This document shows positions 1 through 64,000 of a DNA stretch of 64,000 nt, piece by piece (the stretch's first letter is position 1; every line of letters starts with the position of its first letter). The translations under genes were made by a program, and so were the position numbers. This DNA comes from Raillietiella orientalis (lineage: Eukaryota). Under the pieces are notes generated by a model. It worked only from the letters and a program-made list of their open reading frames with translations, was not told where the DNA came from and searched no databases. The stretch lies in the NCBI GenBank assembly GCA_036172245.1, contig JAYWIR010000002.1:5766001-5830000 (forward strand). The letters run 5' to 3'.

Positions 1-620
1 GCAATTCAAAACCAAACGCATCAGAAACCCCTGGCTTTTGCTCATCGGAGAGGAAAAATCATCACCGTGAGGAATGGCCCTCGTAGTTTCAGATGAAGAG
101 ATCGGTTTGGAGAACCAGAGATCAAATGGACTGTTCTGTTCCAGAAAAGCCTGGCCTGCTGCGCAGCGCTGAACGGGCGTACGGAGGTTGTCCCTTTGGG
201 CTGTTCTGCCAAACTCCACACCCACACTGGGGACCAGAAGAGCATTCACTTCTCTCTTCACAAGAGAGGAACAAGGAGCACTTTGGAGAGCCATTTTTCC
301 GACGAGGCTGAAGGCAGTAGAGAGATCACAAATCGGAGGAATCTTGCGTGATGGCAAGGAAATAAAAGTTGAAAGAAATCGCAGTGGTTTCATTCTTCTT
401 GTCTTCGTCCAATCCTGTGGATACGTCCTGTGGAAACATCGCATGCGGAGCATCCAAGAACCTCCTTTTTTCATTGAGTTGCTGAGGGATGTTGGATTTC
501 GCTGTCTCGAGATTCAGCATTCCTCAGCGACTCAGTGGCTCTTAAGAGAGGTCCCATTAATGCATCAACGGAGAATCGGTGCTTTGTCTCTTAGAGCCAC
601 TCATCCGATATAAAAAAAAA
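1..620 (+). mobile_element. 3' end remnant of an L1/Tx1-like LINE (ORF2 C-terminus plus A-tract)
   Basis: Peptide ...FVQSCGYVLWKHRMRSI... resembles the ORF2 C-terminal xxLWxxR segment; a degenerate Cys/His segment lies upstream; an A-run follows at about 611-620. Confidence 0.45.
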
Positions 621-1149
621 AGGAAGAAGGAGAAAAGGAAAAAAGTAGGGAAGGTCAGAACGCAAGAAGACATCTCTTCCATGTGTGGGACATTCCCTGA
701 GTCGATCTTCGCGTTCCTTTTGTACTCCTTTATCTGGCGTCTAATGACACGAGCAGCAGCTTTGCAGATTGATCTCTGTGAATCCCGCGCCTTTTGCGTT
801 GGCGTACTCGCTGCTGAGGTCGCTCATCTCCTCACCCTTTCTTCGTCCACCAACTGCCTTCAGCACTTTTGTCGCAAGCGCTCGAGAAGTTCCTATGACC
901 TTGAAGCCTTCCTTAGCTTCGAGGGGTGCAGCAGCATGTCTCCCGAATCTCCTCCATCCCGTGTGTGCGGAAGCACTCAAACGAGGGAACTGGGTTCCCC
1001 TTCCAGTCGGCGAAAGGAGGCTTTCGTGACCTGTGCTCCTCCAAGGTCACCCCTGTCGCGGCATCCCAGCTGCCATGGGATGAGCGCTTGAGGTTCGCTG
1101 ACCATTGGGTGAAGAGACTGTCGTCTCTTGAGTGGGGACAGGAAGGAAG

Positions 1150-3000
1150 GCTTCCGCACGGAAAGTAAAGGGAGACAACAGTTGCATCGCAGGAGCAGCT
1201 GCTAGATGGGTGGATCTCTCAGCGAAGCTCCAGGAAGGTCAGGGAATCTTCATAAAGCACCCTGATGCTCTGTTGCGGGTCCCTTCCGACAGAGTGCATT
1301 ACCTTCATTCCGGTGCCAGGAAGCCTTGCAGGCTTGAGGTCGCTGGATCTCCCCTGGGTGGTGCGATGGCAAATCCGAGGGAAGGATGCATGGTTGCTTG
1401 GAGGTCACCGACAGGACAGCCTGTCGAGGCACGGAAGGCGATTCAGGTCAACGTGGAGCAGCGAAGTGGGTGTCACTCCTTTCTGGAGAGTGGGTGCAGC
1501 CCCTTCAGGACTTTGATGGGATGTCTGAACAAGGACGCAGACTTTGGCAGACCAGTTCTTACTTCGTTCCCCAGGAAAAGAAAGACTAGAAAACAACGAA
1601 GGCAACAACAACCATGGAAAAATCCAGTTCTTATTGCTAGGGATCCTTTCAGCCAAGCTACGAGAAGAAACCAGCCAGTACGTAAGCGCCTCCTCCTCGC
1701 CGAAGGACAAGGCCAATCACTGGAACAGGGTGATGGCGCTCAAGTTCCTCTTTGCCGCGTCATTCCTCCCGATTTTTCCAAGGACGACAAAAGAGCTAAC
1801 CGGCATCCAGAAAAACCTGGTCTGGAGCGCAGAAAACCGAAGGCGAATCTGAAGTATGTCGCCCACGGACGAAGGAGGTACCAACATGCGCAACGTCGCC
1901 ACTGCCGTGAAGTACCAAGACCTCGAACATCCTGTCCGCATCGTCAGGATGCGTGGGGACCATTGGCTGTTCATGCTCCATCGCACCTTCGCTGGAACCG
2001 ACGGCCTCATGTCTGCCATGGAGCTCACTGCGGACGACTGGAGGCAAGTGGACCCGACGCGGCCACTAATCGAGCGTCTTCTGTGAAATTGAAAACTGAA
2101 CATTGTGTCAAGGAGCAAGGTGCTCTGGGGAAAGGAATTCTCCAAGGTGATCCTGCTGTTCATCAACGTCCTTTGGGAAACGAGGACTCGGATCCAGAAG
2201 ACCAGAAAAACGACGTTGGAGGAATGCGAGCGACTGTCGAGAAGCGTGGTCATCCACGCATACCTAATCTTCGGTACAAGAATGCATTGGAGGGAAGGAT
2301 GGAAGGATAGCCCACAGGTCGCGCGAGCTTTGGCAACACCAAGGTACACAGTGGTCTAGGGTAAATCCTCTGATGAGTAACATCAATATCTCGGAAGAGG
2401 CCAGACCAACAGAAGTGATGCGAAGGATGAGGTGCAGGCTAGACAATGCCGCCCTCGATCCACAGGCGATTGGGATGGTCCTGTGGAGATCCTCCTTGCT
2501 GCCGGACATTCAGGACATTCTACCACGGAGGCATTCTGGGCAGCACGAGGCTTCAGCACCGAACCGAGAACTCCGGTGGCGACCAGCGTCCCGCGTGCGG
2601 GTCGACGGAGGATGACGTGCACATCTACACCTGCCCAACCCTCGTGTAGGACTGGAGAGTGGTGGGGGGGCAATCGAAATGGAAGACACGCCAAAGGTGG
2701 ACCGTTCGAAGGAGAAGACGGCGTGCTCCGCTATGACCCCACCGTGCGGGTGATGGTCGCCTTCTTCCTGAGGAGCATCCCCATCAGAAGAGCGAAACTG
2801 ACGCTTGGAGACATGTGCAATGCCCGGGACATTCTACGAGGGCTCCTGAAAAGGGAGACAAACATCCGGGCGTGAGAAAGAGTGCCATCTTGGACTCTCC
2901 TGCACTGCCTGAGAATACTCAAGGGCGCGGCCAGGACGGTGCAGTGTCCTGTAACCGCTCGGCCCACAGCGTCCCGAGATCGACCAAGCGGTCACAATAA
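1150..3000 (+). mobile_element. Decayed Tx1/L1-like ORF2 (late RT, thumb, CCHC zinc finger)
   Basis: Across frameshifts and stops: KIQFLLLGI, NRVMALKFLFAASFLP..IQKNLVW, PTDEGGTNMRNV (PxxEGGLG motif), RPACGSTEDDVHIYTCPTL (zinc finger), and the C-terminus IRRAK..ILRGLLKRETNIR shared with the copies at 9.0-10.0 kb. Confidence 0.75.
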
Positions 3001-3699
3001 TGACTGTGTGTTTTGTCTGGTGTGCCTGTAGGGTGCATGATTATTGAGTCAATCCACCCCACCACGAGTTGGACTGAATGAAGAGAATCTCTTCGCTCAA
3101 TCGGCCACGATGGGAAAGATTGGAGGAAGATGATGACTGGTAACAAATTCGCGATCTGGAAATGGGGAAGGGTTTACCCATTCTAGAGATTCCTTTTCCT
3201 GGGACGGACTGCCTTCATTTGTGTTAGCAGTACCGGGATGCACCACGAAGTGCACGTGTCCACGTGACCGTCTTGAAGGACAGAACTCCACATCGACCCT
3301 CGAAAAGAAAGTGCTGCTGCCCACCGCACGCGGCAGCACTGACGATTCACATTTAATAGCGACGCCCGGGGAACCTTCAATTGAGGGCGCGCTGAACCGA
3401 CCAGTCAGCAGGGAATCGACCCCCTATTGATCCTCTCGCAGAGCTTTGATTTTCAGGGCCCCTGATCGACCTGGACGGGACAGGGAAGAGATGACCGATC
3501 ATACCGATATCAAAAAATGCATTTGTTTGGTCAAAATAATAAGACTGCTGCTATTTCGCTACAAAGTGTCCTTTTGCCTTTCTTCATTTGGGTTCCGCTG
3601 GTTCCGGCTTGCTCGCCCATGGGCGTTCTTGCAGTGCTAGTTTAGGTTGGTTGGTTTTGTGTGGCAGTTATGCCATCACGATTAGCGTCCCCTCCAATC

Positions 3700-5300
3700 A
3701 TTGTTCTTGTATGTTTCCGTTTTTCATCTAAATATTGAAATCTTTTATCCTTTTCAGCATTTCCTCCTAATTTTTCAAATTCACATGATAGCTCTTTTCT
3801 TTCTATTGCTCGTTTTTTTGTTCTTTTTCTAGTCTCTTCTATTTTGCCTAATTCCTTAGGGTTGGGTGCATGACAGTTGGTATGCTAGTTCCAGCAATGA
3901 CGATTGCACTTGGAGCTCCCAAAATTTTATCTATTTCAATTTTTCCCTTCTGCCTGCTATTCTTTTAAAATCAAAAGAGCATTTGTTTATTTTCGAAATA
4001 AAAAATGGGAAAATGATTCTTTATTTCCACAGACATTCAAATTTTAATATAATGGTTATTAATATAATGGTTGATGTAAATATTGCGCCTTACGAAGATT
4101 CAAATTCCCTTTTTAATTTAATCTACATAACAACCTAACTTATTTAAGCAATTTAATTTTATTACAAAACATGAGAAAATATTTTCGACGAGCGATGTAC
4201 TAGAAATAAAGTGATTGAATTATTTTCAAGTATAATCGGAAATGTATTATTTTAAATTAATAGTGTATTTTTTACTGTTAGCTGTGACACAGATAGAGTA
4301 GATAAAATATCTATTAAAACAGGAAATGTAACTTACACAAATAAAATGTTTAGCATCTTTCGGCATAGAAAACATAAAAAGACACAAGAATTATATTATA
4401 ATGATTATTGAATATAAAATGAAATCAACCAATCCAAAAATGATAATGACAATTTTAGAACACGATTCAGAGCTTTCATCAAAAACCAGCTGATTACGAA
4501 ATGAATTTATTTCAGACTTGAATTTTTACATAAAAATAGAATTTTTTGTAATATATATTTTCTTGAATTTACAAAATTAAAACATTAAATTATGAAAAAC
4601 ACCCAATTTTTAGAAGAAAGTGCCGAAAAAGAATACCTTAAAATACTAGCAGGAAGAATTGGTAACAATGAAATAGAGATCCATGCTAATTCTTCTAATT
4701 CTACATAAGAAGGAATTGAAAACAAGCAGTTACAAAAATAATCATCTCCAATATAAAATGAATATATTAGCAATGGATTTTGAAATTTTTATTCCTTTTA
4801 TAAATAGAGGGGATTGTAAATATCAATTCATTAAGCTGAGAATATGAAAGGATATGTATAAAATGGGAAGATATAGAAAATTACTTAGATAATAATTTTA
4901 ACATTTTCTTAAAAATCATCATTCATGAAAACATTCAAAATTGAGTTGAAAATAATATTAATTTTATAATGAAGAAAGTATTAGGTTAGTTGCTAATATT
5001 AAAAAAGAAAATGTTGATATATGTAAGAAAGAACCAAAAGATAAAAAGCGATATTCTACTCTTTATGTTAAAAAATCCACAATAGGAAGAATTAAATTTT
5101 TTAGCAAAAGAATTAAATGCTCCACAAGGATATATAATTGAGTTATTATTAGAGGAATTTGAAAAGCAATATTCTCAATTTTAGAAAAGGATGAATTATT
5201 GAAAAGAAAATAAATAAAAATACATCGTAACATATAAGTTATAAATAAAATGTGGTATATAATATAAATACATCACAAAAAGTGGATGGTAATTTATCAA
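3700..5300 (+). other. Very AT-rich island with decayed coding frames, possibly foreign (symbiont, plasmid or organelle) DNA
   Basis: Abrupt compositional shift. Frames 4332-4580 (83 codons) and 4804-4989 (62 codons) contain no internal TAA/TAG, only TGA. Confidence 0.45.
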
Positions 5301-8300
5301 AATGCTGTAATATATTTGTCTCTGTTTAAGAGAAATTTAACAAAAAGTGGAAACACTATAGCTTCAGCAGCCGTGTGTTTCCGTAAACAATTTTACCCTA
5401 TTTTCTCGACTAATTTAGAGCGCTGCCTTTAAATCATTTGTAAGGTATTTATCAAGCATAATGTTTGTGGAAATAATGCAGCAGCAGGTGCTATTTCCAC
5501 CTCATTTCATTAGAGTTATGATAACTCACTGAAATATGAAACAATCATCATAAGTAAATAAACGTAAAAAAAGAAGTGGTAACACTGATACCATTCTCTT
5601 ATACACCTACCAAGGGTCTCACAAACCATTTGTTGGAGTTATGAGATTTAGATGAACCACTCGTTGGTGGTTGTTCTTGGTGGAATTATACCATTTTCTC
5701 GCATCATGTGCGTGGGTAGAATGGGGAAAAAAAAAAAATAAAATATGGTGCCACCCATTTTTTCGCTTAGTGCGAAGAAGATAACAACAACGACAGATAA
5801 AGAAGTGCCAACAGAGCCGTCAAGAAAAAAATATGAGAGGGAAAATCCAAAATGGAAGCACTCGAGAAACAAAGAAAAAGGAACTGATTTCACAGTTTAT
5901 CGAAAGAAAAACAGGAAGAATATAAAAGCGCAGTTGCTACTATCAAAAAAGAGCACAACCTATAAGAAGGAGGTGACATTTAGAAGACAAATACACAAAA
6001 AATGAATCATCATACCATCAACATTGATAACCACCCTTATAAAATGAGAAATCAGTTGGGTAGTGAGAAAATATCCCAAATTTTTATTAACCCCCCAAAA
6101 TTTGTCAAACCCCACCCTGCAAGTGAGGATAAAGTCAAAGAGTATGACAAATTCAGTTGTGTGCCAAACAAAATGTGCTTCTTGGATGAAACTAAGAAAC
6201 ATTATTTATTGGGACTGGATTTGTTCTTCCCCTGCTGAATTTATAATACTAGCGATAATAGTAAACACCGTTAGCAGGATACCAAGTCACTGAAGACACG
6301 GCCATTACACGGCCGCATTACTGAGCGTTGCTTTGCCAAAGAACAAGAAAACAACCCCTTCTGAAGTGCTCGCACGAACTCGCAAAGACATTTCAGAGAA
6401 GGCCAAGAAGAAGAAGAAAAAAAAGAGCAAATTGCACTGCCTTTATCAAAGTGAAATTTGCTGCTGATGCTGCAAAAAATAGGTTCCTTAGGCAAAAACT
6501 TAAAGGTTTGGTATGCGGCCTGGATCTTTCTCACAGTCATCAATTTCTTTCTCGGTTATGATCCCAGAAATAACGAGGCTACATCTTCCGACATCTCTTT
6601 CTTCATCAGCTACATCTTGCACTTCGAGGGCCAACTTACAGCATTTTGCGCCATTTGGTCAAGAGTTAGAGCAGCAATTTGCATGAAAAACTGCTTATTT
6701 CTATCATCATTGCCCTTAGGAAGTTCTGTTGACATGAAGGAAGCATCTCCCATGGGAAATATTCCTTGTCATTAAGTAAACCTAAAATATATGCCATTAG
6801 GATTGAAAAAGTATCAATTTTATTACTGAATGACTTTTCTGTTTTCAACTTCTAAAGCTAATCGAGCAACCAGGTCCATTTGAAGCAATTGAAAAAACAT
6901 TTTCACCTTTCAGGCTAATGGCTTAATTAAGCATATATTTCTGTTTAAGGAGACATTAAATTTCAAGCTAAATATATCCTACATATTAGCTAATAAAGTG
7001 ACAGGTTTACAAGAATTAAATTATTACTATTCCATAATTAACCACTAATTAACTGAGTTTAAAATGAATGTCAAATTTTTTTTAACTAAAGCAACCATTG
7101 TCCTCTTGGCTTCTTTGCTGTACTCCAACTACTGCTAACGTCCGTGTAGCTACAGTGTAGGCCTTTTGTACACTTTGGGTAACGATAGTACTTCCGTTGC
7201 TTGAACTACTAGGCTGCCACCCCCCAGCAATTGTTTTTAGCACCAACTTGCCCGTTGCCTACTGGAGAGGTATCGGCGTCGGTGCTGGTTTTGGTGCAGG
7301 CGCTGGGTGAAAGAGATCCTCCCAGGTGATTACATATGAAATCATGGAAAAGGGAAAGTCCAAACCACCCGAACGAACGGACAAAGAACTCACCCAACTC
7401 CTCCAAGGCTTGCGCGAGTTATAACCGAAGGAACCGAACCTCACTAGGAAATAGCAAGCAAGAGTGCATATGAAAGAAAGGCACGTGGACCGATAAATAA
7501 TCATAGTAGGGGTATGATTTTCATGTCCCCTCTTTCACTGATGTCTCATCACAGGATTTTTTTTTGCCTTTTCTTCCCAACGCAAAAAAAAAAAAAAAAT
7601 ATCAAATTCAATATCGTATCGAAACAACAACAACAACAGCAAAAAAAAAAAAAACATTCGAATATTTCTACGATGAAATTCGACTAAATTAATGTACAAT
7701 TCACACGTAAACATTTGCTAAGGAATAGTAATGAATCTGTCATTTCGCTCAGCTGCGGAAAAATGAAGCTTTTGGCCCCCCGGGCAGCCGTAACCCCGCG
7801 CTCTCAGCATTGCCTTTTCCCGGGCACGGCTTAACGCTCCCTTTTCCCTCATCCTTTCTTTTCGATTTTTTTTTGCTCTTTTCTTGTGGAAGAGGGAAAA
7901 TGAAGAAGCCGAACAAAAGAGAAAAGAAACCGCTGGGGCGCTGCATCCCCTGCGGCAGAGCAGATAAGAACTGTGGACGTGATTAACCGTCGGGAACATT
8001 TGAATTTAGAACGGGTCGCGTCGCTATCGGACAAAAAGAAGGGAAACAACAGAAACTCATTTGGCCATATTCGTCAAGAAGAAATTGGCAACAGCTAATA
8101 ATAAATGAACTCGCAAAAGAACGGGCAACACATTTTGGGGTCGCACACTCAAATTGAGTGTATTCGGATTCATTTTCAAGAGTTGGGTGAGTCAGGATAC
8201 GTTAATCGAATGGCCCGTGGCGCAGGATGACATTACAGAGTGCCAAACCGAAGGGTGGGTTAAAAAATTGAAACCAAAAGAGGGAAAGCGGCAGCCTCAA

Positions 8301-8769
8301 CGCTTGTCCCGACGTAATCATCATCACTAGAAGATTTCTCTATCACCATCGATGGTGACGACACGGAAACCTAGGTCGAAACCGAACGAACCCGCAGGCC
8401 GCCCTCTGGCTTCAAGAAAAAGCCAGCATACCGAATGACTACGCAGCGGCGGGCAAATCTGCTTGGCAACTTCAACCCCCCACCCCCCAGGCAACCGAAT
8501 GGAACAACGAACGAATAAACATGAAGCGGAAGAACAAACGAGCGTGATCATGAAGCAAGCGACAAAGATTGTTTATCTAATAAGGATGTAGAGAAAGGGA
8601 CTATAAATGAAAAGATTGGAGAAACTGAAAAACGCAATGGGTCAAAATAAAAATAAAATTCATAACAACATTTCATATATTTTTCTTTCTGTATTTGATT
8701 TCTTTTTACCTAATTCATTGCATTTTTTAATTTATTTTCTTAAAATTTTAGCAATCTGATAATATTTCT

Positions 8770-8955
8770 CCCCAGTCCCGACAAGTGATGGGGTGAGTCC
8801 TCAACAACGAATGTCCCCATGGCAACAACTCGCACTCGTGCACTCAGGTCACCTCTGTGGATTCCCACAGTTCGCTTTGTGTGCACGTAATGTCTGCAAT
8901 GTCGCCATTGGGGTGGTTTCCTCGGAATAGGGTCACTGGGGGACGGAGGGCGGTG
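8770..8955 (-). mobile_element. LINE ORF1 (gag-like) zinc-knuckle remnant
   Basis: PPQWRHCRHYVHTK followed by a frameshift to ..NCG resembles CX2CX4HX4C with the first Cys changed to Trp. Confidence 0.35.
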
Positions 8956-8959
8956 CACT

Positions 8960-9345
8960 CGTTCGGGTCACTTCCGCGATCTTCTGCAAGATGTAGCGGT
9001 ACGCCCAGGCGGGTTTCCTGCAGCAGTTCCTGATCCCGATATCCCGCTTGATGAGAACTTGTAAGCTGTTCATGGCGGGAGCTGTGGTCCCGTATTCCTC
9101 CTCATCTTCGTCCTTATCACGACGCTCGTGATGAAGAGGATGATTGGTGGTCCGAACTATGGGATTCTATCGCCGAACATTGGCGTTCCCGTCGAACATT
9201 CCCGCTAGGATGTTCACTCTTGGGGTCCTCTGCACGCCAATCAATCGCTTTCAGCATGCTCCAGTCCTGGCGCAGCATCGGGCAGGTGAAGGCGTGGAGC
9301 AATTCTATAATCTTTTCTCTATTGTGCCCAGGTCCGACAAGCGGT
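8960..9345 (-). mobile_element. Tx1/L1-like ORF2 3' fragment
   Basis: IELLHAFTCPMLRQDWSMLKAI (zinc-finger end) and C-terminus LIKRDIGIRNCCRKPAWAYRYILQKIAE. Confidence 0.6.
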
Positions 9346-9489
9346 GGAGTGAATTTATTTAAAACATTGAACAAGCAGCAATCTGTCTTTTTTCTTCCTT
9401 TTCGTCTGTTCACAACTGCGCCGGTTTTACAGTTATTCCTCTCGCTTCACTTTCGCTTCACTTTTCGGTTTTTCCAGTTTCGCGTTAGG

Positions 9490-10050
9490 GAAGAGGGAGG
9501 GGGGGAATTGTTCCAGGCATAAGCCTGGGCGTATTCGTCCATCTTTAGGAGGATGTGGCAGTACGTCCAGGCTGGGGCCCTTCCGCAGTTCCTAATTCCG
9601 ATCTCTTTCTCCTATAGCCCTTTCAGGATCTGCCATGCCGGCACTCTTCGTCCGGATTTATGGATCTTTGCCCTTCTGATCAAAATCGCCGTGATGAAGA
9701 GGGCAAGCGTGGTCAGTACCATCGGGTTGTACAGGGGGAACGATTCCGTTCCCCTGAAACAAGCTCTCCAGAATTTCCCTTTTCTTTCTTCTCTGAAGGC
9801 CGGCCACTGCCCTCACCGCCTGCCAATCAGGTCGGAGCGTGGGGCCGGCGAACACGTGGAGTTGCTTTTCTTCCGCTCCACATGCCTTGCTGGGTCCGTC
9901 CTGGATGCTCCCGGTCCAATGCCGCAATCTGGAACCACTCGGAATCCCTCCGTGATAGAACAACAGGAGGTCGTCCTGAGTGTCCGGCGGAAGGTCGCTC
10001 CTCAAGAGTGCAGCCCCTGCCGCCCGCACGTTTGCGTGCGCAGGTTCGTA
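9490..10050 (-). mobile_element. Tx1/L1-like ORF2 3' fragment, paralogous to 8960-9345
   Basis: KACGAEEKQLHVFAGPTLRPDWQAV and ILIRRAKI..ILKGL*EKEIGIRNCGRAPAWTYCHILLKMDEY. Confidence 0.65.
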
Positions 10051-10633
10051 GCGGCTCGATGCTGCATCCTGATGTTTCTTCAACGTCTCTCCCTTGATGT
10101 TGGCTCTGTTCATCAGTAGCCACGCCTATTGCGGCGGCTGTTTCCAAAGCTCCCGGGTTCGGTGATTGAATTTCCCTCTCTTGTCCATGGTCGAGCGATA
10201 CAGTCGCGCATGGTGGCAATTCCAACTGGTGGAGAACTGTCCTCAGCGTACCATCTTTAATCTTGGCCTCTGGTGTATCCAGTAATCTTTTCTTATTAGG
10301 ATGATATATAATTAGAATTTTTTTTGCTTGAATTTTTTAGTATTAAAACAGGAGGAGAGTATATTGATAAAGTATCTTTAAATTTGGATATAGAAAAACA
10401 AGAAGAATGAAAAAAAGAGCCAAAAAATCCGTGATATGAAAAATTAGCAGTTTCGTTATATTTACTTTAGCTGCATCGCGATTTGCTTAGTATTTTGTGT
10501 ATACAAAAACGAATTCAGATGAAAACTATCCGTCAGTTTTTTCCTAAGTAACACCATCTGTACTGTGTTTATATTTAACAATATTTATAAATATTTGAGA
10601 TTGGGCGGAGAGAAAAAATATTTATTCCACCCT

Positions 10634-10663
10634 TTTACTGTGAAAATTCATTTTCACAGTAAA
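10634..10663. repeat. Perfect 13-bp inverted repeat (hairpin)
   Basis: tttactgtgaaaa-ttca-ttttcacagtaaa. Confidence 0.9.
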
Positions 10664-13601
10664 CCTCCAGGCGTGACCCGGCGGGGAACCTACTTCCTCC
10701 CATGGTGACTACTCACGAAGGCCCATGTCCTACCTCTTCCCGGTTCAACGATTACGAAACCCACCACGTTCATTTCTGCGTTGAATACACATCGCTGTTT
10801 ATTTGGGTCTAAATAGTGCTTGTAAAAAACATGTGAATGACCTTTCAGAGTGTCGTGTTTTGACTTTTGCCATGTTGTGAAATTCCATGTTTCTGTTGTT
10901 ATCTGGAATTCATAGGTCGAAGCACACTTGAATTCCTTTGCCTAAGATATGATCATCAATACCATATAAAATTCCAGGCACAGTTTAAGGGTATTTTGAC
11001 TAATATACCGAACAGACAGTCAGCTTCCTTAGAAAGTACTGATGGAAATCATAGAGAAAATGACAAAACGCGTGGAGCTGAAGAAAGTTTGCGCATAAAT
11101 TTGGGTCACGAGATGGGAATCCCACTGTTGGCTACAGTCAAGATATCTTTCTATCCTGGTTCCCTGTGATATACCTCCCCCCCTCCCCTCTTCCCCTTTT
11201 TTTTTTTTTTTCTTACGCGATGATGAATACGCTCTTTTTCTGGGACACGGACCTCTTCGGCTCGATTCTCTTTGGGACGGAGTTCTACTATGTTTTTATC
11301 TGCCCTTAATTCTTCAGGAAAGTAAGGCTAGAGAGAAATGGAAGCACACGTTCCAAAGAGATGTATGTTCTTGCGAACATGATGACAAATGACCAGTAAC
11401 TGAAGCATGGGAAAAGGTCCAAATGATGTCTGAAGGGCAAACAGCAACGACCAGGAATGCTAAAGGAGGATGAGTGGAAAAGCCATAGCTTTTCCACGTC
11501 AAGAAAATACAGAAGAAGAAAGTACAGAGGTGCTTCTGTAGAAAACGCGGCTTTCTCGGAAAGGGCACTCCAATCAGTTCGAGTCGAAATGATAGGAAGC
11601 CTGCAGAATAGCGACTAATCTGAACGCATGTCTAGCTGGGATTGCAAACCTCAGCAGTTGGATGACCACTGTCTAGCCCTACTGATCACAGCGCACTTCA
11701 TTAGAATGTGTCATTCCCGGCCTAAGAACGGGGCAAGTAGGTGGCGATTGCAAGTCAGCAGCGGAAACATTGCCTCCAAGAAGAAGCCCACAACTCCTTA
11801 GGGTGTGGGAACGGATGAAGAGGGCACAGCGGTCGAAGGGTGCCAGACAAGCCCTCCAAAGTGTGCCTAGGCAGCGACTGCCCCCGACGGTAGGGAGCAC
11901 GACGGAGCATTTAAATAAAGCGGTACTCGGATTCGTGACAACTGTGATTGCGAGTGTGAGAGGAAAGATGAATATCTCTTGATCGAACACGGGAGAATTA
12001 GGGTAATCTTGCAAGCTCAGCGCTCCGACTTGACATTCTTGTTCCTTAGATGGATGAGACTCCAGGGTGGGCCAATTTGTTTCTGCTAAAGATTTGCTGC
12101 CGGCCTCCAGCGAGTTTTACACACTTGTGCGTCCTATGTTCCTTCAAGCAAACTCGCGAGAGGGAAGAGGGAAAAAACCATCCCAGAAATGAAACCTCGT
12201 CGGGTGAAGGAAATCAAAGTCCGAGGAAGCGGAAACTTTTAGACCTGTTTGCAAAAAAGAAAATCTGCTGTGATTGCGCTAGAGCCGACGTTTGCCTCAT
12301 CCAAAATCTGGAAATAATGCGCTCATGGTGTCTAATGAGCGCATTATTTTCGGCGCTTTATGAAAGGATAATCTGCAAAGCTGGTTCGGGAAAAAGTTCC
12401 AGGGAGGAAAAGTCTGATGAAATTTTCCAGTCGAAACGAACTGCCGAACCAAACTTCAAAAAGTGGACCTTTAAACCTGGATGAGTACTTCGAGGTAAGC
12501 CTCTGCCTGCGTGCTGAGTTAAGTATGAGTGAATGCAGATCTTCCATCAGGTGTGCCGAGAAATCAAGAAGCTCCCTGAAAGGGCGCGATGCTGCGGTAC
12601 ATGGCTAGCGACCGATTCACATAACCACTGAACATCGGAAAAGTTATCGAAATGTCCTCTCCATGCCAGAATAGAGAATCACCTTCTAAAAAGAACGAGA
12701 TGAGAATTCCAAGGTGCCTATTCTATTCAATTTGTACGTCTACCTCACCTGTTTCTGTCCCTGAAGTATTTGAAATTTTGGATCCGAGTGAATCCTACAG
12801 CTACAGCTCCATCTTCCCAGGTTTATTTGCGAGAAGAATGCCTTCAGTCCGGGAAAACAGGATGAATTGCCTTCCTCTTCGGCGCTGCATCGAGCCCGAG
12901 CAATTGTGTAAAACTTGAGCGTTATCGGGCAGGAGACGGAAAGCTGTTGTACAGTCCAATGTATAGAAATGATGATCCAGGCTCCCAGGTTGGCTTCATA
13001 TGGATTTCCAAACTTTCTCTAGACTGCTCTTCATTCGTCTCTTTTTATTCATTCTTCCATCATGGGGGAACTACGTAGTGCAAACGAATACGGGATGCAC
13101 TTCATTGGTTCCAGAATTCTGATTTTCATTCGGCCAAGGTAAAATCACGGATGTGGGAAACCATGGATTCTTTCTTGCTACAGTGTCTTTGGAGCCAACA
13201 AAAGACAAGTGTAAGTTGTACGGAGAGGGCAAAAATAGAGAGGAAACTTTATTTCCAGACCGCGTGCATCTTGGGTTCGGTTCAGTGGCGGGAAGCTGTG
13301 TCGCGCTGCCCGGGGTGTTTTTGTGAAATTGGTAGGAGAAGAGGCAGCTGAGGCGGCGATATCTTTGTCAGTTTTTGTTGAATGTTCCCTGCTTTTTGGG
13401 GGGGAAAAAACCTCAGTGGAAAAGCTGGAAGGACGGGATGTGGGCACACTTCAACGTGATCACTGGCTATCGGTTGATACAGACGCTTTTGCAAGCAGCA
13501 GATAGCTGGTAAACACAGTTTGCTAGCTGGATGATGGATACAGAAAAGAACGAAAAACGCTCCTTTGATTTCCAGGTCGGAAACCCACGAAAATTATTAA
13601 G

Positions 13602-13728
13602 GTTTCAGCATCTATTGACAAAGGTCACTGCCACAGGCAAAACTTCCGTGTGAGGATCCACCGAAAAGAGCCACAGCCACAAGCGAAACTCCCGTTTCAG
13701 CATCCATTGAGAAGGGTCACTGCCACAG
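13602..13728. repeat. 35-bp direct repeat, 92-bp period
   Basis: gtttcagcatctattgacaaaggtcactgccacag (13602-13636) vs gtttcagcatccattgagaagggtcactgccacag (13694-13728); 3 mismatches. Confidence 0.85.
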
Positions 13729-15689
13729 CTGGAAGAATCCAGAGTAACTTGAACAAGAAATCAGAGCCCATTCCAATTTTCGTCCCATTGGTGTTGACAG
13801 GCAACCATCGACCGCAAGGCAGGAAAACGACGAGGGCTTCTCCCAAAGACACGTTTGGCAAGGACGCGGCGGTGTGATCAGGGACGTCTTACAGACAGAG
13901 GCCGCGAAATCTCCGAGAAATTTAATCGAATGTCAAGGGAGATCAGGAGGACTTCCGGATTCGTGAAAGGCAACACCATAAGAAATGCGATTCTGTCATC
14001 TTCAGCTCTGTGGCAAGTGTCAGATGCAGAGGAGAATGGCATTGCATTTTTGATTGGGTGCACTCGGGAATAATTTCAAAGGATAAAGAGGCTGTGGCAT
14101 TCGTGAGGTTCATTCTCCGTCATGGGGGGTTCGCACACTCCTTCGATGCCAGCGAGAAGCATGAAGGGTGTCAGATGCAGTTCGTCTCTTAACGCAGTTT
14201 TTTGGGTGGAAAATGCGGCAAGGAGGATCCAGAAAGATGCAAGCTGACTGGGTACGTAAGCCCTACGATGCAGATGACGAGACTGCCTCCTCCTTGACAA
14301 TTCCGAGATCCAAAACACGTTTAAAATGTGCTGCAGCAAACGTATGCAAAAAGAGATTGAGAAAAGTTGCAGATTAAAAGATTTCTTTTCCGAGAGCAAT
14401 TTTCACTTAGCCTTTTTTAATCAGTTGCTTGCAGTCAAGAGGGGAGAATTTTTCTCATCTTTTTCTCTAAGTGAATACTCGAAGTCGCTAGAAGCCCTGG
14501 CACGAAGCTCCATAAGATTAAAGTGGTGTGTGCATCGGAAGGATTGATTTCATTCTGCTCAACAAACACAGCGCACCTGCTGGGACGTGCTGGCTACAGT
14601 TTTCCTCCCTGGGGAAGCGGACTGCTAGCAATGTTAAAAGGGACTCCCGGAAATTGGAGACGCTCCCCATCGGAGTACCGACGTGGAACACGAGTGAGCG
14701 ACAGGAGCTACGGCGTTGCTCGGCCATCTACAGGGCAACAGGTTCTTGTTCCGTGGATTCCAGGAGCGCAGAATCAGGAAACCAGTTTGCTCCCTAAGCC
14801 TCCTCCCTCTTTTTTCTTTTTCGCTCTGAGGAAGCAGCGTCGTGTTGGCGAGGCTGGTCGACGACTCGCCTTAGGTGCTTCTTTGCAGCTCGAGGGCACC
14901 GTTGCAGGTTGGGCCTGCAGTCTGTCAGGGCTCTATTGCGATTGGTGCGCGAGTGCAGTAGGTGAGGGATGCCCACCCCTCAGCAGTGAGTGCCTACCAG
15001 CCGAGAGGCACCGTCCCCAGCTCCGAAGAAAAAAAAAAAAAAAAACGAATTCACACCTCCGAATTGGCTCGTTCGAGCGATTTCGCAGCTGCCAGCAACA
15101 TTTGGCAGTTTCTTCGGGTCAACATCGGTTGACAGCTTTGGAGCACACGATGTTTTAATTCGGAGGTCACGAAAACAGCTGCACCCTCTGACGACTGATT
15201 CGCTAGTCCGATGGAGGTCATGAAGTGCGAGGCAGGAAACTTCTGGGTGCCCCCCGGGCGTCACGCAAAACGCCCTCGGTACTCATCGACGTCCTTCGGC
15301 TGAGCGCCGAGATCGCCTTCGCGTCGGAGGCGCGTCGTTCTTAAACGAGCGGATGGAACCTCAGTTTGCTGCCTCCGCTTTCGTTCTCGTGCCTTGAGCC
15401 AAAGGGTGGATCCGCCTCTTACGAGTGATCTTCGACAGTCATCCCCACGGAGGTGTGCTGCTCATGTCGGTCGGAGCGCTAAGGTCATGACCTCCCACTT
15501 GACGCTCAGCAATGCCTTCTGCACGGCTCTGGAGTGCACTACACACTGGCGGCATCCGTGGTTCCCGGCGGCAGGGAAAGTCCAGTACGAAACTCCCGCG
15601 TGGGGCGTTCCCGGGTCCTTCAACACGCTGAGACACTCTGACTGTGCGGCCGGAAGAGAAGAAACGCCAAAGTCATCTTCCAAGCATCG

Positions 15690-16115
15690 CATATACATAC
15701 ATACATATATGAACGTGTGTATATGTATGCATGCATACATATATTATGTATACATATTGATATATATAAGAAGCACATGTACTTATTTTTAATAATGTTC
15801 AATACATTATCAACAATGTAATCAATAACTTCTTAATATTATTAACAAATGTATGTTAATAAATCTTGATAAATACATGTATATATATGTTGTATGTATA
15901 CATGTGTGCATATGCATACGTATACGTGTGTATGTTTATGCATTCATCATATGTGTGTGCATATCTATATATGTATATATATGCATATGTGCACATGTTT
16001 ATATATTCTCATATGTATATATTTATGTACATGTATTAATATGCATACATGTATATACATAAACACGTATACATGTATATGTGTGCGTGTGCAAATATAC
16101 ATATATATTAAGCAT
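15690..16115. repeat. Degenerate (TA/TG/CA)n microsatellite
   Basis: Long alternating purine-pyrimidine tract (tatgtatatacatg...), interrupted by a short AT-rich unique stretch at about 15785-15870. Confidence 0.9.
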
Positions 16116-16129
16116 ACGTTTATTTTCTG

Positions 16130-17000
16130 TGATCTTTCGGGATTTTGAACCAGTCTCCTCTACACGATTCCTGAGGGTCTGCCTCATACTGAGCGGGGAG
16201 TGGGGTAGGGCTGCGTCCGCCGGTCAGTGCTCCCCCACAGTCAAAGGTGAAGAGGTGGACCAGATGCGAGTGCTTCAGGAATGTTCTGCCACCCTGGACG
16301 CAGCCTTCCGCATCCCGACAGCACGGGTCGGAGCGTCTCCGCCATCCTGCGGCGGGCATTCCTGGAGCCCACCACGCTGGGAGACGTGGTGGCGTTCCCG
16401 ATCACGGGGTGAAGCCCAGTGCACCAACAAGATGGCGGCCCGCTGGCGGTGGGGAGGGAAGGCTGCCAGGAATCCCGGAGCACGAAATCTGCTGGGCGAG
16501 GTCGCCATCTGGCGAGTGTGCTGGACCACACCGGTGGGGAAGCTGTCCCTCAGCGTCTCCTCTCGAAGGTCTCCGAGTGGATCCGCCTACGGGAAGATGT
16601 AGGCAGCTGTTGATCGAACAGAGAGACGGCCGCTCGCAGCACACGGTCGGCGCGTGCGCTCCTGCATCTCCTGTTGCTACAGCTACGTTTTTCTTTCGGC
16701 ACCGTCAAGGGTGCTCTGGGAGCGTCCGTGAACCGGAGCTTCCGACCCAGCATCCGCAAATTCGAGTCTTTGGAGGAGGTTTGCGTGGCCGCGCGCGGGC
16801 GGACTACGGAAAGAGTCCGGCACACAGTCGCCGCCGCTTCGCGCCGCCCCGGTCACGAGCGGTCCATTCTCATCTGCGGTCCCTGCCGATCATCGCTGGC
16901 TCTCGTTCCTCCCGGGGAAAGCTGTGGCTCCCCACGCTCGGTCTGTTTTCTCCCTCCGTCTCTCGCAGTCCTCGCAGCAACGCGCTCTCTCTCCCCGCAT
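16130..17000 (-). mobile_element. Decayed Tx1/L1-like ORF2 3' fragment
   Basis: AAILLVHWASPRDRERHH resembles LLLQHWGLPCNARRHH of the 25.3-kb copy; AETLRPVLSGCGRLRPGW resembles ETLxHxLxxCxxLRPxW. Confidence 0.55.
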
Positions 17001-17395
17001 CCTGGAAAATCTTGCGGAAATCAAGAGCCGTTTCGACCTCATCCCGCTTCGCCCACCCACCGCGTTCAAGCTCTAACCATCTCTTCTACATCGACTTCTA
17101 TATACACGCGTGCGTGTACATATAAAGATGTATATATATATCAGAGCCTGTAAATTGGATTTTTTCATGTTTTATAAAAACTGTAACCGCATTATTTTAT
17201 TTAAATATTCTTGTGGCATTATAGATGATTAATTATATATTAATAATCCAAGCATTTAGGGTGTTATATCAATGAAATCATGTCCTCTGAGAGCTTTCAA
17301 GAGATTATTATAATGATCATATCAAATAGCAGGGGTTGAATAGAAATATTTTTCATTAATCAGTAATTAACGATAAATCAAGATTACATAATAAT

Positions 17396-17438
17396 ATTTG
17401 ATGATTACCTCGAATGAAATGAAAGGTAATCATCAAAT
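17396..17438. repeat. Perfect 15-bp inverted repeat with 13-nt spacer in an AT-rich island
   Basis: atttgatgattacct-cgaatgaaatgaa-aggtaatcatcaaat; further aaggtaat copies at about 17442 and 17487. Confidence 0.9.
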
Positions 17439-17955
17439 CCGAAGGTAATCCAAATAAGGCAAAGTTCAATTACTTTGATCAAATCAAAGGTAATTAAAAT
17501 TTGCTTTCAATAGGAGACTTGGTCCTTCCATAGCTGCATGCGACTGGGGCGATGTGTGCTGCTCGTGCACACCACCCTCCAAGTCTTCCTGGTTCTCTCC
17601 CTTCTCTCATCAGCAGAACCATTATTAATGCTGTTTTCATGCTTCTCCCCCGCCAATTACTCTTTGTCTCCCTGCTGCCGAGCCCCCTCGATTTTCACGT
17701 GACTGGGGATCCGAGACGGTACTTCCATCACCCTCGACAGGCAAATCACCGCTGGCTCCTCTTCTCGTCTAACCTGCTGCTCCTCCCTCGAGATCCCATC
17801 CTCGAAACTTTGCACGAAACATCGATTCCGCGCACGAAGAAGGCACCTGCGTTCCTCTGCAAGGAACGCGCGACTTCGAACCGTCCGGACCCACGCTGCC
17901 CTGCGCCACGCGGCAAGACCCGTGCTGGTCGAGCACGCTGGCGTCACTCCCAGGG

Positions 17956-18647
17956 TTTTCACCCGGTGACGCCGGGTCGTTTATTGAAAACAAAAATAAG
18001 CAACAAGTCAGAGAGAGACAGCGTATCCCCCCAGAGAGGGATGGTCCCCTTGGAAAACGAAGTTCATTGGGGATGACCACCAACCAGCAAGCAGACCAAC
18101 TTCTAAAAAAGTAGGGAACGGAGGGAGAGGTGGTAAATAAATTTAAAAAAAGACGGAAGGGTAGGGACAGGGATCTTTGGTTTTCATTCCTTCCTTTCTT
18201 CTAAGAAACGGCTGCGCATGGTGGTAATCTTACTGACGACTCCTGGAAGACGGAGCCACCTTGCAGCCGTCCACATCGAGGTTGGTGACCTCCCTTCGCT
18301 GCGAACGAGACTCCATCACGGCTCGGGCTGCGACGGTGGCATGGATGCAACATCTCTCTGTGATCATGGAGCCCGTCTTCAGCCTTTCTCGCGTGAAGAA
18401 GCACCTCAGCGAGTCCGAAGCAGGAAGGGGATGGGGGTGGTCCAAAGGTCGGCGAAGTGCCGAAGCAAGTCGCCGTTGTGTGTCCTCCAGGGCGCTACAG
18501 TCCAGCAGGAGATGCGGGGACAACAGTTCGGGGAGACAACTCTCCCCGGAAACGAGGTGCCTGCGCCCGTTGCACCGGAATCCCCAGTCGAGCCCAGAAG
18601 AGGAACTTCAGAGAGAGCGACCAGGTTTCGGATTGCGTTGCTGAGCG
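17956..18647 (-). mobile_element. 5'-truncated Tx1-like insertion with 31-bp flanking direct repeat
   Basis: SPHLLLDCSALE zinc-finger remnant; 3' terminus AATAAACGACCCGGCGTCACCGGGTGAAAA; flanks 17920-17950 and 18648-18678 match at 29/31 positions. Confidence 0.8.
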
Positions 18648-18789
18648 CCGTGATGGTCGAGCATGCTGGCGTCACTCCAAGTCCAACCTCAGAGCACCTG
18701 AGCAGTAACCAGCCGTCCAAATGGGAGGTTCGATGTACAATTTAAGAAGTAACGAAGATATTAGGTGACTACACCACAGACCAGCTAAC

Positions 18790-19400
18790 ATAACCCGATT
18801 GCAACTACAAGTGCCCCACTGAAAGGAATATTGTGCTGGGGTGAGCTGCTGGGAATCCCGCAGGAAGACCTCGAGTGGCCCTCAGCGCTGAAGAAAAACC
18901 GGGCCCTCTCACTGAAATAGCAAGAGTCGGCACTTTTGCTGTTGCACTGAGGCCTCCCGTGTAACTCTCGCAGGTCTTACTGAACCCGGAGGGCTGTGGA
19001 TCCAAACTGTTGCAGGTGCGGAGAACAAGAATCCCTCCCACACCTGCTTGCAGACTGTGCTGCCCTCCGGTCTCTGTGGTTGCGTAACGGAACGGCTCTT
19101 GGTGCACCGACGGACAATCCCAGGGATGTGATGAAGCACCCCTTTGTGTGCGATGCTCTTTCGCCTGCCGCATGCCCAGCAGCTCTTCCCTGTCTACATG
19201 AGGTCGCGGCATCCTGGAGCTACGCGAGAAGAGGACTGCACGATAAAAACGCCATCTGCTTCACCCTGTGCTTCCTGAAGACGGCAGCTAGATGGCCCCA
19301 CCTGAAGCATACTCGGATGAAACTTGCGGGCATCCCGGAAAGGATGCAGAGGATGCCCTTCAGCAGACAGCGATGCCTTCTCGTGCCCCCCGGAGTTTTC
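18790..19400 (+). mobile_element. Tx1-like ORF2 3' fragment (CCHC zinc finger)
   Basis: ORF 18996-19409: DPNCCRCGEQESLPHLLADCAALRSLW...RWPHL...LAGIPERMQR. Confidence 0.85.
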
Positions 19401-19419
19401 TTTTATTGACGTGCATTCA

Positions 19420-22200
19420 ATTTTTAACTTTGTCTGCTCATTCCATGAAAGCCAACCTGTTCCTTGCCAGCACATGGTGGTCGTTACAACAGCGCCATGC
19501 ATCGACGGGTCAAGGGAATCATGGATTCTCTTCTGACCAGGGAGGAGAAGGCCAAATAAGAACGGACGCGTCAGAAGCCCTTGCAGTTGCAGTCGATTTG
19601 CACAAAGCTTCCGATTTTCACCCGGGTTTTGCCGGGGCGTTTATTATAAAAACAAACTTTAACAAAGACGTGCAGTGGCTGGACCATTGCGCCAGCCACG
19701 CACAAAGAAACACTGAGCCTGCCGGGTCACCGGTTCGCAGACCGGTACGGTCCACCACGGCAGCAGGGGAAGGGGGGAAAAAAAAAAAAAAAAAAACTAA
19801 ACAAAAAGAAAAGAAAAAGTGGAAGGGTACGGGAAGGGATCACTGTTGCTGCTGGGGCCGTTGCATCCTTCGCAGGATACCGGCAAGCTCTTCTGAATTC
19901 CTGGATCCAGATGGGGCCACTGCGATACCCTCCTCAAAAACTCGGCGGCGTGTTGGATGGCACCCTTATCGCGAGGTCCTCCCGCAGTCTTGCTCCAAGC
20001 GGCGACGATCCCGCGTAGGCAGCACAGGGCTGCTAACGAGGCCGCAGGCCGAAGGGCATCGGCAACGAAGAGGGCTTTCAGTGAGTCCCTGGGATTGCCG
20101 CAGGGGTACAAAGCTTTCGACTGCATCGACCAGGAACTCCTTCTGGAGCTCTTGTAACGCATAGGATTCCCGACTGTGTTTCTGACCTATCTGCGCTCCC
20201 GCTAGCACTTCACACTAATTAATATTTGTTTCAGTGGCCGACACGTGTACGGCGTGCCCGTTCACCGCGGCATAAGTCACGGTCTCTGTCCCCCTGCTCT
20301 TCAGCATCTACTTCGAGTTAATGCTGAGAGCATACAGGGAGATTCTGGCAACCCTGACGAGCTCGTGTTCGCACATGCCTGCCGTGTCGGCCTGCGCGGA
20401 TGATCTTCTGCTGTTACCCTCCATGTCTATGCTGGCTCCTGCACTTGAGGACTTCTTTGAGCTGCTCAGCCGTGGGACGGGCCTGGAGGCGAGCAGGACG
20501 AAGACGTCAATAGTTCCAGTTAGTGCGGTGCGGGCCGGTTGACCGTACTGGATCTGCATGGAAATCTCCAGGAGCGGGTACTTCAAGGACCTTGACGTTC
20601 TGTAGGGGAACTTCTGCGTTACAGAAGCCTGGTCTGGCCATCTCCAAAAAGTGGAGATAGAGCTTATCCCATCCCAGAACGGCAAGTTTTACTTGCAGGA
20701 ACGGACTGCGTTGAGGAAAGCGTTTGTGGCCCCCCTCCTCCGTCCCCAACTTTTTGCTTCTCTCTTCCCACCCAACATCAGGAAACGAACTGAGGGCTTC
20801 CTGAGGAAAGCCCTCTGGAGAACAGGAAAGTCCCGAGTTCGCTTAGAAGACTTGAGTGCTACGCGTAAGGATGGTGAAATGGGCTTCCTTACGCTGAAGA
20901 GAATGGGACGTCAGCCCCAATTCCGAAGACTCGCCTTCGTGGCGAAGTTTAGGACAACTCTCTCACCAGAAGAGCAACCAGCTGCGAAGGATTCATCTCG
21001 ATCTTTGTGGCGGACGACACCATCTGAGGCAATGTGACCATTAGCTGCGTTGATTGGTTGTCTTGGTTCAGGAGAACATCTGGATCTCCTGCCTCCCTGC
21101 GAACTGCACTGCCTGGCTTCAGGAGTCAGTTTCAGCATGGAGAAAGATCCACGGCTCGAGCGAGGCAGGGTACGCCTGTCTCCGGAAAGGAAGGTACTCT
21201 CGACAGCTCCTGCGGAAGATCGTATGCAGCCCACGTAAGCTGTTATGAGCCTCGTTCACTCCCCTTGCCGCAGTGCTGCCCTCCCTGAAAAACGCTTGGG
21301 GCAGAGACCTCCCGGCAAGATGGGAAGTATCCTGCTGTATCGAAGGCAAGGAGGGGATAAAGTTTTAAGCGCGTGGACAACTCGGCATCTAGCGGACGCT
21401 GCGACCCCGAGTGTCGCGCCTAAAGGACTTCTATGCTGGGGTGAGCTGCTCACGATACCCCTGGAGGAGGTGAAGTGGCCCCCAGCGCGTTGGGACAGTG
21501 GCATCCTCTTCCTCAAGTGGCAAGAGTTGGAGTTGCTAGTGTTGCATTAGGGAATCTCATTCACGCCTCCATCATTGGACACTTGGGCGTGTGGATGCCA
21601 ATTGTCATCGGTGAGGAAAGGACACTTTCTCTCACTTATTAATAGACTGTGTCGGCCTCCGAGTTCTTTGGGATCGACTCTCGTTGATCCTTAAAATCCC
21701 AGTAGGCGACCCTAATAACATTTTCGGGCGCCTCTTCATGCGTGATGTCCCGCCACCAGCCACATCTCTAGCAGTTCTCTGCCCTGTGCGCGCAATCGTG
21801 GCAAACTGGAACCCCCGAAGAAGAGGCCAGAATAGCAGGGATGCCATCCATTGGACGGGAATCTTCTTGAAGACCTTTCCCGATGGCCCTAACTGCAACC
21901 AAAGAATGCGGAACTTGTTGGCATCCTGAACAGGATGCAGAGGACGTTTCGAGGCAAACAGTAATCCCTTCCCGCTCTTCTTTCCCTGAAAAACTCCCCT
22001 CCTCTCTCTTTGTCTTTTTGTTTGGTTTTGTTTGGTTTTCCCTACTCCTTCACCTCTGGAAAGGGCATCACCGGTCTACGTACCGGTTTTTGGTAAGCCC
22101 TTCGCGTGTGGCAAAACCAACTGTTCCACCACGATTTTGCACACATCACAACTTTTTTTATAATTTTTTATAAAAAATGCCCCGGAAAATCCATGTGATA
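19420..22200 (+). mobile_element. Tx1/L1-like element, RT to 3' UTR, pseudogenised and interrupted at the KAFD motif
   Basis: ALAVAVDLHKA|KAFDCIDQELLLELL, SPLLFSIYFE, ACADDLLLL, RKALWRTGKSRVRLEDLSATRKDGEMG, LKWQE..LVLH, HLLIDCVGLRVLW, then a T-rich 3' UTR and terminal tgccccggaaaatccatgtga at about 22178-22198. Confidence 0.9.
19615..20107 (-). mobile_element. Nested antisense 5'-truncated Tx1-like insertion 1
   Basis: Encodes GNPRDSLKALFVADALRPAASLAALCCLRGIVAAW..QWPHLDP plus 3' UTR; flanked by acaaagcttccga (19602-19614) and acaaagctttcga (20108-20120). Confidence 0.9.
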
Positions 22201-23972
22201 AACCTGCACCAGAGGTGGACGTGCTTTTTGTTCACTTCACAGTTGGTAGGCTTTTTAGTACGTGTGATGTGTGATTCAGCAGCTGTTGGAAGGCAGAGAT
22301 GCCTGAAAACTCCGCTCGTACTGGCAAGGGAGACGTGAAAACCACATGTCCCCAGTCAATGGAGGTGGGTTCCCGCTCTTCCTCCCACTGAAGCCTCCCC
22401 CACTACCTCGGCGAGGGCGTGGAGCGCGGTGACTGCTGCAGCAACGCCAAAAGTCCCTGTTGAGATCCGGGCCTAACTTGAGGAGAGCTACAATATGGCC
22501 ATACTCTATAAGGAGCGAACATTTACAAATTCCCTACGTAATTTGGACATACAGGATAAGGAGATAATAGGCCTCTTTATACGGAGCGGGGATCAGTTCG
22601 CGGAGCTGGTCTGCAAAGATGCAGGCCTGTCTCATCGACTGCTCTGCACTCCCGTACATTTTGAGGGATGAAATCTCCTTCCTTACACGGTGGATCGCTC
22701 CACTGTGATCCACCTTACCGGTACAACGCTGTGGATGCCTGAAAATGCAGTCCGCAGTGAATTGGAAAAATTCAGCAATGTGGAAGAAGCCCAATGCCTT
22801 CGGTATCAAAGGGGCATTCAGTGGGCTCGTCGCAGCACGCGTGGCAGTGCGCGAAGGATGCGAACTTCCCCACAAACTAGAAATCGGCAATGAATGTGTC
22901 GATGCGTGATATGTGATGAAACCGAAATATTGCGGGCGATGCGAGACGTTCAGGCATTTCAAGAGGAGATGCCCGAACTCGGAATGGCCAACGTGCGGCG
23001 GGAAGGGACACAAGCGCGGTGTGCCCCAAGAACGTCGCTACTCCGCCGCAAGCCCCGAAAACGATGGAGGAGAAGGAGAAAAATAAAAAATAAAAAAACG
23101 CAAGATGACCAACCGCTAGCACACGCCAAAGTAGCTCGGCAAAAAAGGGCGACCGAAAAAGAGACTCCTAGACAGGCTGTCGACGAAGAAGACTATCAGT
23201 TGGCTATGTCCGCCAGAAAAGAGGCGGTGTCCGCCTGGATGCTCGACTCCTCGCTTGAAAGCGTCCCACTAAGCAATAACACGAATTCAACCATCGACAG
23301 AACGCGCCCGTCCGAGACACATTCCGTTGAGGTGGACAACAACCATCCGCCTCCCGAACAAGAGACGGGAATCACAACGCCACCATCTCTACAGTGATGC
23401 GTGGACTGGCCTCTTGCCGGCGATTGTGCGGAACCTTCTGGAACGTCAACGGGTTGCGCGACGGCGACAAGAGGAGAGAGGTGGCTACCACCCTACGAGC
23501 CTTCGATCTGGCGTTTCTGCAAGAGACGCACAAGCTCAACGCAGGAGTCCAGGAAATCGAAAGGATCTCAGGTGGTTCGTATGCAGTTCGGTCCACTCGC
23601 GCGGAGTGGCCTTTCTGCTGAGGCCAGCCGTCGAAAATGTCCTTCGCGACGTGCAGTTCGACAGGAAGATCGAGTTGGACAGCTTGTGGTCAAGTGGTCC
23701 TACTCGATCGACCTCGTGGTCACGAACGTGTACGCGCCCAGCGGCAATCGGGTCTACTTAGAACGCACGACGCTCTATGGGGGCCTGAGGCGCTACTGGC
23801 TGGCCGAAGCGGGCGTGCGGAGAGCACACTTGATAGCCGGGGACTTCAACGTCCGGTGTCCTTCAGGAACTGTGGCGGAGGCGGGCAGCAGCACTCCTGC
23901 ACCAGGAGGACATCGCTCGAGATGTGCTGCGAAGGTTCTTCTCACCGAGAGGACTCACGACTGGAGGGGTGA
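22200..23972 (+). mobile_element. 5' part of a Tx1/L1-like element: ORF1 remnant plus AP-endonuclease domain of ORF2
   Basis: ORF1: VIHLTGTTLWMPENAVRSELEKFSNV, CGRCETFRHFKRRC (22931-22972), PTCGGKGH. APE: FWNVNGLRD..DLAFLQETH, RGVAFLL, VTNVYAP, LIAGDFNV. Confidence 0.88.
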
Positions 23973-24800
23973 TTTCACACCCAGGGTGCGCCGGGGAGTT
24001 TATTCTCTTACAGGAATCGATGGAGCCGATGGCCCACCAATTCCAATTATTACACTAGAAAGAAGGGAGGGAATGGAGAGGTCCATCATGTCCACGAAGG
24101 AGAAGGGGGAAGAAACAAAAATAGAAAATGAAAACAAACTATAACAAGCAACAAAAAAAACCAAAAAAAAACACAAATTAGTTGCAAGGAAGGGGAGGGC
24201 ATCATTTCGTGGTGCGTGAAGCCTCTGCATCCGTTGAAGGATGCCAGCGAGCTCCTCCTTTTCCCTTAGTTGAGGCAATCTCAAAGCTCTCTGCAGAAAG
24301 CGGATGGCCTGCAGGGCAGCCCCCGATCGCTCCAACCTCTCTCGACGTCGCACTTCGCCGCCACGACACCGTGCACGCAGCACAGAGCTGCGATTGCGCT
24401 GCGGCCGTCATGGCGTCCCGCACGAAGAGGGGCCTCAAAGAGTCTCTGGGATCGTCCATGGGGTGAGGAAGGGACGCGGAGAAACGTTCCCACTATTCCC
24501 GGAGGGCGGCACATTGCACTATGAGGTGGAGGAAAGTCTCCTTCTCTCCACACCCGGCACAATTCGGGGATGCGCTTCTTCTCCTCCATTGGTGCGGGCG
24601 CGCATTGCACGGAAGACCCCAGTGCAGTATCAGCAGAGCCGATTGCTGCCACTTGAGGGGAAGCAGCTTCCTGTCTAGAAACACGGAGGGCACTTCCAAC
24701 TCTTCGGGCTGAATGGAGACGAGTTCGCCCCAACGTTCCAGTCCTTTGGAGGCGCTGAGATCGCCACCATAGGTTGCATTCGCGCCATCGTCACAACCCC
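23973..24800 (-). mobile_element. Antisense Tx1-like 3' fragment joined into the APE domain
   Basis: LPLKWQQSALLILHWGLPCNAR..NCAGCGEKETFLHLIVQCAALRE; 3' terminus AATAAACTCCCCGGCGCACCCTGGGTGTGAAA. No matching TSD found at the 5' side. Confidence 0.85.
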
Positions 24801-25071
24801 AAATGTGCTGGAGACCGCCAAGTAGCGGAGGGATGTCACTATGATGGCAGCCACCTACATCGGCGCGACTTCAGGGTGGCATCAATTGGTGGCTCACAGT
24901 CTCCTTCGTTTCTTCGTAAAGAAACGAAGGAGATCACCAGCATACAGCGCCAGTTTACGAATGGTTAGGAAGGGCTGAGCCCGGTCACCTAGGTTCCTTT
25001 TCTTCCTTGAGGGGAAGGAACGGACGCGTCGGGAGCCCTTGCAGTCGCAGTCGACTTGGCAAAGCTTTCGA

Positions 25072-25088
25072 TTTTCAATTTTCACCCG
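25072..25088 (-). mobile_element. 17-nt extreme 3'-terminal remnant of a Tx1-like insertion
   Basis: Reads CGGGTGAAAATTGAAAA on the minus strand, matching the family terminus, and sits between two copies of the target sequence. Confidence 0.65.
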
Positions 25089-25103
25089 GCGCAAAGTTTT
25101 CGA

Positions 25104-26012
25104 TTTTCCCCGGATTTTGCCGGGTCGTTTATTTTAAAATAAACTTTACAAGAAGATGTCAGTGGCTGTAGCAATGCTTCAGCCACGCACGAAGAAACAC
25201 GGAGCCTGCCGGGTCACCGGTTCGCAGACCGGTGCGGTCCACCAAGGCAGCAGGGGGAAGGGGGAAAAACAAAAAACTAAACAAAGAGCAAAAAAAAGAG
25301 TGGGAGGGTATGGAAAGGGATCACTGTTGCTGTTGGGGCCGTATCATCATTCTCAGGATGCCGGCAAGCTCTTTCTGTATTAGCGGATCCAGATGGGGCC
25401 ATCGCGACGCCCTCCTCAGGAATTGGGCGGCGCACTGGATGGCCTCCTCATCGCGTGGTCCTCCCGTAGCCGTGCTCCATGCGGCGACGATCCCGCGAAG
25501 GCAGCACAAGGCCGCTATCGAGCCTGCTGGCCGAAGGGCTTCGGCAACGAAGAGGGCTTTCAATGCGTCCCTGGGGTTCCCGCAGGGGACACCGATGGCC
25601 GCGGCAAAGCGGAACCAAAGGGGCCGAAGGACAACACAATCCACTAGGATATGGGGGAGGGACTCCCGTTCCCCACACCTAACACAGCTGGGATCGACCG
25701 CTCCCCAGGTCCAGTGGTGTCGGCGGGCATTGCAGGGGAGTCCCCAATGCTGCAACAGTAGAGTCGACTCCTGCCATTTTAAGGGGAGAGTGGAAGTGTT
25801 CATGAGCACCGGGGGCCACTTCAGACGTTCAATCGGAACATCGAGCAGCGCTCCCCAGCGCAGAAGTCTATTGGGAGGCGTACTCGGGGTCTCAGCGTCT
25901 GTTAACTGGCCCGTCTTCCACTCTTTCTGCTTCTTCTCCTTTCCGGAGATGGTTGCTTTAACCTCTCACTTCGCCGCAACATCGCAGTCCTGATCTTCCA
26001 CTAGGGAGGCCA
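25104..26012 (-). mobile_element. Nested antisense 5'-truncated Tx1-like insertion 2
   Basis: ORF 25321-25809 (LPLKWQESTLLLQHWGLPCNARR..CVRCGERESLPHILVDCVVLRPLW); perfect 15-bp TSD gcgcaaagttttcga at 25089-25103 and 26013-26027. Confidence 0.93.
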
Positions 26013-26154
26013 GCGCAAAGTTTTCGACTGCATCGACCAGGAACTCCTTCTGGAGCTCCTAGAACGCATGGGATTCTCGGTCGTCTTCCTGGACTATCTG
26101 CGCTCCTGCTGGTGCGCTAATTAACATTTCTTTCAGCGGACGGCAAGTGTAAGC

Positions 26155-26835
26155 GCAGAGGTTCCTTGTTTACCCCTCTGAAGAGAGCCCCAAAGGGGCG
26201 CTTCCCAATTTCTCTGAAGGGCGCTCCCCGAAGGAAGAATCGCACTTCACACTCCGGAGAGGCATCAACCACCTACATGGAGGGCGGCCCATTTGCACAA
26301 CCGGAGGGGAACCCCAAAAGACTCCTTGATTCCTGGAAGGGTCACAGAGGTTCAACTTCCAATTCCAGTCAGTCGATGGGGGAGCGTGCTTTCCGAGTTG
26401 TACCAGTTTCGCACCCCCAGCACAAGGTGATCCCTTCCTGACCCCGCTCCCTTCCCATTTTTTTTGGGTTTATGTTTTTTGTTTTATTTTTTTTTCTTTT
26501 TGTTTGTCTCTCCTTCCCCTGTGCTGCCGAGGCAAACCCCTCTGGCCTGCGTGCCAGTTCCCGACAGGTTTCTTCTCGTAGTTATAAGTAACGTGGCAGG
26601 ATCAAATGTCCTACCGCCTACGTGCATGCTTATTTTATAAATAAATGCCCCGGCGTGACCGGGTGTCAACCAGTTCCGTACCCGAATACGTCAACCAGCG
26701 CTATCTAGCGAAGGGACTCGAAACCCACGATGCAGCCCCCGTTCTCCGCGTCGACTTTTCTCCGGGTGGGATTCGAACCCGCGTCTCTTCGTACCGCGTG
26801 CGGAGACTGCAGCCACGCGGGTGCCAACAAGGGCC
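26155..26835 (-). mobile_element. tRNA-headed element (B-box head plus LINE ORF1-like body), copy 1, interrupted
   Basis: GGGTTCGAATCCC B-box (complement of 26768-26780) with a second B-box-like unit at about 26712-26725; body is homologous to the 36.5-37.35 kb and 57.0-57.87 kb copies. Confidence 0.65.
26417..26668 (+). mobile_element. Tx1-like 3'-UTR-only insertion inside the tRNA-headed element
   Basis: T-rich tract, stem-loop and terminus aataaatgccccggcgtgaccgggtgtca; flanks accagtttcgcaccc (26402-26416) and accagttccgtaccc (26669-26683); the 57.7-kb copy is uninterrupted at this point. Confidence 0.8.
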
Positions 26836-26879
26836 AATAACGAACAAACCACGTGCTCCTTTTTTTGTCGGGCTTCCAA

Positions 26880-27560
26880 TGTTCTCCGAAGACGTGTTTT
26901 TTAAATCATGAAGCATCTAAATTCGTACGTGCGAATCGGATGCTGCGTCACTCGTAAGAGAACCGTTGCTGAGTTGCATGGACTCTCGGTAGGACTCTTT
27001 CTCAACGTGGATTTTCATTTCATCTCAGTGCGAAAAGTGCTGAAGGAAACGCTTCGCGTAGCGGCGCATCTTCAGTACGCTTCTTCGCTCTTTCGACCAA
27101 ACACAGATCACTTCGTTGCAAGCGCGAGAAGAGCTGCTTAGGATGTAGCGGCGTCCAGGACAGTCGGATCTCTTCGGACTTCTCCTTCCTTCTTTTTATA
27201 CTTCCGGCTCCCGCGGGAGAAACAAGCGAAACTGTGGTGGACCTTAAACTTCGCGTGGACTGCGTTGGACGGGACGCAGTTTGCCTGCGACGCCGGTTCG
27301 CTGCTACGGAGCCAGGAGGAGGAAGCGGGATGCGAGCGCGGCCTGGAGCGCTTCCTCACCACCCTCGCCACCCACATCGACATCCGGTGGAGTATCGGCG
27401 GGGAGCTTTCGGCGTGCTGAACAGCGCAGTGACGGAGGCGGCGCCAGCGGTCGGCTGCGGCGGGGCCGACTTCAGGCGGAGACTGCCGAGAACACGCTCC
27501 CACGCATCCGGCTCCACGAATAACTTCGCTGATGCATGATGATCTTACGGAACGGAGCCA
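26880..27560 (+). pseudogene. Possible STAND/NACHT-type NTPase remnant
   Basis: CCVTRKRTVAELHGLS (TR...ExxGFS-like) and LNFAWTALDGTQFACDAGSL..GLERFL (LxxLAWxxL-like); broken by stops. Confidence 0.3.
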
Positions 27561-29619
27561 TTCCTGCCCTTGCTGAATCAGGATGACAGAACAGACCCCC
27601 TCCCCTATGGAATCATCGTGGATTCCTCCAGAAAATGAATTTCGGAAACTGTTTGCTTCCAGCTCCGATGCGCGATGCTGAGATCTGAGAGGCACTGAGC
27701 GACCCACGGCCCGCTCTCCGTGGGAATGCGGTAGCCCAGGTGCCTCAAGTGGTGCGTTTGGTTGCTCTCTGAACGAAACATCCCTCCTGAAGCGGAGAAT
27801 TCTAAGTAGTACTCCTCCTGCTCGTATGAAGTGTGACAGAAAGATCAATGGGGGTTCTGATGCAAGATGAGCGTCCCATCCCGGAAGGCCGTCTTTCATT
27901 TCCTCCACGTTCAGCCATTCGCAGACATTCCGTTGTTTGTGAAGAGTCCTCATGGATTCATTTCCAGGATGCGGTTTCTTGGTACTCTGACTGCATCTTG
28001 CACGTCGACTTGCACGCTCTCTACCTGCTCTTGCCCCCTCCTTTATTTTTCCGAGCTCTTAAGGCTCCGAGGGTAAAGAAACGGTTCGATGAGTGATCGA
28101 GCCGCCTCCTTGGGGAGAGGTGGGAGAATACAATAGAATGACAGCTAATAAAGTTGCCAAATGGTAAATTAGGATGTGACCATAACAGGCTGCCTTTTCG
28201 CAGTGCAGTAGGAAAAGGAAAAGGGGCGAGGGCGAGAAGAAGGGAAGCATCGTAACCGCATGACACGTGCCGCCTTTTCGCTTTATGTCTTCAAGAACAA
28301 GAAACAATCATCAATCAATGATCTTCCTGGAACAGCGGAAAAGGCAGAGGAGCCGCGACGGGGAATCGAGGCAGGTATGCATAGGTGCTTTTCTGCTTAA
28401 CCCTCCACGGTGCTGTCCGCATGTCCAGGAAGAGAGGGTCCGACAAGCAATGAGCGTCAGTCTAACACCAAAGAGGTGTGTCTTCAGAAAGTCGCCGACC
28501 GGAATCTCTCGACGCCGGCCGCTCTTGAAATGCACAGAGAGGACGCACTCTGGAGGGGGAAATCGTGCAGCAGAAAGGCCCGTGAGGGCAGCACCGTGGA
28601 TCGGTGGACAGAAGGGCACAACTGCAGCTGATTAGCATAGGGGGCTAGTCGGCTCCACGTGATCTGAATGGAGTCAGAGGGAAGCAAGAAGAAGCTGGAG
28701 CAAACGAGCTTCCCATCCAGCTGAGGTGAGCCGCGATGCTGGGATGAAGAGGAAGATGAAAATGTTGAGGAAGAGAGGGACATCTTACTCCTGGATAGCA
28801 GATGCAGCAAGGTGAGAAGGCATCAGAAAGAGTTAGCTTCTAAATCTTCTAGAGCTTTAACCACCGATGCTACAATTTGATAGGTCGAGGACCCGTTACC
28901 TAGATGTCCAGTCGCTCTCTGGGGCGAAGTGACACCCGTCTTCTGCTTTTTTCGAAGCGCGTTTGGGACCTCCCTTGTCACACCAAGCTGCCTGCCCGCA
29001 CCGTAGCCTCCCGTAGGAACTGAAGTCCCTTGCACTCGAAAGACGCCGGGAGCACAGAAATTTACCATTCTGAAGAAGAATTTTCAGACAGCTGCCATCC
29101 TCAACTTGGGCATGGAACGAACTGGAACAGCCTGCTGGTGTTTGTATCTGCAGGTCAAAATCTGTCTACTTACAGCTTGCAAGAAATGCTCTTTGATGAT
29201 GTTTTCTCATGAAACGCTTATGGCATTCGTCTTGCGTAATGTTGAGCGAGCGGCCGTTATGGAAAGGTCGTGTTTTAATCATCATGAGATGCCATCCACC
29301 TCGTGGAAGCTCCTCAGGGCAGATAGAAAACCACCTTCGGCCTCGTCCTTTGATGCAAGCTGCGCCACACGCCAGTCGACGTTTCGTATCGGCACGCTGC
29401 TCTTCAGCCCGCTAGAGGTTTCGCCCTTTCAAATGAGCCCGAAGCAGCCCGGGCTGAAGAAAGAGTCCAGGTTCTGCAAGAGGAGCGCAGGACGAGGACA
29501 GGCTGATCCACATGGAAGTGGCGAAACACTCAGATGGACGTCCGCGTTTGCTCCGGAGCACGGGGAAACGGAAAGGTCGCGGCCTCTTGAGTTGTCCGCT
29601 GGCCTCTCCTGATACAGGA

Positions 29620-31690
29620 GCACCCATGAGCTGTGCGACTGCAATCTGGTCTCTCCATGAGCCGTGAGTGGGCTCAGCATATGGCAAAGCCAAAACCTCG
29701 CAGAAACCTTCCGTTCCATCCTTTGCGGTCTGCAGGAAGAAGCGGTCTCGGCTCTTTCCCTTGGAGTCAGCTCCTGTCGCGATTGGCTTCCGCAAGAGCC
29801 CCCGGGTCCCACTCGTCCATCCACTCGCACGCCCTCCGTCTGGACACAACCGCCAGCTCCCGATTCCCTATGGGATCCCGGGTCCCCCTCCCAGCCTTCG
29901 CCAGCTGCCGAGCTCGCCTTGCAGGGATCCTCAAGAGGACGTAATGCGCCCACGTCGACCGTCATTCGGCATGCGCGGAACTCGTGGTCCATCTTGGAGA
30001 TTCTGCGTTCCAGTCGCTGCTCTTTCGACTCCTCGGCATGCAAGGCGATGTGTCTTCGCGGCCGAGGATCCTGGAAGGAACCGCCAGAGGGCAGACAGGG
30101 CAGCGTCAGATGCAGAAATTCTCGTTATGCCGGACTCGATGGGAGGGCGGCCTCGAAGATTTTCGCTCGGGAGTAGCCGACCGAAGGATCCCTGATGCTC
30201 GACGTCACTGGCCCCTCCCTGCCTCCCTCTGCCCATGGCAGCCACGCCAGAGCGGAGGATGCCGTCCGAAGCTGTTCTTCCCGCAGTCCTGCAGCTCCTT
30301 TGCGGAAGCAACGTTCCGGTGGTAGGAATCCAAGCTACCCGACGTCTTTCACGACGGCAGGAAGAAAGAAGAAATGCTGGGTTCTCGGTGACCCGGAAGG
30401 AGGTCAGAGACGCCGGAGAAGACGACGCCCTTGCTTCTGCTCCCTTGTAGAAATGGGGGAGGGTGGACGGCGATCCGGAGAGAGGTCAGAGACATCGCGG
30501 AAGACGACGGCCTTGTCCTTGCCCTTTTGAAGAAAGGGGGAAGGACGTTTCCAGGACGGTGGAGAGAGTTGTGCCCGGGTGGGGCAACTTGCGTGGATGA
30601 CAAGCGTTCGAGTGCCGAAAAGAAGCCGAACCGAGAGCGGCTCCGCGTGAGAAGGTGAACATCCGCGGGAGTTGGCTTGGGTCCCGCAGCGCTGTCCTCC
30701 CCACGGCCGAGTGACCACGCCCTGAAAAGTAGGAGGAAGAGAGGCGCGGGATTGAAAGCAGCAGGAAAGTTCTTGCACCGCGAGATGACTCCAGTCGCTG
30801 GCCCCAAAGGATTCCTCTTCCTCCTCCTCCTTGAAATTCCAACTGGGGGTTCCCGCGGCTCTCCGCCGCTACAGGCTCCTTCCTGAAACCCGTCGCAGCA
30901 CGGAAGGAGGCGCGGTCTCGATGCTTCCAGTGCAGGGAAGCGAACCCATTCTCCTACGTGTCTGTGGATCGTGCTGCTCCCTCCTGGAGTGCGCGGCAGT
31001 GTCCGCCGAAGGCTCCACTACTGCCGGGCTTCGCGGAATCAGTGGCGACCTCGGCTGTCCTCAGCCTCCGCCGCATAGACGCAGAGTGCCAGGAGGCGCA
31101 GCCCCAGACAGCAGGGCGAGGAAAACGCCGTCTCCACGACGACCAACTTCTCGAGAAGGACAGCGCGGGGACTCAACAGGTTCAGGACGCCTCAGGGGTA
31201 AAGCGTGTCAAGTCCTGAGCGAGAGGCGGAGTGCCCCAGGAGAACGTTGGGCTCGCAGAGGTGCCTTTCTCTCGCCTACTCCTCCGCTTTGCTTTCGCTT
31301 AGCATTCCGGGGCAGTTCCAAGCTGGAAAGTCGGATGGCTCTTCTACCAGAGCACTCAGAATTCTTTGCACTTCCATAGGGACTGCTGCCCCAGCCTGTA
31401 TAGCTGGATTCCCCTCCTCCCTTTGTGAGGAGCCTGTTGCGAGCCGCAACAGATTCATCGGCGTGTCCCGGTGCCTCGCAGGTCAAGAGCCCAATCTTGG
31501 AGCCGATTTTCCATTCGCAAGCACCACGGCGGCACGCGGCTTCGCGGCTGACCGTCTTCGGTGGCGACCTGCTGTTTCCTCAGTCCGTGGCGGGCGCGCA
31601 CTTTCCACCAGCAAGGGTCCGCCCTCATCACGTCGCATGGAGGTGGTGGAATCCCGTTGGAAGCTGCGATTTTGGACATATCCAATACTA
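29620..31690 (+). mobile_element. Heavily decayed Tx1/L1-like ORF2 (APE to RT)
   Basis: Motifs in the expected order: AIWSL..GL..CGLQE, RGRGSWK, LVLALLKKGG..WR..DDK..NRERL, FLFLLL, VQGSEPILL. Confidence 0.55.
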
Positions 31691-31930
31691 TGGCAATAAT
31701 CATACTAGTAAAACTAGGCATATTACCATTCCACTATTGATTATTACCCATCATTAATAATTCCTCATGAACAACAACCAAAATATTACTATCATGACAA
31801 AAACTAGCTCCTATATTCATCATTTCCCTATTATCGTCATCATCAATTATCCTAATTTCAACAATCCTCAGAGCCATAATAGCCCCCATCATAGGATTAA
31901 CCACTCCCTCTATTCGGTTACTTATGACCT
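31690..31930. repeat. Low-complexity (ATT/CAT/AAT)-rich tract
   Basis: Degenerate trinucleotide repeats (cattattaccat.., aacaacaac.., catcatcaattatc). Confidence 0.7.
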
Positions 31931-31999
31931 ATTCATCTATCTCCCACATAGCAAATGGAGTCCACGCCACGCGCGAGCTCCCCAAGGAAAGTGAAAGTG

Positions 32000-32800
32000 T
32001 GGAACTGAGTTTCTCCCGGGAGAAACCTTCGGTAGACCCGAAAGCCGCAGACCCGGAGGGAAGCAGGAGGGAGAGATGCCGCAGCTTGTGATGCCAACGT
32101 CCAGGAGCTGCCAGCTGGGCGGCACCCGCGGCTCATCCCCCTCGTCCAGGTCGGGGCGCAAGAAGAGGGCGTGGCATCGCGAACTGCCGCGGAACGGGTA
32201 GCGCATTTGCCGAACCGGCGAGGGCAGCCACGGAAGCTTGCTCACCGTTGATCCGGCGACGCACCTCTTGCCATGGGTGAGGGAAGAGACTGCACGCCCA
32301 GGAGGAGAGCGCCGTCGAGCGTGAAGAAGGCCGCTGCCACACTTGGAAATATCTGTCTCCCCGAGATGTGCTCCCTATCCGTTGATCTTTCCCCGGGATG
32401 ACCGGACGTCCCTGCAGACGAATCTCATCGGTCATCCGAGGCTGCGGAACGGCTGCAGACTTCACTTTCCTCGCGCCCTCGACGTTTCAAAGGGGGCGCA
32501 AAAATGCTCCCCAGCGCCTCACGCGGCGCTCGAGAGAGCGACTTCCGCGCCGCATCGAAGGCATGCGCTGGAACACGGAGGTCGAAGCGCGTCTTCTCGG
32601 ACCAAGCCACACGTCCTTTTGGGCCTAGAGACAGCTGGAAAGCAGTCTTCGAAAGCGGCTCCGGATCGGATTCGACTTCTCTGTGCTGATTATGTGGCGA
32701 TGACCACGCTCGTCGACAGCCAACCTTGGAACGCTTCGGGGCGGTCTTCATTTGTGTTTCCTTCGCCATTCCGTCCGGCGTCATCCCGCCAACGCCCTAG
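32000..32800 (+). mobile_element. Decayed LINE RT fragment
   Basis: ORF 32343: RLHFPRALDV (LDFxKAFDxV-like), KPHVLLGLE (SPxLFxLxLE-like), LLCADYV (YADD-like), in the correct order. Confidence 0.5.
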
Positions 32801-35800
32801 CTGCCGATGGATTCCTTCATTCTCACCCTTCCCTTTATCCCTTGCTTTTTATCCCTTATGGACGTTCACTGGAAGCGGAAAGCCCAGCTTTCCGTGCAAG
32901 CGCTCGGTCGAGTTTGCAGCTCCCAGCTTTGCAGGCTCATCAAATTCAAGATGGAGTCTGCTTCTCGGAATGATGCCCAGGACCAAGTCTGCTGACCGTC
33001 ATGCCAGAAGCTGCCAACTCGTTCCATCTGAACTTTCAGTTGGAATAGATTCTATCAAAGGGATCTATATATAAATACTGTTTCTTCAGATAAAGAAGAA
33101 AACAGTAGTCTTGATTCAGATGCTGCATGAAGGAAGAAAGAAAAAGCAATTAAATTCCAAAATGCGCTTCTATTTTTCGAAACTGGACCAAGCGCAGTAG
33201 AGACGTGGTTTGTGATGAGAGAGTCAATATGGAATTTGGGTTTAAGAAGTCCCACTAGAGAACTCGGAACTCGACCGCTACTTAGAGGACAGCAGAATTA
33301 TCTTATGGGCCCATTTTGAAGATGAAGGTGCAATCAAAGTCTTCTGCATGTTTATGAAGAAACGAGATTTCCTGAGTTACAGACTTTCAGAATGAGCTCA
33401 TTTCCTCCAAGTACCTGGATGGCTGGCGCGTTGCTAGGATGGCAGCTAACCACTGCAGTGTGGATGACCCGCTTCTGAATTTTTCGGGGTCAGTTCCGGG
33501 ATTCGTGATTATGGAAAGTAAATCTTCGATAAGGGGTGAGCAGGCAACACAAAAATTAACTGGAAAGACAAAATCCGAAATGTGGTCACTCACCTATGGC
33601 TGCACTTTTCCATCAAATTCCAGCAAGGCAACCAAGAATCAGGTGAAATGCAACTCCCAGTCGCTTTGAAGAGCTTACGGGTACATTCGGGAGAAAAACA
33701 GGATGATGTACTCCCTGTATCCTTCTCCTAAACGTTTTCTGTCCTTATCTGTCGTTCCGGAGATTTGGTGGGCATCCGAGGTTCCTCAAGGGCGAAACCT
33801 ATGCACAATAGGGGTAACCGGAAAAGGTTTCGCTCCCTATTGGGTCAGCGTTGCAGCTCGCTGCGTGCACAGTAATCAGCGGCCAGTCATCGATCCGTGG
33901 CTACGACCCAAATATGGAGTCGGCAGGAGCTGTGAATTTCAGACGGGCATCCAGAGTTTTCCTGAAGTGGACACAGATCCTTCGTGACGTCACGTTCGGG
34001 GCAGAGCGGGGTAGCAATCTGAAGGTAGCAGCTGATTCCTGTGCTCTAGCGGTGCGTAGCAAATTTTGCGGAGATTTAGGGAGTGGAAACAGGGAAACGG
34101 GCAGACGAATGGAACTGACCTCTGATGGAACGAATGAAAAATGGGTGCACTGATCTTCCGTGCGGAAAAACAAAACAAAACAAAACAAAAAAAGAAACAG
34201 GAATCACTTGGATATGCCAGACGCGGCAACTCTTGTTGGGATAGAGGATACTGCATGCTCATTGAGAGGCTGCACATTCATAATAATTCGGAGTCAACTT
34301 ATTTGTGGGTTGCGTGCCCTGAGGCATCGCTGCAGGAAGGCTGCGGTCAGTGCGAATTCGACTTGGTTCGATCTCTCTTTTCTCTTTTTTTTTCTTGAAT
34401 CCAGATCGTTTGCTTGGAGCCAGAATCCAGTTGTGTGGACTGGAGCATGCTCAGTCAGGATTGCCAGATGTCCGCTAGAGTTTTGGATGCATCCTTGCGG
34501 ACTCGCTGACTTTCGCATGCGCTGCTTTTTGTTGTTTGTTGAAAGGCTCCCCAAGAAAACGGACAATTGGATTGTCTCTGCAGATAAAGGAAGGGGGGAG
34601 GGGGAACGAAAAGGCATGCGGCTAGATTAGAGCAAAAGTTTGATTTCGAGGGAAAAACCGCTGTGGAAGAAACGGCAACCATCGGAAGGGCACCTGGAAT
34701 TAATGGATTGGAAAATTTGATGGATTCGAAAATGAGGGTTTTCAGCAACTGATCGATTCACACTCGGAAGCACACATCCGTGGAGGATTTTCATATGCAG
34801 GCTGGCCGATTCATGTTTCGCTTTGCTTCAAGTCTCAAGGGCTGTTGAAGACGAAAGAGACTTTAAGACTGAAGGAGGCATAAGAAACTCCAGCATTTCC
34901 TGCCGTAGGTTGGTAGAGAAGTCTAAGACACTCCCTAAGCTAAGTATTTTCCAAAGAATGTTTTTCTTTCTGTGGCACTTTCGGAAGAGTGGACAGGTGG
35001 TGACCTTTGCTTTTAGGTCAATGAAGAGCATCAGAAGAGATCGACAGCAATGTCAGAAAGGGAAGGCGTTTCATCCTAAAGGAATCTGCAAATGTCCTTC
35101 CGTGTATCGAATTTGGGAAGCGAAAAAATTCCCGATGTAGACCGAAGCAGCGATATCCAGATATCGCCGAGGCAGGCATTCTGCGTCTGCAAAGATCTCT
35201 AGGAAGACCTGCAGGAAAGTAATAGAGTGGGATCTGCACTGCCAAGGTATTTCGAAAAACAATGAAGACGTTTATGTCGGTTCAGGGTCGGCTTCGTGGA
35301 TGATTTTCATAGTTTTTTTTTTTGCTTTCGTTCCGTCCTGTATATCAACCACCCTGCAACAACCTCGTTCTCCGTGAATTGAAATTTTCAGTAGAGCCTC
35401 TTCGTTGCTGTTGTTTTTTGTTGCAATGCTTCCTAAGGAACGACAGGAAAACGTACCCTTTAGGATTTTCCATTGCCTGTTTCCATTAAGATGGGACCGA
35501 TTGCATATCTTCCATGGAATGATGCCCTCGAATCAATACCATGCAGTCACTTCGCTGAATGAACTATTCGCAGTGGCAGCGGTCTGCCCGTATTAGGAAA
35601 CATGACAGGTATAATATAATAATACACTGATAGTAGGTAACGTCAGTTGATCATCACACGATGGAATGAGCAAGGATATCTATTTTTCAATTGGAATAAA
35701 TCAAGTTTTTATGAATTTACTGTGCGAGTGCCGGATGCAGTGACGTAATGCTCGAAAAAGGACTCCCCACTCCATCGGTTCTCTTCCATCGATCCTCCAT

Positions 35801-36221
35801 TTGATTCGGTGGAGGTTTGGTGTGTTCCATTCCGCTTTCGTTTGCGGAGAATGGTGATGACGTGTGCGGAGACGTCACAAATGTTCCTTCCTGTTCGAGA
35901 GGAAAGGTTTGCTGGACCGCCACCAAGTTACCGAGAGCAAGCAGCACGAAACTGCGAGAGACGCACGTCTGCAACACTCCGCAGAATTCCTGATACGTGT
36001 ACCATCCCTGAGTGCCCGCCTTCTCCATGGCTTCTGTGGGGACGAACAGCATCGGATGGAACCCACGCGGAAAGATGCGCCTCGTCCATCCTTTCCGGAA
36101 ACGAAAACGAAGAAAGGCTGCATCTTCCTGACTAGCCGTCTTTCAGAGATGCGAGCTCGTCCCTCGCCCTTCCAACACCTTAGGAAGGCCTCCTGAGCAG
36201 TTTGGCAGCTCAACATAAGAC

Positions 36222-36227
36222 TTTATT
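36222..36227 (-). promoter_or_regulatory. Putative polyadenylation signal (AATAAA) of the host gene
   Basis: tttatt on the plus strand, about 70 nt after the stop codon of exon D. Confidence 0.55.
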
Positions 36228-36297
36228 TGTTCAAACGAATGCGGAAGAATCCACAGATCCTCCCTCCCATTTCCCTGATGTCCTCTGATGGTCATCA

Positions 36298-36420
36298 TCA
36301 TCGCTTATCTTCCAGGCAAACTTCCATGTAAGTCGGCGATCTTATGATCTTCTTGATCATCTCCTTGAATAGAGAGTACCTTGGAAACACGGGGTACCAT
36401 TGGGAGTTCACGTAGTCGAT
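36298..36420 (-). CDS. Host gene last coding exon D
   Basis: Acceptor atcttttcag|ATC. Encodes IDYVNSQWYPVFPRYSLFKEMIKKIIRSPTYMEVCLEDKR*, followed by two more TGA codons and by AATAAA about 70 nt downstream. Too short to appear in the ORF track. Confidence 0.87.
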   Translation of the reverse strand: MDYVNSQWYPVFPRYSLFKEMIKKIIRSPTYMEVCLEDKR

Positions 36421-36469
36421 CTGAAAAGATTCCAAGTGATAAGATGAGGCGGCTGGGCGGAGTTCTTCT

Positions 36470-37350
36470 TTGCGACTAAAGGAACAGAACGTTCGGTCGA
36501 AGGCTTGAGGCAGTCCGACGCCTCCGCCTCACCGGCCCCCCAAAATGCAGAGCCGACACTTCTCCACTGAGCGGCCCAACGAGGGAAGGTGCCTCCTTTT
36601 CCCGTGGGGTCGTTGCCGGTGGATCTGCTCCCGAATGCTTTCGGCCCGGAGGAAATGCCTGAAAAGGCTCTTCCGGCACGGACATTTCCCAGCATCCCAG
36701 CATGAATAGTTCATCCCAACATCGATTTTCTGAATCGGGGATCAATAAAGGCAGTTCGTGCCAAATCAAAGGAATGATCCTTCAATTTGGGGAGGACCTT
36801 AAAGATAACCTCTTCCTTCTTCGCTCCGGAGGGATCTCCTGGAGGGAGCCTACCTTCGTTTCTCCTCCGAAGGGAATCCGGAAAGGATTCGTAATTGAAA
36901 CTTCTTCACCGGAGGGAACCCGCAAGGGAACCGCTCCCTATTTCCACCTCTGAAGAAAATCTCCAAGTAATGCTTCCCGATTTCACTGAAAGGCGCTCCC
37001 CAAAGGGAGGTGAGCAGAATGGGTTACACTCCGAAGAGGTATGAACCAGCTCCACTGTACGCAATGGAGGGTCCCCCCTTGAGGAAGGGGGAGAGGGGGG
37101 ATGATTTCATTTTCACAACCGGTGGAGAACTCCGAAGGACTCCTTGCTCTTGAAAGACCCCGGGTGGTCAACTTCCAATCCCAGTCAGTCGACAGGGACT
37201 GCTGCACTCGAAGTCCTTAGGCCAGTCAGTGTCATCTTGCGGAAGGACTGGAAACCCACATGCCTCCCCCGTTTTCGGCGTCGGCTTTTACCCTGGCAGG
37301 ATTCGAACAGGCAGCGCTTGGTGCCACGAGCGGAGACCACAGAAGAGACC
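36470..37350 (-). mobile_element. tRNA-headed element copy 2 (in the last intron of the host gene)
   Basis: GTTCGAATCC (complement of 37299-37308); body peptides GAPFSEIGKHYLEIFFRG..FPCGFPP, IPLIWHELPLLIPDSE and APSLVGPLSGEVSALHFGG resemble L1/Tx1 ORF1. Confidence 0.65.
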
Positions 37351-37399
37351 GGCCGCCGACACAGGTCATCTTTTTTTCAGGCACAAGTCTTCGGGTCTG

Positions 37400-38100
37400 T
37401 TGGAACGTTCTGGAAAAGTCGAGGCGAAGTTTCGTATCGGACGCGGCATGGAAGCAGACCACAGAAGATCGGCGCGATCTCGAAGAAACGCAGATTCGTT
37501 CCAACTAGGCCATCAGGATGCGGGAAGAGCACCTTAGCTATGGAGTTAGCATTCGTGAAATTCCGTTCAGATAGACGGAACTTTTCAGTATCGAGGTCAT
37601 CGGACGGCCCCAAATACTGAATTTCATCTCGTAGAAGTCAGGCGTGCATCTTACAAACGGTGCAATCTTGTGCTCGACTAAGTTCGTCCGTTGAAGCAAC
37701 CGGTGTCGCAGTCATCGTACTTGCAGAAACTGTCCCCGGCTTCATGTGGAATGCAAAACTGCTTGTCCACGCTGGCTCTCGAGCTCGGTGGCCGTTTCAG
37801 TTTATGTACATCGAGGCGTCGTGAAACTTGGGCAATCGTAGGGACCCCGATAGTGCCAAAGAAAGTTTTTCCCTGTAGGGCTACCCGCACAAAAGATTTC
37901 CCGTGTTTTCTGGAGTTTTCTGGAGTTCTTATCCTGAAGACTTTCGAACCCTCCACGTGGATCCGTTGAGCGCTGTGCTGGTTTCACCTCAAGCGAAGGA
38001 TCAGGGAGCGATTTCAAAGCTTCTCACAAAGACGCTGCTGCAGGAAACTCAACTCCATCCGAAATGGGAATTCCGGGTCGACGGAGCTGTAACCTCGACG
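37400..38100 (+). pseudogene. P-loop NTPase (STAND/NACHT-like) remnant, antisense within the host intron
   Basis: Walker A-like RPSGCGKSTLA (from 37507; one substitution from GPSGCGKST), Walker B-like CNLVLD* (about 37661-37681), then LCTSR and VDPLSAVLV in the expected order; frameshifted. Confidence 0.5.
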
Positions 38101-39634
38101 AGACAGAATCGGTAAGTCGGAAGAACAAAAGTCCGAGGAAGTGCGGATCCTTTGCCTCCGGAATTATTGAGCTCACGCGTTCAAGCTTTTTTTTAAAGTG
38201 ATCACAGTACGAGAAAGTCAGGTTGCTTTGGAGGATACGCATGCATCCTGCTTTGAACATCTTGCAGAGCTTTCCATGCAAACATAGTGACAGTAGCTGG
38301 GCGATGCGAGACCTGTCCTTGCAAACGTACAAACCAGTCCAGTGTCTTTTTTCTTTTCTATTAACGTTCTGAATAGACAAAAAAAGGAGATTCCCTGTAC
38401 TTCTTGAGCTTCCTTTCAAGTTCTTGCGCATCTACAGATGCTTTTCTGAAAATCAGCCGAGCTCAAGGCGAGCATGGTTGCTGGATGGGGGAAATGAAAA
38501 AGATGCACGAGTTGAACACAGGGAAACTTGAAAACGGCATATACTGCTGAACCGAGAATAGAAATGGGAATCATTTCTATTCTCGTTTCTATCCTCCGGC
38601 AGAAAAAAAAAAAAAATCATCAGCTTTAGTGACGGAGAGGTTTCTCGGACAGAAAGAGCTCCGGCTGGCTTCATCAAAAGTGCCAGGTTGCTGCCGGCTC
38701 CACAATTTCCAGAGAATCCAGTTCTATAGCAACGGATGCAGACCAATGTGAAAACTGAGATTCCTGTATGTCTCAAGGTAAGAAACCTCCTTGAACTTCC
38801 TGAAACTTTGTTGGTTTTCGTTCACCGGACGCACAACTGGGTATGTAAAGATTGACATTGCAAGAATACCGGCCTTCAAGAACTCGCAACTGAAAGACTC
38901 CCGTGTGCCGACAGAAAACATAAGACTCCCCGTTGTTATTCAAAAAGACATACCAGAAATCCGAGGACCCCCCCCCCTTCCAACACACACACAAAATGCA
39001 CATGAAACGTGGATGACTTTGTGAGCCGCTCTGCCCTCAACCTTGACTCGTAATCAGGCTACTATATAAAGAGGTCTCTTGTAGCAACAGCTTAATACGA
39101 CGCTCACTTGGTTTCTTCCGGTGAAGGAAATTCATCATCTCCAAACACTGAGGATCCGAGGACTGGTAGATAAATGAGTCTCTTTTACCATCACTCACGT
39201 CAGATCTGACAGGAGAGCGGGAATTCAGAAAGTTCGGTGGAGGGAACCGTTCTTCCAGAGTGCCCGACGCTACTTTCACATCAGTGGTAATGCGGATGCC
39301 AAGTAATGCTGCCGATTTTCTCAACAGCACAATGACGCTCCCTCGAGGAAACATGAGGTTTTAAGCTGTCCTTTTCTTGCTCTTTAAGAACTCTGAACGA
39401 ACTGGAAGGCAAAAAGATGTGTTCCGGACTCCTATTGAACTCGTGGCTTCAGTCTGTTGTCTGCTGCACTTTGGCTGTTGTACAAGTAGATGTCAACGTG
39501 AGAAACACTTCATTTAGCCCTTATGTAGTAGGCACTAATTGGGTGCCAAAGCCCTTCAGAGCCAAAACTTGGGCTTGTTCTTGTTCCAGAAACCTGGTGA
39601 CGAAGCACAGGGTGCGTTCTCAAGGCAAGCGCCA

Positions 39635-39666
<32 letters not shown>

Positions 39667-42087
39667 ACTGAACTACGCATTGCTCCTGTAAAATGAGTAG
39701 TACACAGTGACTGTACTGTTTTTCTTTTTCTGATGACTTTCCCCTTTAGAGCAGCACGGACCGTGCTTCATTTAATAGAAGAATCCTTCAGTCACCTTGT
39801 TCACGTTGCCTCAATGCACACGCCACGCCACCAAAAGTAAACCACAAACACGGAGTGCATTTTAATGGACAAGGGGCAACGCACGGACAGGGAGTCTTCC
39901 GTTTTATTTTTCGTTTCTTTTAAAATGAACATCTGCCTCTTTTTCGGTGAGCATCAGGAGCTCCTTGAGTCCTGCAGACAGTCCAGATTGTTCCACAGAA
40001 GCAGGCATTTTGAAGAAAAGCAAACTGGTTTCAAGGTGGTACTTAATTCTTCTTGGATCTAAAAGTTCATGGTTTCCTGTAAAGAGCACGTAGATGTCCT
40101 GCAATTCTCGCTTTATTTCGTCCAAAGTGCCTCCTGGTTGTTTTCTGCGTTCTCACCTCGGATAAGAAAGTACCAGTTTGAGCGTTCTGTTTCTCAATAT
40201 TTCTTTGGATACTATACGAAGATTACCTGATTGTGCATGATGCACCTTGAAATTGCATGTTTGCTCGTTTTGGGGAGAATTCGTACCACCGCTACTTCTA
40301 ATGGTTTCACTTCCCAAATATTCGATAAAGTTCTTTCCTTGCATCTTTCGTGTTAGAAGACACTTCCAGGAAAGCGATGAGAAACGCCGTGCACGGTAGA
40401 TTGCCAAAAAGCATGCAAACTGCATTTCCACATGTGACTGTACAAAAAAGTAGCCACCTTAAACCTGACAGCACGTAAGCAGCTGCAACAAAACTTGGCG
40501 TCTTACTGTGGCCAAGATGGAAGCAGAGAGGTGCATGACGTCAACCTCATTGATGATCTAATTAAATGTGATGGCTGGGCTCTTTAATCACGAGCCGGAA
40601 TTCAATATTCAACATGGATTTGTGCATGCAACAGCGCTCGAGGCATCATTTTTAATTGTTTTCTCCTAAAATGGTCTGCTCTCGAGAAAATGTAATCTTC
40701 GGAAATGCGTGGATAGCTGCTCTTAAGATCGCGGTTTTGCAGCGAGCTCCCACAAGTGCCACCGTTTGCATTCCTCTTCATGAGAACGAGGCTCCGCCAA
40801 TGGAGGATCGCAGGCAAAGGGAAAATTTCTGCAGGAAGCAGCAGCGTTCACGCCGCTCCTTACTGAACTTATGGGAGGCTTCGAAAGGTAGCGCAAACCA
40901 CGACGCGGACACGAGTGGAAAAAGGAAACCTCTTTGGTGTCCATGCAAACCACGGTACGGAGCAGTCAGATCGGAGGAAACCGTACCGAAACTACCCGTT
41001 GTTCTATTCGGTTACCGAGCAGTGTTTCCTTCTGACAGGAAATTTCTCTTCAGCATCACTGAACGGTGACTCCTCCTGCGTTCCATCTCTGCTCCCTAGA
41101 AGCTTTCACTTTCCCATCAGAAAACCGGTCGCACTGTTCGCAGGAGGAAGACCGATGCGTAGTCCTCTTTTTCGGATCGGCTTCCCTTCCGGGAATCTTT
41201 CCTAGATTCTTCCTTCCTTTCTCGGTGCGGGTCACTGAATCAGCCAACAAGGCGCCGACAGGCAACGATGCCAACAGCAAAGTAAAATGGCTTCGAAACA
41301 AGCAGACGGAATCACTGGGGTTCCCCTCTCGTGGGTCCTGAGTTCTGCCAGTGTTCCAGAAGGAAACGAAGACCATCCGAAGGATTTCGGAAACTCCGAG
41401 AGGCCCACAGCCGGCGGTTGACCAAGCGGTTAGCGGGAAAGAAGCGGGGAGAAACGATGGGAAAAGAAGCAGAATATTTTGATTTTCCAAGGAAGCTGAT
41501 GACGCACTGCGATTTGGCGCCGGGGAGCCAAATCCGAAGCCAATCCTCCGTACAGATCCCTGACTCCGCTCTCCACTCTTTCGTTATGAAAGAGAATTGT
41601 TGGAACTCGTTGTGAAATAGCATTGCTAAAACTCCACTGTTGGAGTTCCAAGAATGCGTTTCCACAAGTTCTATTGCTGGAGCTTCATCAGGACGATTCG
41701 GCCTGGGACGATCAAGATCGTCCACGCAAAGAGTGCAAAGCGCAACTGAGGACTGGGCGTAGGCGGCAGAAAGGATAGCATTCTCGTAGCGGAATCTGAG
41801 GATGGGGTGGCTCAGAGAGGAAACTCTCGGAGCCAGGAGTAGCCATCAGGTCCCCTCCCGACGAGACGGTGTTCAGATCTGTCGTGGGACGGCCGCGCGA
41901 GGGTCCGACACGCCGGGGAAAGCCCCTGGATCAGGAGATGGGGAGGGAGGTGGTTACGGACAGATGTGCGTTCCCAAATACATTCTTTGAGGTGCACACC
42001 GCTCTCAGAATCCGTTTCGGGAAACTTTTCGGCCACCCGAAGCCACGGTTCGGACCGTCGGGAGAGGCTACAGCTTGGGAGTCTCAC

Positions 42088-42194
42088 CGTTAAGTTGCAG
42101 ATGAGGACCCGCAAGCTCGAGTACTTCTTCAGCAGCCTGTACAATTCGTTGCTCAGCTGGATGTTCTCTTGGTGGATCTCCGAGGTGGTCATCC
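42088..42194 (-). CDS. Host gene coding exon C
   Basis: Acceptor cctttcctatttccag|GG and donor ACG|GTGAGA; 107 nt. Encodes (G)MTTSEIHQENIQLSNELYRLLKKYSSLRVLICNLT and ends in phase 0. Confidence 0.87.
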
Positions 42195-45100
42195 CTGGAA
42201 ATAGGAAAGGGGAACTGCAGTCAGAAACAAATCTCGAAGTCCTCTTCATCTGCCGTATTTTTCAAAATTCTGTGCAACCCGAGTTCAAATCGTGACTCCT
42301 CTAGGCTTAAGTCCTCATCCAGCGGGAGACGCCTCTGACTTTTCAGTTTCGGGTTTCCGCGAATTCCGGTTCCCTCGCACTCCTTTACCGTCCCTAATTT
42401 AGCCACGAGGTAATCAATGCATCGCATCAGAAACGCATCCTTCGCACGGACTCCCTGCCTCCGTCAGCGAGCCAGCTCAGCATGAGATCCGAGCGATTAC
42501 TGGGCTTTGAGAAAACGGCGCTCTCTGTGAGGTGCTGAGCATTTTGCTTCCGCATATCGGAGGCTCCAGGAGCAGCTCGAACGGACAAGGCATTCCCCAC
42601 TGCACGTGCAGATCCACGTTCTGCGTTACCACGCGATGACCGCAAGAATCCTCTTCGCTTTTGCGAGGTCAGGACGCCGCGTTTGAACCGATTCCGTCTT
42701 GGAGAGCCTTGGCTGAATATCCGGACGAGCGTTGCAGAAGAAAAGAGAGATTCAAGGGAGGAATTCATCCGTGGGAGAATGCGCACTGTGAGTACAAAGG
42801 AAGTACAAAAGCATCCCCGTCGCTGCAGGGCCGAATCCCCCTTGGAGATTTGACCTCGTCTTCTCCCGATCTTTTTCAGAAATTTGTGCCTTCGCATCCT
42901 TCCGAGCTAGTCCAGGAGGTTCCTGACAAGGTCTTCAACTCGCCGCTCGGAATGAGGCTGCCCTGCTTCTGCGAAGTTCTTGAAACATTTTTGGAAAACG
43001 CCGGAAAGTTCTGGCCACGAGAGAAAGCCTCGGCGAAGATCTTCTCGAGATCTTTCCGCAACCGGGAAGCCAGGAGCTGCTGGCCCCTCGACCTTGATCT
43101 CTGAGAGAACTGGCTCAACCGATAGTCCCTGGAAAGTGATCCGAGTTGCCACCATGGCCGCGTGTTGAGCCAATTGATCCCGTTGCTGGACGTAACACTA
43201 CAACGGTCTGTTTCCCCTGGGAGATCGCAACCAACAAACAGACCAAAAGATGAAGCGTAAAAAAAAAAAAAAAAGATCAAGCGTAGACGCCTCTGGGAAG
43301 TCTGGAGGAATCTGGGGACACGAAACGCGGGCTAGCGTTCCTTCGCCTTGCTCTCCTCTCCTCTTCCCCATCGGTGCCCCAGATATTGCGGAACCGAGTC
43401 AAGAAGAGCTAAGACTTCTCTGATGTACTCTGAAAAGTCTCACCGTCTTGAATTACGCTCTCGAAGCCACCTGGCTGGTGGGAGCACCAGATCATAGGCG
43501 AATTGGCAGAAAGCCCTCAGGGGACAGATGGTCCTCCTCCAGGCTTCCTGCCAAGGAGCTCCCTAGAATGTGCTTTACCGCAGCAAAAGGCAGCGAAGGG
43601 TAAAGAGGGGGAAGGACTCCACGAGCGTAGGGTCTGGCAGCCTCTTTTCCTTGTCCTTTCATCTACGATTCTCATCACATCTGTCTCGATTTAAAGGTGA
43701 ACACTTCACTCGAGATTCGCAGGTGCAGTGTCCGTCTCCACAGCTGCACATGACCTTTGACCCTCATTGTTCGATTCGAGAGACAGCCACCCTCTCACCA
43801 TCCAGCAGGTCTCCGGAGTCGGCTCCAATAGCTGCGCGGGAGCAGCGAGTCTTCGTCGACTTCCACAAAGCGTAATGCAGGCCGTTCTTTCATTGGCTTC
43901 AGGACTCGTCAAGACCTCGCCCATCTCCGCTGCAAACACCCGAGAATAAGGTCAGAGTAGAGCGCCACGGAGTCAACAGGTCGAGGAAGGCTCTCATCTG
44001 CCGGGGGATGCGTAGAATTCCGCGGAAGACGAGACGCGGCGAGCTGGGCACGGGCTGGCCCACCGGCGGAGGAAGTCAGGACCAAACAGATCGGCAGACG
44101 AGATTCGGGGGAGAAATCCAAGCACTCAAGCGCCCGGAGTGTCGACAAACGTCGGTTCCGACCAGAGGCTTTCTTTCCGCGCATCTCTCCAGCTCAAGGT
44201 GGAAACAGCTGCTTCCCTACCAGCTACCCCGCTCCGTCGCAGCCTCCGCGTAACTGCCAGGCAGCCTAACGAGGAAGCTGAGAACGCGTGGGAGAGCATT
44301 CTGCTCCAGGAAAGTAAGAGAACTGGGATTCTGTCGAGCGCATTCAAGGGAGGAAGCTGCTCGATGATGGGCCGTTTGTACAAGGAAGCGCATGCGTGGT
44401 CACCCGCCGAGCCATGATGGCCCTGCACTAGCTTGCTGCGGCATTTGTCCAACGAGTCTCAAGCTGCTGCACCCACGGCTGCATAATGGCTCTTTTGCTC
44501 AATTCATGACTGCATCTCTCATCAATGGAAGCCGCTTCCCGTTTCGGATGTTCGATTCGGTGAAGGAAGGAGTGATGGATGCAGGAAGGAGTCAGTCGTT
44601 TTCCTGTCCAAGATCTGCTACTTGGTCGAGACCATTCCTGCGTCTGGGTTCTGATTTTCACAGGTTTTGTTCCGATCATGATGCCTGCGACGGACTTTTT
44701 ACGAAATTTCGCATCCGTCCGGGGCATCAAAATGAGATTGTTGAACTGAGGTTTTGTTCTCGTCTCTGAGCGCTTCGAAAAGAGAGGAGAGATTTCTCGC
44801 ATCCTTATCGAATGGTCATCTAGCTTAGTGCTTGTTGATTCCATCTATTTTCTTAGACTTTTAGAGCAGCAGACTTCGAAGCTGGCTTCGAAGGGTTGAC
44901 CAGCCTGCGGATTCTATTCCTCCTCTTTTTGACGAAATTCATTCCCATCAATTGCAGTTCCGCTTCAACCTCTTTTCCTTTGTCTAGGGATGCTCTGAAG
45001 GGGACCTCCTTTTCCTCACTTCACTTCCTCACTTCCTCACAGCATCCGAATGACATCCAAGAGAAGCAAAGGCTCCTATGCGGCCACCAACGGACTCGGC

Positions 45101-48100
45101 TGACCCGTCCAAATGTCCAAGATGCACCATCATGATCTGCATCATTCAAATCAGCAGAGTGCCTCGAGTGTGTGCGTGTTTGTCCATTGATGTGAACGTT
45201 TGCAGGTAATTATGGGACTCACGCTGATGAGACGTTCACTAACCAAATGCAGGCGATGAACAACAAAAGGAACTCAAAAACTCCGATGTTGAGTGCCTTG
45301 AATGTGCTACATTACTCAGCGGATGACCACTGATATCGGATCATTAGTTCCCCAGTGTCCGTTTTACTGGGACACCTTCTTCATGGAAGGAAGTGTAGCT
45401 GGAAAATCTCTAGGCATTTTGCGTACTCTGCCGATCCTCGGCAACCAGTGATGATTCGCGAACCTGTTTATCGATATCGGCAAGGCAGTCACGACTTTTC
45501 AAGTCGTCAGAGTGTGAAGAGAATTTTTGCTTCCCCATTTCATGCGTGGCCAGCTCCCAACGACTTCACTTCCAGCACCTCCTCAACCCTTCTCAACGGT
45601 GGTTGATCCCTTGATGAAGCGGATTCCTCTGCTTTCACTTGCATCGAGCCCTCTAAGACCGTAACCACTATTACAACTGGCAAAACCTTAGAAGATGCAA
45701 TCTTCTGCAACTAGGGAAGATGTTTCACGAGAAGAAGAGGACCTCATGAGCATGTGACTAGAACGCTTTGTTAACACTAAAAATGAGGCGTGGCTCTCGA
45801 AATTTCATTTGAAGATTATGTGCCTCCTGTCCATCGGGCTGTTTTTTTAAAATTAGGTTGCGGTTCGGCTTCGAAGACTTCAGAAGTTCGTGGAAGACTT
45901 CGTTCCACGATAAAGGATTCCCGTATGCGGTTCATTTGCTGCCGGGGAGAATCCAAATGTCAAGCGTTCGTTCGAACTATTTCGACGCTTTCTTTGTTGC
46001 CAAATGCTTTGGTGAGAGGTTGTTTTCCTTTAGTGACTGCTAGCAAACTACTTTTGTATTTTGAAGACCTCACTTGCCACATCCATGTATTGAAATTTTT
46101 TCACTGGCAGCTGCTGCTGCTTAAGGTCCACCGAAAGCTCAGTATCTCTTTGCCAGAGTGCTCAAGGCTCGACCGGCAACTCGCTCATCAACGAGCACTC
46201 GTCGGATACTTCCAAAGTCACCTGCCTCGGGACATTGCGATTTGATGGAGCAAGGTTGAACGTTGCTGAAAACATACAGAGTCTACTTTCCTGAATCCAA
46301 GCGCAAGCTGAGCAACTGGAAGCTGCCACAGTCTGTGAGTAGCTCAAGGGGAAGGATAGTGGCTTAATGCTTTCTTTGCCTGCATCTAAGAAGGCTGCTA
46401 GGGTCTTGATCTGGGGGAACCGACCGACAGCGAGATCTATCCACAATGGGGCGCATTCCAGGCAAAAGTGCCGGACACTCTGCTTGGAGACTCCATCACT
46501 TCGTAGACCTCCTTCCTCAATGTCAAACGCCCTCTTGCGGTGTTTTCCATCTCGTAAGAAGGAAATAAATAACAAGGAAGGGTCGAGTGCAATGCTCAAA
46601 TATTCACTTAAACGCCTTTAAATCTTCCGAACGTATTCCGTTCTCTCTCTTTCGAGTTTGAGAAACATGGCTGTCCAGCTTGGAGAAGTTTGGTTCAGGA
46701 GTCGGCTAGATTTTCATCTGCCAGGCAGCAGTACAGTGCTTTATCGAGGAAGTTCCTTTGGAAAACCGGCCAGTTCAGTTGAAGGTGCCTAACAGCAGGC
46801 ATCTGTCCAAAAAGCAAGCTGTTCTTCCAAGGGTAAGGTCGCTGATCTGTTGTGTAAGGTAAAGTCCGATTTCAAAGTCAAAGCTGTCCTTGCAAGCTGA
46901 TGAGGACGACAGCACGAGATTTTCAATTGTGACCAAGTGGTTCACAATTAAGAACATTCAAGTATCCGGTACAGTTTTTTGAGCTTTACACAAGCGAGAA
47001 TCGGAAGCTCTGCAGGGCTGCTAACAGTTCATTGTACTGATAAAGATGCAAGAGAAAGTATTTCCATCTGTGCGTCGTGCAAGATGAAATTTCAAAGCAG
47101 AAAACCGCGATGCACACGTTGTCTGTAGTCGCGAGTGACACTTGGAAGAAGTGCGACAGACATTCGGGAGTTGTCGACGGAGTCTGCCACTGAAAGATCA
47201 AGACCGCGGAGATCTGCAATTCCAATACGCAGTTCCCACTGAGTAGTTCAAGCGCTCAAGAAAGCAATCTCGAGGCAGAAGAACTTGTGAAACCTGGAGC
47301 TGCACCATGAGCTTCAGTTTCGACGAAGGCGTCAGTGCTTTTGACCAGCAATCCTGACCGGCTTCTCAATAGCAAGTGCAAGAAAGAATTTTCGCGATCT
47401 TCCAACATCCTACTTCCGATGCGTGAAACTCTAGAGGAATACGAATCGACTAACGGACTATTTATGCTCCAAAATGCTCAGGGGATCATTTAATCAGAGA
47501 CTGTAGTGGAGAGTAGATGTGTTTTCTCAGAACACACATCTATTTTTCACGTTCCAGACTGCTCCTCGGGGTACCCTGACATCGCTGGAGCCGGTTTTCG
47601 TTAACTGCCGAAAGACAGACGGTACAAATGCAAAAGAGGAATTTGTTTGGATGGCAGCTTGGGTCCGAAAGTCAAATGGAGATGCCAGTTGCAAGCTCAG
47701 TGATGTGCTTCGACTCTGTGATGTGGAAAATGATCTACAGCGAGCTGAAGCCTCTTGCGGTGAGCACACTACCAGCGCTACTTTTGTGCGAGGCACTGCC
47801 AGCTTCCCGAAATTCCAGAAACAACAATAATTTTTCTCTGGTTTGCTCTTTCACTTTGGGAAACCATTCGTCTAACTGGAGAAAATGCTTTTCGGTTCAG
47901 TTCTCACGTTAACAACAGCAACAACGAGCGTTGTCCTTCGTGAAAGGCAGGGAACGGCCCGCTCAGTCATCCTAGTTTGCACTGATCTGTCTGGTTGCTC
48001 ATGGAGCATGATGTCACGTGGAAACCCCTTGGAATGCCCAGTGCAGTTCCATCTGTCTATCAAAAACAATAGAGTGCTCAGACAGGAACCCTTTGAAAGG

Positions 48101-48999
48101 TCGGCGGCAGGTCGAACTGGGAGGAGGGCAGACCACGAATCGCGATGAGCCGCGTTGTGGCTCCCCACACGAACTGGAATTCCCGCTGTGGTTCGCGTGG
48201 GCGGAGCGCCCTACTTTCGCGCGTGAAGTTTCAGGAGAATGCCGCGCGAGGAAGAAAGGGCACCTACAGAGAGTAGACGATGCCTGTAGAGGAAAGTCTG
48301 CAGGGTAGATTGTGCCCAAGGAAAAAAAAAGCCCGTGAGGTTTTCCAGCACAGGCAAATGGATTTTCTCAAAGGAGAGGCCTTGCAAGAGTCTGGGACGA
48401 GGTGACTTACGCGAAAGGACCGCAATTCAAAGAACGGATCACGAAAATGGGAGGCTCAATGATGAAAACAAACGAAAAAGATGCTGCGCCGCCACAAATA
48501 GCAGAGGAGCAACTTTGCTTCCCACGTTCGGAACGAGCAAGTGAGCGTTCGCGCTTTCGATTTTCCATTTTTTATCGCGAAGATGGAAGTCAGAGGAGAG
48601 AACTGGCAAAAGGTCAGCTCTCATGCAAACCTGAGAGGCATTTGAATTCCGCTAAAGATGAGACAGAGGACGCGACCGTGAACATCTTGGGCAGGTACAC
48701 CCTGCTCGAAGCATCCTTTCGATTAATAGTGATAGATCACACTGAGTCATCTTGGAACCGAAGGCTGATGATTGATGGGTACCTGCCGTGACAAAGACGT
48801 GCTTTGGTGTGCGTCGTTACAGGAATGTAGAAGCGAAAGCAACCGAAGAGAAACGCTGATACTGGGGTTTGGGGGCCATCAGCGCGAAGAAAAAACAAGG
48901 GACTCCATCCCAGTGCGAGCTGTCCTGAAACATCCCCAGCATCCGAGCGACAAAGTGACTCGCCGATCCAGTAAGCAGAATTGAGAGCGGCCGTCTAGT

Positions 49000-51500
49000 T
49001 GCGAAATGTCGGGAGGACTTTCCTAGTTGGAACGTCACGGGTCACTGAAAAGGGCCGTGCCCTTGGACACCGCAGGCATTCAGTTGGCTGACGTATTTCC
49101 CTGCCCCCCACCCCGAGCATGCTTCGACGAGGAAAAGGCAACTGGAGATTCTCAAAAACTTCCGGGGCAGAGGTTTCCGCAGAAATCAAGAGCTGATGCA
49201 GCGTGCCGGAGAATCGCGAAGGCATTCGGGGTCGAGCTGTACCTGGATCTATCCAGAGGCGCTCCGTCGAAATGGCCTGACGGACCTGGAGCTCCAGCCA
49301 GCGACATCGCCGCTCCAGCGTCGCGGGCATGGCAACCACGAAGCCGACCGGAAAGCGACTAGGTCCTTCCTTGAGCGAGATCGAGGCAAGGCCGCCAAAC
49401 TTCCCAGCAGGGTGCCGCCTTTTTCGGCACTTTCGGCGAGGATGCCGTTCGCGCCAACCGAGCCTTCCGGAAATGCTGCGAGAGCCGCACTCTGGTCCCT
49501 TCCCATCTCTCTCCAGTTCCCCTTCCCGAGGATTGCTCTTTCCGACGACGTCAGCTGTCTTTTGGAGATCTTCCTGGATTTCATCTTCGCTCCCTTGCTA
49601 CCTCTCCCCCCGACCCCTTGTAGAACGCATGTAGCCACGCTTCCCGGAGCTCCGAGCTCCTCCCTCCCCGCGCGCCAGCACTGATTCCTGGGTGACGACT
49701 TCACCCCTGACACTTCCGGAGATCCGAGAGAAGGAAAAAGGACATCTCCTTGCATTCCCTTAGTCCTTTCGCCCGCTTCATTTCTCTGCTGGCTCCAGGA
49801 TGACTCTTACATTTCTTCTTCCTCCTCCTCCCTTATTCTTTTCATTCGCTTCATTTTTTTGGAACGAAGGGCAACTGCTGGTTCTAGTCAGTTTCGGTCC
49901 TTGGAAAGCCTTGAAAATGTTCTAGGCTTTCATGAAAACCGTGCTAGGCACCCATCAGTCTGATTGCAAGTGATGGATTCAGCCATGACGACGAAGCTGC
50001 GAAGGTTTTCCAAGCGGATCACTTGCAAATTTAGAGATTTCTGCACGTCGCTCACCTCAACGGCATGCGGATTGAGCCCCTGCCCTTTCCCAATTTCTCT
50101 CTGCCTGACTACTGATCTTCTGTGCTGTGATTCCTGCAGAAGAACGTCCGTCGCTAAGCTGCGCTCAGTCTTTTTAGGAAGTTGCATCCCCGTGCATACC
50201 ACCTCTTACGCGCCTGCTTGATGATTTTCCGCGATGACTTTCGGTTTGGGGTCAATTAGAGTTGGTGGTTTGTTGGTGTCGGATAACCGTAGGGGCTTTC
50301 CGTCATGCAAAGAAGACTCCACAGAGAGCCGCCCAGCGCCCCGAGGACGACAAGCAGAAGGAGACTCCGATCCGTGTTTTCCCAGAGCCTAAAGGCACTG
50401 CTCCCAGCGTCTATGAGTCCTTCCGAGGAGAAATTCCAGAAAGAGTGGACATCGCAGGGGAGATGCTCGAGGTCTTTCAGATTGGACTCGGCGATAGTTT
50501 GTTTGTGAATGCCACCGCAATCTGCAGGAGCGAATTCCGGTTCGGATGCATCCTCTTCAGCTCTCCAGCTCATTTCGGGGATGCGGACCAGAGGCGCGTT
50601 ATCAAGGGCAGCAGACGGACTCCGCTTGCTCCACTTCGAGACAGCCTAGCGTGGAAGGGTCCGTCGGAAGGCATCGTTCACGAGGCCTGCGAGATGCAGC
50701 AAAGCCGAAGGGACTGGGCATTCCGTCCAGCAGAGCCAGGAGCCCGGTGGTCGAGAGATGGTGAGGCAGTCATTCTGCACACAAGCACGATGGATCCCGG
50801 GTTTCCGGAGCTGCGGCATCCGGCGGAAAGGGGTCGCGGCGACGCTGACAACCTCCAACCTATGGACATCATCCGCTTTGACGTTGCGGCTTTCTTCTGG
50901 AAGAGCAGCAGTAGCAGCAGCAGCAGCGCTTCTGATGCTCGCGGTCTCCTGCCCGATCGCGGCTGGGCCGCTCCCGGCCTGCATATCATGGTGAAGAAGG
51001 TGGAAGACGTGCAGGGGGTCATAGCTCGGCGGTCGCGTATGGAAGAAGAAGCGCTGAGGAGACCTCTGCCTCGCACGCCGCAGGCCAAGGGGTCAAAGGG
51101 TGAAGAGACGTGTGTACGCCTCAGGTGGAGGGCTCTCCATCTGTGCGGTCGTCCGGGCGGTGCCAAGCGAAGGGACTCCCGCTACTTCCCCGCCGCCTCG
51201 CGGACTTTGGCAGGAAGATCGGAAGGCGGGCGGCGTGACGGCCGTTCGCTTTTCGGAGAAGCCTGTGTTGCGAGCTGGCTGGGAAGAGGCGAAGAGGAGG
51301 CGCCAGAGTCAGCGCTGTATGGACGCATGGCTCGGTCCGGGATCGGACCTTGCGGCTGGTGCGACCTCAGCCAATTTCCCTCGCCATCACCTCAACTCTT
51401 CGCAGCCGCTGCTGCAGGCAAGGTGAAGCAGAGAGTCCGTCGAGTGCGCCCTTTGGTCCCACTCCGATTCATTGAGCCGTAGATTTTCGTGCAGAGGATG
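49000..51500 (-). mobile_element. Decayed L1/Tx1-like fragments (ORF2 3' half, then an ORF1/APE start)
   Basis: Weak motifs only: LPEESRNVKADD, AFRLWENT, NQCWRAG; GC-rich like the other copies. Confidence 0.3.
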
Positions 51501-51925
51501 CGCGTATCTCGACGGTTTCGTCGAAGGACAGTTTTTTTCCGGTTGAGAGCCAGCTGCCCCTTCGGGTCAGGGCTGCCCGCCAGCTGTGGTCACCAGCACG
51601 GCTAAGAGGCCGCGACTGGAAAGAACCCCGTGTTTCCCAAAGCTAAGAACCTGCAACGTGAGACACGGAGACCCCCCTTCCTGGAGGAAACAGGTTGAGT
51701 TGGGTCGAGACCCCCTCCCTGGAAGCAACGAGTCTCGATTTTCCGTTGCGGGGGCGTTCACTCGCCTCGCCTTGTCTCGAGGCGGTTGGCGCGCGCCGCC
51801 TCGGTTTCCTCGCGGAAGGAGAGCCGGGGTCGGTTCCCGTCTGCGCGCGCTCTGGAGTTCCGTCCGAAGCGGAACCGGGAAGGATCAGCGTCAGGAGAAG
51901 AAACGGACACGGGAAAGGAATTCAC

Positions 51926-52124
51926 CTTGCAGTCGATCGATTATCTCCTGGCGCCTCTCGTCTTCCTCCGCTACCCGGGAAGAGGACTTGGCGCTGTCCC
52001 CGGCTTTCTGGGAGTGTTCCAGAGCGTTGCAGGTCCGATGGATGAACGAGTACATCTGTTCCTGCTTCTCCTGCTTGGGTATGTCCATCAAAGCCCAATA
52101 CTGCGTCTCCAGCTTCACGACTTC
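51926..52124 (-). CDS. Host gene coding exon B
   Basis: Acceptor gtatttaag|GAA and donor G|GTGAAT; 199 nt. Encodes EVVKLETQYWALMDIPKQEKQEQMYSFIHRTCNALEHSQKAGDSAKSSSRVAEEDERRQEIIDRLQ(G). Its phase-1 end matches the GG start of exon C. Confidence 0.85.
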
Positions 52125-55100
52125 CTTAAATACAAGGCACGAGAAGATGGTGCTGCCGTGAGAAGCCCGCTGGAGGTTTCAAGAAAGGCATTCCCGAGGA
52201 TCAGCCCCGAATTCTTTCAACTCCTTTCGTCTCTCCGACCTAAAGGAGTTTCGCAAAAACGAAACAGAGGTCGGATATCCCGGACGTGCATCTCGTGCAT
52301 GCCGATAGATCTTTCGCTTGAAAGCTCTCAGGAGCAAATCTGTACCGCGAGAATCTCGCCGCTGACACGGGTTGCAATGGTCGCGATTTTCCGGAAGGGC
52401 GTCTCTAGCCAAGGGCGAGGTTCGGGTGCATCTGAGCTTTCACGCCCTCCTCGAGGAAGCTTTGAAACCTTGCCGTTCTTCCTCCACTTTTCTGGTGGCG
52501 GATCAAACTGAGATCAGAAAGACCACTGCCACCGCAAGGCGTGAACAAGTTTCAAATATGCAAGGTCATCATTGGATGAAGAATCGTGCGCAATCAGAGG
52601 GTTCCTTTGGCAGCATCATATTGAATGATTCACAGTTCAGTCTGACTACCGTTAACGGACTGAACACGAAAACGTGCACAGTTGATTTACTGCCACTGTG
52701 TTTGTGCCCCCTTAAAGTGAGATCATAACTTGCCGTTTCATAACGAAATGTCTGCATGCAAGTGTTCTTCCACTCGACGAAACCGAACCGGAAGTGCTCA
52801 TCTACATCGCTGTATGGAACGCTGTGTCACACGCAGTGGCGCGTGCTCCAGGAATCAAGAAAGATAAAATGCGGTGAAAAGCACTTCAAAGAACACGCAA
52901 ATACATTGAGAAGGCGTTTGGGAAATCCCGTGAAGGAAAGGAATTCCTCGGCATTTTCCGCACTTCAGGGTTTTATGCCGCAGTGATTTTCTCCCTAATA
53001 AGAGAACTTTTAGACAGTCGTCTGGGAGCGAGCTCTTCACGCATTAAGGAATTGGAACGTCCCTTCATTCAAGAAACCAAAACTGATTTTTTTGTATGCG
53101 TGCGGATACATTTTTAAACAGTTTCGACAGAAACCCTCCTCAGATCGATGATGCTTCCGTTTAGATGAATTCTGAAAGATGGTAAAGTAGTCATAGGTGA
53201 GCAAGAAGAAAACCGGATTCGTGTTAATTTGGAAACGGTTGAGATTCTCTCAAGAAGAGAGCTTTTGAGTGGTGCACAAGCAGAGCTCTGAAAGTTTAGA
53301 AACATCCAATCAAACCGAACTGGTAGGAGGAGAATGAGGAGCAGCTACAGGCTCATCCCAAGATTTCCCATAGTTTATCTTCCTTTTTTATTTCCTGTCT
53401 ATGGCTCTTAGAGTTCATGGCTCTCTACGAGTCATTCATAACCTTTCCTGTGCGAGCCCGTGTGCAACTAAGTGATGAGACCACTTGAACGCGTGAGCGG
53501 TCGGCGACAACGCAGACAATCCACGCGTCGATCTGTGAGCCATGAACACCCCAATCAAGGTACATGCCGGAAGTACACAGTGCCCCAAGGGAACCCCTTC
53601 AAATCTGGATGTGATCGTCTTCTCCTCCAAGTTGAATACCGCACGAAACCGGTTCGAGAAGGCCGCCGGCAAAACGATCCTGCTGCCTTCAGGGCGATGC
53701 GACGTCGTCACAGAGTGGCAGTCAGAATTCTCAGAATTACAGTAGTTGTCTTCGAGGAGCAAGAATTTACACGGCACAGAATACAGGAATAAAGGAAACG
53801 ATTCTGTATCGCGATGGTCTCCATCTCGAGATTCTGGAGCACCCAGATTCAAGGGAAGCCAAGGGTTTCCTTGGCTTCCCTTGACCTTCAGTGCAGTGGA
53901 TGGTGCGCGTGCGTGGACTTAGTGGCCAACGAAGAGCACGCGTGTCCTCACTTCATAGGTCTCGGTGCACCTTCGAGAACACTTACGTCCTTCTTAATCG
54001 GGAAAGATCTGGTGCAGAAGAAGCGCCTTGGAGAAGCGCATAGAGATGCAGACTCGTCAGCGTCAGCTGACCTCGCCCGCAAGTCGGAGCTTCGTCGTCC
54101 TGAGCCTGCATCTCCTTGCAAGGCACTTTGGAGGTTTGCTTGCCTGCCCTGGCATTTCCCGCTGCACAACGGTGGGAAAAGTTTCGTGGCTGCTCGGAGC
54201 GCAAGAGATGGTATCTCTAAATCGGCGCCTCCGGGCGGAGTTGCTCCGAAGGGCAGCTACATAGCGCCTAACGTGGCAGAGGAACCCTCTTCCTCATAGT
54301 TGTCCCTCAGCTGGAAGGCTTCCTGGTATGTGTGGTGACAAACTGGGATGTGGCATCGCAGCCTCACTGGTTGCGCCTCCAGGAACCTTCAGCAGCTTCG
54401 TCGTGCAGCGTTCACTGCAAGGACGGGGACTCCTTTGGAGGAGGGGGTTTCCGCTCGAGCCGTCAACAGCCAAAGCAAAAGTTCATGGTCCATCCCGCGG
54501 TTCTCAAAAGAGTGGGAGAGAAAGCAGATATTCCAGTCAGTTATGATGGCAGCAGCAGCTGCATTCATCTTCATCCGTCTTGCACTATTTTGAAAGCTTC
54601 TAAAACAAAATGAAGGGGAACGATCCATTGTTTTACGGTTGCTGGAGACAGGAATAATCTTCAACGACCTGCCCAGCTACAAACCCCGATAAAGAACCAC
54701 GAGCGCGAGTGGGTGCTGCGGTCGCTCCTACGCCCGAGCTCAGTGGGGAAATTTCCTAGAAGAGCTCTTGAAGAACTTGGAAAGCTCTGCCCCCTTCTAC
54801 CGTCCAGCCCCGTATCTTCCATTTTCTTCTCTCCTTTTCTTTGCTCTGTTGTTTTCTTGGGAAATTCATGGAGGAGGTCGTGGTGAGACCTTCAAGCGCG
54901 AAAAGGGAAGATAGTCTGGAAGACCTTTTTGAGTCGATAAGGAGTCCGGAGTCCGACGGACGAGTGTTTGGTCAAGAGAGCCATAGCCGAAAAGATGCAC
55001 GTGTTCTAATTCCAGCTGAGGCTCAGCCGACGCGCCTGTCCGAGTCGAGTGGAGGGGAACAGAAAGATTTCCGATCACTGCTGGAGGCGCACGGACTCCG

Positions 55101-55699
55101 GTGCTCGGGGAAACGCCAACCCTTCTGGAATCGAGACTGCATGTACTGCATCTTGTCCGCCAGAGAACGGCTCAGATCTGAGCTGCTGCGATCGGTCGCA
55201 CTTAGCTGAACACGTACATGGTCAAGTAAGAGCCTCCAGCAAGAGAAACGTCTTTGATCTTGAGCGCCCGTGCGCTGACAGTCAGTCAGCTGGTGACGAC
55301 GGAATGCGCTGCTCACCTTGATGCTGAAGACATCATTTGTCTCCGCAAAGGCGAGCCACACGATAGTGGCAAATGACTTTCGTTGTCCTTCCGTTAGAGG
55401 ACAACACCGTCAGGGCGTCCAGGACACCGCGAGATAGATCCTGGAGAGAGCTTTAGCTGGGGTCGCTTGTTCCGTGGTTCCATTGGTCTCTTCCAAAACT
55501 GGACTGCCCTTTCGTCCAAAAATCTCACAAGACACTTCCAAGAACACTCCTCGTGCCGAATCTTTTCCTGCCAAAGTCTTCACGGTGTGAAATTACCTCG
55601 AGCGGCTTTTTATTTTTTGCGTGGCAGTCAAAGCGGGCGTGATCCGTGGTTGCCATCTAAAGTTAGTAGGCGAGAAGCTGTAAATCCCGAATTTGCCGA

Positions 55700-56900
55700 G
55701 GACCACGTGGATGCCAAGGGCTCTCGTGAGCGCGGGGCGTGCGCATGAGAGCTCTTGGCCTACTCTAGGAGCTAGGAGCGTGTTGCTAGGAGAGTAAACG
55801 CGCGGCTCTAGAACGCTATGCGACGCAAGTGTGTCCTTGGAAACTGGAGATACGGAAGGCTGCCGATTTTTCGCGTCGGCTGCTCCCGCGTCGGCTTTCG
55901 TGCCTGGCGAGGACCAGCTGGCGCGAGGGTGGACGAACGAACGCTCTGGATGAGAGGACAAGCCTTTTTTCTCCACCGACCGACGTCAACCACCACCAGA
56001 TCGCAAAGCGCCCATGAGAGCTGGAGTTGCTCCCCGGATTGTGGGCGCTGCCTCCCATCGGGAACGACTTTCGGCGCGAAGAACAAGAAGAGTCTACTGA
56101 GCACCAATGAAAGACGGATTCTTAGTTTCAGCGGCGGAGCAACGTCGCTTCGTTTGGCTAGTGGGTCAGTCTTCGTAGTGTGGCTGGCGGCGCAGCCACA
56201 CCACGAAGTCACCCAAGCTGGTGTAGTCCTCGTCCCCGTTTTGACTTCGGTCAGCTGTCCTCCCCACCGGGAAAATCAGAATCCGGGTGCTGCCCCCTAC
56301 ATACTCGAAGCACTTGAAACCAAAGACCAGTCAGAATCTTCGGCTGGGAGAGGAGGATGTAGGTTCTCTGATGGGAAGTGGAAATGCCGCTGGGTCTGCA
56401 GGACCGCATCCTGCATGTCCATCACGTCGTGAGTGCGTTCGCTCTCGGTTCCGGTTCGCCTACTGCCTTGGCCTTTCTCTTCTGCCGACTCTTTGCTGTT
56501 CGCGGGTGCCGAGAAATCCCACCGAGGATCAGGGAGGGTCATCCCGATCCTGCGACCTTCTCCTCTTCGGGAGACTCCTCCCTTCCTCCGCCTCGACGCG
56601 ACGTAGTCATCCGGTGGAGCCCGCAGGGCGCGCGCGCACTTCCGGGATGCTGCTGGAAAAGTCCGCAGGTAGGTAACGGTGTCACTTCGGGTGTTTCCTG
56701 GGCTCCGCCTCCTAGTGGTGGTGTTGTGCTTCTAGAGGACTCGCTGCGCCCGCCCGTCTCGCACCGCTTCAGAGAGGGAGAACTTTCGTAGGCTGGGGCG
56801 TTCCCTGCATCTTCACTCCCGCTTGAGACTCCAAGTCTTGCCGGTACTTCTGCTGCAATTCTGATTAGAGATGGTCCTTTATCTTGAGCGCTGACACCTG
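55700..56900 (-). mobile_element. Decayed LINE ORF2 (late RT/thumb) fragment
   Basis: KLRIRLSLVLSRLFLFFAPKVVP resembles GRxLxxxSLVLSKLxY..P. Confidence 0.35.
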
Positions 56901-56959
56901 GAGAGGTTTCTCAGAACCTTCTTTGGGACCTCAAACCGATACCTCCAACGAAGTCATCT

Positions 56960-57870
56960 TTTTCCTTTTTTTTTCTGACCATGCTCTTCCCTTTCCCTTG
57001 CAGGGCGGATCCCTGCCATCCATTTGCTCCGCTTTTCTTTTCAAAAAAGAGGGGGAACACGGTCTCCAGCCTTCCCCAGGGACCTGGAGTCCGGTAGTCT
57101 GCGGCGAGGAGTCAGGTCAGCTAAGTAGCTCAAGAACCGTCTGGCGCCTGGAGGCGGCCGAGGCAGCTCTTTGATACCGTTCCACGCAACCCAAGGGTGC
57201 GCGTAATTCTTCAAGATAAGGGGTACCCCTAGAGGAGACTGCCCTGTGAATTCGGGAAGGACTCGAAGTTCGTTCCTCTTACACCTGGGGAGGGTTCTCC
57301 GAAGACGGGAATCAGCTTCATCCTCTTCCTTATTTTCTCCTCCTCAGGTCTATCTCCTTTCTTATCCTCTTCTTTATTCTCTCTGAAAGGGTTCGCTTTA
57401 TTTTTTCTTCTCCGGAGGGAACCCGCAAGGAAACCGCTTCTCTTTTACTCCTCTGAAGAGAACCTCGAAGATACGTTCCCGAAATTTGGAAGGGCTCTGC
57501 TTCTTGAAGGGATCGGCTCGCTTCTCTGCACTTTCTGGAGGGGTAGCGACACACCTACTCCACGGAGGGCTTCCTTCGAAGGGGGACGTCCGCTCCTTTG
57601 CGCAACCGGAGAAGGAACTCCCCACTCTTTGATTCCTGGAAGGACCTCGGAGGGTCGACTCCCATTGTCCTAGCTCTCATTGGGGGCATCCGGTTTTAGC
57701 TGCTGCCAGTACCACCGCACCCGAATGAATGCAGCGTCATCTTGCGGGAGGAACTCAAGCCCACGACGCACCCCCATCTCGGCGCCGATTCTTTCCTAGC
57801 ATTCGAACTCGCGACGCTTGGTGGTGCCACGCGCGGAGACCGTGACCACGTGGTCCCCGACGCAGGCAGG
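56960..57870 (-). mobile_element. tRNA-headed element copy 3
   Basis: GAGTTCGAAT (complement of 57801-57810); body RIFEVLFRGVKEKRFPCGFPP and SPLGVPLS*RITRTLGLRGTV (ORF1 RRM-like); nucleotide homology to copies 1 and 2 (e.g. ccggagggaacccgcaagg shared with copy 2). Confidence 0.65.
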
Positions 57871-60202
57871 AGTCAGGTCAGCTTGCACGTCTTTCGGTGC
57901 ACCTCCTGTCTGACCTTGATTGTGCGAGGTGGGTCGGCCACCATCGACTGGCTGATTCCCCTGTTGCGGAGCGTGACGTCGTCAAACCTCGGTCTGGCGC
58001 TGCCGCGGTCCGATTAAAGGAAATCGAACTTGGCGCTGTTCCACTAGACAGTGCCAGCAAGACAACTGAAGCGGGGCGCTGCCCCAAGAGAGCCAGCGGG
58101 CCTCCTCTTCCTCGAGGGCACCCACCATCCGCTCGAGGATTGAAAAACCGATGAAGCTTTCAGAGTTCAGGTTTTCCCTATTCTGCCGCGTAGCCACAGT
58201 ACCAATCTCGAAGTTTAGTCCTCCCGGTCCTGCAAGTTTTCGATCTCCTGACGGCCGGCTCTTCCTTGGAAGCGTCGCTAGGAAACCGCTCCTTCCGAAG
58301 CAGAGAAACAAGCGTTCGCGTTCAGGAAGCTCCAGGCAGCAGCTGCTTTCGTTCATCTCTCGTGGGCGTCTCGTAGCAATACCGACGTCCCGGAAATGTT
58401 TGCCCCTCTCCCTGTAGGCCCGTGCTCCTCCGAAACGGCCCGCGTTTGGTTCTGCGGGGCCGCTGTGCTCTATCTCGACGCGGGCAGCGAACTCCATGGT
58501 CGAGCCGTCGCAGCTGCCGGCTCGCTGACCCGCTGGGAGCGTGGGGGATGGGGGGATCTGTTACTGCGCTTTCGCGGAGACGCCACGGACCCTTGGCGCT
58601 CCCAGCATCCCGCCATGCCAGACTGCTTGCTTCGATCTTTCCCGTTGTGCCTACGGAAGCGCCGCGCCCTGGTCCAGCAGCAGCCGCGCGTGCGCGCTCC
58701 TGCGCTCCATTTCCTCTGCTGGAAGCCGCTGCTCGCATCGGTCTAAGGACCTCTCTCCCGAGCTCAGTCTCTCCCCTTCTTTCCTGATCGGGAGACCGGA
58801 TGGGGAAAATTTCCTTCCGCAATCCCTTCCCATCCAGTTTCGATTGTGGAAGGCAGGAAGCAGGATTTTCCACGCAATCCTTCGATGGTCCCGGGTCTCC
58901 TTCCCGGAGAGACGGCGATCACGTGCTCTGGCGACCAGGCCAGATGTCATCCCAAATCAGCTCAGATGAGGATGATGCAGGAGGAAGGCAGTCCGCTCCT
59001 CGCAGCGGAACGAGGTTTCCTGAGCGCTCATCCTCTCGAGAGCGAACGCAGGTCAGGAGTGGCGTTTACGAGGAAAGTCCTCCTGAGGCTGCCTGACCGC
59101 CGGGAACGACGGTCGTCTCTCGCGTCCCTTCCGATCCCGTAAATCACGAGAAGAAGAGAGGGGGAGAAGGGGGGAGAGGCGAAGGAAAGGGAAAGCTGAA
59201 CTCGGGATGAAGGGGTCATCAGGAAGCATCCGCTGATGGGAGCCGCCCAAGCGCACGAGAGAGAAAACCCCGTGTTCGCTGGGTTCGAAGAGAAGCGCCA
59301 CCGATCCACAGAACCAGATCCACATGGTTAATCCGTGCCAGGTGGCACCGACCACGAGGATTCCACTTGCATCGAGGTTGCGGACACCTCGATGAGCGAA
59401 GGGTGATCGGCAGAAACGCAGAACGACTGGCCGTTTGCGGAACTGGCGCCGCGTGGCAACACCGGCAGGACCGCTGCTGCTACGTAACTGCCTGGAAACC
59501 GCGAACGCGCGTGTAATTGCTTTCCACAATTGCAATTAAAGGAAGTCGCGAAAGTACTGCCGACCGGGCTGCCGGAGGGATTCCAGGAAAAAAAGCTGAT
59601 CGATAACCATAGCGTTCTGGGTAAACGTCGACGCAGAAAATGCTTGCGTTCGTATCCAAGGCAACTGCTCCCGGTCTGCCGGAACCCCCCTCCGCACTTG
59701 TTCGTACAATCGCTAGTTCACACCGTTTGTCTGGAATCAGACTTGCTGGCCCCCGGACCTTTGGGTCGAGGATGCAACGGCAAGAAACCGTGGCTGGAAA
59801 TTCTTGGTCCGCTCTCCCAAGCCCAAGTGGGTCGTTTTCGTAGGTTCACGCGATTGAATCCGGAGAAGAAGGCGAACCGTTTTTGCAGTGTTGCACTTCT
59901 GGGACTACCTTGTTTCTATGAAGAAAATCCACCTCTTCTGCGGAAACACCACGTTCCTTTGGCACCCCTGCCGTGCCAGGCAGCTGCTTTGACCTTTCCT
60001 GATTTGCCTATGGAAGCTTGAGTCCAGCTTCCACGCGCGCGCGCACGCGCTTCACTTCCCCGTTCCAGAAGCAGCCCTAGATGGGCAGGAAGTTCACCCG
60101 AGAACTGTCACCCGAGGGCGGCTGTTTCGCGGCCGCGTGGGCACCGTCGTCCGGAAAGCGCTTTCCCCGTTCTGGCGCTCGCGCTACCCGATTTCCACTC
60201 AC

Positions 60203-60384
60203 CTTGATCATGGACTTCAGGAAAGCATAGCGACTCCATATGTTCCGGATCTCTTTGCTTTCGTCGTACTTGTTGTGCAGGTTGATCAAGGAGTGCTTCG
60301 CTACATCGTACGAGTCTTCCACGCGGACTCGCACGATTTTCAGCTTCAAGTGGCTTTCTATCGCCTCTTCGCGGGTATGTCCGG
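60203..60384 (-). CDS. Host gene, first identifiable coding exon (A) of a conserved uncharacterised helical protein
   Basis: Acceptor ttttttcttctcctattccag|CC and donor AAG|GTGAGT. Encodes GHTREEAIESHLKLKIVRVRVEDSYDVAKHSLINLHNKYDESKEIRNIWSRYAFLKSMIK and ends in phase 0, matching exon B. It starts in phase 1, so an upstream exon is needed (not resolved). Confidence 0.85.
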
Positions 60385-62565
60385 CTGGAATAGGAGAAGA
60401 AAAAATGTCGTATTTCCCCCAGAGTTTGTAAGACCCCCCACCCAAAAAAAAAAAAAAAATTCCAACTGACAGACTTTCAGTTTCGGTGCAAATCGCTCCG
60501 GTCATCGGATGGTGATGCGCTCACGTCTCCCTAGATGGCACTGCGGGCGATGCCATCTCCGTGTGCTTCGGGGAGGTTCGCTGTCGATGTGGATCCGTTT
60601 CGTGCAAACTTTCCATCAAGCTGCATCCACGTGGAATTCGAAGCGCGAGGGGACAAAAAGAAAATGGAACTGACCCTCAAAGCAATTGGCCGAAAGCATC
60701 AGGAACCTCACCGATGCGTTTGCTCTGTGACTACTCTTCCACTGCCTAATCGCGGTTGTCTGCGGATGAGCTGCTGCTAAGGAATTTTGATTCTGCTTGG
60801 GAGACGCTGCTTGTTTTTCCTCCGCAAAACGGGAGGCTCCTCTAGGTTACTCTCCGTCTCCGACGTCTGTCTGTGCTTTCTTATTGGCCCGAAGGGGACA
60901 TCCCGTGTGGTTTTCTGTGTAGGGAGACAAAGCTTGTCGGACTGATACGCGAAGGATGAGTACTCTGTGGAATTCATTCCATCCATCAAGCTCCGACTCC
61001 TCTTCTTCAGACACCAACGCCCTCATCATCTTGTCCTGGAGTTGGGAGAGCCCGAGCAGGCGTTTCTTTCTCTCCACTTCCGTGTTCTTCCCGCTCGTGC
61101 TCCCGCTCTTCTCTTCCTCGGTCACGCCAGCCGCTTCCTCGGTCCCCCTTTAACCCATTTGATCCTTCCGGACTATTTCTGTACAGAAGTCGTCCGGAGG
61201 ATATGCACAGTGAAACCGATGGAGTTATGGACAGAAGCCGTGCATCGTTACCTAGAAAACCCTCTCGTGAGCCGTCGTTCGCACGCTCAGCTTGCCCCGG
61301 CCTTTAATTTTTCAGCCAGGGAACGTCAAGCATGCGAATATCCCAGGTCACGTTCCCTGTTCTGGTGAGCAGGCGGTTCGATACGCTTGGAGGACACTTC
61401 GTGGCGATGGGAAGGGCCGGCACCGAAGGATCAAAGAGCATGCGATGCTTTGATCATCCGTAGCTCCTTCTCCGTGATAAAGAGCGTACCGAAATGCGTT
61501 CAGAAACACTCCTCCAGAAAGGAATCTTCTTCACTCCTCCAGACTCTGGAGCAAAGGCGTTCCATCCACTTTCTTGTATATTGATGCCGGCAGCTACCCT
61601 ATTTCTCATCCTGCGTGGTTGCATGGGAAGCTCCGAAGCTTCCACAGGAACGTGCAAGCACTCGCCAAATCCTCTTCGTCTCCATGGAGACCTTGTTATG
61701 GATGACGGCGGCGTTCGCAAGGTTCTGAGAGCGTACACCAGAGAGAAAGCACCTCTGCAGCTGCTCCGGTGAGCAGAGGGGTTCCTAGAGGTTCTGCACG
61801 TTCCTTGCGAATCTTTCGTCGAAGGGAAAACTCCAGCGGGAAACGAGGACGGGGATGGTCTGCATCGAGACGTTCAGCTTCACAGGGAAAAATACGCTCT
61901 TGCGCGTTTCTCCCGGTCGAAGAATTCACCCTGCCCAGCGGTTCGATAGGATTTCGAGGGACTTCAAAAAGGGGAAGGCGTGCCTGCTTTGCCTAATCCA
62001 AAATTCATTAGAATGGGTAATTATTAGTTGCATAATGAGATGGGATGGCCAAGTTGCCGTGACGTAAAACAAGTTCGAGAGTTATTTCGGTCATCCTTCA
62101 GTTTCCTTCCTTTGAATTAATGAGGCACCATCTTAGAAAAAGAGCTTGTCGCCAATGGAAACGGTTTCTGCACGACCGGAGGATCCTCATGCCATTACGA
62201 AACGCATGCGTAGAAAGTGGATTGCTAGAAAGCAGCTCGTCTTCAGCAAAGACCGTTCTGAAAACCCACGATGAGTTTAAGCAGAAAATCTCAGAGGTCC
62301 AAGACTAGCGCTATCGAATGCGCGCGGATGCTCGCAGGGAATTCTCAGATGTACACGAATTTTAGACGAACCTTTGATCGAGAATCTGCGAATGCTCGCT
62401 CGCGAGGTACACGTGTCCGTGCCGTGAACGTGGAAGGGGCAGGCGTACGTGACCTCATGTGTAATATGTTAATTGAATAATAGTCAACCACCTTCACGTG
62501 AGGGTTGCGTTACTGAGGCGATCATCAATATCCCTGATACGTGCTTCGGTTACGGCCGTAAATAA

Positions 62566-63000
62566 TTGCGCCTAGTCATTCAGATTCGGGATGTTCTCAG
62601 GAACGTCCATCCGCTCGGAGGAGACTCGGAGCCGATTCCTGTTACATTAGAAGTCCACATCCATCTTGCATTACAAGAAACACCCCAACAGCCGTGCCAC
62701 TTCCTGAAACCTCGAGACTGCTTACCCCACCCATGTCATCATCGTTACTGCTCTCCGACATTGCCACCGGACGCGCCCTCATTATATTTACAAGGATCTC
62801 ATGAAACTCATCCCCTTTATACCTACTCCAGGCGAGCGGACCCAATGTTGGAGTCTCCATACCTACTATTCCCTGAGTGAAGCAATAATGGCATACAAGC
62901 TTGACTACCTTAACCTGACTTTATGCTGACGAGTGACTGCAAAATCACTAATCCGCCAACCTTTTCTCCTTCACCTTTCATGCTAGCAGACTGCGACCTA
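62566..63000 (+). mobile_element. LINE AP-endonuclease remnant
   Basis: VLRNVHPL..HIHLALQET (WNVxGL..LQET-like) and FMLADCD (GDFN-like). Confidence 0.4.
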
Positions 63001-64000
63001 TTCTTCCATAGCCAACACTTCCTCTGATAACCCTTTCCCTGAGCTGCCTTATGCACGGCGAGTATTCTCCTCCTGCTTCAATCTTATTTGCAGTCTCAGA
63101 TGGACCTTTCTGCGCCAGAGGTCTGAGACGAAAGCCTTCGTTCCAGGATCTCGTACGTCCTCCGGAGACGAAAGCGGATTTAAACTCTCATGGTACCAAA
63201 ATAAGGAGTGACCTAGCAAAGTAATCCTGGGGCGCGCAAGTTAGTGTCTTACTATTGCTTCTAAGTCATGTCCAGACCTAAGAAAGGGGGATTCTGTTCA
63301 TCCGGGAAATTAGTACCATCCACTAATTCAAAGTAGAGAGTTGCATGTGCCTCAGAAGAAGAGGAAAAGAGGAAGCATTTTTATGAGCTCAGAGGACCAA
63401 AGAGCGAATTCATCCTGGAACTCTTTTTGCTCTTGTGGCGGCTGCACAATGTTCCTAGCGATTTGGCTCTCAGGAGTCCAATTTCAATGGATACGGATGC
63501 TGTCGATGAAATCCAACTTGAGGATGAACATACCAGCTGTTTGAGAACGGAACTGAAAAGTGCTGCTGGAAAGGAGCAAATACTGAATCATCATGAAGAA
63601 AAAAGAGGAGCACACCTTCCTCCTAGCATTGTATGACAAATCACATGGACTCGTGAAATAGGGATGCTGGAATCTTCCGTTCAAGTTATTCTTCACATTT
63701 ATGCAAGTTTCTGTACAGATAGATTCCCATGATCGGTCAGGTTAAATTTGAAGACAGAATTTTCTTTTGCTCTTCCAAGGAAATCTTCAGCAGAATATGT
63801 GTTCATTTTGGGGATCCTCAAGATTTGGCATGGGATGCTGTTGCATGCGCCACTCACGTAATTGAGGATCCTGTTTCAAGGCATCTGTGGGCCAGAAAAT
63901 TGAGATTTCAAGTTGGAGATCTCTGAAATTCCTCTTCCTGAGCTCTCAGGCATTGCTTTCAGTTGATCTTCTCAACAGTCTTGTTCAGAATAGGTGAACT

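Follow-up and report, generated by a model that had tools for sequence, protein, structure and literature searches.

A nested LINE cluster in which the RT codons of relatives are the probable landing site of a site-preferring LINE

Site-specific LINEs such as R2, R1 and Tx1 are natural models for programmable, break-free gene insertion. Those known so far are directed at rDNA, small-RNA genes, microsatellites, telomeres and a few transposons. The locus described here raises the question of whether the RT codons of one LINE can be such a target for another. Within the window (the whole 64 kb stretch of DNA that was analysed), a decayed LINE cluster contains three antisense landings at the same base of the KAFD codons in two related LINE copies. 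We consider it probable that one APE-type LINE in this nested cluster is site-specific or strongly site-preferring, with the RT codons of its relatives as landing site. As part of this reading, the host sense strand was probably nicked at TTCGA^C by that LINE. If true, a lineage aimed at the RT KAFD codons of another LINE would add a new target class and clearly show transposon lineages of one genome in direct competition. The way in which an APE-type endonuclease reads DNA could then also be tested on a recognition site that is short and defined (about ...CAAAGCTTTCGA^CTGCATCGAC...). Such a target is hard to mutate away because it encodes a catalytic motif. The sample consists of three events, all inside one 64 kb window, and should a genome-wide count not bear the reading out, the locus would be just an unusual local nest.

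Insertions at the KAFD codons of two hosts

Both plus-strand hosts, A and B, are broken after ...AAAGCTTTCGA and before C, in the KAFD codons of RT motif A, as read directly from the junctions. The features of host A are as follows.

19559..19614, plus strand: host A RT segment just 5' of the nick (RTDASEALAVAVDLHKASD), 88.5% identical to host B over 61 bp
19602..19614, no strand: TSD copy A1, ACAAAGCTTCCGA, junction read directly
19615..20107, minus strand: insert A, 493-bp 5'-truncated LINE 3' end with the last ~75 ORF2 codons, the 3'UTR and the terminus AATAAACGCCCCGGCAAAACCCGGGTGAAAA
20108..20120, no strand: TSD copy A2, ACAAAGCTTTCGA, junction read directly
20108..22200, plus strand: host A from RT motif A (YKAFDCID) via RT motifs B-E and the zinc-knuckle C-terminal domain to the 3' end

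Across its junctions, host A reads ...gtcgatttgcACAAAGCTTCCGA, then ttttcacccggg...(insert A, 19615-20107, 493 bp)...gcaggggt, then ACAAAGCTTTCGActgcatcgac. The TSD is 13 bp with one mismatch (12/13), and the site in the host frame is AVDLHKASD / YKAFDCIDQELLLELL. Further downstream, ADD is located at about 20390-20400, the C-terminal zinc-knuckle domain at 21350-21930 and the 3' end at about 22180-22200; host A is decayed by stops and frameshifts. A plus-strand ORF of 290 aa spans both insert A junctions, for which a protein word search found no match among proteins of near length, nor any for its residues 90-150 among shorter proteins.

Host B was hit twice.

25017..25071, plus strand: host B RT segment 5' of the nick (GTDASGALAVAVDL, 1-nt deletion, then KAFD)
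25059..25071, no strand: TSD copy B0, GCAAAGCTTTCGA, left copy of the stub TSD
25072..25088, minus strand: stub insert, 17-19 nt, extreme 3' end CCGGGTGAAAA plus TTGAAAA; earliest event in host B
25089..25103, no strand: TSD copy B1, GCGCAAAGTTTTCGA, right copy of the stub TSD, mutated C>T, plus stub-derived bases; reused as insert B target
25104..26012, minus strand: insert B, 909-bp 5'-truncated LINE 3' end, C-terminal ORF followed by 3'UTR
26013..26027, no strand: TSD copy B2, GCGCAAAGTTTTCGA, identical to B1
26013..26151, plus strand: host B 3' of the nick (KVFDCIDQELLLELLERMGFSVVFLDYLRS); homology to host A stops at about 26151

The successive segments here are ...gtcgacttgGCAAAGCTTTCGA, ttttcaattttcacccg(gc), GCGCAAAGTTTTCGA, ttttccccgg...(insert B, 25104-26012, 909 bp)...ggaggcca and GCGCAAAGTTTTCGActgcatcgac, and the site in the host frame is KAFD / KVFDCIDQELLLELLERMGF. 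The stub (17-19 nt at 25072-25088/90) has a reverse complement, CCGGGTGAAAA, identical to the insert A terminus, and a TSD of 13 bp (12/13). The TSD of insert B is a perfect 15 bp (15/15), or 18 bp with one mismatch (17/18) when stub-derived bases are counted. As this TSD includes stub-derived bases and a C>T change not found in B0, insert B is younger than the stub. Its open C-terminal ORF comprises 214 codons (25321-25965) with a zf-RVT-like zinc knuckle.

These junctions bear out the initial annotation, which had described minus-strand, 5'-truncated LINE 3' ends nested antisense at KAFD with TSDs of 13 and 15 bp, at the coordinates listed above, and a third short insertion at 25072-25088, which is the stub matching the insert A terminus. 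Its assignment of the target to RT motif A agrees with the KAFD host frames, and AAAGCTTT and TCGA are palindromic, as it had pointed out. In six frames of the window, both K[AS][FY]D sites are occupied (2/2). All copies assigned to the insert lineage adjoin KAFD (3/3), as do three of the five minus-strand relatives in the cluster, the other two (M1 and insert C) lying elsewhere.

The elements and their relatives

With CCGGG(T)GAAAA as common terminus, variable 5' truncation and flanking TSDs, the inserts (493 bp, 909 bp and 17-19 nt) are identified as LINE copies made by target-primed reverse transcription. Host and insert have 37-48% aa identity in the C-terminal domain and common 3'UTR hairpins, in support of the earlier placement of both in one broad family. 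Twin priming was ruled out as their origin, as host and insert each have their own 3' end and their proteins are only 37-48% identical.

Formal RT support for the host is weak because the host is decayed. The region 20276-20560 of host A scored E 0.12 against RVT_1 (12.5 bits, cut-off 29.6, in decayed sequence). Scored with a profile of six LINE RT segments, the KAFD piece of host B ranked first among 2291 six-frame pieces (E 0.042) and aligned at profile positions 100-129, which is the KAFD position. The host motif order, read by eye, is KAFD...RGxxxG...ADD, and comparison of the host RT piece with PDB sequences gave chance matches only (E 1.7 or worse). For insert B, the match to Pfam zf-RVT had an E of 4e-5 (24.6 bits, cut-off 27.5), and zf-RVT is present in the Atlas clusters nearest to it. 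A profile built from six C-terminal domains of the window retrieved 68 proteins at E<=0.001; in the three full-length hits that were checked, Exo_endo_phos, RVT_1 and zf-RVT are all present.

In the window, the insert lineage is represented by 5'-truncated copies without RT or endonuclease, and an APE domain is seen only in the neighbouring element X (Exo_endo_phos, E 1e-4, 22.5 bits, just under the cut-off of 24.5). This element and the two remaining minus-strand relatives are listed below.

17954..18647, minus strand: M1, distant relative with 31% aa identity to insert B, terminal CCGGGTGAAAA identical; non-KAFD site
22477..23980, plus strand: element X, ORF1 with CCHC knuckle plus the N-terminal part of the APE endonuclease domain
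23978..24880, minus strand: insert C, a relative whose 3' end (...CCCTGGGTGTGAAA) adjoins the APE region of element X; approximate 5' limit

M1 lies between the copies of a direct repeat of 34 nt (91% identical), and its terminal 11-mer is identical to that of the insert lineage. Since M1 and insert C are at non-KAFD sites, site specificity is not a property of the whole family.

The one close protein relative found, P0001 (87 aa, E 8e-26), comes from an environmental contig of 2870 bp. The insert B ORF had no match among longer proteins in a protein word search, and 598 pattern matches in metagenome contigs included no relative. An exact 24-mer of the insert 3'UTR had 0 matches in metagenome, genome and viral contigs, and a search for related loci in viral contigs based on P0001 found no relative. 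When inserts A and B were aligned with P0001 for a further search, three loci, L001-L003 (one bacterial, two viral), came up at 35-42% identity over ~50 residues. They were put down to chance similarity in a stretch rich in Ala and Leu, and the extended frame of L002 has four stops. tRNA and Rfam scans of the window returned nothing, nor did Pfam on seven long ORFs elsewhere in it, and a full-length profile built on distant relatives had too little power for annotation of the linker regions in the cluster.

Choice of the site and independence of the events

The proposed mechanism involves one APE-type LINE lineage of L1/Tx1-like build, with an ORF1 carrying a CCHC knuckle, an APE endonuclease, an RT and a C-terminal zinc knuckle, which would insert by target-primed reverse transcription with a strong preference for DNA encoding RT motif A (DLxKAFD) of a related LINE lineage. 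The junctions show the host sense strand to have been broken between TTCGA and C within the Asp codon of KAFD, and all three 3' junctions on the plus strand are ...TCGA followed directly by TTTTC. They likewise show a new copy joined antisense at the nick via its 3' end ...CCCGG-loop-CCGGG(T)GAAAA, with a second, staggered break 13-15 bp upstream giving rise to the TSD. The copies are mostly 5'-truncated and appear to record at least three separate events in the two hosts. In host B, an abortive first hit left the stub, after which the intact right-hand target copy was struck again. The specificity may reside in the endonuclease of the element, perhaps with help from read-through RNA, whose sequence past the element (UCGAAAGCUUUG) is complementary to the target end at the nick. 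LINE RT codons would offer many copies of a landing site whose use does no harm to the cell and which the hosts' own activity renews.

The case for going further is evenly balanced: the lineage may have long kept a specificity dedicated to the motif-A codons in the RT of a sister LINE lineage, so that rivals form a self-renewing landing pad and each hit destroys a rival polymerase gene, with read-through RNA, through pairing with the palindromic target, as a possible guide. The synonymous divergence between the two source elements is ~0.4. The initial annotation had suggested such benefits as well, namely a self-renewing safe site, the destruction of competing copies and perhaps antisense RNA against them.

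A guiding RNA could also account for the specificity as such. Read-through transcripts of a KAFD-sited source copy, with the tail UCGAAAGCUUUG..., would anneal to KAFD sites that are nicked or breathing in other LINE copies, and would steer priming there. As to the course of events, this proposal overlaps with the preferred reading; the difference lies in the means of site choice. On its sense strand, each insert is followed by a sequence exactly complementary to the priming end CAAAGCTTTCGA-3', and the 3' tail varies at the junction (GAAAA vs GAAAATTGAAAA in the stub). Co-transcription with the target is said, in an excerpt of PMC4494074, to strengthen R2-type target-specific integration. However, a nick at one phosphodiester bond in three events would still need a positioned endonuclease, and we regard guidance by RNA as unlikely.

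Dedicated specificity would be superfluous if the endonuclease favoured a short common motif (e.g., TTCGA/C or a bendable palindrome) or if the cluster were a regional insertion sink, the repeated hits reflecting the abundance of LINE RTs among such sites. The target core is indeed short and palindromic, the sample is tiny, and M1 and insert C are at other sites, yet inside or adjoining LINE sequence. All five minus-strand copies sit amid plus-strand LINE sequence; therefore, a general nesting or orientation bias of the cluster may be at work. A short motif would, however, offer very many sites, yet all three lineage copies (3/3) are at the identical base in the same orientation, and in host B the second hit fell on that TSD copy in which the native downstream context is retained. 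The single orientation of all three despite the palindromic core argues for a longer, asymmetric recognition sequence. We hold this explanation to be quite unlikely.

Returning to a site-preferring LINE, the three KAFD insertions look independent rather than copies of one nested locus, to judge from the letters at their junctions and within the inserts. Both A TSD copies carry AC...GCTT and both B TSD copies GCGC...GTTT; since these bases are host-specific in both copies, each TSD derives from the host in which it lies. The inserts are truncated at different 5' points (insert A 493 bp, insert B 909 bp), and the A end is not a deletion product of the B end. Over 87 codons, inserts A and B have 21.5 synonymous differences at 65.7 sites and 19.5 non-synonymous differences at 195.3 sites, which gives a dN/dS of 0.25 (Fisher p 5.7e-5) as compared with 0.9 and 2.55 in the two wrong frames. 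Among all 90 aligned codons, 18 have synonymous changes only, 16 change the residue and two contain gaps. This low ratio indicates that the source elements diverged under selection and not by neutral decay of one dead copy. The insert 3'UTR is 88.4% identical, above synonymous-site conservation. The synonymous pairs given in the initial annotation are real, those of the inserts (CCT/CCA, GCG/GCA, GCA/GCG, CTG/TTG) in the codon alignment and those of the hosts (tca/tcg, gtt/gtc, gat/gac) on reading the host stretch, and its view of independent events gains support from the TSD states, the truncation points and the insert dN/dS.

One ancestral nested locus, a host with its antisense insert, might alternatively have been duplicated segmentally or co-amplified as a dead composite, and then have diverged by mutation and deletion. 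Insert identity (83.9% over 510 bp) is close to host identity (88.5% over 61 bp, 79.4% over 141 bp), so a duplicated composite would yield a like pattern of similar pairwise values (hosts 79-88%, inserts 84%). The loci are 5.5 kb apart in one repeat cluster, and the host dN/dS (0.39, 44 codons, p 0.078) is not significantly below 1. Nevertheless, duplication would require two or more positions to have changed in parallel in the two TSD copies of a single locus, and a deletion in A ending precisely at the insert/TSD boundary. Neutral decay predicts an insert dN/dS of ~1 rather than 0.25 (p 5.7e-5), the flanks are non-homologous outside three short aligned blocks, and the stub and insert B would still be two hits at one host B site; we hold such a history to be very improbable. 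Hosts A and B are identical over 37 nt across and downstream of the nick vs about 80% overall, and their flanks upstream of 19560 and 25018 could be aligned neither with each other nor with any 3'UTR of the cluster (top z-score 2.3). Chance is not plausible as a cause because the three insertions share base and orientation in two homologous hosts; a 20-mer spanning the junction is expected 0.01 times per window.

Comparison with known systems

Zepp of Chlorella and DIRS-1 of Dictyostelium are retroelements that, as here, pile into their own kind; new Zepp copies are added to the tail region of older ones, DIRS-1 relies on a tyrosine recombinase, and neither is known to use one exact base of an RT motif. 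Zepp is listed in a table of PMC3747384. In trypanosomes, the LINE ingi and its SINE, RIME, enter one conserved site in the coding region of the RHS multigene family; passages of PMC7563717 place it, as here, next to the codons of a conserved (ATP/GTP-binding) motif and report that many RHS members become pseudogenes. RHS is, however, a host gene family and not a retrotransposon. R1 and R2 of 28S rDNA also cleave a conserved multicopy sequence at a single exact base and occupy many of its copies, with repeated or tandem hits and extremely truncated copies at one site, and read-through RNA may aid their priming (excerpts of PMC4494074 and PMC1919474). Their target, unlike that described here, is a cellular multicopy gene, and R2 has a restriction-like endonuclease.

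The nearest parallels are Tx1-clade LINEs, for which a preference for other transposons, LTR retrotransposons included, is documented in portions of PMC4494074 and PMC6719617. According to these, Tx1L and Tx2L of Xenopus and the crocodilian Tx1-Mar, Tx1-9_AMi, Tx1-8_Crp and Tx1-4_AMi target the piggyBac-type Tx1D, Mariner-N4 and Harbinger, with LTR retrotransposons as targets of two families. Like the lineage described here, they are, in the same portions, APE-type, enter a specific position in another transposon family and leave short TSDs and 5'-truncated copies. Here, in contrast, the target is the RT motif A coding sequence of a related LINE, entered antisense, in a lineage with at most a putative place in the Tx1 clade (described, in a partial account, as an animal group). 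The initial annotation knew of no precedent. This stands for the LINE RT motif, which would be new as a target and on which no paper was found in the literature; it does not stand for other transposons as LINE targets, already published for the Tx1 clade (excerpt of PMC4494074), nor for a hot spot in coding sequence, given ingi and RIME in RHS genes (passages of PMC7563717).

By the working criterion of Kojima, as worded in part of PMC4494074, a LINE is target-specific when >20% of the flanks of a family lie in one kind of sequence. For 3' termini of the insert lineage, the KAFD-site flank is ...TCGAAAGCTTTG. The 3'UTR block around window positions 19722-19745 could be used as a probe for the lineage.

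The LINE cluster and its family

The window is eukaryotic DNA with a GC content of about 50%, and a tRNA scan and an Rfam scan of its 64 kb gave no matches. A nest of decayed LINEs that belong to a single broad family occupies about 17.9-26.7 kb. Self-BLAST, tblastn searches with ORF pieces taken from the window and motif scans served to locate them.

LINE pieces of the cluster (coordinates, strand, description)
17954-18647, minus: M1, a distant relative
18800-19400, plus: P1, C-terminal part
about 19559-22200, plus: host A
19615-20107, minus: insert A
22477-23980, plus: element X, whose ORF1 carries a CCHC knuckle, with the start of a putative APE endonuclease
about 23978-24880, minus: insert C, another relative
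about 25017-26151, plus: host B
from 25072, minus: stub, 17-19 nt
25104-26012, minus: insert B
26665, plus: additional LINE 3' end

All minus-strand copies of the cluster are interspersed with plus-strand LINE sequence. The 5' region of element X directly follows the 3' end of host A on the same strand (about 22180-22210), which makes a head-to-tail LINE pair, and insert C lies antisense within the endonuclease region of element X. Outside the cluster, a very distant C-terminal LINE fragment is present at 9736-10008 (minus strand), with about 32% amino acid identity to insert B. The GC content falls to 0.34 at 4001-8000, and a low-complexity TG/TA-rich stretch at about 15700-16150 is visible as Cys/Ile/Tyr-rich frames.

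The family assignment draws on several matches. A candidate zf-RVT-like zinc knuckle stands at the C-terminus of insert B (E 4e-5) and insert C (E 7e-4), the nearest Atlas clusters carry zf-RVT, and element X gave a candidate Exo_endo_phos match (E 1e-4). A profile built from six C-termini of the window retrieved 68 proteins at E<=0.001; the three full-length hits that were checked (1250-1259 aa) all combine Exo_endo_phos, RVT_1 and zf-RVT. The sole close relative of the family C-terminus among 1.84 billion representatives is P0001, a protein of 87 aa (E 8e-26). Its source is one environmental contig of 2870 bp, so an uncultured microbial eukaryote, or a relative, carries the family.

The interrupted RT motif A

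The initial annotation held that both hosts are broken in the KAFD codons of the reverse transcriptase. This observation was confirmed, with the junctions exactly where it had placed them. In both hosts the sequence breaks off after ...AAAGCTTTCGA; past the break it starts again with the same bases and runs on into CTGCATCGACCAGGAAC. The KAFD codons at the target include AAAGCTTTCGAC. Read in frame, the sequence at the break gives DLxKAFD|CIDQELLLELLxRxGF and corresponds to RT motif A. The host B piece 26005-26121 ranks first of 2291 six-frame pieces scored with a profile made from six LINE RT segments (E 0.042) and aligns at the KAFD position; it also aligns at positions 604-632 of a full-length profile, where KAFD lies at about 606. 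In host A, RT motifs B-E follow (RVT_1 E 0.12, with a collinear match to the protein P0065), the C-terminal domain lies about 1.3 kb beyond, and the spacing from KAFD to the knuckle fits that of the protein P0002 (about 530 aa). The weak RT scores are explained by the many stops and frameshifts in the hosts. The host RT piece was also compared with PDB sequences, and nothing matched.

Long antisense open frames run through the inserts at 19292-20164 (plus, 290 codons) and 25172-25993 (plus, 273 codons). No relatives were found in searches that compared the 290-codon frame with proteins of similar length and its residues 90-150 with shorter proteins; the frames are best explained by GC-rich sequence rather than by genes.

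The inserts end in AATAAACG(C/A)CCCGGCAAAA(C/T)CCGGG(T)GAAAA, and the stub reads CCGGGTGAAAATTGAAAA. The target site duplications (TSDs) are as follows.

TSD copies
A1, insert A: ACAAAGCTTCCGA
A2, insert A: ACAAAGCTTTCGA
B0, host B, left copy of the stub's TSD: GCAAAGCTTTCGA
B1 and B2 (identical), insert B: GCGCAAAGTTTTCGA

The insert B duplication matches at 15/15 positions, or at 17/18 when read as CC[G/A]GCGCAAAGTTTTCGA (direct-repeat family D6).

Directly after AATAAA, a CCCGG ... CC(T)GGG stem is found in 5/5 family 3' termini, with a different loop in each.

Terminal stems and loops
17962-17976: CGTCA
19621-19637: CAAAAC
23980-23995: CGCACC
25108-25124: CAAAAT
26648-26663: CGTGA

An ACCGGT-N6-ACCGGT hairpin is common to inserts A and B and the host A 3'UTR (about 22068-22086). 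These structures look like the conserved 3' recognition structures of 'stringent' LINEs. The predicted terminal CCCGG/CCGGG hairpins of inserts A and B have fold z-scores of -2.3 and -2.2, and 4/200 shuffles fold equally well.

Independent insertions or one duplicated composite

The two nested loci could be the products of independent insertions, as had been proposed from the sequence, or copies of one duplicated composite. Pairwise identity, which is 83.9% for the inserts (510 bp) and 88.5% (61 bp) and 79.4% (141 bp) for the hosts, does not by itself decide between them. Independent events are well supported by the TSD states, the order of events, the 5' ends and selection. AC and GCTT are common to both A copies of the TSD, and GCGC and GTTT to both B copies; a duplicated composite would require identical changes twice within one locus. 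The TSD of insert B holds bases from the 5' end of the stub, plus a C>T change that is absent from B0. The stub thus came first, then the mutation, then insert B at the right-hand copy of the target, which had kept its native downstream context. The inserts differ in length (493 bp for A, 909 bp for B), and the junction of insert A does not derive by deletion from that of insert B. No homology of the two loci outside three aligned blocks was found in the comparisons made.

Over 87 codons, inserts A and B show 21.5 synonymous differences at 65.7 sites and 19.5 non-synonymous differences at 195.3 sites (dS 0.43, dN 0.107, ratio 0.25, Fisher p 5.7e-5); for the two wrong reading frames the ratios are 0.9 and 2.55. 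Among 90 aligned codons, 18 have synonymous-only differences, 16 have residue changes and two have gaps. The low dN/dS indicates that most of the divergence arose in functional source elements. The hosts follow the same trend without reaching significance (ratio 0.39, 44 codons, p 0.078). The insert 3'UTR is 88.4% identical, against roughly 67% at synonymous sites, and is probably a cis-acting part.

A likely site preference and a possible mechanism

The six frames of the window contain two K[AS][FY]D sites, and both are occupied. With up to 2 mismatches, the 13-mer target occurs six times, as five TSD copies and one unrelated site at 15128, against a chance expectation of 3.1. Overall identity of the hosts is about 80%, against a run of 37 consecutive identical bases (20115-20151 and 26022-26058), third codon positions included, that spans the nick and has 31 of its bases downstream of it. 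This run, which is not significant alone, fits a long recognition site and may mark the recognised sequence.

M1, a LINE 3' end of 694 bp, shares its terminal 11-mer with the inserts (CCGGGTGAAAA terminus), but its protein is just 31% identical to that of insert B. The copy lies between 34-nt direct repeats (17920-17953 and 18648-18681) that are 91% identical and unrelated in sequence; 34 nt is unusually long for a LINE TSD. Insert C adjoins the APE region of element X, not KAFD. Since M1 and insert C occupy other sites, the preference can extend no further than the lineage of inserts A and B. For that lineage, a site preference is rather likely, judged from three events.

No description of a LINE targeting a LINE RT motif was found, a weak absence, as the search covered little subscription literature or Repbase Reports. 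Related behaviour is described for other systems. Tx1 inserts into Tx1D, a piggyBac-type element (PMC4494074; PMC6719617), and crocodilian Tx1 families favour Mariner-N4 or Harbinger, with two families favouring LTR retrotransposons (PMC4494074). ingi and RIME insert at a hot spot within the coding sequence of RHS genes, beside a conserved motif (PMC7563717), and repeated insertion at a single preferred site is reported in Drosophila (PMC5932611). R1Bm and Tx1L-type enzymes are described as having an extended, asymmetric recognition sequence (PMC1919474; PMC4494074).

In the window, entry was antisense. The host-sense strand carries the 3' junction at TTCGA^C, and the staggered second cut lies 13-15 bp upstream; the copies are 5'-truncated and the same site was used again. 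The enzyme may be an APE-type endonuclease whose recognition sequence is extended and asymmetric, in which case sequence information is predicted to reach into CTGCATCGAC downstream of the nick. Read-through RNA might aid priming. On the sense strand of each insert, TCGAAAGCTTTG follows downstream, and the priming end is exactly complementary to it.
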